Below, in pieces: positions 1 to 57,314 of a DNA stretch of 57,314 bases (position 1 is the first letter of the stretch; each line of letters starts with the position of its first letter). A model generated the notes under the pieces. It saw nothing but the letters and a program-made list of their open reading frames with translations. It was not told the origin of the DNA and made no database searches. The DNA is from Bacteroidota bacterium (lineage in GTDB: Bacteria; Bacteroidota; Bacteroidia; UKL13-3). Where the stretch lies: contig JBKDBG010000105.1 in NCBI GenBank assembly GCA_046314755.1, positions 1 through 57,314 of the forward strand. The letters run 5' to 3'. The position numbers and the translations under genes are program-made.

Positions 1-208
1 GCATAATGGGTGAAAAACGGGCAATAGCACCACTGCGCAAGTAATCACCATAACTGAAACCTCCCGGTAAAAATACTAAATCACAACCCTGTAAGTCGGT
101 GTCTTTGTGCCAAAGCTCAACGGTTTCGCAGCCAAACATATTTTTAAATGCAAATACTGCATCTTTATCGCAATTGGATCCGGGAAAAATAACAACGCCA
201 ACTTTCAT
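1..208 (-). CDS. purQ: Phosphoribosylformylglycinamidine synthase glutaminase subunit PurQ (5' part; runs off window start)
   Basis: Manual minus-strand translation from ATG at 208: [18 protein letters not shown]...[25 protein letters not shown]; FPGSNCD and [11 protein letters not shown] are PurQ signatures. Not in the ORF track. Confidence 0.95.
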
Positions 209-238
209 GATGTGGAAGTGATTTTTAATTAACTGATG

Positions 239-246
239 CAAATGTA
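239..246 (-). promoter_or_regulatory. Bacteroidota -7 promoter box (TACATTTG) for purQ
   Basis: Exact TAnnTTTG match on the minus strand about 30 nt upstream of the purQ ATG. Confidence 0.6.
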
Positions 247-345
247 GTTGAATTGCCACGTGCACACAAATCAAAAAAGTGAAAAATATAGCGGCTTGGT
301 TTAAAAGCCTTACCCATCAAACATACGCAGCTCCAATAATTGTTT

Positions 346-353
346 TACCTTTG
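346..353 (+). promoter_or_regulatory. -7 promoter box (TACCTTTG)
   Basis: Exact TAnnTTTG, 4 nt before ATG at 358. Confidence 0.6.
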
Positions 354-357
354 GTGC

Positions 358-807
358 ATGATGAATTTATATGCCATTGAAACAGAACTAAATGGCAAGC
401 TAGAAACGTTGCTCACCTTGTTTGACGGACCAACTATGGCTGAATTGAAAAACAACAAAGCCATACTGGGCATGCTCAAGAATCCGCAAGATTCTATTGT
501 GCATCATAACATTAATTACAATCCGGAGTTTGTTGATTTGTTTCATAAAACCATGTTGTTTTTTGCTGAAATGGCCACGGGCAGTAACCCCATTACAACC
601 AATGGGTTTATGTATGTTATTGATGAGCGATGCACCAATCCTGAATCACCTGAGCAAAAGGATATCATAGGTTCGTTTGAAGTACGTGCCGGACAAGTAT
701 TAAAAGAAACCTATCAGCCCAATAAACATTATCAGTTTATTAGTGATGACGGCTTATTTAAATTGCCTTTACAAATTGAAAAAGTTTTATTTTTAGCTTT
801 GGTATAA
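358..807 (+). CDS. Hypothetical protein
   Basis: ORF 340..807; start moved to ATG 358 after the -7 box. Stop overlaps the next ATG (TAATG). No function recognised. Confidence 0.75.
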   Translation: MMNLYAIETELNGKLETLLTLFDGPTMAELKNNKAILGMLKNPQDSIVHHNINYNPEFVDLFHKTMLFFAEMATGSNPITTNGFMYVIDERCTNPESPEQKDIIGSFEVRAGQVLKETYQPNKHYQFISDDGLFKLPLQIEKVLFLALV

Positions 808-1772
808 TGGGTTTAATACATCTTTCTGATTTTGTTGATTTGTGGTTTAAACTGCAAGAACGTGGAACAGCGTACGCAGCTAAAAAATTTATCAGCACAC
901 CAAGCCAACGTATTCAAAGCACTTGGCAAACCGATGATTTACCCGGAAGCAATTGGTGGCAAGTAGAGGCGGTGCGAAAAAGATGGAACAAAAAAATTAC
1001 CGGCCATGAAGACCTGATTTACCCTGATTATGTAGTAAACAAATGGTTTAATGGTGCCGGTAGGCTAAAAATGTTAAGCATTGGATGCGGCACCGGACAA
1101 AGAGAAATGGAGTTTGCTAAACACGCTTGCTTTGAAAACATTTCGGCATTTGATATTGCTCCAAAAACCATTGCTGAAGCCCAACAAACCGCGTTGCAAA
1201 AAGGATTAACCAATTGCCAATTTTATGTGGGTGATGTGTATCAGGATTTATGGCCTAATGAAGGCTATGATGTGGTTTTGTTTCATTCTTCCTTACACCA
1301 CTTCAAACATATTGATGCGATTTTAGAAAAAGTGAAATCAACACTTAAACCTAACGGATTGCTAATTATTAATGAGTATGTGGGTGCTTCGCGTTTTCAG
1401 TTTACTGCCGAAAGAAAAAGGCAAGTAAATGATGTTTATAAAACGCTTGTTCCATTATCCTATAAAACACGCAAAAACAGCAAAGCCATAAAACACAATG
1501 TTTACTTTCCGGGGCTGCTCCGAATGATTTTATCCGACCCTTCGGAAGCTATTGAATCTGCCAAAATATTACCGTTGTTAAATCAACATTTTACGGTTTT
1601 AGAGCAAAAAAATTATGGGGGCAATTTGCTCACCTTTTTACTCAAAGATATTGCCCACCATTTTAACCATGCCGATGCACAAAGCCTGTTACAGCGCTTG
1701 TTTGAAATAGAAGACCAGTGGTTAGAACAATCACAACAAAGTGATTTTGTTTTTGCCGTTTATAAAAAATAG
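807..1772 (+). CDS. Class I SAM-dependent methyltransferase
   Basis: Motif I MLSIGCGTG, acidic residue in AFDIA, post-II YDVVLFHSSLHH, LKPNGLLIINE. Confidence 0.9.
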   Translation: MGLIHLSDFVDLWFKLQERGTAYAAKKFISTPSQRIQSTWQTDDLPGSNWWQVEAVRKRWNKKITGHEDLIYPDYVVNKWFNGAGRLKMLSIGCGTGQREMEFAKHACFENISAFDIAPKTIAEAQQTALQKGLTNCQFYVGDVYQDLWPNEGYDVVLFHSSLHHFKHIDAILEKVKSTLKPNGLLIINEYVGASRFQFTAERKRQVNDVYKTLVPLSYKTRKNSKAIKHNVYFPGLLRMILSDPSEAIESAKILPLLNQHFTVLEQKNYGGNLLTFLLKDIAHHFNHADAQSLLQRLFEIEDQWLEQSQQSDFVFAVYKK

Positions 1773-1775
1773 CAC

Positions 1776-4700
1776 TTATAATTTACCAGCTACCACACCA
1801 ACTGTTTTATAGGTTTTTACTTCACCTTTAAGGTTAAACACTTCAAAATAAATCACGTAAATTCCAATGGGGGCTTTTTGTCCATCGGCTGTAATGCCAT
1901 CCCACGTAAAGGTTCCTGATGTTCCGAGTATTTCGTTTTTTAACAGTTGTTTTATCGCTCTTCCTCCGGCATCATAAATCCATAAATTAGCGGTGTAGCC
2001 CGGCTCGCGCATGCTATAGTTTATATTCATTACATCATTATAGCCATCGCCATCCGGTGAAAAGGTTTGTGGTTGAAGTTGAATGGCTGTTTCGGCACGT
2101 TCGGTTTGTAAATATTGAGAGTTTTGATAGGTTGGCGTAGCATAACCAACGCTGCTTGCTGCGCTGGTCCAGTTTGTTCTATCGCTGGTGCTTCTGGTAA
2201 AATCAACGCGTTCTAAACTTACCCCATCTTTATCATCCAACAATTCAAAATGCATATCATCATCATACACAAAATCATCCAAAATTTTTCCGGCTGCATT
2301 CAGTAAAATGATTTCACCGGCATCATCACTCATGGTTGGTAATGTTGATTCGATAATATGTTCAGGATACTTGCAAAAATATTGTTGCTGTAAACTTGCT
2401 TTTGACTCGGTAATCACCACATAAGATTTGGGTTTAACCATAAATCCTTGCGCAGCAAATGCAACTAAGTTGTCTAGTTCATTATTATTATTTCTATTCG
2501 CCAATAACAAATTTTTTACATCAATCAGTTTGTTGCTGTTATTGTATAATTCAACAAAATCATAGGCTCCCGTTTTCGCATTAAACAACAATTCGTTAAG
2601 CACCAAATCTCCGCTATCTGCAGCCTCCGGCAAACCAAATTCAGCCGATCTGAAATTTTCAATTGGATTGTTTGCACAATCTTGAACACTATCAACCCGA
2701 ATTTCATAAAGGGTATTCTTGTTTAATTTTTGCGAAAGCAATAAACGCACACTTTTGTATTCATTCGCAACTCCCAAAATTTCATCAATGCCAATATCCG
2801 GTATGATTTGATATTGTAATTTATTTTTGGTAGAAGTTGAATCTAAGGCTTCATCAAAATACAATTGAATGGTGGAACTGTCAACGGTATAGGCACGCAG
2901 TAATTTTGGTGCAGTTTCATCTCTGTTCAATCCTCGAACGCTATTGGGTTTTGCCGGTGTGCCTCCTTTAACATTGGTGCATGCCTTCCAATTGTTTGCT
3001 CCACCACAAGGGTTTTGTACATCAACCATTTCTAAACTCCAACCTCCATTCTTTTTCACCCCATCTTTATACCAATCAGAAGCGTAAGTTACGGTATGTA
3101 TCACTTGTTTGTTGGGGTTGAATAAAGTTAATACATCTCCATCATTACCTAAGGAAGGAAAATTACCTACGCCAATCACCGATAATCCATTAAATCGGTT
3201 AAGTTGATTTGAAGCAGTAATAATCACAAATGAATCAGGTGCTAAAATATAATCAGGTAAAATACAGCTGCTCGTAGCATCAGCCAATTCCCAGTTTTTG
3301 AGTGAAATGATGTTTGAACTTCTATTGTATAATTCAATGTACTCAGCGTTGGGTAATCGTTGCGCGGGATCCGGGTCGGCCATAATTTCATGAATCACCA
3401 CATCAAATTGTTTTGCCTGATCAGGAATAATATAGGTGAAATTGGTTTGAATAGAAGTGTCATTCCCGCTGCAATCGGTAAGCGGATTGATTTGTAACGT
3501 ATAATTCGTTTTGTTTTGTAATGCACTTAATAGTTGCAGCACCAAAGTATCTCTTCCGTTAAATTGTTTTAAGCCAATACCAATGTTTGGATTTAAGGTA
3601 ATGTTTGTATTGTTTATTGTTGTGCTTGATAGATTTTCATTAAACACCAATTGAATAGAAAATTCATCTAAGGGAATAACACTTACTAATCCGGGTTTTT
3701 GTGTATCGGGTGTTTTACTCCAGTTGCTGTTTACTTGTCCGGGTGTGCCTCCGCTTGGGTGGTTTGATGCGGCATAAACACCAATTGATTTACAAATTTG
3801 TTTGGGGTTAATCAACTCAATACTCCAACCTCCGTCATCTTTATTGGCATCATTATACCAAGCTAAGGTGTAAGTAAAAGCATGTACCGTTACTCCTGAT
3901 TTATGTTGAATAATAATTTGGTCTGATGTGTTATTTAAGGAAGGCAAACTACTTACGGGAGCAACTCTTCCAAACGGTTCAAACAAAGCTAACTGTGATG
4001 CCGCGCAAACAATTACAAAACTATCGGGAGGTAAAATAACCGCAGGTAATGAAACCGGTGTGCCTCCATCACTTATTGTAAAATCGCCCAGGTTGATGGG
4101 TATATTGCTGTTGTTGTACAACTCCACAAACTCTTGTTCAGGCAAATCAATAACCGGAGTTGGGTCCGGAAAAAATTCGCTGATGAGTAAATCATAAACT
4201 TCCGGTTGGTAATAAAAAAGTGAGGTGGTGTAAATTTCCATCTCATTGCCCGAGGTGTCTAAAATTTGTTCAGCTGAAAAGGAGTAGTTTGTTTTGGGTG
4301 TGAAGGGTTGATTAAAAGTTAACGTTACAATTTTGTTGTTGCTTAACGTGACTGAATTAATGCCGCCTGAGTTGGGTGTTAATGCATAGTTTAAGGGTTG
4401 TTTTGCCGAGTTTTCATTAATGACCTCATTAAAATAAATCAGGAGTTGGTTATTGCCATTTATTACTACGCTGTCAATTCTTGGAGGTATGGTATCTTTT
4501 CGGGGTTTACCTGCAAACACATCATCTAAATAAAACGCTTGATTGTTTCCTGCTGTATATCTCATCCACCAACCCAAATAAGCGCTTGATGTAATGTTGT
4601 TATCGAAAGCACTTCCTTCTTCCACATAATTAAACCCTCCGCTGGTATCCGAAAGTAATTTCCAATTTCCTGCTGCATCACGGGTTACTTTAATACGCAC

Positions 4701-5150
4701 CGTGTTTGAGGTTTTACTTACCGTGCCAGGTCTGCCTGCTATGATTCGGGTTCTTACATTCCCGTTTTGTCGGTACAAGGTAATGCTGTCGGTATTGCCG
4801 GTAACCCCGCCCAATTGTACGTAATAACCATTTAACGAGCCGGTTAAATTGGCCATATCACTTACCAAATAAAAACGCGAAAAATTTTGTGTACTCGGAC
4901 TAAGGGTAAAGCGGGTTAAAAATGTCCATTCATTACTGTCGAGGTTACTGTGGGCTGTGGCTAAAAAGGCATCTTTGGCAACGGTGCCTTTTAGGCGCAA
5001 TTGTCCTGATTGGATTTGAAACAAGGAATCGTCACCTATCCAAGCGGGGTTTGTGGTAAAATTTCCATCATCAAAGAAATCAGTAACTTGTGCATGAATG
5101 CTACTGCCGGTTATGAGCAGAAGCAACGCCAAAAGCGTATTTCTCATCAT
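1776..5150 (-). CDS. Secreted lamin-tail-domain / Ig-like repeat protein with gliding-motility-associated (T9SS type B) C-terminal domain
   Basis: Signal peptide; three LTD-like units (ISEFFPDP..EFVELYN, IHEIMADP..EYIELYN, LNELLFN..DFVELYN) ending in GTPG/GTPA/ATPT; C-terminal FSPDGDGYND...WDG...GIYVI. Confidence 0.85.
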   Translation of the reverse strand: MMRNTLLALLLLITGSSIHAQVTDFFDDGNFTTNPAWIGDDSLFQIQSGQLRLKGTVAKDAFLATAHSNLDSNEWTFLTRFTLSPSTQNFSRFYLVSDMANLTGSLNGYYVQLGGVTGNTDSITLYRQNGNVRTRIIAGRPGTVSKTSNTVRIKVTRDAAGNWKLLSDTSGGFNYVEEGSAFDNNITSSAYLGWWMRYTAGNNQAFYLDDVFAGKPRKDTIPPRIDSVVINGNNQLLIYFNEVINENSAKQPLNYALTPNSGGINSVTLSNNKIVTLTFNQPFTPKTNYSFSAEQILDTSGNEMEIYTTSLFYYQPEVYDLLISEFFPDPTPVIDLPEQEFVELYNNSNIPINLGDFTISDGGTPVSLPAVILPPDSFVIVCAASQLALFEPFGRVAPVSSLPSLNNTSDQIIIQHKSGVTVHAFTYTLAWYNDANKDDGGWSIELINPKQICKSIGVYAASNHPSGGTPGQVNSNWSKTPDTQKPGLVSVIPLDEFSIQLVFNENLSSTTINNTNITLNPNIGIGLKQFNGRDTLVLQLLSALQNKTNYTLQINPLTDCSGNDTSIQTNFTYIIPDQAKQFDVVIHEIMADPDPAQRLPNAEYIELYNRSSNIISLKNWELADATSSCILPDYILAPDSFVIITASNQLNRFNGLSVIGVGNFPSLGNDGDVLTLFNPNKQVIHTVTYASDWYKDGVKKNGGWSLEMVDVQNPCGGANNWKACTNVKGGTPAKPNSVRGLNRDETAPKLLRAYTVDSSTIQLYFDEALDSTSTKNKLQYQIIPDIGIDEILGVANEYKSVRLLLSQKLNKNTLYEIRVDSVQDCANNPIENFRSAEFGLPEAADSGDLVLNELLFNAKTGAYDFVELYNNSNKLIDVKNLLLANRNNNNELDNLVAFAAQGFMVKPKSYVVITESKASLQQQYFCKYPEHIIESTLPTMSDDAGEIILLNAAGKILDDFVYDDDMHFELLDDKDGVSLERVDFTRSTSDRTNWTSAASSVGYATPTYQNSQYLQTERAETAIQLQPQTFSPDGDGYNDVMNINYSMREPGYTANLWIYDAGGRAIKQLLKNEILGTSGTFTWDGITADGQKAPIGIYVIYFEVFNLKGEVKTYKTVGVVAGKL

Positions 5151-5213
5151 AGTTTAAAAGTAGTACAAATTTAACAAACCAATATAACGGAATTATGATT
5201 TATTTTGAAACTT

Positions 5214-5579
5214 ATGGAAGCGGTGAAATTTGAGTTGGACGAAACCACCAAAATGAAGTGGTATAAAATTGTATTTCAAATCAAAAAACAATTTGGGAAA
5301 AAGCCTGATATGAATGGGCTGTTGTTTTTAATTGGTATGCGCGAGTTGGGTACTTCACGTAACTTAGGCAAGGAAGAAAAAATGGATTTATTTCATGTGG
5401 CTACCTGTAAGCTGTTAAGTTACGAAGGTTACTATAAGTTTGATTATACTGATCCCGAAGGATGGCCGCATTATACTTTGGTTCAAAAACCTCCGTTTAC
5501 TGATTTAATGAGTCAAGAAATGTTGTTGCGTAAATTGGTGGTAAAGTATTTTGATGAGTTTGATTTGTACGAAGATTAA
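5214..5579 (+). CDS. Conserved hypothetical protein (Bacteroidota)
   Basis: ORF 5205..5579, ATG at 5214; LFLIGMRELG...KEEKMDLFHVATCKLL...D.EGWPH pattern resembles a small Bacteroidota family. Confidence 0.75.
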   Translation: MEAVKFELDETTKMKWYKIVFQIKKQFGKKPDMNGLLFLIGMRELGTSRNLGKEEKMDLFHVATCKLLSYEGYYKFDYTDPEGWPHYTLVQKPPFTDLMSQEMLLRKLVVKYFDEFDLYED

Positions 5580-5588
5580 TAAGCATTT

Positions 5589-6413
5589 ATGAAGCGATTA
5601 AAAATAAATATTTGGTTGATGGCTGTGGTTGTTTTGGTTTGTGTGAGTGCACAATTATCACCTCCTAAAACCAAGCCTACTTATGTTGATATGATTACGC
5701 GTTTTGGAACGATGCGTGTTTTGCTATATGATGAAACCCCATTGCACAAAGCCAATTTTTTAAAGTTGGTACGTGAAGGTTTTTATGATAGTTTAACGTT
5801 TCATCGCACGATGAAAGATTACACCATACAAGGCGGTGATCCTAAAACTAAATTTGCAACCGAAGACAGTGTGGTGGGTGATGGGGATTTGGGTTACACC
5901 ATTCCGGCTGAATTTCGCCCGAACCTAATACATAAAAAAGGGGCATTGGCCGCTGCCAGGAATGTAAATGCCGATTTTGCTTCCAATGCCAGTCAGTTTT
6001 ACATTGTGAAAGGCCGTACCTTTGAACCCCAGGAATTAAAGCGAATTGAAAATTTGAGAAATCAAATGATAAAATCAAACATGTTATACGCCATAACTAA
6101 TGCCGATTCAACCAAAGCAAGAATGAATGATTTTACTTTGCGTGGCGACAAAGAAGGTTTGCGCAAATACCTGTCATCGTTTCAAACGTATGTTGATAGC
6201 ATGTACAATCTTCGCGGAGAATATAAATTTACCAAAGAACAAATTCTCACCTACACATCCATTGGAGGTATTCCTCAGTTGGATAGCGGATATACCGTGT
6301 TTGGTGAGGTAATTAGCGGGTTAAATATTATTGACTCTATCATCAATCAACCCACAACAAAATCAAACCGCCCTGTGAATGATATAAGAATGAAAATTAG
6401 AATAGTGAAATAA
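5589..6413 (+). CDS. Cyclophilin-type peptidyl-prolyl cis-trans isomerase (exported, with helical insertion)
   Basis: LYDETPLHKANF, FHR..KD..IQGGD, HKKGALAAAR, SQFYIV, LDSGYTVFGEV; N-terminal signal peptide. Confidence 0.92.
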   Translation: MKRLKINIWLMAVVVLVCVSAQLSPPKTKPTYVDMITRFGTMRVLLYDETPLHKANFLKLVREGFYDSLTFHRTMKDYTIQGGDPKTKFATEDSVVGDGDLGYTIPAEFRPNLIHKKGALAAARNVNADFASNASQFYIVKGRTFEPQELKRIENLRNQMIKSNMLYAITNADSTKARMNDFTLRGDKEGLRKYLSSFQTYVDSMYNLRGEYKFTKEQILTYTSIGGIPQLDSGYTVFGEVISGLNIIDSIINQPTTKSNRPVNDIRMKIRIVK

Positions 6414-6431
6414 ACAGGAGATTTGCCCCAC

Positions 6432-8960
6432 ATGAATAAGATTGTTTGTGTAATGCTTTTAGCATTTGCTTTTCCTTTTATGCTTAAGGCACAACAAACC
6501 GTGGTAAAAGGAAAAATAACCGAACGTGGTAAGAATGAACCCATGCCTTTTGTGAGCGTGGCGTTTAAAGGTACTACCATAGGAACCACTACCGATTTTG
6601 ATGGAAATTATGAATTAAAAACTACCCAGCCGGTTGATTCGGTTGTGTTTTCGTTTATTGGTTTCGTTACCCAAACCAAAAAAATAAAGCGTGGTGAAGT
6701 AAACGTGTTTGAAGTGAGAATGGAACCGGAGGCAAGAACCATGAAAGAGGCAGTTATTCGTCCGCGACAAAACCCTGCCATTCCCATTATGAACAAAGCT
6801 ATTGCCATGCGCAAGGCTAATAATTTTGCTAATCTTACCGCATACGAGTTTGATAGTTACAATAAAACAGATGTATCACTCAACAATATTTCCGATAAAT
6901 TAAAAAACAACAAACTGCTTAAGCCCTTAAAACCGTTGTTTGACACCACCAACCAAATGCGGAATGAAGATGGAAAATACATTGTTCCCATTTTTATCAG
7001 CGAAACCCAATCAAGGTATTTTTACCATGCCAATCCTGCAAAAAGCAAAGAAATAATTAAGGCGAATAACTTAATTGGTTTTGGTGTGAAAGAAGGAAGT
7101 TATGTGGTTGATTTATTAGGTTCATCACTGATTCAATTTAACTTTAACGACAACTGGATGCGCTTTTTGGCCAAAGATTTTATTTCGCCAATTGCTGCCA
7201 ATGCCCAAAACTATTACTTCTATACCCTGCGCGATTCGGTTGATATTGACGGATTGAAATGTTATGAAATAAAATTTGAGTTAAGGCGTCCATCTGATTT
7301 AGGTTTTAATGGAACCGTTTGGGTAGCCGACAGTTCTTTTGCCATCAGGCGAATTATTGCCGAAATATCATCAACAGCAAACCTAAATTTTATTGAGCGT
7401 TTAAAGTTGCAGCAAGAGCAATTGCCTACTTCGGCCGGCCCGTGGATTCCGGTAAAAACGCGTGTGATTGTAGAATTGGCCAGAGTAACAGATAACACTA
7501 CCGGATTTGTAGCCAAAATGTATAGGGCAAACAACAATGTGTTGGTGAACAAACTTAAGCCTGATGGTTTTTTTGATGTGGCCATTGAACGCGAAGCTTA
7601 TGATTTGGAAAAGGACAGTGCATTTTGGCAAAGTGTTCGTCCGGAGCAATTAACAGCGGTAGACCAACAAATGTATAACATGATTGATTCGGTGAAAAAT
7701 TTACCCGTGGTAAAAACCTACACCGAAGTTATTCGTGTAATTACAGAAGGATTTTATCAAACGGATAAAATTGAGTTTGGTCCGTATATTTATATCGCCA
7801 ACTACAATAAGGTTGAAGGCTTACGTTTACGTGCAGGTTTTCGCACTTCGCAAAAGTTTAGTCAAACCTGGTTTTACAATGGTTATTTGGCTTATGGTTT
7901 TGCTGATGATAAAATAAAATATGGTTTTGGTGTAGATTACATCATCAACCCTAAACGTTGGACAACCCTTGGTATGTCTTACAAAAATGATTACGATATT
8001 TTAGGTGTTACCGATCCTTCATCGTCACCCATTCAGGGTTTTGGCTCAGGTGGCGGGTATACCTTAGCTACCTTAAACATGGGTGCTGCCAACTCACGCA
8101 TCAATCAAACCATTGATTATCGCCTCACTTTTTTAAAACAAATTCATAGAGATTGGACAGTTAGGTTAACGGCACAAAACACCTATTTTAAACCTTTAGG
8201 CGATTTTTACTTTGCCTACAAATTGGATGAAACACAACCCGAAACAGCTTCTAACCTAAGCCACGATTTTAGTTACACGGCTGTTGGTGTTGATTTTAGG
8301 TTTGCCTACAAAGAAGTATTAATGCCAAGAGGAATTAGGCGTATGCGTGTAAAGCTGGCAACGGCACCGGTTACAACCATAAGTTACACACGCGGTATAC
8401 AAGGTGCAGCAGGTGGCGATTTTAGTTTTGATAAAATACAAATTAACTTCAACCAACATATTACAACGGGTGTTTTAGGCAATGCCGATTATAACATTAC
8501 AGCCGGAAAAATATATGGCCAATTGCCTTATCCAATGCTTGAAGTAATGCGTGGAAACAACACGGTTATTTATTCCGACAACAATTTTAGTTTAATGAAT
8601 TTGTATGAATTTGTTGCAGATGAATACATGCACTTTTGGTATGTGCAACATTTTGAAGGTTTGTTTTTCAACCGAATTCCGGTGGTAAAAAATTGGAAGC
8701 TGCGCAACTATGCTTTAATTAAAGGTGCTTACGGACATTTAACCAATGAAAACAAAGCGCTTATTCCTCAGCGCAACATTGGCGGAAAAGAGCTGCTTCC
8801 TATTTATGAATTTAAAAACGAACCTTATTTGGAAGTAGGCTACGGCATTGAAAACATTTTTAGGTTTGTAACCTTGGGAGCTGTTCATCGCCTTACCTAT
8901 TTAAACAATAAAGATGTACGCAGTTGGGGCATTAATGTTGGGTTGTTGTTTCAGTTTTAA
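6432..8960 (+). CDS. Outer-membrane protein, carboxypeptidase-regulatory-like N-terminal domain + DUF5686-type barrel
   Basis: Signal peptide; VKGKITE..EPMPFVSV..GTTTDFDGNY..FSFIGF; YNKVEGLRLR; PYLEVGYGIENIF; C-terminal Phe. Confidence 0.85.
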   Translation: MNKIVCVMLLAFAFPFMLKAQQTVVKGKITERGKNEPMPFVSVAFKGTTIGTTTDFDGNYELKTTQPVDSVVFSFIGFVTQTKKIKRGEVNVFEVRMEPEARTMKEAVIRPRQNPAIPIMNKAIAMRKANNFANLTAYEFDSYNKTDVSLNNISDKLKNNKLLKPLKPLFDTTNQMRNEDGKYIVPIFISETQSRYFYHANPAKSKEIIKANNLIGFGVKEGSYVVDLLGSSLIQFNFNDNWMRFLAKDFISPIAANAQNYYFYTLRDSVDIDGLKCYEIKFELRRPSDLGFNGTVWVADSSFAIRRIIAEISSTANLNFIERLKLQQEQLPTSAGPWIPVKTRVIVELARVTDNTTGFVAKMYRANNNVLVNKLKPDGFFDVAIEREAYDLEKDSAFWQSVRPEQLTAVDQQMYNMIDSVKNLPVVKTYTEVIRVITEGFYQTDKIEFGPYIYIANYNKVEGLRLRAGFRTSQKFSQTWFYNGYLAYGFADDKIKYGFGVDYIINPKRWTTLGMSYKNDYDILGVTDPSSSPIQGFGSGGGYTLATLNMGAANSRINQTIDYRLTFLKQIHRDWTVRLTAQNTYFKPLGDFYFAYKLDETQPETASNLSHDFSYTAVGVDFRFAYKEVLMPRGIRRMRVKLATAPVTTISYTRGIQGAAGGDFSFDKIQINFNQHITTGVLGNADYNITAGKIYGQLPYPMLEVMRGNNTVIYSDNNFSLMNLYEFVADEYMHFWYVQHFEGLFFNRIPVVKNWKLRNYALIKGAYGHLTNENKALIPQRNIGGKELLPIYEFKNEPYLEVGYGIENIFRFVTLGAVHRLTYLNNKDVRSWGINVGLLFQF

Positions 8961-8972
8961 TGATTCAGAAGT

Positions 8973-9377
8973 TTAATCTTCACTCATCATTGCTTTCCAA
9001 TAATCTTTACCGTACGATACAAAAATTTCACTTCCTGCTTTAATATTTCTGGTGGCAACAATATAGGGTTTACCTTTTATTACTTCATACTGTGCATTGT
9101 TGCGCAAACCGGTTACACGGCCGGGCCCCGCGGCATCATTGGCATAGCGGCCCAAAGCCCATAAACAATATTCGGCATCAACACAATTTTTATCATTAAT
9201 GTAAAAATAGTAGGCGCCTTTCTCTTTTCCTTTTTTGTTGGCATTTCTTTGTTGGCATTGTTTCCAGGTTAATTTTTCACCTTCATAGGGTGTAATAATT
9301 TCTCCCTTTTTTATATCCTTGGCAACAAACAATCCTTTTCCGGCTTTAGGCAACTGCGATTTTTTTACGTATAACAT
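8973..9377 (-). CDS. SET-domain protein (putative protein-lysine methyltransferase)
   Basis: AGKGLFVAKDIKKGEII, RYANDA, IVATRNIKAGSEIFVSYG..YW; start taken at ATG 9377. Confidence 0.88.
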   Translation of the reverse strand: MLYVKKSQLPKAGKGLFVAKDIKKGEIITPYEGEKLTWKQCQQRNANKKGKEKGAYYFYINDKNCVDAEYCLWALGRYANDAAGPGRVTGLRNNAQYEVIKGKPYIVATRNIKAGSEIFVSYGKDYWKAMMSED

Positions 9378-9512
9378 AAGCGCTGCAAATGTGCACAAAA
9401 GCAAATAAAGAAAAACAATTATTTTTTGGCGATAGAAATTTAGTTAGTCATCTCCTCAGATAAAACTCGACCCCTTAAATTTTTCAAGTTATTTTTGTTA
9501 TTGCCAATACAT

Positions 9513-10664
9513 CTATTTAAAAATGTAAATACCAATTTTGGTTTGGTTGCTTGGAAGTAGTATTGCTTTTTGATAGTCGTCATTTGAAACTACTTTAGTG
9601 GTATCAACAATCCAATCAATGTAATAAATTTTACCGCCATCACAGCGGGTTAATTTGCCAAATGGATTTATTGGTGTGTTTTCTTTTTGATATCTATGAT
9701 CTAAAGTTTTGTAGTTAAAAGTAAGCCGAATGGGTTCTGTTTTTAACAATTGGGTGAACGATGCATTAAAGTATAATTTTGAAAATAACAGTTTAGATTG
9801 GCCATTTTTTGTGAAATAGCCCATTATCAAAAGTGTGGTATCGTCAAGAAAAACCATTTTATCAATATGCGGAAACTGATCTATTTTGGTGATGAGGTTA
9901 TCATACTCTTCTTCCGTTCCCAAGGCACGATATTTTTGAGCTTGCGCGCAAACCTCATTGCCTAGTTTGGAGTCAAAAACAGACGAATCAAAATAGTTGA
10001 ATGTATGAATTACTTTTAAGGTAGAATCTAAAACATGGAAGTCATTCTTCAAGTTATCCGACTGCACGATAAATGTGCCTATACCATTACTTGCAACAAG
10101 CTTGTTTCTGAGATATACATTGTATGGGTCGCAAGGCACAAAATGATGATAGCTTTTTGATCCTTCTAAACTTTTAATATTAATCTTTGGATCTTTTTCC
10201 GGAAAACCGGTAAAATTAACGCCTAGTAATACGTCCTCTTTATTTTTTAGCTGATAAATATCTATGTATAATTGATTTTCCTGTCTGTACAAAATATTAG
10301 GTGAATTGGAAACTGATTTTGTTGTAAAATCAATATTAAAAGAATACAAATATTTGTTGGTTAATAGGTAAAACGAAGAGTCGTTGATTAATGAAACATC
10401 AAAAATAATTTCATTAATATTAATCGGTATACGTCCAAAATCTACATAAGTAATAACAGAATCTTCATTGGATAATTTATAATAATATAATTGAGTATTT
10501 AATATAAAAAGGAGGGTGTTGTTTTTAACGTGAAATTTATATTTACTGTTCAAACTACCCGATGGTAATTTAACAATGCCCATCAATTTTGGAGTATTTT
10601 GTGCATGCGCTTTCACATGTAAAGCACAAAGCAATATTATAATGAATAAATATTGTTTTATCAT
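9513..10664 (-). CDS. Hypothetical secreted protein (beta-rich, possibly beta-propeller)
   Basis: 383-aa ORF with signal peptide, visibly more AT-rich than flanks; short beta-strand-like segments (DSSFYLLT, DDTTLLI, GGKIYYI). Confidence 0.7.
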   Translation of the reverse strand: MIKQYLFIIILLCALHVKAHAQNTPKLMGIVKLPSGSLNSKYKFHVKNNTLLFILNTQLYYYKLSNEDSVITYVDFGRIPININEIIFDVSLINDSSFYLLTNKYLYSFNIDFTTKSVSNSPNILYRQENQLYIDIYQLKNKEDVLLGVNFTGFPEKDPKINIKSLEGSKSYHHFVPCDPYNVYLRNKLVASNGIGTFIVQSDNLKNDFHVLDSTLKVIHTFNYFDSSVFDSKLGNEVCAQAQKYRALGTEEEYDNLITKIDQFPHIDKMVFLDDTTLLIMGYFTKNGQSKLLFSKLYFNASFTQLLKTEPIRLTFNYKTLDHRYQKENTPINPFGKLTRCDGGKIYYIDWIVDTTKVVSNDDYQKAILLPSNQTKIGIYIFK

Positions 10665-10681
10665 AAAATAACTTTTAGTGA

Positions 10682-10716
10682 AAATAGAGATGAGGTTTAA
10701 CGGCTCATCCCTATTT
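10682..10716 (-). terminator. Stem-loop between the two orphan genes (terminator/attenuator-like)
   Basis: Minus strand AAATAGGGATGAG-loop-CTCATCTCTATTT(T): 13-bp stem with one G-U pair, short U run. Confidence 0.5.
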
Positions 10717-10742
10717 ACATCCTATTTATTATTGAAACAGCA

Positions 10743-11207
10743 TTAATCTATATTTTCAAAAGTGACCACGATTGACTCTTCTGGATTCCCTGACTCATCG
10801 GTGCTTGAACTCCAAGTTACAACAAACTTAAATAACATATTCAGCGTTGTGTTAAATACACTCTTAGAATGGCTGCCATTGTTTACTCCGTTACCAATTT
10901 GTAATGCAGCGAAGTTAAATAAGTCAATTGAAGTGTTACTTACCCAATCTGGATTTTCGTATAGTGATGGAATAGCCATCGGATTTTTCGGGCATATACC
11001 TAAACCCCAATCACAATTGACAAATCTTGCATAATACACATATGTACTCCCATCGGGTAATTCAATAGACATGGGTGTTCTAAAGTCATCAACAGAACAT
11101 AACAGGCAATTTTTTTTGTAAGATACAGTAATGGTAGGTGGCTGTTTGGCATAAGTTAGGTCTAATAAAAATACAGACAATAAAATGCTTAGTGTGATTC
11201 TTTTCAT
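10743..11207 (-). CDS. Hypothetical small secreted Cys-containing protein
   Basis: Signal peptide from MKRITLSILL (ATG 11207); CLLC and CDWGLGIC motifs. Confidence 0.7.
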   Translation of the reverse strand: MKRITLSILLSVFLLDLTYAKQPPTITVSYKKNCLLCSVDDFRTPMSIELPDGSTYVYYARFVNCDWGLGICPKNPMAIPSLYENPDWVSNTSIDLFNFAALQIGNGVNNGSHSKSVFNTTLNMLFKFVVTWSSSTDESGNPEESIVVTFENID

Positions 11208-11495
11208 TTTTTCTTGCGGTTTATACATCAAAACCTGCTGAAAACTTTAGGTTAGAACAAATGATTAAAATATTCACCAATTAACCTTTATGCGCACTTG
11301 GATTTATGGTAAATACATTACAATTTTAAGGAGGCAAAAAAAATCTTACACTAGAAGAAATTCTATTAGTTAAAGAAAAATAGAAAAAGTTCTATTGCGC
11401 TTCACAAACAATTTCTAAATTAAAATTATATGATGGAAATTGGCACCATTATGTTTCCATTATGCAGATCCATTTGTTTCCCCTAAATTGGCCAC

Positions 11496-12257
11496 ATGGA
11501 TATAGTAAGCTATAATGTAAACGGTATACGTTCGGCTATTGGTAAAGGATTGCTTAATTGGATGGAAAGCCGCAAGGCTGATGTATATTGTTTTCAAGAA
11601 ACCAAAGCAGATAAAAGTCAGGTTGATTTAAGTGCGTTTGAGTTGTTAGGCTATAATAGTTATTGGTTTAGTGCCGAAAAAAAAGGATACAGTGGTGTTG
11701 CTATTTTTACCAAGCATCAACCCAAGCAAGTGCGTTATGGTTTTGGCCATGCCGATTATGATAAGGAAGGCCGTGCCGTGCAAGTTGATTTTGATGGATT
11801 AAGTGTAATGAGTGTGTATATTCCATCCGGCACAACAGGGGATGAACGCCAAGCGTTTAAAATGAATTTGCTTTCTTTTTTTGATGGGTTTGTTGCACAA
11901 CGTTTGGAGGAAACACCTCATTTATTGGTTTGTGGTGATTACAATATTTGTCATCAGCCCATTGATATACACGACCCTGTGAGCAACAAAAATAGCAGTG
12001 GTTTTTTGCCTGAAGAGCGCGAATGGTTAAGCCGTTTTATGGATGGTGGTTTTATTGATACGTTTAGACATTTTAATAAAGACCCGCATCATTACAGCTG
12101 GTGGACGTTTAGGGCAAATGCACGAGCAAATAATAAAGGTTGGCGTATTGATTATTGCATGGCGCATCAACCGCTTTTACCTAGATTAAAAGATGCCGGC
12201 ATCCATGCAGATGTGGTGCACAGCGACCATTGCCCGATATGGGTTCGGGTTGATTAA
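11496..12257 (+). CDS. xth: Exodeoxyribonuclease III (AP endonuclease)
   Basis: SYNVNGIR, CFQETK, KKGYSGVAI, GDYNICH, YSWW, GWRIDY, SDHCP. Confidence 0.96.
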   Translation: MDIVSYNVNGIRSAIGKGLLNWMESRKADVYCFQETKADKSQVDLSAFELLGYNSYWFSAEKKGYSGVAIFTKHQPKQVRYGFGHADYDKEGRAVQVDFDGLSVMSVYIPSGTTGDERQAFKMNLLSFFDGFVAQRLEETPHLLVCGDYNICHQPIDIHDPVSNKNSSGFLPEEREWLSRFMDGGFIDTFRHFNKDPHHYSWWTFRANARANNKGWRIDYCMAHQPLLPRLKDAGIHADVVHSDHCPIWVRVD

Positions 12258-12715
12258 AATGGGTTTGAGCTGATGTAAAGCATAGTGCCTTCTTGCCTTA
12301 CAAAATATTGTTTTAAAGCACGTTTTGCAGCGCCTTCCAGCACACCACCTGTTGCAGGATCAAATTTACTGTTGCAACAGGGTGTCCATCCGGGAGTATA
12401 TTGTCCGCAGCGATAAAAAGCATTGCTGTTGTCCATGCTAACAAAACTGCAAGCATCAGTTGGGTTGTTTGGGCACGTGCGATCAAAAGCTACATATTCA
12501 TTGTAAATGGTTCGGTAAATAATAATTCCTTTGTTTCCTCCAAACTCATAAATATAACCTTGCGGTACCGATAAGGGTGCAGCATTCGGCAAGCTTAAAT
12601 TAATGGCAATATTTACTTGTACAGGTGTAAAAAAATCAGCATTACCATTTACGCTATCTTTTTCGCAAGCAGTAAGCCCAACAGCAAACAACAATATAAC
12701 GGCAAACTTATTCAT
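12254..12715 (-). CDS. Rieske-like lipoprotein (Cys-only ligand pattern)
   Basis: Lipobox GLTAC from ATG 12715; AFDRTCP...C...RC...PCCNSKFD..TG...LKQY resembles a Rieske small domain. Confidence 0.7.
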   Translation of the reverse strand: MNKFAVILLFAVGLTACEKDSVNGNADFFTPVQVNIAINLSLPNAAPLSVPQGYIYEFGGNKGIIIYRTIYNEYVAFDRTCPNNPTDACSFVSMDNSNAFYRCGQYTPGWTPCCNSKFDPATGGVLEGAAKRALKQYFVRQEGTMLYISSNPF

Positions 12716-13559
12716 ACGTATAAAATCCTTTACCGCTTTTACGGCCATGGTGCCCGGCATCTACTTTTTGTTTTTGAATGCGGCTGGGTCTAAACTTTCC
12801 ATCTTGATGGAACAAATTATAAATGGAATTGGTTACTGAAAAGTTGGTGTCAACTCCAATTAAATCCATTAACTTAAAGGGGCCCATTTTAAATCCCGAA
12901 CTTTCCATTAATGCATCAATGGTTTCAAAATCAGCTACACGCTCTTCTGCCAATAACAACGATTCAACATAATAATGGCGTGCCACACGGTTTACTATAA
13001 AGCCCGGTGCATCTGCAGCCATCACACCAGTTTTTCCCATGCCTTCGATAAGTTGTTTGCAATAGTTGGCAACGCTCGGTTCAGTTTCGGCACCACTAAT
13101 AATTTCAACCAGTTTCATAATAGGAGCCGGGTTAAAAAAATGAATACCTAAAAAACGTTTTGGGTTGGGTACTCCTGCTGCAATTTGCGTAACCGGAATA
13201 CTGGAAGTGTTGGTGGCTAATATGCAATGTTCGCTGTTTGCAGCTGCTACATCCTTAAAAAATTGTTGTTTAATATCCAATCGCTCTACAATGGCCTCAA
13301 TAATTAAATCGGCACTGAGTTGATTAACTTGGGTGGTGTAGGTGATTCGAGAAAGTATAACCGTTTTTTGTTCAGCACTTAACTTTTGTTTTTGCACCAA
13401 ACTTTCTAAACTTTTTTCTATTCCGGCTTTTGCTTTTTCGAGCATGCTTTCTTGAATATCAAAAAGGATGGTGGCAAATCCGTTGGTGGCAGTTACTTGA
13501 GCAATTCCTGCACCCATGGTTCCTGCTCCGGCAATACCAATAGTTTGTACTTGTATCAT
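12708..13559 (-). CDS. 3-hydroxyacyl-CoA (3-hydroxybutyryl-CoA/PaaH-like) dehydrogenase
   Basis: GAGTMGAGIA, IEAIVE, LATNTSS, GIHFFNPAP, PGFIVNR, GFKMGPF.LMDLIGVD, GRKSGKGFY. Confidence 0.93.
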   Translation of the reverse strand: MIQVQTIGIAGAGTMGAGIAQVTATNGFATILFDIQESMLEKAKAGIEKSLESLVQKQKLSAEQKTVILSRITYTTQVNQLSADLIIEAIVERLDIKQQFFKDVAAANSEHCILATNTSSIPVTQIAAGVPNPKRFLGIHFFNPAPIMKLVEIISGAETEPSVANYCKQLIEGMGKTGVMAADAPGFIVNRVARHYYVESLLLAEERVADFETIDALMESSGFKMGPFKLMDLIGVDTNFSVTNSIYNLFHQDGKFRPSRIQKQKVDAGHHGRKSGKGFYTYE

Positions 13560-13563
13560 CATT

Positions 13564-13571
13564 CAAAAATA
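13564..13571 (-). promoter_or_regulatory. -7 promoter box (TATTTTTG)
   Basis: TAnnTTTG 4 nt before ATG 13559. Confidence 0.55.
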
Positions 13572-13664
13572 TAAAACAACGGTGAATTCATGTTATACTG
13601 CATGTAAATAATCAATACCGGAATAATCGTATTGCTCAATTATTCAATACCCGGCTATCAGAAA

Positions 13665-15470
13665 CTATATTTTATCTCCTCTCAATGCCCTAAATCGCTT
13701 ACGAACCTCGGTTAAATAAAAACTTCCCGGATAGGTATCAATAAATTGCTCGTAACACTTTCTTGCTTTTTCCACGTCATTCAGTTTGCTTTCATACAAA
13801 TCAGCCAACATAAACAAGGCGTTATCGCCCAAAATGCCACTGCCATGCTCTTTCACTACCCTATCAAATAAACTCATTGCCTTGGTGTAATCTTTTTGTT
13901 TTAAGGCAATTTCGGCACGTTTAAAAATTACATCGTCAGTAAGTTCATGTTTAGGATAGTTTTTTTCAATGCTGTCTAACAATAATCCGGCATCACTCAA
14001 TCGGTTTTGAAAAAAATACAAATCGGCACGGGCAAACCATTTCATGGGCTCTTCATTGCTGTCAATGGTATTGTCTTGAATAATTAATGATAATTCAATG
14101 GCATTATTTGCAATAAGCTGTGTGGTGGCAGTTTTTAATACATCAAGCTGTGCCCTGGCCCATTCAAATTCACCTAAATAATAGGAGAGTTTGGCATTGC
14201 GAAATTTAGCTTCTTGTCCGAGCGGGTTTTCTAAAAAATCTTTATCTACTTGTCCGTAAAGCAACATGGCTTCCCATTCTTCTCCCTTCAACACATAAAT
14301 ATCTGCCAAATCTAATTTGCATTGCGCTTTAAACGATGCATCCAATCGTTCCATGGTGAGGATATCGCGGTAATTGATAATGGCTGAATCATATTTAAAC
14401 AAATAGTAAGCCTGTAGTTGTGCCAACTCCTTGATGGCTGATGCAGAAAATGGATACTTTCCAAACTCTTTTAAAAAGTTGAGATAATCTTGCTCGAGCA
14501 AGTTTAAGTCGGCTGCAGTGTATTTGCCGGCATACATAATTTTTTGATTACGTGCCCTAATTACGCCCAACTTAGCATTAATGTAGTTGGCATTGTTTGT
14601 TCCCATGGCTACCACTTCCATGTAGGCTTTTGCAGCTGCATCATATCGTTGGTTTGATAAGGCTAAATCAGCCAGCATCATAATGCGCCTGCCTTCTTCA
14701 CGGTTACGTTTATCAATAGCCCGCGTTTGTATTAAAGCTTGATCAAATTCTTTGCGTTGCACAAAAACCCAAACCAACATTTCAGGATATAAATCGGTGG
14801 CCGGATTTTCTTTGCTCTTTTTAATCAATACTTGTTTTACCAATTCATAATCTGCATCATCATCAAGGTATAGTTGCAAATAACCTTGTACATCTTCAAT
14901 TAAATGAGGTTCTTTAAGTACAGCTGCCATGTATTCTTGCACTACAAGTCCTGTTTCTCTTTTATCGGCATACAGTTCGGCCAGCTCAATACAAAATAAA
15001 AAGTTATTGCCTCCGTTTAATTTCCTGCCTCTTAAATAAACTTGTATGGCTTCATCTTTAAAATTACGTTTTCTAAACGCATTGGCAGTTTCAACAATAC
15101 TTTCTTGGTATGGGTTGAGTTTTTGAATGACTTCAACAAAAATCTTTTTTGCCTTTTCCGGTTGTCCCGAAGCATGATATACATAACCTAAATCAACCTT
15201 GTAATAAGCGCTTTGTTCAAATTTACGTTGCTGTTTTTTTACCAGTTTTTCTGCCTCATCAAAACGTTTCAGTTTAAAGTAGGCATTAAGCAGGTTGTCA
15301 TAAATATAGGTTGATTTATTCCCTTTGTTATACAATCGTTCATAAATATCAACGGCTTTATCAAACTCGTTATTGCTCATGTATTGCGCAGCCAACTGCT
15401 CTTCTTGTTGTTGAGCAATAACCGGCACACTAGTACACATCAATAAAAACAATAACCAACGTTTAAACAT
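13665..15470 (-). CDS. Exported tetratricopeptide repeat protein
   Basis: Signal peptide from MFKRWLL (ATG 15470); many TPR helices; IANNAIEL and YPGSFY...RKRFRALRGD C-terminus typical of a Bacteroidota TPR family. Confidence 0.85.
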   Translation of the reverse strand: MFKRWLLFLLMCTSVPVIAQQQEEQLAAQYMSNNEFDKAVDIYERLYNKGNKSTYIYDNLLNAYFKLKRFDEAEKLVKKQQRKFEQSAYYKVDLGYVYHASGQPEKAKKIFVEVIQKLNPYQESIVETANAFRKRNFKDEAIQVYLRGRKLNGGNNFLFCIELAELYADKRETGLVVQEYMAAVLKEPHLIEDVQGYLQLYLDDDADYELVKQVLIKKSKENPATDLYPEMLVWVFVQRKEFDQALIQTRAIDKRNREEGRRIMMLADLALSNQRYDAAAKAYMEVVAMGTNNANYINAKLGVIRARNQKIMYAGKYTAADLNLLEQDYLNFLKEFGKYPFSASAIKELAQLQAYYLFKYDSAIINYRDILTMERLDASFKAQCKLDLADIYVLKGEEWEAMLLYGQVDKDFLENPLGQEAKFRNAKLSYYLGEFEWARAQLDVLKTATTQLIANNAIELSLIIQDNTIDSNEEPMKWFARADLYFFQNRLSDAGLLLDSIEKNYPKHELTDDVIFKRAEIALKQKDYTKAMSLFDRVVKEHGSGILGDNALFMLADLYESKLNDVEKARKCYEQFIDTYPGSFYLTEVRKRFRALRGDKI

Positions 15471-15567
15471 AGCACGAAAATATACAAACCATCGTTTATT
15501 GTTTATATCAACGAAAAAATGCAATAATATTTTATCCTACTTTTGAGCACCATAAATTGTTATTATA

Positions 15568-17049
15568 TTGAATCCACTTAAAAAGCTTGCCTCGCAAACG
15601 GCTGTTTACGGAGCAAGTCACATCATAGGCCGATTTATAAACTACCTGTTGGTGCCCCTGCACACGGCTACATTTGCAACGGCTGAATATGGCATCAATA
15701 ACTTAATGTATTCTTACGTTACTTTTTTTAACGTATTACTCACCTATGGCATGGAAACGGCCTTTTTTCGTTACGCACAAAAACATGATACGCCTGATGA
15801 AGTATACAGTACAGGTCTTACTTCGTTAATCGGAAGTTCCTCTGTGTTTGTGTTATTGGGTTTGTTATTCGCTTCACCTATTGCACAAACCATTGGTATT
15901 GGTGCCCACCCGGAGTATGTCATTTATTTTGTGTTGATTATTGCTTTTGATGCAGTTTGTGCATTGCCATTTGCCTATTTACGTCAACAAAACAAGGCCT
16001 TGAAATTTGCGCTTGTAAAAAACCTAAGCATCTTCATCAACATCTTGCTTAATTTATATTTTTTACTGCTTTGTCCGTTTGTGTTTACTAAGCACCAAAT
16101 TCAGCTGCCTTTGTATACCGGCCAAATGGATGTTGGTTATATCTTTTTAGCCAATTTAATCGCATCAGTAATTACCATTCCGTTATTGCTGAGCGAGTTT
16201 TTAGCAATTACAAAAGCGAGATTTAACAAAACCCTGTGGCGACAATTAATGGTGTATGGCTTGCCGCTTATGGTAGTTGGTTTTGCGGGTATGATTAATG
16301 AAGCGTTGGATCGAATCATATTGTCATACATGTACACTGATGTGCAAAAAGGACTTGAAGCAACCGGTATTTATGGTGCAAATTATAAGTTAGCCATATT
16401 AATGACTTTATTTATTCAAGCATTTAGATACGCTGCCGAACCATTCTTTTTTAATCATGCCAAAACCAGCGACAAGCGTGATATTTACGGCCACGTAATG
16501 AACTATTTTGTATTGGTATGTTTGGGGCTGTTTTTAGTGGTTACCTTATACATTGATGTGTTTAAACATTTTATTGATTCCCGCTATTGGGAAGGTTTAA
16601 AAGTGGTACCTGTTTTGTTGATGGCAAATTTATTTTTAGGTGTGTATTACAATCTATCGGTGTGGTATAAATTAAGTGATAAAACCAATATTGGAGCCGT
16701 AATTTCATTAATTGGGGCAGGTATAACCATTGCTGCCAATTTTGCATTGATTCCAATTTTGGGTTATGAAGGCTCCGCTTGGGCTACTTTGATTTGTTAT
16801 TTCAGCATGGTGGTCATAAGCTATTTTCTAGGAAATAAATATTACCCGATTCCTTATCAAGTAAAACAATTAAGTGCTTACATTTCAATTGCTTTATTGT
16901 TATTTTTTACGCAACAATTATTGATTAAGAAGCTGTTGACAGATTCGGTATTCCATCATGTTTCGGCAGCTTTGTTTATCCTGTTGTTTGCCGGAATTGC
17001 TTTCCTTGCCGAGCGTAAACAACTTAGCCAATTATTTAGTAGGGGTTAA
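15568..17049 (+). CDS. Oligosaccharide flippase (Wzx/MOP superfamily)
   Basis: Many hydrophobic TM segments; LASQTAVYG, LTYGMETAFFRY, GIYGANYKL, AFRYAAEPFFF. Confidence 0.9.
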   Translation: MNPLKKLASQTAVYGASHIIGRFINYLLVPLHTATFATAEYGINNLMYSYVTFFNVLLTYGMETAFFRYAQKHDTPDEVYSTGLTSLIGSSSVFVLLGLLFASPIAQTIGIGAHPEYVIYFVLIIAFDAVCALPFAYLRQQNKALKFALVKNLSIFINILLNLYFLLLCPFVFTKHQIQLPLYTGQMDVGYIFLANLIASVITIPLLLSEFLAITKARFNKTLWRQLMVYGLPLMVVGFAGMINEALDRIILSYMYTDVQKGLEATGIYGANYKLAILMTLFIQAFRYAAEPFFFNHAKTSDKRDIYGHVMNYFVLVCLGLFLVVTLYIDVFKHFIDSRYWEGLKVVPVLLMANLFLGVYYNLSVWYKLSDKTNIGAVISLIGAGITIAANFALIPILGYEGSAWATLICYFSMVVISYFLGNKYYPIPYQVKQLSAYISIALLLFFTQQLLIKKLLTDSVFHHVSAALFILLFAGIAFLAERKQLSQLFSRG

Positions 17050-17105
17050 CTTATTACAAATAGTCGGTATTTCAGTAAAAACACTATTTTCGTACGGTTA
17101 AGCTT

Positions 17106-17540
17106 ATGCGTATACGTATTATTAATCAATCAACCAATGCGCTTCCTGCCTATGAAACCGAACATGCTGCGGGTATGGATATTCGTGCAAATGTGGAGGT
17201 TTCGGAATGGTTGGCTCCCGGTGAGCGGAAACTGATTCCTACAGGATTGTTTATGGAGCTACCGGTTGGCTTTGAGGCACAAATTCGTCCGCGAAGCGGT
17301 TTGGCTTTTAAATATGGCATAACCGTATTAAACGCTCCGGGTACTATTGATGCCGATTATAGGGGAGAAGTAAAAGTGTTGTTGATTAATTTAGGTAACG
17401 AGGCTTTTGAAATTAAGCCGGGTGAACGCATCGCACAAATGATTGTGGCTAAACATGAGCAAGTGCAATGGGCGTTAACCGATACATTAAGCGAAACCAA
17501 CCGTGGTGCCGGAGGTTACGGCAGCACAGGAAAACAATAA
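17106..17540 (+). CDS. dut: dUTP diphosphatase
   Basis: All five dUTPase motifs: [37 protein letters not shown]. Confidence 0.98.
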
Positions 17541-17574
17541 AACCTAATCTGTTAATTAAAATAAAACAAAACGA

Positions 17575-18585
17575 ATGAAAATTATTGTTCCAATGGCAGG
17601 TATGGGCAAGCGCATGCGCCCTCATACCCTTACAGTTCCTAAACCATTAATTCCGGTTGCAGGAAAACCAATTGTACAAAAAATTATTGAAGACCTAAAA
17701 GATGTTTGTGGTGAAGGCATTGAAGAAGTGGCTTATATTATTCACCCAAGTTTTGGCAAAGATGTAGAACAAAAACTCATTGATGTAGCAGGAAAACTTG
17801 GTGCAAAAGGAAGCATTCACTATCAAACAGAGGCCTTGGGAACTGCTCATGCAATTATGTGTGCCAAAGAAGCGATTGATGGTAATGTATTAATTGTATT
17901 TGCCGATACTTTATTTAAAGCAGGCTTCACCCTTGACCGTTCGAAAGATGGGATTATTTGGGTTCAAAAAATTGAAGATCCAAGTCAATTTGGTGTGGTA
18001 AAATTAGATGCCCATGGTGTAATCACAGATTTCGTAGAAAAGCCAACTACATTTGTAAGTGACTTGGCCATTATCGGAATTTATTACTTTAAAGATGGTG
18101 CCAACTTGCGCAATGAATTGCAGTATTTGTTGGATAACGACATTAAAGAAAAAGGAGAATACCAACTTACCAACGCACTTGAAAACATGAAATTGAAAGG
18201 GTTAAATTTTGTACCCGGGCAAGTTCAAGAGTGGTTGGATTGCGGCAATAAAAATTCTACAGTATATACCAATTCGCGAGTGCTTGCACACATGGTGGAA
18301 GCCGGAGTGAATATGGTTGATGCTTCTGCTGTGTTGGAAAATGCGCAAGTGATTCAACCGAGTTTTATTGGCAAAAATGTAGTGATAAAAAATGCAGTGG
18401 TTGGTCCTTATGCCAGCATTGGCGATGGATGTACCATTGAACGCAGCATAGTTGAAAATTGTATCATACAAACCAATACCAAAATTAAAAACGCAGTGGT
18501 AAACAATGCCATGTTGGGTAGCCACGTTGAGTATGTTGGAGAGGTTAAAGACTTAAGCGTAGGTGATTACACTACCATCAAATAA
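17575..18585 (+). CDS. Sugar-phosphate nucleotidyltransferase (glucose-1-phosphate thymidylyltransferase long-form-like)
   Basis: PMAGMGKRMRPHT..PKPL, ALGTAHA, FVEKP, WLDCG; C-terminal hexapeptide repeats. Confidence 0.9.
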   Translation: MKIIVPMAGMGKRMRPHTLTVPKPLIPVAGKPIVQKIIEDLKDVCGEGIEEVAYIIHPSFGKDVEQKLIDVAGKLGAKGSIHYQTEALGTAHAIMCAKEAIDGNVLIVFADTLFKAGFTLDRSKDGIIWVQKIEDPSQFGVVKLDAHGVITDFVEKPTTFVSDLAIIGIYYFKDGANLRNELQYLLDNDIKEKGEYQLTNALENMKLKGLNFVPGQVQEWLDCGNKNSTVYTNSRVLAHMVEAGVNMVDASAVLENAQVIQPSFIGKNVVIKNAVVGPYASIGDGCTIERSIVENCIIQTNTKIKNAVVNNAMLGSHVEYVGEVKDLSVGDYTTIK

Positions 18586-20293
18586 ATATCGTTTACAAAT
18601 TATTGTATTAGCGTTGTTGCTTTTCGGCACAACGCTTTCTCTTTTTGCGCAAAAAAATAAGCCTTTGCCCGAGGCCCAGCAAATTGCATTTGACCAAAGT
18701 TTTATTAATGCCAATAAATATTTGATGTTAAAGATGCCGGATGAAGCTTGGGGCGAAATTCAACGTGCATTAAGCATTTTGCCTGAATCGGGCGCTGCCA
18801 ATTATGTGGCCGGGAAAATTGCTCAACAAAAAGGGATGTTGGCTGATGCGGAACGATACAGTAAAAATGCTACACAGGCCGAACCGAATAATATTTGGTA
18901 TCACGTGCAATTGGCAGAAGTGCTGAAACAACAAAAAAAGTATTACGAGGCAGCCTTGGTTGGCGAATACATCTATTTAAAAATAAGCCCTACCCAAGAA
19001 CGTTTGTATGAAGCAACTTACTTGTATGTAATGGCCGGTAAATTGGATGCGGCTTTAAAGTTGTTAAATGATGGAGAAAAACGATTTGGCATTGATGAGG
19101 ATATCATTCGACAAAAAGAGAGTATTTATTTAGCCAAAAATCAACCCAAAAAAGCGATTGCCGAAGTAGAAAAACTGACAAAAGCTTTTCCTCAAAATAC
19201 CAGATACATGGGTATGCTTGCCGATTTGTATCTAACCAATAAGCAAGAACAAAAAGCGGTTTCGCTCTACCAAAAAATTCTTTCCATTGAACCCGATAAT
19301 GGTTTTGCTTTGTTGGCCATTGCGGATTACCACAGGCATAAAAAAGAATGGAACAATTGGTATGAGTTTACTCTTCGTGCGGTGCAAAGCAAAAACACAG
19401 ATGTAAAATCAAAGCTAAAAGCCATAGTTGATTGGATTACTTATCCTGAATCAATTGAAAACAAAAATGAAAGAATATTTGCTTTAGCAAACGCATTAAC
19501 CGATGCCAACCCTGGAGAATCGGCTGCATTTGCTTTGCTTGGTGATTTATATGCTCGTGAAGGGAAAATAGAAGAAGCGTATTTAAATTACAGCAAGTCG
19601 GTTGAAATTGAACCGAACAATTACAACATGTGGAGACAACTGATTGTATGTAACAACGAAACCAAAAATCATACCCGCATGTTGGTTGATGCCGAGAAGG
19701 CAGCTCAATTGTTTCCAACGGAGTCGATATTTTATTTGTATTATTCTTTTTCGGCTTTGCAATTAAAGGAGTATGCCAAATGCATTCGCATGGCACGTTT
19801 AGGTGTAGAGTCGATTTATGAAAACGATTTGAAGGTTCAATTACTCATTATTATGGGTGATGCAGCACATTATGCCAAACAATATGAAACGTGCGACTCA
19901 GCCTATACGCAAGCCTTAGAGCTTGAGCCCGCAAATGTGAATGCCTTAAATAATTATGCGTATTTCCTTTCCTTACGAAAAATAAAATTGAATGAGGCTG
20001 AAGAAATGAGCAAAAAATGTGTTCAGGAAGAGCCCAATAATGCTTCCTATTTAGACACCTATGGTTGGATATTATTCGTACAAAAGAAATATGCCGATGC
20101 CCTTACGTACATCCAACGTGCCCATCATGCCGATCCGGAAAATGCCGAGGTAAACGAACATTTAGGAGATGTGTTGTATTTTAACAATGAAATCGACAGA
20201 GCTATATTGCATTGGAATAAGGCAAAACAGTTGGGCAGTAACAGCAAAATATTAGATAAAAAAATTAAGGATAAAAAGTGGTATGAAGAGTAA
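18563..20293 (+). CDS. Tetratricopeptide repeat protein
   Basis: Multiple TPRs; ALNNYAYFL, YLDTYGWILF, EHLGDVLY. Confidence 0.88.
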   Translation: MITLPSNKYRLQIIVLALLLFGTTLSLFAQKNKPLPEAQQIAFDQSFINANKYLMLKMPDEAWGEIQRALSILPESGAANYVAGKIAQQKGMLADAERYSKNATQAEPNNIWYHVQLAEVLKQQKKYYEAALVGEYIYLKISPTQERLYEATYLYVMAGKLDAALKLLNDGEKRFGIDEDIIRQKESIYLAKNQPKKAIAEVEKLTKAFPQNTRYMGMLADLYLTNKQEQKAVSLYQKILSIEPDNGFALLAIADYHRHKKEWNNWYEFTLRAVQSKNTDVKSKLKAIVDWITYPESIENKNERIFALANALTDANPGESAAFALLGDLYAREGKIEEAYLNYSKSVEIEPNNYNMWRQLIVCNNETKNHTRMLVDAEKAAQLFPTESIFYLYYSFSALQLKEYAKCIRMARLGVESIYENDLKVQLLIIMGDAAHYAKQYETCDSAYTQALELEPANVNALNNYAYFLSLRKIKLNEAEEMSKKCVQEEPNNASYLDTYGWILFVQKKYADALTYIQRAHHADPENAEVNEHLGDVLYFNNEIDRAILHWNKAKQLGSNSKILDKKIKDKKWYEE

Positions 20294-21068
20294 TCTGTTC
20301 ATCGGGTTTGTTTTTACGGTTTCTTTTTTGATGGTTCAATGCAAATCAAAAAAGGCAGTAACGGAACACCGCGAACCGAAAGAAATGGTGCGTGTGCCTA
20401 AAACAGAAGAGTTGGTACTTGAGAAAATCAATCAATCCGTTAACGATTTTAATTATTACCAAGCAAAAGGTATTTTAAAGTTTGATGATGGCAAACAAAA
20501 GCAAGAAGTTGATGTAAACATTATTATGGAAAAAGGCCGCTACATTTGGATGAATGTAACAGCCGTTTTAGGTGTAGAAGTAGCACGTGTTTATATTACC
20601 AACGACAGTGTAAAGATTTTAGATCGCTTGCATCGCAAGTATATTGAAACAGATTTTGCTTGGATAAACGGGCTGCTTAATACACCCATGAAACTAGAAA
20701 ATTTGCAAAATTTATTGGTGGGAAATACCATTTTCAACAACTATGTACAAAAAAGTGTAATTGATACCTTGCTGGGTAATTTGGCGGTTTATACCAACTT
20801 ACAAAAACACAAACAAAGTACCTTTTACAGCCCGCAGTTTAAAGTACAACGCAGCGAAATTAATGAAACGGAAACCCAGCGTTTGTTTAAAGTGGCCTAT
20901 GAGGGTTTTTATGAAAGTGAACAAAACAAGTACCCGCAGCGACTTGATATTCACATTCGGGCAGAAAAAAACATAGATTGTACCTTGCAATTAGGCAATT
21001 TTGTGTTTGAGAAAAAACGTGAAGTTCAATTCACGGTGCCATCAAGCTATGAAAGGGTTAAACCATAA
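20283..21068 (+). CDS. DUF4292-family lipoprotein
   Basis: Lipoprotein signal (..VQC-KSKK); IWMNV..LGVEVARVYITNDSV, LQNLLVG, F.VPSSY; conserved position between TPR and M23 genes. Confidence 0.82.
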   Translation: MKSNLFIGFVFTVSFLMVQCKSKKAVTEHREPKEMVRVPKTEELVLEKINQSVNDFNYYQAKGILKFDDGKQKQEVDVNIIMEKGRYIWMNVTAVLGVEVARVYITNDSVKILDRLHRKYIETDFAWINGLLNTPMKLENLQNLLVGNTIFNNYVQKSVIDTLLGNLAVYTNLQKHKQSTFYSPQFKVQRSEINETETQRLFKVAYEGFYESEQNKYPQRLDIHIRAEKNIDCTLQLGNFVFEKKREVQFTVPSSYERVKP

Positions 21069-22359
21069 CATAAAAATTGTTGCAGCCATATTGGTTTGTT
21101 TGTTTATTGCAGGTGCACATGCCCAGCAAAATTCAGGCTTAAGTTCACAGCGTAAAGCGCTGGAAATGCAACGGAAAGAGTTGGTTAAAAAAATACAGGA
21201 AACCAAAAAGGTACTGCAAGAAACCCAAAAGAAACAAAACAAAACCCTTGCTGATTTACAATTACTTTCTCGTCAAATTGAAAACCGTGAAAAGGTGATT
21301 AATACCGTTGCCGATGAAATTCTGACGATTGAAAAACAAATTTTTGAGCAACAAACCGTAGTCAATACGCTTCGTGATGATATGACCCGTTTAAAGGAAG
21401 ATTACGGGAAAAGTATTTTAGGCGCTTACAAACAACGTAATGTGTATGATAAGGCCTTGTTTATTTTATCGGCAAAGTCATTTAACCAAGCTTTAAAACG
21501 TGTGCAATACCTCAATCAACTTGGTGATTATCGTAAGCACCAAGCCGAATTGATTTTACACACGCAAAGTCAAATTATTGTGATTCTTAATAATCTTATT
21601 GCCAGCAAACGTGATAAACAAGGTTTAATTGTGATGAAAGAATCAGAGAAAAAGGAGCTGGAACAAGACAAAAAAGAAGAAAGTGCAGTGTTGGTTAAGT
21701 TGCAAGAAAAGGAAAAGGAATTACGCAGGGAATTGGCTGAAAATGAAAAAGCAGCACGTAAACTCAACGATGCCATTGGTGATTTGATTCGCAAAGAGGT
21801 GGAGTTGGCCAGACGTAAGGAAGAAGAAGAAAGAAAACGCCAACAAAACCGTTCGAACAACAACCCGAATGCATCTAAGCCAAACGAAAGCAACAAACAA
21901 AAAACTGCAAATGGCGGAATGTACCTCACTCCGGAAGCGCAGAAATTATCCGATGATTTTGAAAATAACCGCAACAATTTACCATGGCCGGTTGAGCGTG
22001 GCATAATTGCCGAAAAATTTGGAATGCATGCACATCCAACGCTTAAGGGTGTAATGGTAAATAACAATGGGGTTGATATTCAAACCGATCCCGGAACCAG
22101 CGTACGTTCGGTATTTAAAGGAACCGTAAAATCTATTTTCTCTATTCCGGGCATGGGCAAAATTGTACTCATCGCTCATGGAAAATATTATACCGCCTAT
22201 GCTAAATTAGGTTCAGTAAACGTTAAAGAAGGGCAACAGGTTGATACACGTCAGGTGATTGGTACCGTAATGACCAATGATGAGGCGGAAACCCATGTGC
22301 ATTTCGAAATTTGGAAAGTACAGGAAAAACAAAATCCTGAACTTTGGTTAAAAAACTAA
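21049..22359 (+). CDS. Murein hydrolase activator EnvC-like (coiled coil + degenerate M23 domain)
   Basis: Long coiled coil; LPWPVERG, NNGVDI (HxxxD degenerate), HGKYYTAYAKL, HFEIW, NPELWL. Confidence 0.88.
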   Translation: MKGLNHNIKIVAAILVCLFIAGAHAQQNSGLSSQRKALEMQRKELVKKIQETKKVLQETQKKQNKTLADLQLLSRQIENREKVINTVADEILTIEKQIFEQQTVVNTLRDDMTRLKEDYGKSILGAYKQRNVYDKALFILSAKSFNQALKRVQYLNQLGDYRKHQAELILHTQSQIIVILNNLIASKRDKQGLIVMKESEKKELEQDKKEESAVLVKLQEKEKELRRELAENEKAARKLNDAIGDLIRKEVELARRKEEEERKRQQNRSNNNPNASKPNESNKQKTANGGMYLTPEAQKLSDDFENNRNNLPWPVERGIIAEKFGMHAHPTLKGVMVNNNGVDIQTDPGTSVRSVFKGTVKSIFSIPGMGKIVLIAHGKYYTAYAKLGSVNVKEGQQVDTRQVIGTVMTNDEAETHVHFEIWKVQEKQNPELWLKN

Positions 22360-22383
22360 ATTCTGCATTGTATCTTTAACGGT

Positions 22384-23838
22384 ATGAAATTGCTCCGTTT
22401 ATTCAGTTGTTTGCTTCTGCTGCAGGTGCCTGTTTTTGCGCAAACGGTAGAATGGGGTAATCAGCAAAAATTCAGATCAAAAACAAACTATAGCCAAGTG
22501 CTTGGCGAAAACAGCAGCGGCTTGTTTGTTGCCCGTTCAAAGTTTAATGATTTCCGTTACGATATTTTGGTTGAAAAGTACAAATCAAACTTAGCTCTTG
22601 AAACCACCAAGGAACTTTTTCAGCCCAATGGGTCAAAGCTGGAGCGATTGATTGTAACTGAAAGTGGATTAAACGAATTTGTATCACAAAAGAACGCCAC
22701 AACCGGTAAATACGATTTGGTGATTACCTTAATTGATAATGCCTTAAATCACGGAACGCCAACGGTACTGCTTTCATATGATCCTGCAGCCTTAGGTGCT
22801 GAAGAGAAAATACTTATCAGGCCATCATCAGATAAAAAAGTATATGCGGTTACTTACGTAACTCAAGGTGCTGAAAAAGGAAAAAGCATTTTGCATTTGT
22901 ACACCTTTGATGCCTCATTCAAGCCCATGTATAACCGTAGGTTCGGTCTTCCATCAGGATTTAATGAAGTGGTATTGATTAACGCTGAAGTAGATAATAA
23001 AGGCAACGCTTTTATTTTATTAGATCAACCCAAACCCAATACAAAAAAAGAAGTGCGCAAGGTGTTGTTGTATGGCTACTACCAACAAACCGATCAAATG
23101 TTGGAGTATGAAATAAGCAATGATTCTTTGTTTGTGAATGAGGCTGCTTTGGTTGTGAATAATTTAAATAAAAAGGTAAATGTTGCCGGCTTTTATTCCG
23201 ATAAAAACGATGACCGCTGTTTAGGTTCTTTATTTTATAAAATTGATATCGAATCCACTCAGGTTGATACCTTCACCGTTGATGTATTTGATATTGGATT
23301 TATCAGTAAATCAACCAATACCATTACTTCAGGGCAACCTGTTTTATCTGATTTATACATCAGAAAATTATTGCCGAACAATGAGGGTGGAGTAACCATT
23401 ATTGCAGAGAAGTATTACGAAACCAAACAAACCTACACCTATAATTTAAATGGTTTTCCGCAAACCGGTTATCGCTCGGTATTTCATTATGACGAAATTA
23501 TTTTAGTAACAAAAAACGGAAATGGAACCACACGCAACAAACAGGCTATTAAAAAGAGCCAAACCAGTATGAGCGATGGTGGATACTACTCATCGTTTGT
23601 GATTGCAACGGCTAATGATAAAATAGCTCTGGTGTATAATGAAGATGTAACTGATGAAGGCGATGTGATTATGGCCACTTATAGCAACAAAGGAGGGTTG
23701 GAAAGTAAAGTGTTGATCAAGGCCATGAGTTATTATGTAAGTATAATGCCTTTCGAATCGAAGCAGGTAAATGCATCCTCCATTATTATTCCTACTTTAA
23801 AAGACAAGCGATTTTGTTTAATGCGCCTTACATTCTAA
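22384..23838 (+). CDS. Hypothetical exported protein
   Basis: 484-aa ORF with signal peptide, beta-rich; no function recognised. Confidence 0.75.
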   Translation: MKLLRLFSCLLLLQVPVFAQTVEWGNQQKFRSKTNYSQVLGENSSGLFVARSKFNDFRYDILVEKYKSNLALETTKELFQPNGSKLERLIVTESGLNEFVSQKNATTGKYDLVITLIDNALNHGTPTVLLSYDPAALGAEEKILIRPSSDKKVYAVTYVTQGAEKGKSILHLYTFDASFKPMYNRRFGLPSGFNEVVLINAEVDNKGNAFILLDQPKPNTKKEVRKVLLYGYYQQTDQMLEYEISNDSLFVNEAALVVNNLNKKVNVAGFYSDKNDDRCLGSLFYKIDIESTQVDTFTVDVFDIGFISKSTNTITSGQPVLSDLYIRKLLPNNEGGVTIIAEKYYETKQTYTYNLNGFPQTGYRSVFHYDEIILVTKNGNGTTRNKQAIKKSQTSMSDGGYYSSFVIATANDKIALVYNEDVTDEGDVIMATYSNKGGLESKVLIKAMSYYVSIMPFESKQVNASSIIIPTLKDKRFCLMRLTF

Positions 23839-23894
23839 AAAACAGGCATAATTTTACAAGTGAAAAAAGTTATTTTGCACATCAAAATACAATT

Positions 23895-24875
23895 GTGCTA
23901 AACCTATTCAGAAGACCTTCGCTGTTGGCCGGAATAATGCTGTTTATTATCGCATTGTTGTTGCGCACGCCTGCATTTCTGCATTTAGCAAAATATGAGT
24001 TTATACAAACGGCCCCATTTGCCAGGTTGTTTTTTGGCTATTGGTCGGCCTTACCGAATATCTTTTTCTGGTCGCTGATGTTTAACGGGATCCTGCTTTT
24101 TTTACAAGCCATGTTCTTAAACTACATTGTAAATTCACAAGGTATTCTGTATAAAAATACATTTTTACCGGGGTTGGTATTTTTAATCATTAACAGTTTC
24201 TTTCTGCAACAAAATGAGCTTACTCCGCACCTCATTTCAAACACATTTTTGCTGTTGCTTTTTCAGCGTTTATGTTATTTGTATGAATCGCCAAACCCTT
24301 TATTGGTTGTGCTTGACGCGGGATTGTATTTAGGCGTTGGCGTATTGTTTAATTACGACTTGTTGGTTTTCTTGCCCTTTATTTTGATCAGCGTGGTTCT
24401 CATCAGGTCATTTAATATTCGCTACCTGATTATTTCTATTATCGGGTTGTTTTTACCCTTGTATTTTACGGGAGTTTATTTTTATACAACCGATCGATTT
24501 GCTGAATTGTGGTTGTATATCATACAAAGTTTTGAAACCAAAAATTTAATGGTAAATGAATCAGACTCAAGCAGGCTTGCTCCTTGGGCAATTGTGGTTC
24601 CGATTATTGCTGTTGCTGTGTTTAATTTGCAACAGAACTTTTTCCGAAACAAAGTAAAAACCAGAAGGATTATTCAAATGGTTTATTTGTTTTTACCTAT
24701 TGGATTTGCTTCTGTGTTTTTAGATAATAACAACTACATGTATTCCATTATTTATGGATCAGTTCCAATTTCAATACTTATTGGTTATTATTTTATCAGC
24801 GAACGTAGGTTTTGGTTAAAAGAAGTGTTGTTCCTAACGCTTCTCTTCATGTGCTTCTTCTTTCAGTTGCGTTAA
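23895..24875 (+). CDS. Polytopic membrane protein (DUF6427-like)
   Basis: About 10 hydrophobic segments; start taken at GTG 23895. Family assignment tentative. Confidence 0.7.
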   Translation: MLNLFRRPSLLAGIMLFIIALLLRTPAFLHLAKYEFIQTAPFARLFFGYWSALPNIFFWSLMFNGILLFLQAMFLNYIVNSQGILYKNTFLPGLVFLIINSFFLQQNELTPHLISNTFLLLLFQRLCYLYESPNPLLVVLDAGLYLGVGVLFNYDLLVFLPFILISVVLIRSFNIRYLIISIIGLFLPLYFTGVYFYTTDRFAELWLYIIQSFETKNLMVNESDSSRLAPWAIVVPIIAVAVFNLQQNFFRNKVKTRRIIQMVYLFLPIGFASVFLDNNNYMYSIIYGSVPISILIGYYFISERRFWLKEVLFLTLLFMCFFFQLR

Positions 24876-25612
24876 ATCCCCAAAACACCTTTTAGCCTGC
24901 CATAACCCGTTTTGCTCAATGGAATTTTGGCTCCGGTTTTTAACAATGCCACATGTGAATCACGGTCGGGATGTTCAATTTTGGTGAGCTGATCTAATTT
25001 GATGATATACGAACGATGCACGCGAACAAACTCTTTGGGATCTAAACTTTCTTCAAAACTGCTCATGGTTCGTTTCTTCAAAAACAAACCGTCAGCCGTG
25101 TGAATTTTAACATAATCATCATAAGCTTCCAAATACAATATTTCGTGCACCGGAATTATACGTATTTGGTTATGCGACTTCACCACTACACGACTGTTTT
25201 CATCGGCATTTCTTGTACGCGTATCTAATATTTGTTGGGTTCGTTCATTGTTTTGTTGTAGGTTGTGTTGTTGCCACTTGGAAAAGGCTTGGTCAAATCT
25301 TTCTTTGCTAAACGGTTTTAATAAGTAGTCAATCGCATTGTTGTCAAATGCTTTCATGGCATACTCATCAAATGCAGTTGTAAAAATAACTGCAGGTTTT
25401 TGCTCAATTAATTCAAGCATTTCAAACCCGTTTATCTTCGGCATTTGTATGTCTAAAAAAATCAAATCAGGCTGGTGTTGCATAATGGCCTTTACGCCTT
25501 CAAAACCATCATTGCATTCTTGCAATACCGTTACTTCAGGATATTGTTGCAAGTATTCCAATACGATAGACCGTGCTAAAGGTTCATCATCAATAATTAC
25601 ACATTTAATCAT
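24872..25612 (-). CDS. LytR/AlgR (LytTR) response regulator
   Basis: IIDDEPLAR, FLDIQMP, FTTAFDEYA, DYLLKP; LytTR domain FVRVHRSYII. Confidence 0.95.
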   Translation of the reverse strand: MIKCVIIDDEPLARSIVLEYLQQYPEVTVLQECNDGFEGVKAIMQHQPDLIFLDIQMPKINGFEMLELIEQKPAVIFTTAFDEYAMKAFDNNAIDYLLKPFSKERFDQAFSKWQQHNLQQNNERTQQILDTRTRNADENSRVVVKSHNQIRIIPVHEILYLEAYDDYVKIHTADGLFLKKRTMSSFEESLDPKEFVRVHRSYIIKLDQLTKIEHPDRDSHVALLKTGAKIPLSKTGYGRLKGVLGI

Positions 25613-26649
25613 ATTTGCCGGGGTATTTTTACAAGCGTGGTAAATAAGTTGTTTTCATGTTTGGTTACCAACAAATCATTTCTTGCATACAATAAATACA
25701 ATCGTCTTTGTACACTGCTTAACCCAAATCCTGCACCTTTTTTAGGGGTTGATGTTTTTGGATCAAAAGGATTGGTAATGGTTACTTGTAAATAATCATC
25801 AGTTTTTTTACAAGTAACATCAATGCTCACTTCTCCCGATACATCATACAAACCAAACTTAATGGCATTCTCAACCAATGGTTGCAGAATTAAAGGCGGA
25901 ATTAAACAAGTATTGGCTTCTTCGTCTGTGTTAATTTCTGTACTTAGTCGATGTCCAAATCGAACTTTTTCAATATCAAGATACAATTGCAAATGATGCA
26001 ACTCTTGCGATAGCGGATAAGGTTGGTGGTCCTCTTTTTTAAGTGTGCCTCTTAAGAATGCACTGAGTTGATGAATCATTTTTCTGGCCTCTTCGGGTCG
26101 GCTGCCTACCAAAGCACTGATGCTGTTTAAGCTGTTAAATAAAAAATGCGGTTGAAGTTGTTGACGTAAACTTACCAACTCAGCTTCTTTGGCCAAGTTT
26201 TCGGTATCAATTACTTGTTGTTGTTTGCTTTGTTCATCCTGAAAATACAACCACATAAAAATAAAAGCAGTAAGCAATGCCAAATTTAACAAGTTAAACG
26301 CAGCTCTAATGGGTGCCGATAGTTCAATAAAAGCTAAGTATTCCGTATCGTCAGGATGTAAAGCGCGCATAATGGCGTTAAACAACATGGTAACCATAAT
26401 GGTTAGAAGCATGGCCCAAACCCTTGGATAAAGCGCATTTTCACGTGCAGGTTTGTAGTGCCTTAAAATATTATACGTACTTATTCCGGCCAATAAAATT
26501 AATCCGCTGGTGAGCAAAGCATCAAAAATGGCATGTGTTAAATCAAGCCCGTAATGGCTTAAGATAAAGGTTTGAAGTATGGTCCAAAAAACCCCTATTG
26601 CAATGTAATTGGTAACAAAGCGGTTAAATGTAAAATCTTGTAGTCCCAA
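25609..26649 (-). CDS. LytS-type sensor histidine kinase
   Basis: N-terminal TMs; LRQQLQPHFLFNSLN, YLDIEKVRF, LQPLVENAIK, GFGLSSV. Confidence 0.93.
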   Translation of the reverse strand: MGLQDFTFNRFVTNYIAIGVFWTILQTFILSHYGLDLTHAIFDALLTSGLILLAGISTYNILRHYKPARENALYPRVWAMLLTIMVTMLFNAIMRALHPDDTEYLAFIELSAPIRAAFNLLNLALLTAFIFMWLYFQDEQSKQQQVIDTENLAKEAELVSLRQQLQPHFLFNSLNSISALVGSRPEEARKMIHQLSAFLRGTLKKEDHQPYPLSQELHHLQLYLDIEKVRFGHRLSTEINTDEEANTCLIPPLILQPLVENAIKFGLYDVSGEVSIDVTCKKTDDYLQVTITNPFDPKTSTPKKGAGFGLSSVQRRLYLLYARNDLLVTKHENNLFTTLVKIPRQI

Positions 26650-26651
26650 AA

Positions 26652-27011
26652 CTAAGCTGATACAAGTTGGTGTTCGGTTTGTTGGGCAATAATTTCTGCA
26701 CGATGGTGTACAAATCGCACGAAGGTTTCTGCATCATCCATTTCAAACAAGCGGGAGTAAATTTCTGCCCCGTCTTTTAATGGTGGCATTTCCTTTAAAT
26801 CACCAATATCTACAAATTGCCACTTAACAGCATTTAAATCTTCTGTTACAAAAGCGTCCTCTTCTCTACCTCCAATAAGCCGTGCTTTTAAAAATGCTTC
26901 ATTTAAATTTCTTGCTTCAATAAGCCGCAGTTGTTCATCAAATTGTGGTGTATGATTTCCGTTTCCGGTAACCACACTAAACACAAGTTTAGCGATATAC
27001 CATTTCTTCAT
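26652..27011 (-). CDS. DUF4288-like protein
   Basis: WYIAKL...EQLRLIEA...EA..KA...G...V.WQFV.I...DGAEIYS pattern. Confidence 0.75.
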   Translation of the reverse strand: MKKWYIAKLVFSVVTGNGNHTPQFDEQLRLIEARNLNEAFLKARLIGGREEDAFVTEDLNAVKWQFVDIGDLKEMPPLKDGAEIYSRLFEMDDAETFVRFVHHRAEIIAQQTEHQLVSA

Positions 27012-27025
27012 AGGTTTGATTTGGG

Positions 27026-27772
27026 TTAAGTTGTTGAGTAGCTTTTTATATCAATGCCTCCAAAAATTGTTACGCCTTTAAGCACTAATATTTTGTTGGT
27101 TGTTTTTTCATGTGTGGTCATGTTACGCTTGTCTTCAATCCCGCCAAGTATGGCCACATTCTCCGATTGAATCTCCCAATTAGAGGGCACAATCAGTAAT
27201 GTTCCGCCAAAAATTTGCGTGATTTCTAAAATTACTTTTCCTTCAAAATCTGCCTGGCTTAAATTAATTTCAGCCCCACCAAAAATACAGGTTACTTCTC
27301 CGCCTTTAAACTCCTTTGTAATAACACTCTTTTTTATTCCACCCATGATGGAAACGGCATCAAGCATGTTTTCTACTGATTCTTCCACATTGTTGCTTCT
27401 GCACCTTGATTTCCACTCTTTCCAACGCTCTTTTCTTTTTCCGGCAGTGCTAATCATAATCAATCCAAACAAAATGATTAATGCAGGCCACAAGTAGTTT
27501 TCTAAATTTGTTTCAGGATAAACATCATCGATCAATAATACACCGCCAATAACCAACAATACCAACCAACCATTGTGTTTAAAGTTGTGTTTGATGCCTA
27601 AGTAAATTCCGATTAAGATGATGGCAACTTCCCAAGTAAAAAGCCATTCGGGAAAAGACATGCCCAATTGTTTTAATAGCAATACAACCCCAACGGCCAC
27701 AATCAGCACCCCGCTAAAAACACGTCCTTTTGTGCTGTGCATGTTTTCCCACTTGTCTTTTGGTTGATTCAT
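27026..27772 (-). CDS. LiaF-like cell-envelope stress membrane protein
   Basis: Four N-terminal TMs then FKGGEVTCIFGGAEINL, IFGG..LIVPSNW, FGGIDIKS; ATG 27772. Confidence 0.85.
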   Translation of the reverse strand: MNQPKDKWENMHSTKGRVFSGVLIVAVGVVLLLKQLGMSFPEWLFTWEVAIILIGIYLGIKHNFKHNGWLVLLVIGGVLLIDDVYPETNLENYLWPALIILFGLIMISTAGKRKERWKEWKSRCRSNNVEESVENMLDAVSIMGGIKKSVITKEFKGGEVTCIFGGAEINLSQADFEGKVILEITQIFGGTLLIVPSNWEIQSENVAILGGIEDKRNMTTHEKTTNKILVLKGVTIFGGIDIKSYSTT

Positions 27773-27790
27773 AATGATGAAATGAGCAAA

Positions 27791-27798
27791 CAAAAATA
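27791..27798 (-). promoter_or_regulatory. -7 promoter box (TATTTTTG) of the LiaF-like/LytST operon
   Basis: TAnnTTTG upstream of ATG 27772. Confidence 0.5.
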
Positions 27799-28029
27799 AG
27801 TTGTTTCTCAATAGCCTAAATATTTATTTAGACGGTTAGGAGATTAAAATAGGTGAAAATTTGTTTGCTGTCGGTAAACGCACAATGGCAACTAATATAT
27901 ACTCGGCAGTTACTTTTGGTAATAGAAACAATTAGAATAATTTTTACCGATTATTAATTAGGTCTAATTATAAACCCCCAAGCTTCATTATAATTGTTGG
28001 TATCTAATTAAATGGCTAAGTTTGATGCC

Positions 28030-28431
28030 ATGAATTTGCACGATATCCATATCACAGAAACCTTTCATACCGCGGCACTTGATATTTACACCATTTTATT
28101 GGATGAACGAAAACATGGCTCTTTTACGGGAGATTTCGTACAGATTACCGACAAGGAAGGTGAACACTTTAGTTTAAAGGATGGTGAAATAACAGGAAAA
28201 AATGTAGTGCTGGAAAGAGGTAAAAAAATTATTTGGTCGGTTATCCTTAATCATGCAGATTGGCCTAAAAATCATGTGAGTGAAGTAGCTATTATTTTGC
28301 AAGCACATACTGCGAATGAAACGAAATTAGACTTGTATCATACGGCAATACCTGAGCAATTCATAAACCAATTTAAGGTATTGTGGCAAGAATCGTATGC
28401 AGAGGCACTCCACTTTTATTTGGAGCGTTGA
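28030..28431 (+). CDS. SRPBCC/AHSA1 (START-like) domain protein
   Basis: IY..LLD..H..FTG...G..FSL.DG.ITG.NV.LE.GKKI..W...T.L.LYH..IP; ATG 28030 follows TAAGTTTG box at 28017-28024. Confidence 0.8.
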   Translation: MNLHDIHITETFHTAALDIYTILLDERKHGSFTGDFVQITDKEGEHFSLKDGEITGKNVVLERGKKIIWSVILNHADWPKNHVSEVAIILQAHTANETKLDLYHTAIPEQFINQFKVLWQESYAEALHFYLER

Positions 28432-29208
28432 TTAATTTTTACGTGCAATCACAAAAATATCCCAAGTAGCATCAGGATGTTCTTTGGTTAGAAAAAAATC
28501 TTTAGTGGTGATGGCAAGTGTATCTATGTTTTGTTCTTTTAAATTTTTACGCATAATGGTAGTTAAAAAATTATACGGAGCCACCAGCCATGATGCCGGA
28601 ATCAATTTGTGTAGTCCTAATGGATCAAGACGTAAAATTTTCTTTGCCCACTTGGCATTGTCTTCGTAATATTTATTTACACGTGCACTGCCTTGCACTC
28701 CTTGTAATTCAAATTGCTCAAACACACTTCCTATTTCCTTTTTCATTTCATCAAAGGTGTATTCGTGCACATGAAACGGATTGCGTGCAATGCTCATTTT
28801 AATATTCGGGGTTGAGCATAAAAATACCCCACCCGGTTTTAACACACGATGTACTTCTTTAATAAATCCCAATCGGTCATGTATGTGCTCTATAAATTGA
28901 AAAGCTGTAAGCACTTCTATACTTTCACTTTCTAGAGGAATTGGAGGAACCGATCCTGATTTAAAGGTTAGGTTGATTTTGTCAGCATGTTTTTTACGGG
29001 CTTCAGCAACCGTTTCTTCGCTGTAATCAACACCTACGGTTGCTTGTGTAAAATCAGCCAAGTATTGTGTTCCGTATCCATCTGCACAACCAATATCAGC
29101 GGTTACTTTGCCTTGTACAAAATCCTTTGCAAATTCATACGCAAAAAAACAACGTTGTACGGTAACGTTATTGCTATCTTCAAAACTGGGTCTTTCTCTG
29201 TCAGCCAT
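28432..29208 (-). CDS. Class I SAM-dependent methyltransferase (type 11-like)
   Basis: DIGCADGYG, VGVDYS, FQFIEHI, RVLKPGG, STPN, NPFHVHEY. Confidence 0.9.
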   Translation of the reverse strand: MADRERPSFEDSNNVTVQRCFFAYEFAKDFVQGKVTADIGCADGYGTQYLADFTQATVGVDYSEETVAEARKKHADKINLTFKSGSVPPIPLESESIEVLTAFQFIEHIHDRLGFIKEVHRVLKPGGVFLCSTPNIKMSIARNPFHVHEYTFDEMKKEIGSVFEQFELQGVQGSARVNKYYEDNAKWAKKILRLDPLGLHKLIPASWLVAPYNFLTTIMRKNLKEQNIDTLAITTKDFFLTKEHPDATWDIFVIARKN

Positions 29209-29309
29209 ATAATATTGCGGTTATTTGTTGGGTAGTTTGGTAACCAAACATTTGTTTAACCATGTGGTGGCGAAATTAATCAAATAACTAAATTGCCCTA
29301 AAATTATTT

Positions 29310-29975
29310 GTGATGGATTTTAAAGCATTGCTCAGTTTTTTAAAAAACTTAAGTAAAAACAACAATAAAGCCTGGTTTGATACGCATAAAAAAGAGTACG
29401 ATACATTGCGTAAGCAGTGGGTTGAATTTGTAGCTCAAACCATTGAACAAACGGGCAATTTTGATCAAGATATCGCTATGTTGGAGCCTAAAAATTGCAT
29501 ATTTCGCATCAATAGGGATGTGCGCTTTAGCAATGATAAATCGCCTTATAAAAACAATTTTGGCATGAGCCTAAGCAAAGGGGGTAAAAAGGCGGAGTTT
29601 TGCGGATATTATTTACATGTGCAACCCGGTGCCTGTTTTTTAGCGGGTGGAGCTTACATGCCAATGCCGGATAAATTGGCTGCCATCAGGCAGGAAATTG
29701 ATTATAACCTGGACGAGTTTCTTGCCATTATCAACCATAAAAGTTTCAAGAAACATTTCGGTAGTTTAAGTGGCGAAAAGTTACAACGACCGCCAAAAGG
29801 TTATGATACGGATAATCCCGCAATAGCGCTTATCAAGCATAAAAGTTTTTTAGCAGAGTATAAAATTATCGATCAGGATTTGTTGGATGAAGATTTTCCC
29901 CAAAAGATGATGGAAGTGTTTAAAGCCATGCAGCCCTTAAATGAGTTTTTAAACCGAGCCATTAGCGAGGTTTAA
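29310..29975 (+). CDS. DUF2461 (TIGR02453) family protein
   Basis: [40 protein letters not shown]. Confidence 0.9.
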
Positions 29976-31564
29976 TCTTTAAACTCCGAGGTAAAGTGGA
30001 AGGTGATTTTAGGAAACGTATCTTGGGTCATTTTTAAACTCCAAACGCTATCGGCAAAAAACACAGCCCTACCGTCTTTGTCTTCAGCAATATTGTATCG
30101 TTTAATGGTATTAAATCGTTCAAGCTCGGTTTTGTCATCACAAGTGTACCAACATGCTTTTTGATAACTAAGTGGTGTAAACGCACATTTTGCTCCATAC
30201 TCGTGCAATAAGCGGAATTGAATTACATCAAATTGAAGTTCACCAACAGTACCAATAATGCGTACGTTACCCGGTTGTTGTGTAAACAATTGTGCCACGC
30301 CCTCATCTGTTAATTGTAAAATGCCTTGTTCAAGTTGTTTAGTTTTTAAAGGATCTTTGTTTTCAAGCACTTTAAAAATTTCGGGTGAAAAACTTGGTAT
30401 TCCTTTTAACTTGATCTTTTCTCCTTCGGTAAGCGTATCGCCAATTTTAAAATTGCCACTGTCATACAAACCAACCACATCGCCCGGATATGCTTCATCA
30501 ATCACGCTTTTATCATTGGCCATAAAACTGGTAGGATTGCTAAAGCGCAATTTTTTATCTAATCGCACATGATGGTAAAATTTATTACGCTCAAATGTAC
30601 CTGATACAATTCGGCAAAAAGCAATTCGGTCTCTATGGTTAGGGTCAAGGTTGGCGTGAATTTTAAAGATGAATCCGGTAAATCCTTTCTCACTCGGTAA
30701 CACTTCTCTGCTTTCAGTAAATCGGCTTCTTGGTTCCGGTGCAATCTCAACAAACGTATCCAACAATTCTCTTACACCAAAGTTATTTACTGCACTGCCA
30801 AAAAACACAGGCGCAAGATAACCTTCCAAGTAAAGTTCATTGCTGAAAGGTTCATAAACACCTTCAATTAATTCAGCATCTTCACGCAATTTTGCTGCAA
30901 ATTTTTCACCAATAATTTCATCTACTTCATTTGAGTTTAAATCACTAATGGCAATTATTTCTTTGGCAATTTTTGTTTTGTCGGGTTGAAAAAGATTCAA
31001 GCTTTTTTCATACAAATTGTAAACGCCTTTAAAATCTTTTCCACTTCCAATAGGCCAGGTTAAGGGCCTGGTATGAATGTTTAATTCTTTCTCAATTTCT
31101 TCTAATAAATCATATGGATCTTGCCCTTCACGATCGAGTTTGTTAATGAAAACAATAACGGGTGTGTTTCTCATGCGGCACACTTCCATTAGTTTTCTGG
31201 TTTGGTCCTCTACGCCCTTTACACTGTCAACAACAAGAATTACACTATCTACTGCGGTCAAGGTGCGGTATGTATCTTCAGCAAAATCCTTGTGTCCGGG
31301 AGTATCGAGGATATTGATTTTATAATTCTTGTAATCAAACCCCATAACCGAAGTGGCCACCGAAATTCCACGCTGTTTTTCAATTTCCATAAAATCGGAG
31401 GTGGCCGCTTTTTTTATACGATTACTTTTTACAGCACCTGCCGTTTGAATAGCACCACCGAATAACAATAACTTTTCCGTTAATGTGGTTTTACCCGCAT
31501 CGGGATGGGAAATGATACCAAACGTTCGTCTTTTTTGTGTTTCGGATGCTGAAGCAGTACTCAT
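29972..31564 (-). CDS. prfC: Peptide chain release factor 3
   Basis: [56 protein letters not shown]; ATG 31564. Confidence 0.98.
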
Positions 31565-31582
31565 ATTACTATTTAAAGGCCG

Positions 31583-31590
31583 CAAAGATA
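31583..31590 (-). promoter_or_regulatory. -7 promoter box (TATCTTTG) for prfC
   Basis: Exact TAnnTTTG just downstream of the sucA terminator. Confidence 0.6.
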
Positions 31591-31605
31591 CATGCAATAA
31601 GCCCA

Positions 31606-31639
31606 TAAAAAAAGCCTGCAGATTTGCAGGCTTTTTTTA
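31606..31639. terminator. Intrinsic terminator after sucA (symmetric)
   Basis: A7-GCCTGCA-gatt-TGCAGGC-T7. Confidence 0.85.
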
Positions 31640-31654
31640 CTTATGCATTGCGAA

Positions 31655-34375
31655 TTAAAGTTTAAAGGCTTCATCCACTATTTGCTGTTGCTCTTTGGCA
31701 TGCACTTTACTAAATCCGGTAGCCGGTGATGCGCTGGCTTTACGCGAAATCAAGCGCAACTTAAAGTTCTCTTCTCTTCTTAACAGGTAGGTCCAACTGC
31801 CCATGTTTTTAGGCTCTTCCTGTACCCAGCAAAACTCTGCATTTTTGTATTTGGCAAATACTGCATCCATTTCTTTTTCAGGCATTGGATAAAGCTGTTC
31901 AACACGCACAATGGCAACATCTTTTCTGTTTTCTTTTTGTTGGCGTTCCAATAAATCGAAGTACACTTTTCCGGTGCAGAACAATACGCGTTTAACATCT
32001 TTTGCTTTTACCGTTTCATCATCAATCAACTGCTTAAATTCTCCTTGTGTAAAGTCTTCTAATTTGCTCACGCATAAAGGATGACGCAATAAGCTTTTTG
32101 GTGTCATAAATATCAATGGCAAACGCGTTTTGCGATGCAATTGTCTGCGAAGAGCGTGGAAGTAGTTAGCAGGAGTGGTGATATTACAAACCTGAATATT
32201 CCAGTTGGCGCAAAGTTGTAAAAAGCGCTCAAGTCGGGCTGATGAGTGCTCAGGGCCTTGGCCTTCGTAACCATGCGGCAACATCATCACCAAACCACTG
32301 TATGTTTTCCATTTTGCTTCGGCACTGCTGATGTATTGGTCAATAATAATTTGAGCACCATTGGCAAAATCACCAAACTGCGCTTCCCAAATGGTGAGCG
32401 TGTTTGGCGTAACCATGCTAAATCCATATTCAAAACCTAACACGGCATATTCCGAAAGCAAAGAGTTGTAAAATTCAACATTTGCTTTTTTATCATCGCC
32501 AAGTGTCTCAAAAATATTGTAAGAAAGCTCACTGTCTTCTTGCTTAATAATAGCGTGGCGATGAGAAAACGTACCACGTTCCACATCTTGTCCTGTCATG
32601 CGCACCGGGTAACCTTCGTTGGCTAAGGTAGCATAAGCCATTAACTCACCCATAGCCCAATCATAATTGTTGTTTGCAATCATGTTCTTGCGATCTTTAA
32701 ACAGCTTTTCTACTTTGTTAAAAGCTTTAAAATCGGCAGGGATATTGGTAAGTTTATCGGCTAATTGTAAGAATAATTTTTCTTGAACGGCAGTTTTAGG
32801 TTGTGTGTCAAAATCCTTGTCGGTTGCCCCATGAAAACCATCCCAAATATCATGTATGAATGAATTTACAGGTGAGGCCTCAGATGCTTTAGCTGTTTCA
32901 AGTTTTTCTTGCAACATGCCTCTGAATTCTTTCTCCATCTCTTTGGCCAAATCAGCCTCAACACTACCTGCGCTTAATAACTTTTGATTGTAAATTTCAC
33001 GTGGGTTTGGATGACTTGCAATGGCTTTATACAATACGGGTTGAGTAAAACGTGGTTCGTCACCTTCGTTATGCCCGTATTTGCGATAGCCTAACAAATC
33101 AATAAACACATCCGTATTAAACTCTTGGCGATATTCCATTGCGAGTTTAATGGTATGTACTACCGCTTCAACATCATCTGCATTTACGTGAAAAACCGGA
33201 CTCAATGTGGTTTTAGCCACATCAGTACAATAGGTACTTGTACGAGCATCTAAATAATTGGTGGTAAATCCAACCTGGTTATTGGTTACAATATGTACAC
33301 TGCCTCCTACATTGTAGGCTCTTAATCCGGCCATTTGTACCATTTCATAAACAACGCCTTGGCCTGCAACAGAGGCATCACCATGGATTAATATTGGAGT
33401 GATTTTTTTGAAATCACCATGATGTTTTTTATCTAATTTAGCCCTTGTAATTCCTTGCACAACCGGTCCTACAGTTTCCAAGTGCGATGGATTTGGCGAT
33501 AAACTTAAACTTACCTTTTTTCCGCTGGCTGTTGCAATTTCAGTTGCATAACCTAAATGGTATTTCACATCACCTTCAAACAAGGCCTCTTCAAATGCCT
33601 TACCTTCAAACTCTTTAAAAATTTGTTCGTAGGTTTTATTTAAAATATTGGCCAAAACATTTAAACGTCCGCGATGTGCCATGCCAATCACAAATTCTTC
33701 AACACCTAATGCTGCGCCATATTGTATCACTTCATTTAAGGCAGGAATTAAAGTTTCAAGACCTTCTAATGAAAAACGTTTTTGACCCACAAATTTGGTG
33801 TGTAAGAAATTTTCGAACACAACCGCTTGGTTTAGTTTATGAAGGATGTTTCTTTTTTGGTCGATAGATAGTTTAGGCGTGTTGCGTTCGCCTTCCATTT
33901 TTTTCTTGAGCCATTCCACTTTTTTGGGCTCACGTACATACATAAATTCAGCACCAATGCTTTGGCAATAGGTTTGTTCAAGCAAGGCGATAATATCTTT
34001 TAGTTTAGCCGGGCCTAAACCTACATCTACACCGGCACTAAAGGTCTTATCCAAATCATTCGGTTCAAGGCCAAAGTTTTTGATATCAAGCGTTGGCTCG
34101 TATTTTCTTCTTTCTCTAACCGGATTGGTTTTGGTGAATAAATGTCCGCGTGATCGATAACCTTGAATCAGGTTCAACACATTAATTTCTTTTAACGCGT
34201 CTTCGCTAATTTGTGCGCCTTTGCTGCTGCCGTTAAATTTTTGCTGGCCTAATTCAAAGCCTTCAAAAAACTTTTTCCAGCCGTACTCAACGGAGTCTTG
34301 ATTTTGCAAATACTGTTGGTACAAATCATCAATTGCACTTACTTCAGCATTGGAGATATAAGAGAATTTATCCAT
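31655..34375 (-). CDS. sucA: 2-oxoglutarate dehydrogenase E1 component
   Basis: KRFSLEG, GMAHRGRLNVL, GDVKYHLG, NPSHLE, HGDASVAGQG, GQDVERGTFSHRH, WEAQFGDF, HGYEGQGPEHSSARLERF; ATG 34375. Confidence 0.98.
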   Translation of the reverse strand: MDKFSYISNAEVSAIDDLYQQYLQNQDSVEYGWKKFFEGFELGQQKFNGSSKGAQISEDALKEINVLNLIQGYRSRGHLFTKTNPVRERRKYEPTLDIKNFGLEPNDLDKTFSAGVDVGLGPAKLKDIIALLEQTYCQSIGAEFMYVREPKKVEWLKKKMEGERNTPKLSIDQKRNILHKLNQAVVFENFLHTKFVGQKRFSLEGLETLIPALNEVIQYGAALGVEEFVIGMAHRGRLNVLANILNKTYEQIFKEFEGKAFEEALFEGDVKYHLGYATEIATASGKKVSLSLSPNPSHLETVGPVVQGITRAKLDKKHHGDFKKITPILIHGDASVAGQGVVYEMVQMAGLRAYNVGGSVHIVTNNQVGFTTNYLDARTSTYCTDVAKTTLSPVFHVNADDVEAVVHTIKLAMEYRQEFNTDVFIDLLGYRKYGHNEGDEPRFTQPVLYKAIASHPNPREIYNQKLLSAGSVEADLAKEMEKEFRGMLQEKLETAKASEASPVNSFIHDIWDGFHGATDKDFDTQPKTAVQEKLFLQLADKLTNIPADFKAFNKVEKLFKDRKNMIANNNYDWAMGELMAYATLANEGYPVRMTGQDVERGTFSHRHAIIKQEDSELSYNIFETLGDDKKANVEFYNSLLSEYAVLGFEYGFSMVTPNTLTIWEAQFGDFANGAQIIIDQYISSAEAKWKTYSGLVMMLPHGYEGQGPEHSSARLERFLQLCANWNIQVCNITTPANYFHALRRQLHRKTRLPLIFMTPKSLLRHPLCVSKLEDFTQGEFKQLIDDETVKAKDVKRVLFCTGKVYFDLLERQQKENRKDVAIVRVEQLYPMPEKEMDAVFAKYKNAEFCWVQEEPKNMGSWTYLLRREENFKLRLISRKASASPATGFSKVHAKEQQQIVDEAFKL

Positions 34376-34526
34376 GATAAAACGTGTTCCTAAATTCCCT
34401 GCGAAGATAATTTTTAATCTCACACCTCTATCAGGTTCCCCAATGTTATTTTCTGATGAAAATCAGAAAATTAAGTTTTTCTTATGGTAAAAAGCACTAA
34501 TTTTCCCTTTTGATTCTTGCTTACCT

Positions 34527-37500
34527 ATGAGATTTAATCAATACTTATTCATCGTTTTTTTATTAGGGTTTTTGTCAATGAATGCCCAGGTAATTACCAA
34601 TTATTCATTCACTTCAACCACCAATACTTTCACACCAATTTCGAATGGGGTAACACCGGCTTTATCAGGCGGTGATTTTGACGAAGGTTGGTATAACAGT
34701 ATTCCCATTGGGTTTGAGTTTTGGTATATGGGGAATTTGATTTCCAATATTCATGCCTCAACCAACGGATTGTTATCTCTTAATCAAAATGTAAGTGCTT
34801 CGGGTGCGGCAGCTAATAATAACCTGGGGGCGTTTGTTTCCGGGATTCAGCGTCCGTTTATTGCTCCTTTATGGGACAATTTGGATATGGATTCAACTAC
34901 TGGTGCAAGGTTTTCTTATGCCACCACCGGTGTGGCTCCAAATAGGGTGTTTGTTGCTGAATGGTTAAATGCGGAGTGGAATTGGTTTGCAAACTCATCA
35001 ACCATTTCATTTCAAGTGCGCTTATACGAAACCAGCGGTATAGTTGAATTTATTTACCGACAAGAGCCGGGTAGTATTTTCTCACCTTCGGCTTCCATTG
35101 GAATAACCGGTTCAACCACTACCTCTTTTTTGTCATTAAATAATTCCGGGGCTTCCCCATCGGTAAGCAGTAGTGTTGCAACCAATAACATTAATGCTAA
35201 ACCACAAACGGGGCAATCGTATTTATTTACACCGCCTATTCCTGCCGATCCAACTTCGGCCAACATTGGCAATATCGCGCCAACATCCTTCACGGTAACT
35301 TGGACGGCTGTTACCGGAGTTACACGCTATGCGGTATATAAATCAACCGACAATGTAAATTTTGAATTTGCCGGAACATCCGCCACTACTGCATTAAACG
35401 TAAATGCATTAATACCAAGTACAACTTATTACATCAAGGTATTTTCGATTTCAGAAGGTGCGTTAAGTAACAACCCGGCACAAGCCAATGCAACCACCGC
35501 AAGTGGAGCGCTTTCAGGAACCATTCAAGTGCCGAGTGCTTCGTTTGCTACCATTACAAGTGTATTAGATTCTATTAAAGTTGTAGGTATCGGTGGCCAC
35601 ATTATTATTGAATTGCAAAATAATTACACAAGTGTTGGCGAACGTTTTCCAATGTTATTTACAGATACTTTAGGGACCTCGGCTAATGCTACCATTACCA
35701 TTAGGCCTGCAGTTGGAGCCACCGGATTGGAAATTATACCTACAGTTAACTTTTGGTCGACTTTATATTTTAACAAGGGTAAGCATATCATTATTGATGG
35801 ACGACCGGGTGGTGTTGGAAATAACAGAGAATTAACCATACGCACAAGTTCTTCTGCATCTGCCATTGAGTTGCTTGTTGGCGGAAACTCATTTAACACA
35901 TTTACCCATCTCAACTTAAGAGCTTCGGTAGGCGTAAATCAGGTATTTGCTTATTATGAAATGATTAATAATTCCGGATTGCCAAACACAAACAACATAG
36001 TCAGAAATTGCATAATTGGTGATTCTGTAGCCACCTCTATTTATCCGATTTATGCTACTTCAAACTTTGTGAATGGAGCAGCCAACAATACGTTTGAAAA
36101 TAATTATATCATCAATGCTTCAGCCAACAGTACAATTAACTATGGCATGTTTTTTAACTCGAATGCAGCGCATACTTGGTATATTAGAGGCAACCATATC
36201 TTTAGTATTAATTCATTGGGGGGGGTGTCTACTTCTTATACTTTTACAGGCATACAACTTAATACCGGTAATTATTATGTAAACAATAATTTTATTGGAG
36301 GAACAGATACTGCTTGCGGAGGTTTTCCATTAGAGGTGGGTCCGGCTTCTGCTAATAATAACTTTTTTGGAATTAGCTATATAGGAGGATCTGGGCAGTT
36401 TGCCAGTATTCAAGGAAATAAAATTGCAAATGTTTTTTGGCCAGGGGTATCCTTAACCCCGTGGATTGGGATTAATACGGCAGGTGGTGCAGCGGTTTAC
36501 ATTGGCGATACTTTAGCAAATACCATAGGAGAACCTAGTGCTTCAACACCATCAGTTTATGTACTGTCTCAAACAACCAATAATCCGGTGGCAATTGGCA
36601 TTAGAACAAACACTTCCGGATTAACAAGGGTTTCTAAAAATGTAATTTCAGGCATACAAGCCACCGGTGTGAACTCATCATTCCCTTGTTCTTTTGTGGG
36701 TATTCAATCCAACAATAGTAACAACGTTGAAATTAGCAATAATACTGTTGGAAGCACACAATTTATTAATGCAATCAGATCCGCATCAACCAATAGCACA
36801 CAGGCTCAATTTGTTAGTGGTATTCAAGTGAATTTTACCGGAACAGGAGTGTTAAATGTATTAAATAATACCATTGCTAATTTATCGAATGCCGGCACTT
36901 CCACGTCAACGCAGAACTACACAAATGGTATAGCCATTAATTCAAATGCAAATGTGTTAGTAAACAACAATACAATAAGCAGATTATTTAATGCAGGAGG
37001 TAATCCCAGCGGAAATGGACTAACAGCAATTTCAGGAATTTATTATACTTCTTCAAGTGGATTTGCAAATATTAGCAACAATGAAGTTCATACATTAAAA
37101 GCCGCCTCTATTAGTGCGCCAAATTATGTATATGGCATAAATGTGGCTTCTACAAGTGGAACCACAACCATTGTAAATGCCAATAGAATTCACAGCATGG
37201 CTGTGGCTTCTAACTCCTTGTTGGCTTCAATAGTAGGCATTAACGTACAAGATGGAAACCAAAATATCACCAATAATATGATTCGTTTAGGCATTGATGA
37301 AAATGGAGCTCCATTAACGGGCAGCAATGTTTACATTGGTATCCATAAAGTTAGCAGTTACAGTGTTTTGGTGTATCATAACTCAGTTTATATTGGTGGT
37401 ACAGTGGCGGGTACAAATTTGATTTCGACTTACGCATTTAAAAAGACCATTGATGGTTATGATGATATCAGGAATAATATTTTTAGCAATGTAAGAACAA

Positions 37501-38423
37501 ATGCCTCAACAGGAGGAAGACATTTTGCCATGGGATTTAATTCTGTAAATAATGTTATCTCAAATGGTAATTTGGTTTTTGCTCCCGGTAATAACGGCAG
37601 GCTTTATCAATTGGTAAACACCGATTACAACTCAAGATGGGCATGGTATACCGCCACTAATTTAGATGATAAAAGTGACAGTGCAGATGCAGCTTTTATC
37701 AATCCTATAGGAACGGCCTCAACGGTTGATTTACATATTAATCCGGGTACACCAACAAAGGTTGAGGCCAACGGTATTGCTACGCCTGTTACTGTTGATT
37801 TTGACGGGCAAACGCGAAGTAACTTTACACCTGTTGATATTGGTGCTGATGCAGGCAATTTTTTAAGAGTACCGATTTTGATTTTGCCTGTTGAATTCGT
37901 TCAACTATCGGGCAAAAAATTAAATGATGATGCCCAAATTGATTGGACAATTAATGGAGCCAAAAATGTATTTGCATATGAAGTTGAACGCAGTAATGAT
38001 GGTGTTCATTTTTCAACTGTGTATGTCATGCGTCATTCTTCAGGTTCTTCCAACCAGCGGTTTTCTTTTGTTGATTATGGTGTGTTTATGGATCAACACA
38101 CGGTGCACTATCGCATTAAAATAGTTGATTTTGATGCAAGAATATCTTACTCGGTAATTGTTACTTTAACCAAGGATGAACAAGCCGAAATTAAGTTATG
38201 GCCGAATCCTGCCCAAACCAATATTCAATTACAAATTCCTGCACATTTGTTAAACGCAAATTTGGTTTTAACAGATGTAACCGGCCGAATCCATTACAGT
38301 AACAATGCTTTGAAAAACCTACAAACGATTGATGTGGCAGATTTAAATGCAGGGATTTATCTATTGCAGTTGATGGATGGTAATGGCGTAAAGTATTCGC
38401 AACGAATAGTGATTCATCATTAA
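34527..38423 (+). CDS. Large T9SS (type A CTD) secreted protein with FN3 domain and parallel beta-helix repeats
   Basis: Signal peptide; FN3-like SFTVTW...LIPSTTYYIKVFS; repeated I.NN.I strands; LPVEF...YEVERS.DG..F; CTD LWPNPA...GIYLLQL. Confidence 0.85.
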   Translation: MRFNQYLFIVFLLGFLSMNAQVITNYSFTSTTNTFTPISNGVTPALSGGDFDEGWYNSIPIGFEFWYMGNLISNIHASTNGLLSLNQNVSASGAAANNNLGAFVSGIQRPFIAPLWDNLDMDSTTGARFSYATTGVAPNRVFVAEWLNAEWNWFANSSTISFQVRLYETSGIVEFIYRQEPGSIFSPSASIGITGSTTTSFLSLNNSGASPSVSSSVATNNINAKPQTGQSYLFTPPIPADPTSANIGNIAPTSFTVTWTAVTGVTRYAVYKSTDNVNFEFAGTSATTALNVNALIPSTTYYIKVFSISEGALSNNPAQANATTASGALSGTIQVPSASFATITSVLDSIKVVGIGGHIIIELQNNYTSVGERFPMLFTDTLGTSANATITIRPAVGATGLEIIPTVNFWSTLYFNKGKHIIIDGRPGGVGNNRELTIRTSSSASAIELLVGGNSFNTFTHLNLRASVGVNQVFAYYEMINNSGLPNTNNIVRNCIIGDSVATSIYPIYATSNFVNGAANNTFENNYIINASANSTINYGMFFNSNAAHTWYIRGNHIFSINSLGGVSTSYTFTGIQLNTGNYYVNNNFIGGTDTACGGFPLEVGPASANNNFFGISYIGGSGQFASIQGNKIANVFWPGVSLTPWIGINTAGGAAVYIGDTLANTIGEPSASTPSVYVLSQTTNNPVAIGIRTNTSGLTRVSKNVISGIQATGVNSSFPCSFVGIQSNNSNNVEISNNTVGSTQFINAIRSASTNSTQAQFVSGIQVNFTGTGVLNVLNNTIANLSNAGTSTSTQNYTNGIAINSNANVLVNNNTISRLFNAGGNPSGNGLTAISGIYYTSSSGFANISNNEVHTLKAASISAPNYVYGINVASTSGTTTIVNANRIHSMAVASNSLLASIVGINVQDGNQNITNNMIRLGIDENGAPLTGSNVYIGIHKVSSYSVLVYHNSVYIGGTVAGTNLISTYAFKKTIDGYDDIRNNIFSNVRTNASTGGRHFAMGFNSVNNVISNGNLVFAPGNNGRLYQLVNTDYNSRWAWYTATNLDDKSDSADAAFINPIGTASTVDLHINPGTPTKVEANGIATPVTVDFDGQTRSNFTPVDIGADAGNFLRVPILILPVEFVQLSGKKLNDDAQIDWTINGAKNVFAYEVERSNDGVHFSTVYVMRHSSGSSNQRFSFVDYGVFMDQHTVHYRIKIVDFDARISYSVIVTLTKDEQAEIKLWPNPAQTNIQLQIPAHLLNANLVLTDVTGRIHYSNNALKNLQTIDVADLNAGIYLLQLMDGNGVKYSQRIVIHH

Positions 38424-38432
38424 CTTTAATTA

Positions 38433-39341
38433 TTATTTCCAGCCGCAATGCTTTTGTAAATAGGAAATCGCTTCTGCATATCCTAATTCGGCAGCTAAAG
38501 TTAGTTGATGGCAACCTTGCACTTTTTCATCCATGCTTAAATAGGCAAGTCCTTTTTTGAAAACGGCAAGTTCAAAATTTGGGTGTGCCTCCAAGCATTG
38601 ATTATATTGCTCAACAGCATCGGCATATCTTTTCATGCCATAGTAGGTTTCACCTAAACCAAATAAGCCTGTTTTGTTTTTGGCATCATGAGTCAACATT
38701 CGCTTAAACATTTGTTCTGCTTCCTTGTATCTTTTCAAACCAATTAAACACATGCCTCTATTCAATATTAATTCATTATTGTATTGCTGAATTCTTAAAC
38801 AACTATCGGTATCGGCAAGGGCACCGATATAATTCGATAATTTCAATCTGGATTCACTCCTTAAAAATAGTGCGTTGTAATCACTTGAATCTATTTTTAA
38901 AGCCTTGTTGGCATACTTTTCTGCCTCACTAAACTTTTGTGCTTTGTAACAAGCAATTCCTGCACCATACCAATACATAATTTCATTGGGATAATCGTTC
39001 GCTAATTCTTTCCAATATTTTTCGGCTCCGTAATAATCATTTGAAAGGTAGGTTGATCGGGCCCGATTAATTCTTGCAATTTCTTTGTACTTAATTTGAG
39101 GAATCAGCAATTGATAATATTCTAACGCATTGCTGTATAAGCTTAACTCACGGTAGCTCTCTGCTAATAACCACAAGGCTTGGGTATCATTGGTAAGCTC
39201 ATGGATGTTTGGCTCTAATCGTAGAATTACCTTATCAAATTTCCCTTCCTTATAGTATTGTTCACCTTGCAGTACAAGTTGGTTTGTTTGACCCAACGCC
39301 ATTAAAGAAGTGCTTAACATCAATACAATAAGAAGCCTCAT
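38433..39341 (-). CDS. Exported tetratricopeptide repeat protein
   Basis: Signal peptide, tandem TPRs, C-terminal GC..L..A.ELGY.EA. Confidence 0.85.
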   Translation of the reverse strand: MRLLIVLMLSTSLMALGQTNQLVLQGEQYYKEGKFDKVILRLEPNIHELTNDTQALWLLAESYRELSLYSNALEYYQLLIPQIKYKEIARINRARSTYLSNDYYGAEKYWKELANDYPNEIMYWYGAGIACYKAQKFSEAEKYANKALKIDSSDYNALFLRSESRLKLSNYIGALADTDSCLRIQQYNNELILNRGMCLIGLKRYKEAEQMFKRMLTHDAKNKTGLFGLGETYYGMKRYADAVEQYNQCLEAHPNFELAVFKKGLAYLSMDEKVQGCHQLTLAAELGYAEAISYLQKHCGWK

Positions 39342-39350
39342 GATTAAATA

Positions 39351-41378
39351 CTAAATTGGTTTTGGAAGACTTACGCTAAACGTACTACCTTGCCCTTGAA
39401 TGCTCTCCACATGAATTTGTCCGTTATTTTTTAAAACAAATTCTTTACACAACATCAAGCCAAGTCCCGTTCCTTTTTCATTGCCTGTTCCTAAGGTACT
39501 TGGGTTTTGTGTTTTGGTAAATAACTTCTCTAAACTTTCTTTTCCTATGCCTACTCCGGAGTCGGTTACATGCACTGTAACATGTGTTGGATTTTCTTCG
39601 GTATGTATGGTTACATTGCCTCCTGTATTGGTGAATTTTATTGCATTGGCCAACAGGTTTCTCACTACCAAATGAAACATATCTTCATCAGCAAATACAT
39701 ATAAATCCTCATCGGTGATATTTTCTAAACGGATATTTTTTTGATGTGCCGAACCATTTAGCAGGTTTACATTTTTTTGAACAATATCACTCACTTGCAA
39801 TACTTTTGGATTGAAGTCAATTCCTTTAATTTGTGCTTTGGCCCAAACCAATAAATTTTCCAATAAATCAATGGTGTTTTCAACGGACGAAGAAATTTGT
39901 TTTGTCAATTCTTCATGATTGGTTTCCGGCTTATAAGTTTTGTTGCTGATCAGGTCAAAATACAGCTTCATGGTAGTTAATGAGTTGCGCAAGTCGTGCG
40001 AAATAATAGAGAAAAAGCGGTCCTTTATTTGATTAAGTTGTCCAAGTTCTTCTTTTTGTTTGATAATTTCTTCCGTTGTTTTTTCTAACTCAACTTTTTG
40101 CTGTTGTAAATGTTTGGCAAATTTTCGGTTTTGGTTGTAAAAGTAAAAAACCACAATCAAACCAATTGTTAAAATGATACTGAAATAAATAAAACGTTTA
40201 CGTGTGATTCTTTCGTTGGTTAATTCAATTTCTAAAAGTTCTTGCTCTTTTTGTTGAAGTTCAAGTTGTTGTTGTTTTTTTTCGCTTTCATACCTTAACT
40301 GCAAATCGGCCAGTTGTTTAAGCGTGCTATCGTTATAAAGCGAGTCCTTTAATTCTTTACTCAAGTTTTGAAAAGTAATTGCTTTTTCGGGATCGCTCTT
40401 TTTTTTGTACAACCTGCTTAATATATCATACGAGAGTTCGAGTTCAATTTTTAGATTAGAGGCTTGCGCAATTTCTTTTGCTTGTTTCGCGGCATCAATG
40501 GCATACTCATACAGCTTATTGGTTTCGTAACTCACAGCTAATGCATTCAATGCCGATGCTTGCAGTGGAAGCATCTTTAATTCTTTTGATAGTTGTAAAC
40601 TGTTGCGGTAATAGGAAATTGCCTTATCGGTATTGCCGGATTGTTGTTGAATATTGCCCAGTTGAATTAAGATGGAAGCTTCACCCGCCCTGTTATTTAA
40701 TTCTTTGTAAAGCTTAAGCGATTTGTTGAGGTAATCATTTGCTTTTACGTAATCTTTTTGAAGTAAATATAAGTTTCCTATTTGATCATACCCCATCAAT
40801 GTTTTGAACTTATTTGCAGATTGTTCGTAAACTTGAACAGCCTTTAAATTATACTCCAATGACTTGCTAAAATTATTTTGTTTGAGATAAATACTAGCTA
40901 GCCCCGAATAAACACTTAAAATATTACTTTTGTCATTGCTGCTTTCGTAATAACGTAAGGCTTGTAAGTATTGGTTTAACGATTCGCTTAAGTTTCCTGT
41001 AATAAAATAAACTGCACCTAATGCTGACTTAGCCTCTGCTTCTTGTTTTGGTAAATCGGCAGTTTGAGCTTGTTCTAGTTCACTTTTATATGCTTGTAAT
41101 GCTTTTGATGAATTACCTGTTCTAAAATACAGGTTTCCCAAAAAATGAAGGGCCTTTGTTTTTTGAATAGGACTTAAAGCTGCATCTACAGCTTGGTTTG
41201 AATACTCAATGGCTCTGGCCGGGTTGTTGCTGTTTAATTGTGCTAAGCGTAAATAGGTTTCGGTAGCCTGTTGCGGATAATTTTGTGTAGCCTGCAATAA
41301 ACTGTCGGCAAGCTGTTGGCCTTGCGCAAGCAGATGATAACAACTGAACCATACAAACAGATAATACCGGATATTCAC
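39351..41378 (-). CDS. TPR-sensor histidine kinase
   Basis: Periplasmic TPRs, one TM, FSIISHDLR (H-box), NLLANAIKF, DSGVGI, GTGLGL. Confidence 0.93.
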   Translation of the reverse strand: MNIRYYLFVWFSCYHLLAQGQQLADSLLQATQNYPQQATETYLRLAQLNSNNPARAIEYSNQAVDAALSPIQKTKALHFLGNLYFRTGNSSKALQAYKSELEQAQTADLPKQEAEAKSALGAVYFITGNLSESLNQYLQALRYYESSNDKSNILSVYSGLASIYLKQNNFSKSLEYNLKAVQVYEQSANKFKTLMGYDQIGNLYLLQKDYVKANDYLNKSLKLYKELNNRAGEASILIQLGNIQQQSGNTDKAISYYRNSLQLSKELKMLPLQASALNALAVSYETNKLYEYAIDAAKQAKEIAQASNLKIELELSYDILSRLYKKKSDPEKAITFQNLSKELKDSLYNDSTLKQLADLQLRYESEKKQQQLELQQKEQELLEIELTNERITRKRFIYFSIILTIGLIVVFYFYNQNRKFAKHLQQQKVELEKTTEEIIKQKEELGQLNQIKDRFFSIISHDLRNSLTTMKLYFDLISNKTYKPETNHEELTKQISSSVENTIDLLENLLVWAKAQIKGIDFNPKVLQVSDIVQKNVNLLNGSAHQKNIRLENITDEDLYVFADEDMFHLVVRNLLANAIKFTNTGGNVTIHTEENPTHVTVHVTDSGVGIGKESLEKLFTKTQNPSTLGTGNEKGTGLGLMLCKEFVLKNNGQIHVESIQGQGSTFSVSLPKPI

Positions 41379-42083
41379 TTAAGCAGTAATATTTTCTGCT
41401 AATTTAAAGCCTGAACCGTGAATATTTACTATTTGTAATGAAAGATCTTCTTTAATTAACTTCCTTAATTTGTTAATGTATACATCTAAATTTCGTGCAG
41501 TATAGTAATCATCGCGCCCCCAGACAGCCAAAAGTATACTATTTCTGCTGAGTAAATTATTTTTATTGCTGATAAACAATTTTAGAAGTTGGCCTTCAGT
41601 GGTGCTAATTCTTTTCTCCTCTTGGTTTACAAACAACTTATGATTCGTAAAATCTAATTTAACGTTACCAACCTCATATGTCTCATCTTCACTCACTAAA
41701 GGCACTTGCGCATATTGCGTGCGCTTTAAAATGGCTTTCATCCTGGCTACTAACTCCTCCATGCTAAACGGTTTGGTGATGTATTCGTCTCCACCAAACT
41801 CAAAACCTTTTATCTTATCATCTTGCGATGCATTAGCAGTTAAAAATATGATAGGAACAACCGGATTTTTTTCTCTAATGTTTTTGGCTAAATCAAATCC
41901 GTTCATTTTAGGCATGTTCACATCTAAAATACATAAATCAAACCGTTCTGTTTTAAATGTATTCCATCCTTCTTCTCCGTCTTTACACAATTTTACGGTA
42001 TAGCCTTTGCCTTTAAGGTTTTCTTTTAGCAACAAACCTAAAGCTTGCTCGTCTTCTACAATTAATAGGTGTGCGTTTTCCAT
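41379..42083 (-). CDS. OmpR/PhoB-family response regulator
   Basis: LIVEDE, LDVNMP, IIFLTA, YITKPF, VWG..D..RNLDVYINKLRK, HGSGFKL; TAACTTTG box at 42113-42120. Confidence 0.95.
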   Translation of the reverse strand: MENAHLLIVEDEQALGLLLKENLKGKGYTVKLCKDGEEGWNTFKTERFDLCILDVNMPKMNGFDLAKNIREKNPVVPIIFLTANASQDDKIKGFEFGGDEYITKPFSMEELVARMKAILKRTQYAQVPLVSEDETYEVGNVKLDFTNHKLFVNQEEKRISTTEGQLLKLFISNKNNLLSRNSILLAVWGRDDYYTARNLDVYINKLRKLIKEDLSLQIVNIHGSGFKLAENITA

Positions 42084-42258
42084 GGTTGTAAACATTAATG
42101 ATATGAGTAAAACAAAGTTATCCTAAAGCAAGTACCTCTCCAACCAAAACACTTCCTATTCATTGCTGTTTATATCTCATACCGGCATTATCATCAATAA
42201 TAACAAGTAATTAAGCGGATTAATAAAATTTTCTTAAATATTGCACAAACGATTTATC

Positions 42259-43119
42259 ATGAGTTCTACAGTCGATACCATTAAGTTGTTACGCTTTCCA
42301 TTTTCACTATTGTTAATGCCTGTCTTTTTGTTTGGTATTAGCCAAACAGAACAGCCCAATTGGGTTCATACTGTTGTGATATTTTTGGTGATGCATATGT
42401 TGGTTTATCCCGCCAGTAATGGTTACAATAGTTTTATGGATGAAGATAAAGGTCCGATTGGAGGTTTGGAGAATCCTCCAAAGCCTTCTCGTGCCTTATT
42501 TTATATCACCATTGTGTTTGATGTAATTGCAGTAATGGCAGCACTGTTTGTAGGACTAAAACTTGCATTGATGATATTGATTTATATTTTGGTATCAAGA
42601 GCTTACAGTAACAAACATATTCGTTTAAAGAAGTATGCCTTAATTTCCTATTTGGTGGTGATGTTTTTTCAAGGAAGTTTGGTGTTTGCCATTGCACAGG
42701 AAGCGGCCGGAGATCTCGCATTGATTACAAATTTTTATGCGGTGCAAGCTGCGTTCTTTACCATTGGAGGTATTTATCCTTTAACCCAAATCTATCAACA
42801 TGATGAAGATGCTAAACGCGGTGATTATACCATTAGTTTGAAGTTGGGTGTAAAAGGCACTTTTAAGTTAAGTGCAGTGATGTTTTTTATAGCATCTGCA
42901 CTTACTTTCATGCACTTTTATGCTATTGATGATTTGGTTGGTTTTTATTTGTACTTACTCTTTTTGTCTCCCGTGGCGGCCTATTTTACCTGGTGGATGA
43001 AAAATGCATCAAAAGCGCCCCAACTGGCTAACCATAAATTCACCATGTTGATGTGCATCATAGCAGCGGCTTGTATGAACCTGTATTATTTGCTGTTAAA
43101 TCTCCTTAATCATTTCTAA
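42259..43119 (+). CDS. UbiA-family prenyltransferase
   Basis: Polytopic membrane protein; NGYNSFMDED.G and TQIYQHDEDAKRGD Asp-rich motifs; AYS...RLK. Confidence 0.85.
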   Translation: MSSTVDTIKLLRFPFSLLLMPVFLFGISQTEQPNWVHTVVIFLVMHMLVYPASNGYNSFMDEDKGPIGGLENPPKPSRALFYITIVFDVIAVMAALFVGLKLALMILIYILVSRAYSNKHIRLKKYALISYLVVMFFQGSLVFAIAQEAAGDLALITNFYAVQAAFFTIGGIYPLTQIYQHDEDAKRGDYTISLKLGVKGTFKLSAVMFFIASALTFMHFYAIDDLVGFYLYLLFLSPVAAYFTWWMKNASKAPQLANHKFTMLMCIIAAACMNLYYLLLNLLNHF

Positions 43120-44219
43120 TGAGTTACATTCATTCCATCGCAACGGCACTTCCTGATTATGAACTTCCACAAATGGAGGCGCTTGATTTTATGCAACATT
43201 TTTTTGCGTGTGATGAAGTTGAAAAAAGAAGGTTAACGGCTTTGTATGAGCGCTCGGGTATTGAAAGGCGATACTCGGTTGTTCCTGATTATAATCGAAA
43301 GCTCAATCAACAACAACTATTTAAAAATACTACGCAATACGAACCTTTTCCTAGCGTAGAAAAACGCATGGAAATTTATGCTTCGGAAAGTGTGAAGTTG
43401 GCACTAGAGGCTGTGAAACAATTGACGTACTCGGATATTCAACTTTCAAGCATTACCCATTTAATCACTATTTCGTGTACGGGAATGAGTGCTCCCGGAC
43501 TTGATTTGGCGTTAATGGAGCATTTACAATTAAAACCTTCTGTGCCGCGAACTTCCGTGAATTTTATGGGCTGTTATGCAGCTGTTCATGGTTTAAAGTT
43601 GGCTCATGCCATTTGCCAAAGTAACAAGCAAGCACAAGTTCTTTTGGTAAGTGTTGAGTTGTGCTCTTTACATTTTCAAAAAACGTTTGATTATGATAAT
43701 GTAACCGCAAGTGCCATTTTTTCGGATGGTGCTGCTGCTTGTTTGGTTTGTGGTGACGAGGTAAAATACAATTCACCTAAAAATATTCGTATACATGATT
43801 TTTACAGTGAGGTGTTTTTTGAAGGCAAAAAGGACATGGCTTGGCAAATTGCCAATACAGGTTTTCTTATGACGCTGAGCAGTTACATACCATCGTTGGT
43901 TCAACAAAATATTGATGCTTTATTGGGCAGAGCCATGGCGCATTACCAAACATCAAAACCGGAAATTAATTTATGGGCAATACACCCCGGTGGCCGAAAA
44001 ATATTGGAAGCGATAGCAAGCCAACTCCAACTTCAACCATCTGATTTGACATATTCATACGAGGTGTTGAAGAATTATGGAAACATGTCATCGGCTACCA
44101 TACTTTTTGTGTTAAAAAATATGATGGAGCAAAATGATGTGCATGGAAAAATTTTAGGCGCTGCATTTGGCCCGGGTTTAACCATGGAAACCTTTTTAAT
44201 GGAAAAAACAAGTGTTTAA
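43119..44219 (+). CDS. Type III polyketide synthase (chalcone-synthase-like)
   Basis: Intact Cys-His-Asn triad: FMGCYAA, WAIHPGG, YGNMSS; also VELCSLH, FSDGAAA, AFGPGLT. Confidence 0.95.
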   Translation: MSYIHSIATALPDYELPQMEALDFMQHFFACDEVEKRRLTALYERSGIERRYSVVPDYNRKLNQQQLFKNTTQYEPFPSVEKRMEIYASESVKLALEAVKQLTYSDIQLSSITHLITISCTGMSAPGLDLALMEHLQLKPSVPRTSVNFMGCYAAVHGLKLAHAICQSNKQAQVLLVSVELCSLHFQKTFDYDNVTASAIFSDGAAACLVCGDEVKYNSPKNIRIHDFYSEVFFEGKKDMAWQIANTGFLMTLSSYIPSLVQQNIDALLGRAMAHYQTSKPEINLWAIHPGGRKILEAIASQLQLQPSDLTYSYEVLKNYGNMSSATILFVLKNMMEQNDVHGKILGAAFGPGLTMETFLMEKTSV

Positions 44220-44892
44220 TCAACGTTCATATCAAGCAGAGTTGTTGGATGATACCAATATTCCAAAACAGGATTTATTTCAGAATTTGCGTGAGTTACA
44301 TACAATTAATACTTGGCTTGGCGGACATCAAGCTACACTCAAAGCATTAAAAAAACTATGTACCAAAACCGATTATACTTATCGTATATTGGATGTAGGT
44401 TGTGGTGGAGGTGATACCTTAAAGGTAATGGCTGATTGGGGGAGAAAAAACAATATTCAACTTAAGTTGGTTGGCGTTGATTTGAAACAAGATTGTATTG
44501 AATATGCCTCAGCGTTTTGTGCAGATTATCCGGAGATAACTTTTGAGCGTTGCGATTATCGCGACTTAAATCAACGCGAAACCGATATTGTGGTAACCTC
44601 ACTTTTTTGTCACCATTTGCATGAAGATGAAATTATTCAACTGATTGGTTGGAGTAAGGAACATGCAAAAATGGGTATGGTGATTAATGATTTGCACCGA
44701 CATCCGTTTGCGTACTACAGCATAGCTTTACTCACCAGTTTTTTTTCAAAATCATATTTAGTAAAACACGATGCTAAGTTATCTGTGCTACGAGGGTTTT
44801 CACTTGCCGACTGGAAGAAAATAACTTCAACTTTTAAGGCAGAAATAAAATGGTGTTGGGCTTTTAGATGGTTAGTGATGATACCTTCATGA
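44212..44892 (+). CDS. SAM-dependent methyltransferase (T3PKS-associated)
   Basis: RS..AELLDD, ILDVGCGGGD, SLFCHH, INDLHRH, HDAKLSV.RGF. Confidence 0.9.
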   Translation: MFNQRSYQAELLDDTNIPKQDLFQNLRELHTINTWLGGHQATLKALKKLCTKTDYTYRILDVGCGGGDTLKVMADWGRKNNIQLKLVGVDLKQDCIEYASAFCADYPEITFERCDYRDLNQRETDIVVTSLFCHHLHEDEIIQLIGWSKEHAKMGMVINDLHRHPFAYYSIALLTSFFSKSYLVKHDAKLSVLRGFSLADWKKITSTFKAEIKWCWAFRWLVMIPS

Positions 44893-46019
44893 GTATTGAA
44901 ACAACATATGATGCAGCCATTATTGGTGGTGGCTTAGGCGGATTAACGCTTGCTATTTCGCTTGCAAAAGCGGGTAAATCAATTCTTTTGTTGGAAAAAG
45001 AAAGTTATCCTTTTCATCGGGTATGTGGGGAGTACATCAGCATGGAAAGTTATGATTTTTTACAACGCTTGGGTTTGCCGCTTGATGCGTTGAATTTGCC
45101 TCGTATCAATCGATTAAAAGTAAGTGCACCCAACGGTAGATTTTTAACGCATCAATTAGATTTGGGTGGGTTTGGAATTAGTCGTTATAAACTTGATGAG
45201 CTGTTATACCATTTGGCTGTTCAAGCAGGAGTTCATGTTCACTGTCAAACCAAAGTAAATGATGTAACCCTACAAGGTGCACACTTTATCATTCATACCT
45301 CAAAGGGTTTATTTCAATCGAAACAAACTTTTGGTGCGTGGGGCAAACGTGCGAATTTGGATGTGAAACAAAAGCGTGATTTTATTCAACCGCGCAAACG
45401 TTCGTTGTCTAATTACATAGGAATAAAGTACCATATTAAAGTTGATATGCCGGATGACGTGATTGAACTGCATAATTTTAAGGATGGCTACTGCGGAATT
45501 TCTAAAATTGAAGACGACAAATATTGCTTTTGTTATTTAACCACTGCCGATTTGTTAAAACAATTTGATGGAAATATCAAGGCAATGGAAGAGCAAGTAT
45601 TGTATCAAAATCCTTTTCTGAAACACTACTTTTCCAACGCTACTTTTTTATTTGATGAACCTTTAGCGATTTCTCAAATCAGCTTCGAAAAAAAATCAAT
45701 CAGCGAAAATGGAGTACTTATGCTTGGTGATGCCGCAGGTTTAATTACACCTTTGTGCGGCAACGGTATGAGCATGGCCATGCATTCTGCATATGTGTTG
45801 GCACAACTTGTATTGCAATACGAGCAAAGGGCTGAATTATTGGAGCAAGCCTACCAAGCCGAATGGAATAAGTTGTTTGCCACACGCTTAAAAACCGGCC
45901 GGTTCATTCAAAGTTTGTTCGGCCATCCGGTTCTTACCAACTTAACCATCATGGCACTTAAGCCTTTTCCATTTGTTATTCATCAACTAGTTTCTGCCAC
46001 TCACGGTAAACCTTTTTAG
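44889..46019 (+). CDS. FAD-dependent oxidoreductase (geranylgeranyl-reductase / flavin monooxygenase-like)
   Basis: IIGGGLGGL, RVCGEY, GDAAGLITPLCGNGMSMA; ATGA overlap with the upstream stop. Confidence 0.88.
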   Translation: MSIETTYDAAIIGGGLGGLTLAISLAKAGKSILLLEKESYPFHRVCGEYISMESYDFLQRLGLPLDALNLPRINRLKVSAPNGRFLTHQLDLGGFGISRYKLDELLYHLAVQAGVHVHCQTKVNDVTLQGAHFIIHTSKGLFQSKQTFGAWGKRANLDVKQKRDFIQPRKRSLSNYIGIKYHIKVDMPDDVIELHNFKDGYCGISKIEDDKYCFCYLTTADLLKQFDGNIKAMEEQVLYQNPFLKHYFSNATFLFDEPLAISQISFEKKSISENGVLMLGDAAGLITPLCGNGMSMAMHSAYVLAQLVLQYEQRAELLEQAYQAEWNKLFATRLKTGRFIQSLFGHPVLTNLTIMALKPFPFVIHQLVSATHGKPF

Positions 46020-46040
46020 TTTAGTCTTGTTTCAATTAGT

Positions 46041-46724
46041 ATGAAACATTACGTAATTATAGGGGCATCAAGCGGTATAGGATGGCAATTGGCAAAAAAC
46101 TTAAGCGAACACCACCACATCACTGCTTTAAGCCGAAATCCACTGCCTGAGCGTTTACAAAATACAACCCATCATGTGTGTGATATTTCATTAGAACAAC
46201 CGGATTTTCCTGTCATTGATAAGCCTGTTGACGGATTAATTTATTGTCCCGGCTCTATTAATCTTAAGCCTTTTCGCTCATTTAAAATAGATGATTTCAC
46301 CAACGATTTGAACATTAATTTATTCGGAGCGATTAAAAGTATTAAACACTTTTTGCCTCAATTACAGCAGGCAGAAAATTCATCGGTGGTTTTATTTAGT
46401 ACGGTTGCCGTACAAACAGGCATGTCTTTTCACGCAAGTATTGCAGCTGCAAAAGGCGCGGTAGAGGGTTTAACACGAAGTTTAGCTGCCGAGTTTGCTC
46501 CTAAAATCAGGGTGAATGCAGTGGCTCCTTCTTTAACGCACACACCGTTGGCTGATAAATTATTGAATGCAGAAGCAAAATTAAAAGCAGCTGAAGAGCG
46601 CCATCCGTTGAAAAAAATTGGTTCACCTGATGATATGGCTAAAGCAGTACAATATTTGTTAGATGCCAATTGGGTTACAGGTGAAATTTTAGCCGTAAAT
46701 GGTGGAATGAGTAGTATAAGATAA
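46041..46724 (+). CDS. Short-chain dehydrogenase/reductase (atypical: no YxxxK Tyr)
   Basis: IIGASSGIG, FSTVA, HASIAAAK, RVNAVAPSLT, TGEILAVNGG. Confidence 0.9.
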   Translation: MKHYVIIGASSGIGWQLAKNLSEHHHITALSRNPLPERLQNTTHHVCDISLEQPDFPVIDKPVDGLIYCPGSINLKPFRSFKIDDFTNDLNINLFGAIKSIKHFLPQLQQAENSSVVLFSTVAVQTGMSFHASIAAAKGAVEGLTRSLAAEFAPKIRVNAVAPSLTHTPLADKLLNAEAKLKAAEERHPLKKIGSPDDMAKAVQYLLDANWVTGEILAVNGGMSSIR

Positions 46725-46725
46725 T

Positions 46726-47355
46726 ATGAAACACATTACGCTGGAGAACATTTTAGGGATGGAAAAACAATTCCGTACCAATTTAATTAATTCACTTCCG
46801 GGTGTTCGCGGAGCCAATTTAATCGGCACGGTAAATGAAAACGGGGAAACCAATTTGGCCATATTTAACTCCGTGATGCACATTGGTGCGCATCCGCCTT
46901 ATATGGGTTTAATTATGCGTCCGGTTTCTGTGCCTCGCGGAACATATAACAACATCAAACAAACCGGTGTGTTTACCATCAATCATGTGCATGAGGGTAT
47001 TATTAAACAAGCCCATCAAACTTCTGCACGATACGAAACAAGTGAATTTGCCGCCACAGGTTTAACAGCGTGGTACAGCCAACAACACAAAGCGCCTTAT
47101 GTTGCTGAAAGTGTTGTTAAAATAGGCTTACGATTTGTTGAGGAGCACCACATTGCTTGCAACCAAACGATTTTATTGGTAGGAGAGGTGCAAGAAATTA
47201 TTTTATCGGACGATTATTTAAGTGAAACAGGAATATTACAATTGAATCAAACCAAAAGTGTGGGCGTAAACGGTTTAGAAACGTATTATGGATTAGAGAA
47301 ACTGGTGGAGTTGCCTTATGCAAAGCCTGATGGGAATATTTTAAATTTAAGCTGA
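46726..47355 (+). CDS. Flavin reductase family protein
   Basis: NLIGT...NLAIFNSVMHIGA.PP, TY.NIK.TG.FTINHV, SEF..TGL, APYVAES. Confidence 0.85.
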   Translation: MKHITLENILGMEKQFRTNLINSLPGVRGANLIGTVNENGETNLAIFNSVMHIGAHPPYMGLIMRPVSVPRGTYNNIKQTGVFTINHVHEGIIKQAHQTSARYETSEFAATGLTAWYSQQHKAPYVAESVVKIGLRFVEEHHIACNQTILLVGEVQEIILSDDYLSETGILQLNQTKSVGVNGLETYYGLEKLVELPYAKPDGNILNLS

Positions 47356-47358
47356 TCC

Positions 47359-48891
47359 ATGAAAACCTTAAGGCTTATTCTAGGCGATCAACTGAATTCA
47401 AATCATACATGGTTTAAGCAAGTTGATGATGATATGGTTTATGTGCTGTTTGAGATGCGACAAGAAACAGATTACGTAAAGCACCATATTCAAAAAATTG
47501 TCGGCTTTTTCTCCGCCATGCGTGCTTTTGCCCAATCGCTCGAAGCTCAAGGTCACCGCGTTATTTATTATCGGATCAATGATGACCATAATACCCAATC
47601 ACTCACTCAAAATTTATCTCAACTCATACAAAAACATTCAATCAAAAAATTTGAATACCAACTGCCTGATGAATACCGATTAGATGCTCAACTGAAAGCC
47701 TTTTGCAAGGAGTTAAACATACCGCATGAGATGTTTGATACCGAACATTTTTTAAGCAGCAGAAATGATGTTGAACAAATGTTTGAAGGCAAAAAACAAA
47801 TTTTGATGGAAACGTTTTACCGCGATATGCGGAGGCGTTACCATATTTTAATGGAGGATAAAAATCCGGTTGGCGGCAAATGGAATTATGATGCAGAGAA
47901 CAGAAACAAATGGAAGGGAAATCCTGCTGCACCTGCTCATTCGGCAGTAGTAAATGTGGTGGGTGATGTGCTGAAGGAAATTGAACAAAGTGGAGCAAGT
48001 TATTTTGGCCATATTGATGCAGAAAAATTTGTTTGGCCCATTACACGTGAACAATCTTTAACCTTATTAGATGAGTTTGTAACATTTTCACTTCCTTATT
48101 TCGGGCAGTTTCAAGATGCCATGTCGCAAAAAGAAAATTTTCTTTTTCACTCCAGGTTATCTTTTGCATTAAACATAAAAATGCTGCATCCGTTAGAGGT
48201 GGTGCAAACTTCTATTGAAGCATGGCAAAAAAAGCCGAGTGTTATTACGCTACCGCAGGTAGAGGGTTTTGTTAGGCAAATTATTGGTTGGCGTGAATAC
48301 ATGCGTGGAATTTATTGGTGGAAAATGCCCGAGTATGAAACCTTAAATTATTTCAACCATCAAAATAAATTGCCTCATTACTTTTGGGATGCGCAAACCA
48401 ACATGAATTGTGTGAAGCATGCCGTACAAAACAGCTTGGATTTTGCTTATGCGCACCATATCCAACGCTTAATGGTAACAGGTAATTTTGCTTTATTGGC
48501 AGGTATACATCCTGATGAGGTAGATGCCTGGTATTTGGGCGTGTATATTGATGCTTTGCAATGGGTTGAAATCACCAATACACGCGGCATGAGTCAATAT
48601 GCCGATGGTGGAATTGTTGGCAGTAAACCGTATGTTTCATCGGCAAATTACATTGATAAAATGAGTGATTATTGCTCGGGATGTGCGTATGATAAATCAA
48701 AAAAACATGGACACATGGCTTGCCCTTTTAATAGTTTGTATTGGTATTTTTACGAACGTAACAGGCCATTGCTAGGTAAAAACAACAGAATTGGCATGAT
48801 GTACAATGTGCTCAACAAAATGAATCCGGAGGAGAAACAGTTGATTTTAAACCAAGCAGAAATTTATTTGCAACAACTTGAAACCTTGTAA
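47359..48891 (+). CDS. FeS-cluster cryptochrome/photolyase (PhrB/CryB-like, probable (6-4) photolyase)
   Basis: LILGDQL, GGKWNYDAENR, FG.FQDAM, EGFVRQIIGWREY, HHIQRLM; four Cys in MNC, YCSGC, ACPFNSLYW. Confidence 0.92.
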   Translation: MKTLRLILGDQLNSNHTWFKQVDDDMVYVLFEMRQETDYVKHHIQKIVGFFSAMRAFAQSLEAQGHRVIYYRINDDHNTQSLTQNLSQLIQKHSIKKFEYQLPDEYRLDAQLKAFCKELNIPHEMFDTEHFLSSRNDVEQMFEGKKQILMETFYRDMRRRYHILMEDKNPVGGKWNYDAENRNKWKGNPAAPAHSAVVNVVGDVLKEIEQSGASYFGHIDAEKFVWPITREQSLTLLDEFVTFSLPYFGQFQDAMSQKENFLFHSRLSFALNIKMLHPLEVVQTSIEAWQKKPSVITLPQVEGFVRQIIGWREYMRGIYWWKMPEYETLNYFNHQNKLPHYFWDAQTNMNCVKHAVQNSLDFAYAHHIQRLMVTGNFALLAGIHPDEVDAWYLGVYIDALQWVEITNTRGMSQYADGGIVGSKPYVSSANYIDKMSDYCSGCAYDKSKKHGHMACPFNSLYWYFYERNRPLLGKNNRIGMMYNVLNKMNPEEKQLILNQAEIYLQQLETL

Positions 48892-49096
48892 TTGGTGTCG
48901 CATTTCTAACATGCCTTTGTTGCGTTATTCACCAATTATCCACGCCACTTTTTTATTTCTGTCTATTTTTTAAGAAGTCACGAATGTCGCAATGGATGCG
49001 CCTTTTGGGCTTGTAATGAATGTATAAATAATTTCCTGCTTCAATATCCACCGCCCTTTTGGCCAAGCCAATTTAAAAAGCAATATAAATGCTGAG

Positions 49097-49104
49097 TAGT
49101 TTTG
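49097..49104 (+). promoter_or_regulatory. -7 promoter box (TAGTTTTG)
   Basis: TAnnTTTG 5 nt before ATG 49110. Confidence 0.55.
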
Positions 49105-49109
49105 GGAGT

Positions 49110-50288
49110 ATGATATTAGTAAATAAACTGGAGCCCGCTATAGCCATTGAAAGCCATCATTATGATTGCCTTCACCAATATACGGAGTTGCTGAAGATTT
49201 ACGATTTTATTGATTTACCCGATCAGATAAAAACGATTGAGCAAACCAACAGTGCTATTTTGCGTGCTTATTATGCCAATGCCATTGACCATAATATCAT
49301 TGATATAAAAGTTGTAAAATACATTTATGAAGGCAAGATTAAGCCCAAACCGCTTGCCGAAAGAAGTGTTGAACAATTTATTAAAGCAGAGCAATGGTTA
49401 CAAACGCAAATGGATCAACCGTTGAGTGTTGGCATGCTGTATCAATTACAAACGTTACTCATACTTGATTTATACAACAACAGAGATGATGTAAACCTCT
49501 TTACAGCCAATGCCACAAAAGCTCCCGAAAAGTTAAGCGCAACGGCCGAACTTGAGTTGGACAGTTTGTTCGAGTATATGAATCATGATACGGAACATCA
49601 TCCGATTGTTAAAAGTTGGGTGTTGCATTTTAGACTCCTACAAATACGTTTGTTTAGTGAAGCAAAAACAAAAATGGCTTCTCTCTTGCAATATTTTTGG
49701 CTCTGCAAACATGGCATTAACATGCATGGGTTGGTTAGCCTTGATCATGAGTTGTATGTAAATAAAACCGAATACCTTGCATTTTTAGGCGAAGTAGAAA
49801 CCGTAAGAGATGTGGAGAAGGTAGCCGCATCTGAGCAGCAACAGCTTGATTTTGGGATGCAGTTGTTCACCGCCCAGTTAGAGCGTTTAAAACTTTTATT
49901 GCGTTCTTATTTTCGCCAGCAAGTTGAGTTTGATAAACTGAATGCACGCCAAAAAAACATCATGAATTATGTGTTTGAGCGTGGGTATAGATTAAAAGAA
50001 TTTGATGATAAGGTATTAAACCAACGTCAAAAATTGATTATGTATATCATTCAACACAAAGGATTTATCAGCACCAAAGAATTGGTGAATGAATTTGAGT
50101 GTAACCGTAAAACCATACAACGTGATTTTGCTGTATTGCTTGAACTGAATTTAGTAAAAGTAATTGGTAAAGGTGCCGGTTTGAGGTATGCTGTAAACGT
50201 GATTGAAAACAGGCACGAGTATTTACAGAAGTATCAATCTTCATTGGTGATTGATGAAGAAACAGAACTTTCAGACGAAGATTTTTAA
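49110..50288 (+). CDS. Fic/Fido-like protein with degenerate catalytic motif and C-terminal DeoR-like winged HTH
   Basis: HPIVKSWVLHFRLLQIRLFSEAKTKMASLL aligns to the Fic helix-loop HP...H..F..IHPFxDGNGRxxRLL; C-terminal ISTKELVNEFECNRKTIQRDF..L...G.GAGLRY. Confidence 0.72.
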   Translation: MILVNKLEPAIAIESHHYDCLHQYTELLKIYDFIDLPDQIKTIEQTNSAILRAYYANAIDHNIIDIKVVKYIYEGKIKPKPLAERSVEQFIKAEQWLQTQMDQPLSVGMLYQLQTLLILDLYNNRDDVNLFTANATKAPEKLSATAELELDSLFEYMNHDTEHHPIVKSWVLHFRLLQIRLFSEAKTKMASLLQYFWLCKHGINMHGLVSLDHELYVNKTEYLAFLGEVETVRDVEKVAASEQQQLDFGMQLFTAQLERLKLLLRSYFRQQVEFDKLNARQKNIMNYVFERGYRLKEFDDKVLNQRQKLIMYIIQHKGFISTKELVNEFECNRKTIQRDFAVLLELNLVKVIGKGAGLRYAVNVIENRHEYLQKYQSSLVIDEETELSDEDF

Positions 50289-50306
50289 TCAACGTTTATC
50301 TTATAA

Positions 50307-50336
50307 AAAAGGCTGTTCATAACTGAACAGCCTTTT
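50307..50336. terminator. Bidirectional intrinsic terminator between convergent genes
   Basis: AAAAGGCTGTTCA-taac-TGAACAGCCTTTT. Confidence 0.85.
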
Positions 50337-50339
50337 AGT

Positions 50340-50561
50340 TTAAAGCTCATCTTCATTATAGAAGTAATCTTCATTGGTTGGATAGTCCGGCCAAACCTCT
50401 TCAATGCTTTCAAAAGGTTCTCCATCGTCTTCAATTTCCTGAAGGTTTTCTATTACTTCAAGTGGCGCACCGCTTCTAATGGCATAGTCTATCAACTCGT
50501 CTTTTGTTGCAGGCCATGGTGCATCATCTAAATATGAGGCTAATTCTAACGTCCAGTACAT
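50340..50561 (-). CDS. DUF2795 small acidic protein
   Basis: MYWTLELASYLDDAPWPATKDELIDYAIRSGAPLEVIENL, a highly conserved Bacteroidota sequence. Confidence 0.92.
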   Translation of the reverse strand: MYWTLELASYLDDAPWPATKDELIDYAIRSGAPLEVIENLQEIEDDGEPFESIEEVWPDYPTNEDYFYNEDEL

Positions 50562-50646
50562 AACAATCGTTTTTTCTTAACGCGAATATAAAAAAGTTCG
50601 CTTTTTAAAAAAGTTATTTTTATGGGAAAATTTCTTTACCCAAAAG

Positions 50647-51738
50647 TTAGGCGTTATTACACGCTAAAACCTTGGCAATGGTAGCTTTACGATCCGGTTT
50701 TCCGCTTTCAAGCCGTTCAAACTCATCAACAAAATAAAACTTTTTGGGTGCTGCGTATTTGCCTAAGGTGGCTTTACAGTGGTTTTTTAAATCTTCCATC
50801 ATCTCTTCATTCAATGGTTCACCCAACATTACTACCACAGCAATTTCACCAAACTTCTCATCTGTTTTTCGGCAAACAAACATAGGGCGTGGTGGCATTT
50901 CCAATTCATTAAACCGATCAAGTATTGCATGTTCAATGTCATAGCTAAAAAATTTTATGCCTCCGCTGTTAATCACTTCATCAATTCGGCCTGATAATTC
51001 AAAGTGAGTATCATCAATTAATTTAACCACATCATTAGTTACCAACCATTGGTCATCCGTTACCGGTGCGCATATGCATAAACAATTCCTTTCATCAATC
51101 CTTATTTTTACATCAGGCATTACTTTGTAGTACGTTTCTTTGCCCAGTTCTCGTAAGGCAATATGGCTCAACGTTTCGGTCATTCCGTATGTTTGCCAAA
51201 CCTTACACGGCAAGTTACCCAGTAATTTGAGCAATTGATTATCAGCAGGAGCTCCGCCCAATAAAACATGTTTAAACAAGCTTAATTTATTTCTTAATTC
51301 CTCCTCTTCATGTAAAGCAAATACTTGCATGGGTGCGAATGAAACCAAGGTGTATTCGTGTTTGCTATCAACTAATGCAAGTGGATTTGATGATGGTGCA
51401 GTAATGGTAATATCACAGCCTAAAATCATACCACGTACCAACAGCATGGCACCGCCAATCATTTTTGAGCTGATACATAAATAGATTTTTTCATTTGAAG
51501 TTAGACCCAACATATCAATAGTACCTTGTGCGCTTATTTGCATGTGTTTTCTATCGGTAATAATTGATTTAGGAGAGCCTGTACTGCCGGATGTATTGAA
51601 GGTAAAAGTTTCTTTGCCTCTTAACCAATCTCTGCAAAAGTTTAAGGTTTCATGATAATATTCATCTTGAAATTGGTAAGTGCCTTCTCTTACTTCTTCG
51701 TAAGTGAAAGATTGGTTTTGAACAAAAAACTTATTCAT
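50647..51738 (-). CDS. menE: O-succinylbenzoate-CoA ligase-like AMP-binding protein
   Basis: TSGSTGSPK, LLGGAP, YGMTETLSHIA, TND, GRIDEVINSGG.K, SGK.DR; short Bacteroidota MenE-type architecture. Confidence 0.8.
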   Translation of the reverse strand: MNKFFVQNQSFTYEEVREGTYQFQDEYYHETLNFCRDWLRGKETFTFNTSGSTGSPKSIITDRKHMQISAQGTIDMLGLTSNEKIYLCISSKMIGGAMLLVRGMILGCDITITAPSSNPLALVDSKHEYTLVSFAPMQVFALHEEEELRNKLSLFKHVLLGGAPADNQLLKLLGNLPCKVWQTYGMTETLSHIALRELGKETYYKVMPDVKIRIDERNCLCICAPVTDDQWLVTNDVVKLIDDTHFELSGRIDEVINSGGIKFFSYDIEHAILDRFNELEMPPRPMFVCRKTDEKFGEIAVVVMLGEPLNEEMMEDLKNHCKATLGKYAAPKKFYFVDEFERLESGKPDRKATIAKVLACNNA

Positions 51739-51742
51739 GATA

Positions 51743-51750
51743 CAAAGGTA
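51743..51750 (-). promoter_or_regulatory. -7 promoter box (TACCTTTG)
   Basis: TAnnTTTG 4 nt before ATG 51738. Confidence 0.6.
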
Positions 51751-51780
51751 TGATACATTTTCAGGTAGTTGGAATAAAAA

Positions 51781-52518
51781 TTATAAACCTCGGCTTTCTC
51801 CCGTTTCAACCCGTTTCTGACGTTCTTGTTCAAACCAGTTTTCAAATGCCGTGGCTGCCTCTTCGGTAAAGTGGCTTAAATTAAAACGCGTGTACTTGAT
51901 ATTTTTACCTTTTGCCATAAACAGGTTTTCATAATGGGTGCGCACATTTTTAAGTAGGCTGTCGGCATTCGGATTTGCATGTACATTTTGATCAATTATT
52001 TCAGGGGTAATTTGTAAATGCTCCAATTGAAGCAACGTAAAATCAAATAACTCATCGCTATCTGTTTTGAAATTAATTGCTCCGCCCGGCTTAAGAATTT
52101 TTTGATACAAACGCAAAAAGCGTGTATGTGTTAAACGATGTTTGGCACTGCGCATTCTTGGAAAAGGGTCAGGAAAGGTAATCCATATTTCATCTACTTC
52201 TCCGGCATCAAACAACACATCAATTTTGTGCATCACCGCACGCATAAAAGCAACATTACTCATGTTATTGTCGATCGCTTTTTGTGCACCAACCCACATC
52301 CGATTGCTTTTGATGTCAATGCCGATAAAGTTTTTATTGGGGAAGTTTTGGGCCAATGCAACCGAATATTCACCTTTACCGCAACCCAGTTCTAATACAA
52401 TAGGGTTATTGTTATGAAACACTTCTTGCTTCCATTTGCCTTTTAAATCATAGGCAAAATCAAAGGTGTTTGAAAAATTTGCAAAGGCTTCAAATCGTTG
52501 TAATTTCTTCTTTCCCAT
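51781..52518 (-). CDS. trmB: tRNA (guanine-N7)-methyltransferase
   Basis: LELGCGKGEY, FIGIDIK, IWITFPDP, HRLT, FKTD, T.YE. Confidence 0.96.
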   Translation of the reverse strand: MGKKKLQRFEAFANFSNTFDFAYDLKGKWKQEVFHNNNPIVLELGCGKGEYSVALAQNFPNKNFIGIDIKSNRMWVGAQKAIDNNMSNVAFMRAVMHKIDVLFDAGEVDEIWITFPDPFPRMRSAKHRLTHTRFLRLYQKILKPGGAINFKTDSDELFDFTLLQLEHLQITPEIIDQNVHANPNADSLLKNVRTHYENLFMAKGKNIKYTRFNLSHFTEEAATAFENWFEQERQKRVETGESRGL

Positions 52519-52655
52519 ACCGTATTAAGGCAAAAATAAGCGGCCGCGAAAGTAGGATAATTACTTAAAAATCAAAGTATAGTTGAAAGAAAAATCATTG
52601 CTTCATATACATTTGGAAGCGCAATGGAATTAGGCGTTTATGGGCTTTTAAAAGA

Positions 52656-52804
52656 TTTTGTAGTCTCGACAGGAATCGATCCCGCTTGAGGCGGGACAAA
52701 AGTTTAGGAAAGCAAAAAAGGTGAGAATATTTTGTAGTCTCGACAGGAATCGATCCCGCTTGAGGCGGGACAAAAGTTTAGGGAAACAAAAAAAGGTGAG
52801 AATG
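52656..52804 (-). repeat. Two tandem 74/75-nt units: tRNA-Arg 3' half interrupted by a 17-nt palindrome, plus trailer
   Basis: Units 52656-52729 and 52730-52804 each read ttttgtagtctcgacaggaatcga-TCCCGCTTGAGGCGGGA-caaaagtttagg... versus tRNA ttttgtagtctcgacaggaatcga-acctgtat-caaatgtttagg. Confidence 0.95.
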
Positions 52805-52809
52805 TTTTG

Positions 52810-52881
52810 TAGTCTCGACAGGAATCGAACCTGTATCAAATGTTTAGGAAACATCTATTCTATCCATTGAACTACGAGACC
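52810..52881 (-). tRNA. tRNA-Arg(CCT)
   Basis: GGTCTCGTAGTTCAATGGATAGAATAGATGTTTCCTAAACATTTGATACAGGTTCGATTCCTGTCGAGACTA: acceptor GGTCTCG/CGAGACT, anticodon loop TTCCTAA, T arm ACAGG-TTCGATT-CCTGT; CCA not encoded. Confidence 0.96.
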
Positions 52882-52889
52882 ATTTTGTG

Positions 52890-52933
52890 TCTATTCTATC
52901 CTCCCGATAGCTATCGGGAGAACTACGAGACCA
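52890..52933 (-). repeat. tRNA-Arg 5' fragment with an 18-nt perfect palindrome in the D-loop
   Basis: tctattctatcc-TCCCGATAGCTATCGGGA-gaactacgagacca versus tRNA tctattctatcc-att-gaactacgagacca. Confidence 0.95.
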
Positions 52934-53142
52934 ATTGTTTTTTCGAGGTGCAATTTAAATTTTATTCTATCAGGAATAAAAATCATTCGTAAAAAAATTG
53001 ATGTAATTTTATGAATAAGGTAAAACCAATCGGGTTGTTTTAAGAAGATAGCGTGTGCCATTTGCCATAAAAGTATCAATAAGAACTTTAATTATATTGC
53101 TAATTATATTGTTTTGATTGCATGGCAATAAGAATGCAATAA

Positions 53143-53215
53143 CGACAGGAATCGATCCCGCTTAGGGCGGGACTATTCTATCCTCCCGATAGCTATCGGG
53201 AGAACCACGAGACCA
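53143..53215 (-). pseudogene. tRNA-Arg pseudogene carrying both palindromes, anticodon arm deleted
   Basis: cgacaggaatcga-TCCCGCTTAGGGCGGGA-ctattctatcc-TCCCGATAGCTATCGGGA-gaaccacgagacca. Confidence 0.9.
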
Positions 53216-53318
53216 ATTTGCAGTTGGTTGAAGGCTGTGCTTTTCCCAACTGCAAATAAAGTACTCTTTTGTGCGATTTAAAAGTTGATGTTAAAAAAAA
53301 TGGAATTGCGGTATTGGT

Positions 53319-53834
53319 TTATTCATGTCCGGAACTGTCATGGGTGTGATGTGTCGTAGAGTCATGCTGTTCTATCATTTTTTGTGAATAGCCTTGGTCA
53401 TCTCCATGGCCAAATAAATATTTAATAGGATTGTGTGGAAGGGTTCCAATCAGCAGTAAAAAATACAAAAGGAAGGAAGTAAAGTACTGACGAGAAACCG
53501 CAAACGATGATTTTTGGGTAATCATTAAAACAGGAATGATAATCGCGATGAAGTACCCGAGTAGCATCATCATATTCCCACCCGGCCAATGGAACAGTTT
53601 AAAGGTTAAGGCAACAATGTAAATAATCAACCCAATGATGAGTGTGTAATTGAGCGATTTTGACATGCCCGTTTCATTTGCTTCATTCATTCCATAAATT
53701 ACTACAGAACTTAACATGCCGCTAATCCCAATGAGCAGGATAATATTTGCTCCCGGATAATGGGCGTTCTTAAAAATAATTCCAATCAGAATCAAAACAT
53801 AAGTGATGGTGTTGAGGATGTTTAGTGTTTTCAT
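53319..53834 (-). CDS. Membrane protein with two GldL-N-terminal-like motifs
   Basis: FKNAHYPGANIILLIG and FKLFHWPGGNMMMLLG repeats, about five TMs, His-rich C-terminal tail. Confidence 0.75.
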   Translation of the reverse strand: MKTLNILNTITYVLILIGIIFKNAHYPGANIILLIGISGMLSSVVIYGMNEANETGMSKSLNYTLIIGLIIYIVALTFKLFHWPGGNMMMLLGYFIAIIIPVLMITQKSSFAVSRQYFTSFLLYFLLLIGTLPHNPIKYLFGHGDDQGYSQKMIEQHDSTTHHTHDSSGHE

Positions 53835-54133
53835 AAAATTGTGGTTAAAATTATCTACTCACTAAGGCTTTTCGAATACTCCAAGTCATTCAATCTTAAA
53901 TAACTTAAAATTTAAATTATTATTTCAGTTTGAAAATTGAAAATATTGTGTGTAAGTAATATTGATTTTTAAAAAATTATTGATGTACATCAAATAATAA
54001 GGCTCTTTCAATATGTATTTTGGCCACGTTGTAAGTATTTGTTGAAGAACAAATTTTAATGAAGTATTTTGAAGTAAACTATTATCTTCAAATTATTAAT
54101 CTTACGATATCCTATTTTCTAATTGCAAATATT

Positions 54134-54691
54134 ATGTATAGACGTATCAACTTTTTATTTAAAGTAATAGTAATACTTCCCTTACTATTTATTACAAGCA
54201 CCTGCTCACATAAGCACAAAGGCTTGGTAAAAATAAAGGTGAACAAGGAAAAAGAGCACGGGGTTGTGTTATTGCACACACCGCAGCCAATTTTAATTGA
54301 AAAATTGGAATCGCGTAAGGTTTTTCCAATGATCATGGATAAGCAAAAGGTAGTTCATACATCATCATCTTCTATTAATAACAGTAAGGTTTATTTCTCG
54401 CATCAAGCAACAAAAGTGTTCGCATTAAACGACAGCATAAGGCCAAACCAAAGCATACCACCTCCTGATGAGGAAAAACAACCCTCAAACAGTCGAGGTA
54501 CAAGTGCAGGTTTAATTGTATTCGTTATTGGGGCATTATTGGCAATACTTGGAACGGTAATGGTGAATGCCGTCCAAGATTCTAATAGTATCAATTCAAC
54601 TACTGTTTATAATGGTTGTTTAGGGATGATCTTGCTTATTTCAGGCGTAACAACTTCACTGGTGGGATTAATACTTGCTTTGGTGCTTTAG
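54134..54691 (+). CDS. Hypothetical membrane protein (possible lipoprotein signal, two C-terminal TMs)
   Basis: ORF 54059..54691, start more plausibly ATG 54134; hydrophobic N-terminus ending TSTC; AT-rich. Confidence 0.6.
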   Translation: MYRRINFLFKVIVILPLLFITSTCSHKHKGLVKIKVNKEKEHGVVLLHTPQPILIEKLESRKVFPMIMDKQKVVHTSSSSINNSKVYFSHQATKVFALNDSIRPNQSIPPPDEEKQPSNSRGTSAGLIVFVIGALLAILGTVMVNAVQDSNSINSTTVYNGCLGMILLISGVTTSLVGLILALVL

Positions 54692-54716
54692 TTTTTCGTG
54701 AGTAGCAGCGTAATCT

Positions 54717-55364
54717 TTACTTTTTCCTGCACAAGGTAAGTCCGTCTCTAATAGGCAAAAGTATTTTTTCTATTCGTTCGTCTTGTGCAATGTGTCGGTT
54801 AAACGCATCTAATGATTGGGTGTCTTTATCTTTTTGTAATGCTGTTTCATCAACAACTTTTCCGCTCCACAAAACATTATCAATAAGGATGTATCCTCCC
54901 TGTTTAAGCAAAGGCAACACCTGTTCGTAATACTTTAAATAATTTTGTTTGTCGGCATCAATAAAAACCAAGTCAAATCCCGGGGACAGTGTTTTAATAA
55001 TGTTGTAGGCATCTCCAACAATAAATTGAATTTTTCCTTCACATCCGGCCTCTTTTATAAAACGATAAATGTGGTCTTCTTGCTCGGGATTAATATCAAT
55101 GGTAATAAGCTTACCTTTTTCGGATAATCCTTCAGCTAAACAAATGGCGGAGTAGCCGGTGTAGGTGCCAATTTCTAAAACATAATTTGGTTTAATCATG
55201 TGGCTGATAAAGCTGAGTACTCTCCCTTGAAAGTGGCCGCTGAGCATACGTGGCTGAAGCACATTGGCATGGGTATGCCGGCTTAATTTTTGTAAGATTA
55301 AAGGTTCATTCGAGCTATGTTGCTCACAATAATTTTGGATGGATTCATCAATAATATTAAACAT
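54717..55364 (-). CDS. O-methyltransferase (caffeoyl-CoA OMT/YrrM-like family)
   Basis: MLSGHFQG, LEIGTYTGYSA, DLVFIDADK.NY, DNVLWSGKV, LPIRDGL. Confidence 0.92.
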   Translation of the reverse strand: MFNIIDESIQNYCEQHSSNEPLILQKLSRHTHANVLQPRMLSGHFQGRVLSFISHMIKPNYVLEIGTYTGYSAICLAEGLSEKGKLITIDINPEQEDHIYRFIKEAGCEGKIQFIVGDAYNIIKTLSPGFDLVFIDADKQNYLKYYEQVLPLLKQGGYILIDNVLWSGKVVDETALQKDKDTQSLDAFNRHIAQDERIEKILLPIRDGLTLCRKK

Positions 55365-55713
55365 GTTTCCCTTTTTTAATACTCACAAAATAAACGATTA
55401 CACAACCTAAGATGTTTGCTGTCATATCAAAGTAGTCATAGGTTCGGCCAACAAAAAACCACTTTTGCATGAATTCAATACCCGCCCCGTAACCTGCACA
55501 TGCCAAACAAATCAACAGCAATTTATTTTGAGTAATAGATTTTGGTGATGCTTTAATCCATAACCAAGCTTGCATGCCGAATAAAAACGCATGAATGGGT
55601 TTGTCATAACCGAATAAATCTTCCAGGCGTAGTTTTGCCAATGTACCGGGATTTGCTCCGCAGGCAAATAGAATAAACAGCGACCAAAGTATAACATATC
55701 GATATTTGTACAT
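55357..55713 (-). CDS. VanZ-family membrane protein
   Basis: DKPIHAFLF, YGAGIEFMQ, GRT.D.FD..AN.LG; ATG 55713 downstream of the pgk terminator. Confidence 0.85.
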   Translation of the reverse strand: MYKYRYVILWSLFILFACGANPGTLAKLRLEDLFGYDKPIHAFLFGMQAWLWIKASPKSITQNKLLLICLACAGYGAGIEFMQKWFFVGRTYDYFDMTANILGCVIVYFVSIKKGKHV

Positions 55714-55735
55714 CACCAATTGTGCTTCGTAAACA

Positions 55736-55764
55736 AAAGGCCGCTTGTTTTTGAGGCGGCCTTT
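55736..55764 (-). terminator. Intrinsic terminator after pgk
   Basis: Minus strand AAAGGCCGCC-loop-AGCGGCCTTT followed by TGTTT. Confidence 0.7.
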
Positions 55765-55785
55765 ATATTCAATCATGTTGAATGA

Positions 55786-57000
55786 TTATTCGTTAATTGC
55801 TTTTATGCCCGGTAATTCTTTTCCTTCAAAATATTCTAGCAAGGCTCCTCCTCCGGTACTTACATAACTCACTTCGTTTTCAAAACCAAACTTTGCAACA
55901 GCAGCAGCACTGTCACCGCCTCCAATTAAACTAAATGCACCGTTTTTTGTGGCTTCGGCAACAGCAATGGCTACTTGTTTGGTTCCATTTTCATAATTGC
56001 TCATTTCAAATACACCCATAGGCCCATTCCACAAAATAGTTTTAGATTGTTTAATAACCGATGCATAGTCTACCGCAGCAATTGGTCCAATATCTAATCC
56101 CATCCAACCTGCTTCAATATTTTTGTTATCGCAAATTTTATGGTTGGCTTCGTTGCTAAATGCATCTGCAACTACGCTATCAACAGGAAGCATGAGGTTA
56201 ACGCCTTTGCTTTTTGCTTTTGCCAATAAATCTAAGCACAATTGTAAACGATCATCTTCACATAAGCTCGATCCGATTTCATAGCCCATGGCTTTTAAAA
56301 AGGTGTAGGCCATACCACCGCCAATAATTAGGTTGTCTACGCGGTCAATCAGGTTTTCAAGTATCAATAACTTATCACTCACTTTTGCTCCGCCTGTAAT
56401 TGCCGTAAATGGCCGTTCCGCTAGCTTCATCACTTTTTCGGCATTGGCAACCTCTTTGGCCATTACATAACCAAAACATTTTGCTTCAGGAAAAAATTGA
56501 GCAATTACGGCCGTGCTTGCATGTGCACGGTGTGCAGTGCCAAAAGCATCATTAACATACACATTACCTAGTTTGCTCAATTTTTCTGCAAAGCTTGCAT
56601 CACCTTTTTCTTCTTCTTTATAAAAACGTAAATTCTCCAATAGCAATACTTGGCCCGGTTGCAGATTTTCGGCCATTAATTTTGCTTCCTCACCAATACA
56701 ATCCGTTGCAAACAGAACATCAACACCTAATAACTCTGCTGTTTTTGCTACAGTATGTTTTAGGGTGTGTTTTTCAAAATCAACACTGCCGTCTTCTTTT
56801 AATTTTTTTAGCGGGCGACCTAAATGGCTCATTAATATGCAACTTCCACCATCCGAAAGTATTTTTTTTAAGGTTGGAATAGTGGCTCTAATACGCGCAT
56901 CATCGGTTATGGCGAAGGTTTTTTTATCTAAAGGCACATTAAAATCAACACGAACCAATGCTTTTTTTCCTGAAAAATTAATGCTGTCTACTGTTTTCAT
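55786..57000 (-). CDS. pgk: Phosphoglycerate kinase
   Basis: [70 protein letters not shown]. Confidence 0.99.
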
Positions 57001-57100
57001 TAATAGTGAATTAAGTTTTTGATAAAGGATAAACTCGAACTGAGTTGTGGCAAAAATAGTTTTTTGTACGTAGATTGTAATTGATTTTTATTGGTAGAAT

Positions 57101-57314
57101 ATGAAAATAAAGCTTCTTCTCATATTGTTTTTTGTTGCAGCAGTTACCTTTTTTTCTTGCACGGATAATAAGGAGCAAGCCCTTGCGCGCAGATGGAGGG
57201 TAGGTGATGTACGATTTACAGACGACAAAAAATCAACCGTTAAGAGTGATGCCATGCAAGGGAATATGATACAAATTCAACGTGCGGTTTTGAAAGATGT
57301 GTTGGTGATAAATT
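57101..57314 (+). CDS. Hypothetical lipoprotein (5' part; runs off window end)
   Basis: Manual translation MKIKLLLILFFVAAVTFFSC-TDNKEQALARRWRVGDV...; lipobox Cys, frame open to the window end. Confidence 0.7.
   Translation, partial: MKIKLLLILFFVAAVTFFSCTDNKEQALARRWRVGDVRFTDDKKSTVKSDAMQGNMIQIQRAVLKDVLVIN

What the first reader, a model, noticed from the sequence alone, without database searches (positions are those of the whole stretch)
52656..53215. tRNA-Arg surrounded by four broken copies of itself, each patched at fixed tRNA positions by TCCCG...CGGGA palindromes
Seen: five short palindromes with identical TCCCG/CGGGA ends, all inside tRNA-derived sequence; I saw none elsewhere in the window. 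Type A (17 nt; 52680-52696, 52754-52770, 53156-53172) always abuts TCGATTCC of the T-loop. It replaces 8 nt (ATACAGGT) in two copies and 26 nt including the anticodon in the third, so one junction is fixed and the other varies. Type B (18 nt perfect palindrome TCCCGATAGCTATCGGGA; 52902-52919, 53184-53201) replaces AAT in the D-loop in both copies. No target-site duplications; one intact tRNA survives. Established: REP-type palindromes are spread by HUH (RAYT/TnpA-REP) enzymes acting on ssDNA hairpins without target duplication. Inference: a trans-mobilised miniature palindrome family that targets tRNA loops and is coupled to local duplication of the gene; no mobilising enzyme is encoded in this window.
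Basis: partly seen in the sequence, partly recalled or inferred. Interest (0 to 1): 0.8.

Follow-up and report, generated by a model that had tools for sequence, protein, structure and literature searches.

The report
Hairpin-plugged tRNA fragments beside tRNA-Arg
A working tRNA gene is surrounded by dead partial copies of itself, each with one loop overwritten by a small GC-rich hairpin; the same pattern occurs at many tRNA genes across the Bacteroidota, often next to a tiny nuclease gene, which points to an apparently undescribed selfish element that lives on tRNA genes.

Summary
In detail: five TCCCG...CGGGA palindromes (0.03 expected) lie in four broken copies of tRNA-Arg(CCT) around one intact gene. 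Contigs from three independent metagenome runs reproduce the pieces, and two congeners have an empty orthologous locus. It is one case of a wide phenomenon. In this genome 8 of 26 tRNA genes carry 16 flanking pseudo-copies, all 16 with a hairpin block in the D-loop or T-arm. The exact 18-mer occurs in many Bacteroidota orders. In 77 of 77 resolvable D-loop sites it replaces exactly 3 nt. One genome holds a full-length tRNA-Arg copy whose only lesion is that replacement. Small GIY-YIG nuclease genes sit between the live tRNA and a plugged fragment, on either side and sometimes in tandem arrays: 22 of 92 D-loop sites against 1 of 84 control sites. A relative with the identical tRNA-Arg has such a cassette. 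The window's array has no nuclease gene, so I read it as ORF-less footprints. The proposed mechanism, nuclease-driven break repair that spreads cleavage-resistant plugged copies, is inferred and not shown. Most copies of the 18-mer lie outside tRNA contexts and remain unexplained.

The parts
52809..52881 (-). Intact tRNA-Arg(CCT), the live gene
   Evidence: ARAGORN. Rfam tRNA 66.9 bits, E 4.5e-14, full model. Identical by eye to the tRNA-Arg(CCT) of relative G018 (L210).
52734..52808 (-). Proximal downstream 3' pseudo-copy unit: spacer, remnant of anticodon loop and 3' stem, 17-nt hairpin (52754-52770) replacing 8 nt of variable loop and 5' T-stem, then T-loop to the 3' end (52734-52753)
   Evidence: 20-nt exact match to tRNA positions 54-73.
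52660..52733 (-). Distal downstream 3' pseudo-copy unit (74-nt tandem period) with the same 17-nt hairpin (52680-52696)
   Evidence: Folds as hairpin plus a short stem, DNA dG -9.2, z -3.1. Contigs of three runs cover 52656-52753.
52890..52940 (-). Upstream 5' pseudo-copy: short leader, tRNA positions 1-13, 18-nt perfect palindrome (52902-52919) in place of D-loop AAT, then about 12 further tRNA nt (D-loop GG to the start of the anticodon stem)
   Evidence: In run X1 a minor contig skips 52890-52940, essentially this unit (depth 15 against about 45, side 30, borderline). The same Arg-type plugged fragment precedes tRNA-Arg in 9 other species.
52945..52962 (-). Promoter-like TAnnTTG-CA box upstream of the 5' pseudo-copy (judged by eye only)
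   Evidence: Similar boxes precede the plugged 5' copies or live tRNAs at tRNA-Phe, -His, -Ala and -Asp in G000 and in L116 and L275. Not tested by any tool; the consensus is recalled.
53143..53214 (-). Far-upstream double-plugged pseudo-tRNA: positions 1-13, 18-nt palindrome (53184-53201) in the D-loop, 11 further D-arm nt, a 17-nt hairpin (53156-53172) replacing 26 nt (anticodon arm, variable loop, 5' T-stem), T-loop and 3' T-stem, truncated acceptor
   Evidence: Folds into two hairpins, DNA dG -16.6, z -4.5, 0 of 200 shuffles as stable. Covered without differences by a 296-nt contig of run X3 and 206-nt contigs of X1 and X2. The same double-plugged architecture is seen in L205 and L337.

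Best explanation
The locus is a live tRNA-Arg(CCT) gene that has gained, in this lineage, four dead fragments of itself: two 3' fragments downstream and two 5' fragments upstream. Each is 'plugged' by a GC-rich hairpin that overwrites part of the D-loop, anticodon arm or T-arm. It is an ORF-less example of a Bacteroidota-wide class of tRNA-gene parasites. The complete form is a small GIY-YIG nuclease gene lying inside the tRNA transcription unit, between the live tRNA and a hairpin-plugged displaced fragment. The order is either plugged 5' fragment, nuclease, live tRNA, or live tRNA, nuclease, plugged 3' fragment. Proposed mechanism (inferred, by analogy with the GIY-YIG homing endonuclease SegB): the nuclease breaks tRNA-gene DNA at or near the loop-coding region. 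Repair by homologous or homeologous recombination then copies a donor in which that region is interrupted by the hairpin. This duplicates part of the gene, keeps one copy intact, and can expand into tandem arrays. The hairpin makes the displaced fragment non-functional and, I propose, uncuttable. Conserved D-arm and T-arm flanks guide its transfer between tRNA genes, which would explain why exactly 3 nt are always replaced. Loss of the nuclease gene leaves solo plugged fragments like those in the window. Shown: the anatomy, the distribution, the 3-nt rule and the physical linkage to GIY-YIG genes. Inferred: cleavage, resistance and direction of transfer.
For: Genome-wide in G000, 8 of 26 tRNA genes have flanking pseudo-copies, 16 in all, and all 16 carry a hairpin block (one degenerate). 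All 3 small GIY-YIG genes of G000 lie between a tRNA with its terminator and a plugged 3' copy; tRNA-Asp has a tandem array. The orthologous Arg locus is empty in G001 and G002. G018 has the identical tRNA-Arg(CCT) followed by a GIY-YIG gene and a 3' copy whose hairpin abuts ATTCGATTCC, the same junction as in the window. In 4 of 4 displayed tRNA-associated GIY-YIG loci from genomes without the exact 18-mer, the pseudo-copies also have hairpin-replaced D-loops, anticodon arms or T-arms. Of 92 D-loop/18-mer sites in 80 loci of many genera, 69 have a live same-strand tRNA within 400 nt downstream; in 57 of those 69 the 13-nt 5' arm is identical to that tRNA, and 12 tRNA species are involved. Short GIY-YIG frames lie within 3-138 nt of 22 of those 92 sites, against 1 of 84 sites in unselected 18-mer loci. 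The order plugged 5' copy, GIY-YIG, live tRNA is seen in 13 loci, including a 3x tandem 547-nt unit. In 77 of 77 resolvable sites exactly 3 nt (8 different triplets) are replaced. A GC palindrome follows the stop codon within about 25 nt in 9 of 16 short GIY-YIG ORFs listed, and orthologues share it. SegB precedent: nuclease activity plus recombination proteins are required for tandem amplification of a tRNA+segB unit (PMC13096335, passages read).
Against: No GIY-YIG gene or remnant lies in the window (best local E 0.13; none at E<=0.01 in the whole window), nor within 2 kb of the 9 other Arg-type plugged 5' copies. Only 22 of 92 D-loop sites and 3 of 8 affected G000 tRNA genes have one within 1-1.5 kb. 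Most copies of the 18-mer (about 80 of 85 unselected sites) are not in tRNA contexts, and only 1 of 84 has a GIY-YIG frame nearby, so the palindrome spreads in ways this model does not explain. GIY-YIG genes occur in 40 of 41 relatives regardless of the 18-mer. The subfamily found next to 18-mer plugs is in 6 of 11 genomes with the 18-mer but also in 3 of 30 without it. In L341 the 18-mer entered a full-length tRNA copy with no nuclease gene within 2 kb. The proteins are catalytic domain only (Pfam covers residues 2-75 of 94), unlike characterised site-specific Seg and I-TevI enzymes. The model also leaves the live tRNA cuttable. No cleavage, transcript or transfer data exist.
Confidence: 0.5

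Rival explanations
1. The hairpins are autonomous, very small mobile palindromes, moved in trans by an unidentified enzyme. They insert into the loops of any hairpin-forming DNA. Redundant tRNA copies are merely tolerated landing sites, which then decay by deletion. The GIY-YIG genes are separate tRNA-linked selfish genes that only supply the redundant copies, or are incidental.
For: The exact 18-mer is patchy among relatives (11 of 41 genomes; 3 of 16 in the genus besides G000), yet identical across several Bacteroidota orders. In G027 and G021 it sits in loops of other hairpin repeats, and elsewhere in simple tandem repeats. L341 is a clean filled/empty pair in a full-length tRNA copy with no nuclease gene nearby. 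Variation falls mostly at the central loop position (26 of 65 mismatched letters), and five symmetric double-substitution variants (11 sites) preserve pairing.
Against: All 16 of 16 pseudo-copies in G000 are plugged, and no unplugged fragment was seen. That outcome is hard to obtain from independent secondary hits. Hairpins of other sequences occupy the same positions in genomes that lack the 18-mer. GIY-YIG frames are enriched next to plugged tRNA fragments, 22 of 92 against 1 of 84. No candidate mobilising enzyme was identified.
Confidence: 0.3
2. The plugged fragments are functional RNA elements of the pre-tRNA transcript, such as leader or trailer structures that stabilise the transcript or the nuclease mRNA, or that control tRNA processing. 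They would then be kept by selection rather than by selfish spread.
For: 5' copies lie between a promoter-like box and the live tRNA, and 3' copies lie before the terminator (by eye). The architecture recurs at 12 tRNA species in many genera, 14-110 nt upstream. Stems are conserved while loops vary. The fragment arms match the local tRNA in each species inspected.
Against: The distribution is patchy even within the genus, and the orthologous locus is empty in two congeners. Copy number, extent and hairpin position vary from locus to locus. Many copies are truncated in ways that share no common fold. The far-upstream copy lies upstream of the promoter-like box.
Confidence: 0.1
3. One reading: REP-type palindromes spread by a RAYT/IS200-like HUH enzyme acting on single-stranded hairpins.
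For: G000 has two Y1 transposase genes. The one on C43 is bracketed by two identical 20-nt hairpins with TCCCG/CGGGA ends. There are no target duplications.
Against: Y1 genes occur in 35 of 41 relatives with no relation to the 18-mer, and G019 (91% complete, about 22 sites) has none. Of the Y1 genes examined, several have their own nearby ~20-nt hairpins of different sequence, paired on both sides in 2 of 6 scanned loci, as repeated units upstream on G000 C43, and by eye on both sides in L214; in L214 the 18-mer lies beyond that REP. No conserved flanking tetranucleotide is evident in the 85 flanks (by eye).
Confidence: 0.04
4. Remnants of integrase-mediated integration and excision of genomic islands at the tRNA 3' end (att-site duplications).
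For: Partial 3' tRNA copies downstream of a tRNA are the classic signature (general knowledge). Partial tRNA-Arg matches 2.4 kb and 25 kb from the tRNA exist in G005 and G003 (not followed up).
Against: No tyrosine recombinase lies on the window's contig; the only two in G000 are on C45 and C77. The fragments are immediately adjacent with 74-nt periodicity. 5' fragments upstream are not produced by 3'-end integration. The hairpin replacement inside the copies is not explained.
Confidence: 0.02
5. Assembly artefact of a repeat-rich draft genome.
For: G000 is a 122-contig draft, and several tRNAs sit at contig ends.
Against: Contigs from three runs of three studies reproduce the junctions with 0-1 differences, and the same architecture recurs in dozens of independent assemblies, including complete chromosomes.
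Confidence: 0.01

Closest known systems
SegB, a free-standing GIY-YIG homing endonuclease in the tRNA gene cluster of T-even phages
   Same: It is a GIY-YIG nuclease gene embedded among tRNA genes. Its nuclease activity plus homologous recombination generates tandem repeat units of tRNA plus nuclease gene (PMC13096335, passages read; PMC2330249, abstract in listing). The arrays at G000 tRNA-Asp, L201, L212 and L275 look like such units.
   Different: The proteins here are 80-95 aa and catalytic domain only, and the host is a bacterial chromosome. The repeat unit ends inside the tRNA gene, so the copies are partial, and each partial copy has a loop overwritten by a hairpin. No such plug is described in the SegB passages I read. 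Cleavage is untested here.
REP/REPIN elements with RAYT transposases
   Same: Both are short GC-rich extragenic palindromes in many copies without target duplications, with a possible trans-acting enzyme (PMC3116915, passages read; PMC3733652, abstract only).
   Different: The RAYTs of these genomes have other cognate REPs, and the 18-mer does not co-occur with Y1 genes. REPs are not known to me to replace exactly 3 nt at a fixed structural position of tRNA-derived sequence.
Small dispersed repeats of cyanobacteria (Elhai et al. 2008, Genome Res 18:1484)
   Same: As I recall them: 21-27-nt hairpin-forming repeats, patchy among relatives and nested inside other repeats, with no known enzyme.
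   Different: The paper was not held, so this rests on recall and on citations. The phylum differs, and I recall neither linkage to tRNA gene fragments nor to a nuclease gene.
Mobile GC-rich palindromic clusters of fungal mitochondria (yeast GC clusters; GC-rich palindromes flanking Neurospora mitochondrial tRNA genes)
   Same: These are small GC-rich hairpins in AT-rich genomes, with changes concentrated in loops (PMC4478555, passages read). That paper's reference list cites Yin et al. 1981 on conserved GC-rich palindromes flanking tRNA genes.
   Different: They are organellar, flank genes rather than overwriting loops of gene fragments, and have a dinucleotide target duplication in yeast. 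The content of the 1981 paper is recalled, not read.
tRNA-targeting integrative elements (att duplication of the tRNA 3' end)
   Same: The element restores the tRNA gene by supplying a replacement segment and leaves a displaced partial copy.
   Different: No integrase is present. The cargo is a single ~90-aa nuclease gene or nothing. Both 5' and 3' versions exist. The displaced copy is hairpin-plugged.

Membership tests
Functional bacterial tRNA gene | Cloverleaf with anticodon, scored by tRNA models | tested here: met
   For 52809-52881 only: ARAGORN tRNA-Arg(CCT) and Rfam RF00005 at 66.9 bits against a gathering score of 29. None of the four fragments is called as a tRNA by either tool.
REP/RAYT (REPIN) system | The palindrome flanks a Y1 (HUH) RAYT gene as its cognate repeat | tested here: not met
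   Hairpins of other sequence lie beside the Y1 genes: paired on both sides in 2 of 6 scanned loci, as repeated units upstream on G000 C43, and by eye in L214. The 18-mer appears near one Y1 gene only (L214), beyond its own REP.
REP/RAYT (REPIN) system | The palindrome co-occurs with a RAYT gene across genomes | tested here: not met
   PF01797 is found in 35 of 41 relatives against the 18-mer in 11 of 41. G019 has about 22 sites and no Y1 match.
REP/RAYT (REPIN) system | Conserved tetranucleotide tag (GTAG or CGTC) at one end of the palindrome | tested here: not met
   The flanks of 85 sites are heterogeneous by eye; no formal count was made. The tag definition is taken from the abstract of PMC3733652.
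Free-standing GIY-YIG homing endonuclease | GIY-YIG catalytic domain | tested here: met
   PF01541 at E 1.9e-12 for the G000 C51 protein. Three small genes score 47-64 bits. This applies to other loci; none is in the window.
Free-standing GIY-YIG homing endonuclease | The gene lies at or next to its presumed target, with presence/absence polymorphism among relatives | tested here: met
   The genes are adjacent to tRNA genes. The Arg locus is empty in G001 and G002, cassette-bearing in G018 and ORF-less in G000.
Free-standing GIY-YIG homing endonuclease | Separate DNA-binding domain that gives site specificity (as in I-TevI and Seg proteins; recalled) | tested here: not met
   The proteins are 80-95 aa. 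Pfam covers residues 2-75 of 94, and NCBIfam matches only the N-terminal 32-40 residues of the intron-endonuclease model, below its cut-off.
Free-standing GIY-YIG homing endonuclease | Cleaves the nuclease-free allele and is copied into it by break repair | not testable with these tools
   This needs biochemistry and genetics.
Integrase-type tRNA-targeting island | Tyrosine or serine recombinase next to the att duplication | tested here: not met
   PF00589 is found only on C45 and C77 of G000, not on the window's contig. The flanking ORFs are a PF02390-type methyltransferase and a weak GldL_N match. Serine recombinases were not searched.
Very small mobile repeats (SDR-like) | Hairpin repeat under 30 nt, dispersed, patchy among relatives and nested in other repeats | tested here: met
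   The definition of the family is recalled because the paper was not held.

The most novel reading that the evidence does not exclude
Duplicative homing into essential tRNA genes. A domain-only GIY-YIG nuclease would cut the loop-coding DNA of a tRNA gene. The break would be repaired from a donor that carries the nuclease gene, a replacement segment that keeps the tRNA alive, and a displaced fragment whose cut site is sealed by a GC hairpin. The hairpin would act as a minimal, transferable immunity insert, the functional equivalent of an intron in collaborative homing. It would spread between tRNA genes through their conserved D-arm and T-arm flanks. That would explain the exact 3-nt replacement, the tandem arrays and the many ORF-less footprints across the Bacteroidota.
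Probability: 0.3. Interest if true: 0.85.

Novelty: new variant of a known kind. Interest (0 to 1): 0.72.

Why it matters
If the reading is right, Bacteroidota carry a widespread and apparently undescribed class of selfish elements. These elements colonise essential single-copy tRNA genes without killing them and ride on the strong tRNA promoters. They also leave a recognisable scar, a tRNA fragment with a hairpin in place of 3 loop nucleotides. This bears on three practical matters. The first is genome annotation: these scars break assemblies at tRNA genes and yield spurious small ORFs. The second is tRNA gene evolution, through local amplification and pseudogene formation. The third is enzymology: domain-only GIY-YIG nucleases that may recognise tRNA-shaped or hairpin DNA. 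The strict 3-to-18-nt rule and the phylum-wide identity of the 18-mer make the biochemical question directly testable. I found no description of the motif or of the tRNA-linked GIY-YIG cassettes in the searchable library. Subscription journals and supplementary files were not searchable.

Tried and rejected
RAYT/HUH mobilisation was tested by co-occurrence and by the flanks of Y1 genes, and rejected.

Integrase att remnants were rejected.

Assembly artefact was rejected. Raw-read run X22 laid only 14 reads, all on the conserved tRNA, so it says nothing about the array.

A decayed GIY-YIG gene in the ~200-nt spacer or anywhere in the window was not found. Its first output was needlessly long and consists of noise hits with E >= 0.13.

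No known RNA family besides tRNA fits: the two other Rfam hits are far below their gathering scores and are eukaryotic families.

The small ORFs overlapping the array (52648-52854 and 52891-53079, minus strand) have no Pfam match.

Short-query BLAST and genome-wide 11-mers were poor ways to find fragments. The first missed most of them and the second was mostly chance hits. Local 9-mer diagonals worked.

A first regex for GIY-YIG motifs missed known genes, including the G000 tRNA-Asp ones. It was replaced by a profile built from my own set, so the regex-based '17 of 92' is superseded by '22 of 92'.

I considered and dropped three further ideas. (a) That the hairpin loops retain original loop letters, as aligner placements suggest. 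The two 17-nt variants are 15 of 17 identical to each other, and one of them coexists with the anticodon-loop remnant. (b) Survivorship, meaning that only plugged duplicates persist. This would need unrealistically frequent insertion. (c) Archaeal-type spliced mini-introns. Most copies are truncated, and 3 nt would be missing after removal.

The co-occurrence of one GIY-YIG subfamily with the 18-mer is only suggestive (6 of 11 against 3 of 30; kin are not independent).

The Elhai 2008 paper was not held under its DOI or its PMC id. Supplementary files were not consulted.

Full report
**1. The observation**

The window holds exactly five TCCCG-N(5-10)-CGGGA palindromes, at 52680, 52754, 52902, 53156 and 53184. 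The expected number is 0.03, and 0 of 100 shuffles reach five. One tRNA gene is present, tRNA-Arg(CCT), at 52809-52881 on the minus strand.

Read on the minus strand, the live gene has four broken copies around it.
- Downstream there are two 74-nt tandem units. Each consists of a spacer, a remnant of the anticodon loop and 3' stem, a 17-nt hairpin in place of 8 nt (variable loop plus 5' T-stem), and then the T-loop through the 3' end.
- Directly upstream there is a 5' fragment: tRNA positions 1-13, an 18-nt perfect palindrome in place of the D-loop AAT, and about 12 further tRNA nucleotides.
- About 200 nt further upstream there is a near-complete pseudo-tRNA with the 18-mer in the D-loop and a 17-nt hairpin in place of 26 nt. 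Its acceptor stem is truncated.

There are no target duplications. The hairpins fold as expected: the double-plugged copy has a DNA dG of -16.6 kcal/mol, z -4.5.

**2. Not an artefact, and a derived state**

Logan contigs from three runs of three studies reproduce the pieces with 0-1 differences. One 296-nt contig spans 52907-53202. The copy number of the 74-nt unit cannot be resolved from such contigs. Run X1 also holds a minor contig that skips 52890-52940, essentially the 5' fragment, but the support is borderline (side 30).

In two genomes of the same genus (G001, G002) the tRNA-Arg(CCT) lies next to the same flanking methyltransferase gene. There it is a lone gene followed by an ordinary terminator hairpin, with no fragments. 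The array is therefore a lineage-specific gain.

**3. The same thing happens at other tRNA genes of this genome**

G000 has 122 contigs, 2.55 Mb and 37.5% GC, with 26 tRNA genes. Eight of them have flanking partial copies: Leu-TAG, Asn, Leu-CAA, Phe, Ala-GGC, Asp, His and Arg-CCT.
- Seven 5' fragments lie upstream and nine 3' fragments lie downstream.
- All 16 carry a GC-rich hairpin block in the D-loop (5' fragments) or T-arm (3' fragments). One of them is degenerate.
- All 7 exact or one-variant copies of the 18-mer in G000 lie in such fragments.
- Of 26 TCCCG...CGGGA hairpins genome-wide, 13 are in tRNA fragments, 10 look like terminator stems and 3 are other (my reading of the flanks).

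**4. A nuclease gene is physically linked**

All three small GIY-YIG genes of G000 lie between a tRNA with its terminator and a plugged 3' copy that repeats the same trailer and terminator (PF01541, 47-64 bits). At tRNA-Asp the unit of plugged 3' part, terminator and GIY-YIG is repeated twice, followed by a truncated third gene.

In relative G018 the identical tRNA-Arg(CCT) is followed by a GIY-YIG gene and a 3' copy whose hairpin abuts ATTCGATTCC. This is the same junction as the window's 17-nt hairpin.

I fetched 20 small GIY-YIG loci from six genomes that lack the exact 18-mer.
- Seven held a tRNA, and six of those had several fragments of that tRNA around it.
- All four that I displayed had hairpin-replaced arms. 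These included two double-plugged upstream copies (D-loop plus anticodon arm, as in the window) and near-complete downstream pseudo-tRNAs whose anticodon arm is swapped for a hairpin.
- By my count about nine of the 20 loci carry GC palindromes of this type. In 9 of 16 short ORFs listed, one lies within about 25 nt after the stop codon. Orthologous genes share the same palindrome, although co-inheritance may explain that.

The window itself holds no GIY-YIG gene or remnant and no integrase; the only two in G000 are on other contigs.

**5. The 18-mer across the phylum**

The exact 18-mer, or its central G/A variant, is present in 11 of 41 relatives. That includes 3 of 16 other genomes of the genus and several other families. 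Matches per strand run up to about 25, and the reversed-pattern control gives 0.

A capped scan of one genome per species returned 120 stretches. Of the 80 listed, 79 carry names that I recognise as Bacteroidota (Flavobacteriales, Chitinophagales, Sphingobacteriales, Cytophagales, Bacteroidales), and one is labelled only 'uncultured bacterium'.

By my reading of the rows, about 4-5 of the 85 sites are in or beside tRNA-like fragments. Many others sit inside simple tandem repeats or in loops of larger hairpins. In G027 and G021 it sits repeatedly in the loop of other dispersed hairpin repeats.

Among 220 sites within two substitutions of the 18-mer (about 3.6 Mb scanned), 176 are exact and 15 differ only at the central loop position. 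Five distinct symmetric double substitutions (11 sites) preserve pairing. The sampling was seeded on exact matches, which inflates the exact class.

The motif was not found in the searchable literature.

**6. The D-loop arrangement is a phylum-wide architecture with a strict rule**

The census below covers 92 sites in 80 loci.
- 69 have a live same-strand tRNA within 400 nt downstream.
- In 57 of those 69, the 13-nt 5' arm is identical to that tRNA.
- Twelve tRNA species are involved.
- 10 of the 23 exceptions lie within 200 nt of the end of the fetched DNA.

I then added nine Arg-type loci. In each that I inspected, the fragment's arm matches the local tRNA's own acceptor sequence. Across the combined set, 77 of 103 sites could be resolved against a nearby live tRNA.
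- In 77 of 77 the palindrome replaces exactly three nucleotides: GTT 50, GCT 7, AAT 6, GTC 5, AAC 4, GAT 2, ATT 2, GGT 1.
- In 76 of 77, uninterrupted identity 3' of the palindrome ends by tRNA position 38, and in 72 of these by position 32.
- The exception, L341, is a full-length second tRNA-Arg(CCT). It is identical to the live copy at all 70 other positions, with AAT replaced by the 18-mer. This is a clean filled/empty pair.

The flanks were part of the search pattern, so position was preselected. The length of the replaced stretch was not.

**7. A mirror-image cassette**

A profile built from my GIY-YIG set finds short GIY-YIG frames within 3-138 nt of 22 of the 92 D-loop sites. In unselected 18-mer loci the figure is 1 of 84 sites.

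In 13 loci the order is plugged 5' fragment, GIY-YIG on the same strand, live tRNA (eight at Asn, four at Phe, one at Met; my reading). In L116 a promoter-like box precedes the plugged fragment, and the ORF ends 11 nt before the live tRNA. In L275 a 547-nt unit of promoter region, plugged fragment and ORF occurs three times before the live tRNA-Phe. The nuclease gene can therefore sit on either side of the tRNA, always between the live gene and a plugged displaced fragment, inside the tRNA transcription unit. That last point is inferred from sequence; no RNA data were obtained.

**8.

Y1 (HUH) transposase matches occur in 35 of 41 relatives, independent of the 18-mer. G019 has about 22 sites and no Y1 match. 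Several of the Y1 genes examined have their own nearby ~20-nt hairpins of different sequence. These are paired on both sides in 2 of 6 scanned loci and appear as repeated units upstream on G000 C43. In L214 they lie on both sides by eye, and the 18-mer there lies beyond the RAYT's own REP. The RAYT idea is not supported.

GIY-YIG genes as a family are in 40 of 41 relatives. The subfamily found next to 18-mer plugs gives full-length matches of at least 70 bits in 6 of 11 genomes with the 18-mer and in 3 of 30 without it. That is suggestive only.

**9. How it most likely works**

*Shown.* The evidence establishes the anatomy, the derived state, the genome-wide and phylum-wide recurrence, the 3-nt rule, the entry of the palindrome into an intact tRNA copy, and the physical linkage to GIY-YIG genes and their tandem arrays.

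*Established elsewhere.* The GIY-YIG endonuclease SegB lies among phage tRNA genes. Through its nuclease activity and recombination proteins, it drives tandem amplification of a tRNA+segB unit (PMC13096335, passages read).

*Inferred.* The steps of the proposed mechanism are as follows.
- The small nucleases break tRNA-gene DNA near a loop-coding region.
- Repair from a donor allele copies the nuclease gene together with a plugged fragment, while one complete tRNA is retained.
- Unequal repair expands the arrays.
- The hairpin makes the displaced fragment inert and perhaps uncuttable.
- Conserved D-arm and T-arm flanks let a plug be copied between tRNA genes. This would give the invariant 3-nt replacement whatever the triplet.
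- Deletion of the ORF leaves solo plugged fragments such as the four in the window.

*Points against.*
- Most plugged fragments have no nuclease gene nearby.
- Most copies of the 18-mer are outside tRNA contexts.
- The proteins have no DNA-binding domain.
- The model leaves the live gene cuttable.
- Nothing has been tested biochemically.

The main rival is a truly autonomous mini-palindrome that hits any hairpin loop, with redundant tRNA copies as tolerated sinks. It explains the non-tRNA copies and L341 better. It explains less well why 16 of 16 fragments are plugged, and why hairpins of other sequence occupy the same positions in genomes without the 18-mer.

**10. Comparison with what is known, and novelty**

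The closest known systems are these:
- SegB-type free-standing GIY-YIG endonucleases at tRNA genes.
- REP/RAYT elements. Membership was tested and not met.
- Cyanobacterial small dispersed repeats. This comparison is recalled, because the paper was not held.
- Mitochondrial GC-rich palindromic clusters.
- tRNA-targeting integrative elements.

None combines a domain-only nuclease gene inside a tRNA transcription unit, partial duplication of the tRNA, and exact hairpin replacement of loop nucleotides. Searches for GIY-YIG with tRNA and Bacteroidetes or Flavobacteria terms, for tRNA pseudogenes with palindromes, and for the motif itself found no description. Subscription journals and supplements were not searchable.

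I rate it a new variant of known kinds (homing-type nuclease cassettes and miniature palindromes), with a real chance that the combined mechanism is new.

Noticed in passing
G000 contig C43:6878-7819 (not in the window): A Y1/RAYT-type transposase gene (7228-7569) is bracketed by two identical 20-nt TCCCG...CGGGA hairpins set in A-run/T-run (terminator-like) context. It also has two REP-like hairpin units of another sequence just upstream.
   Followed up: partly
G000 contig C68:24494-25400 (not in the window): tRNA-Asp is followed by a tandem array of plugged 3' tRNA part, terminator and an 80-aa GIY-YIG gene, repeated twice, plus a third gene copy truncated after about 19 residues. The divergent neighbour tRNA-Ala(GGC) has its own plugged 3' copy.
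   Followed up: partly
window 53041-53136 and 52890-52940: Metagenome contigs show minor variants. One skips 53041-53136 (runs X1 and X2) and one skips 52890-52940 (run X1), suggesting strain-level indel polymorphism in the array. The contigs carrying them also differ at several letters, so they may come from a related strain.
   Followed up: no
window 51781-52518 (-): The gene immediately downstream of the tRNA array matches the PF02390 methyltransferase family (E 1.6e-32), which I recall as the TrmB tRNA m7G type. A tRNA-modifying enzyme next to a tRNA gene is probably coincidence.
   Followed up: no
G000 contigs C8, C62, C80, C103: Several tRNA genes lie within 7-228 nt of contig ends. This fits the idea that repeated plugged fragments or cassettes break the assembly at tRNA loci, so the count of affected tRNA genes (8 of 26) is probably a lower bound.
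   Followed up: no
G005:C24:6200-6232 and G003:C104:45476-45507 (relatives): Exact 32-33-nt matches to the 5' part of tRNA-Arg(CCT) lie 2.4 kb and 25 kb from the live tRNA-Arg in two congeners. They could be ends of larger inserted elements.
   Followed up: no
L344 (Aequorivita MAG), about 6500-7230 in the orientation used: Tandem 255-nt units each contain a plugged Arg-like pseudo-tRNA and a second T-arm fragment with a different TCCCG hairpin. They are interrupted by a run of N before the live tRNA-Arg.
   Followed up: no
L008 (G001, after tRNA-His): The exact 18-mer forms the core of a terminator-like hairpin (A-run, TCC, 18-mer, GGA, T-run) directly after a live tRNA-His. The same palindrome can therefore also serve in, or mimic, a terminator.
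   Followed up: no
Literature: PMC1564403, Slx1-cluster section: The GIY-YIG superfamily survey notes prokaryotic Slx1-like GIY-YIG domains fused to a TrmH-type methyltransferase, which modifies G18 of the tRNA D-loop. That is the nucleotide immediately 3' of where the 18-mer sits. It may be coincidence.
   Followed up: no
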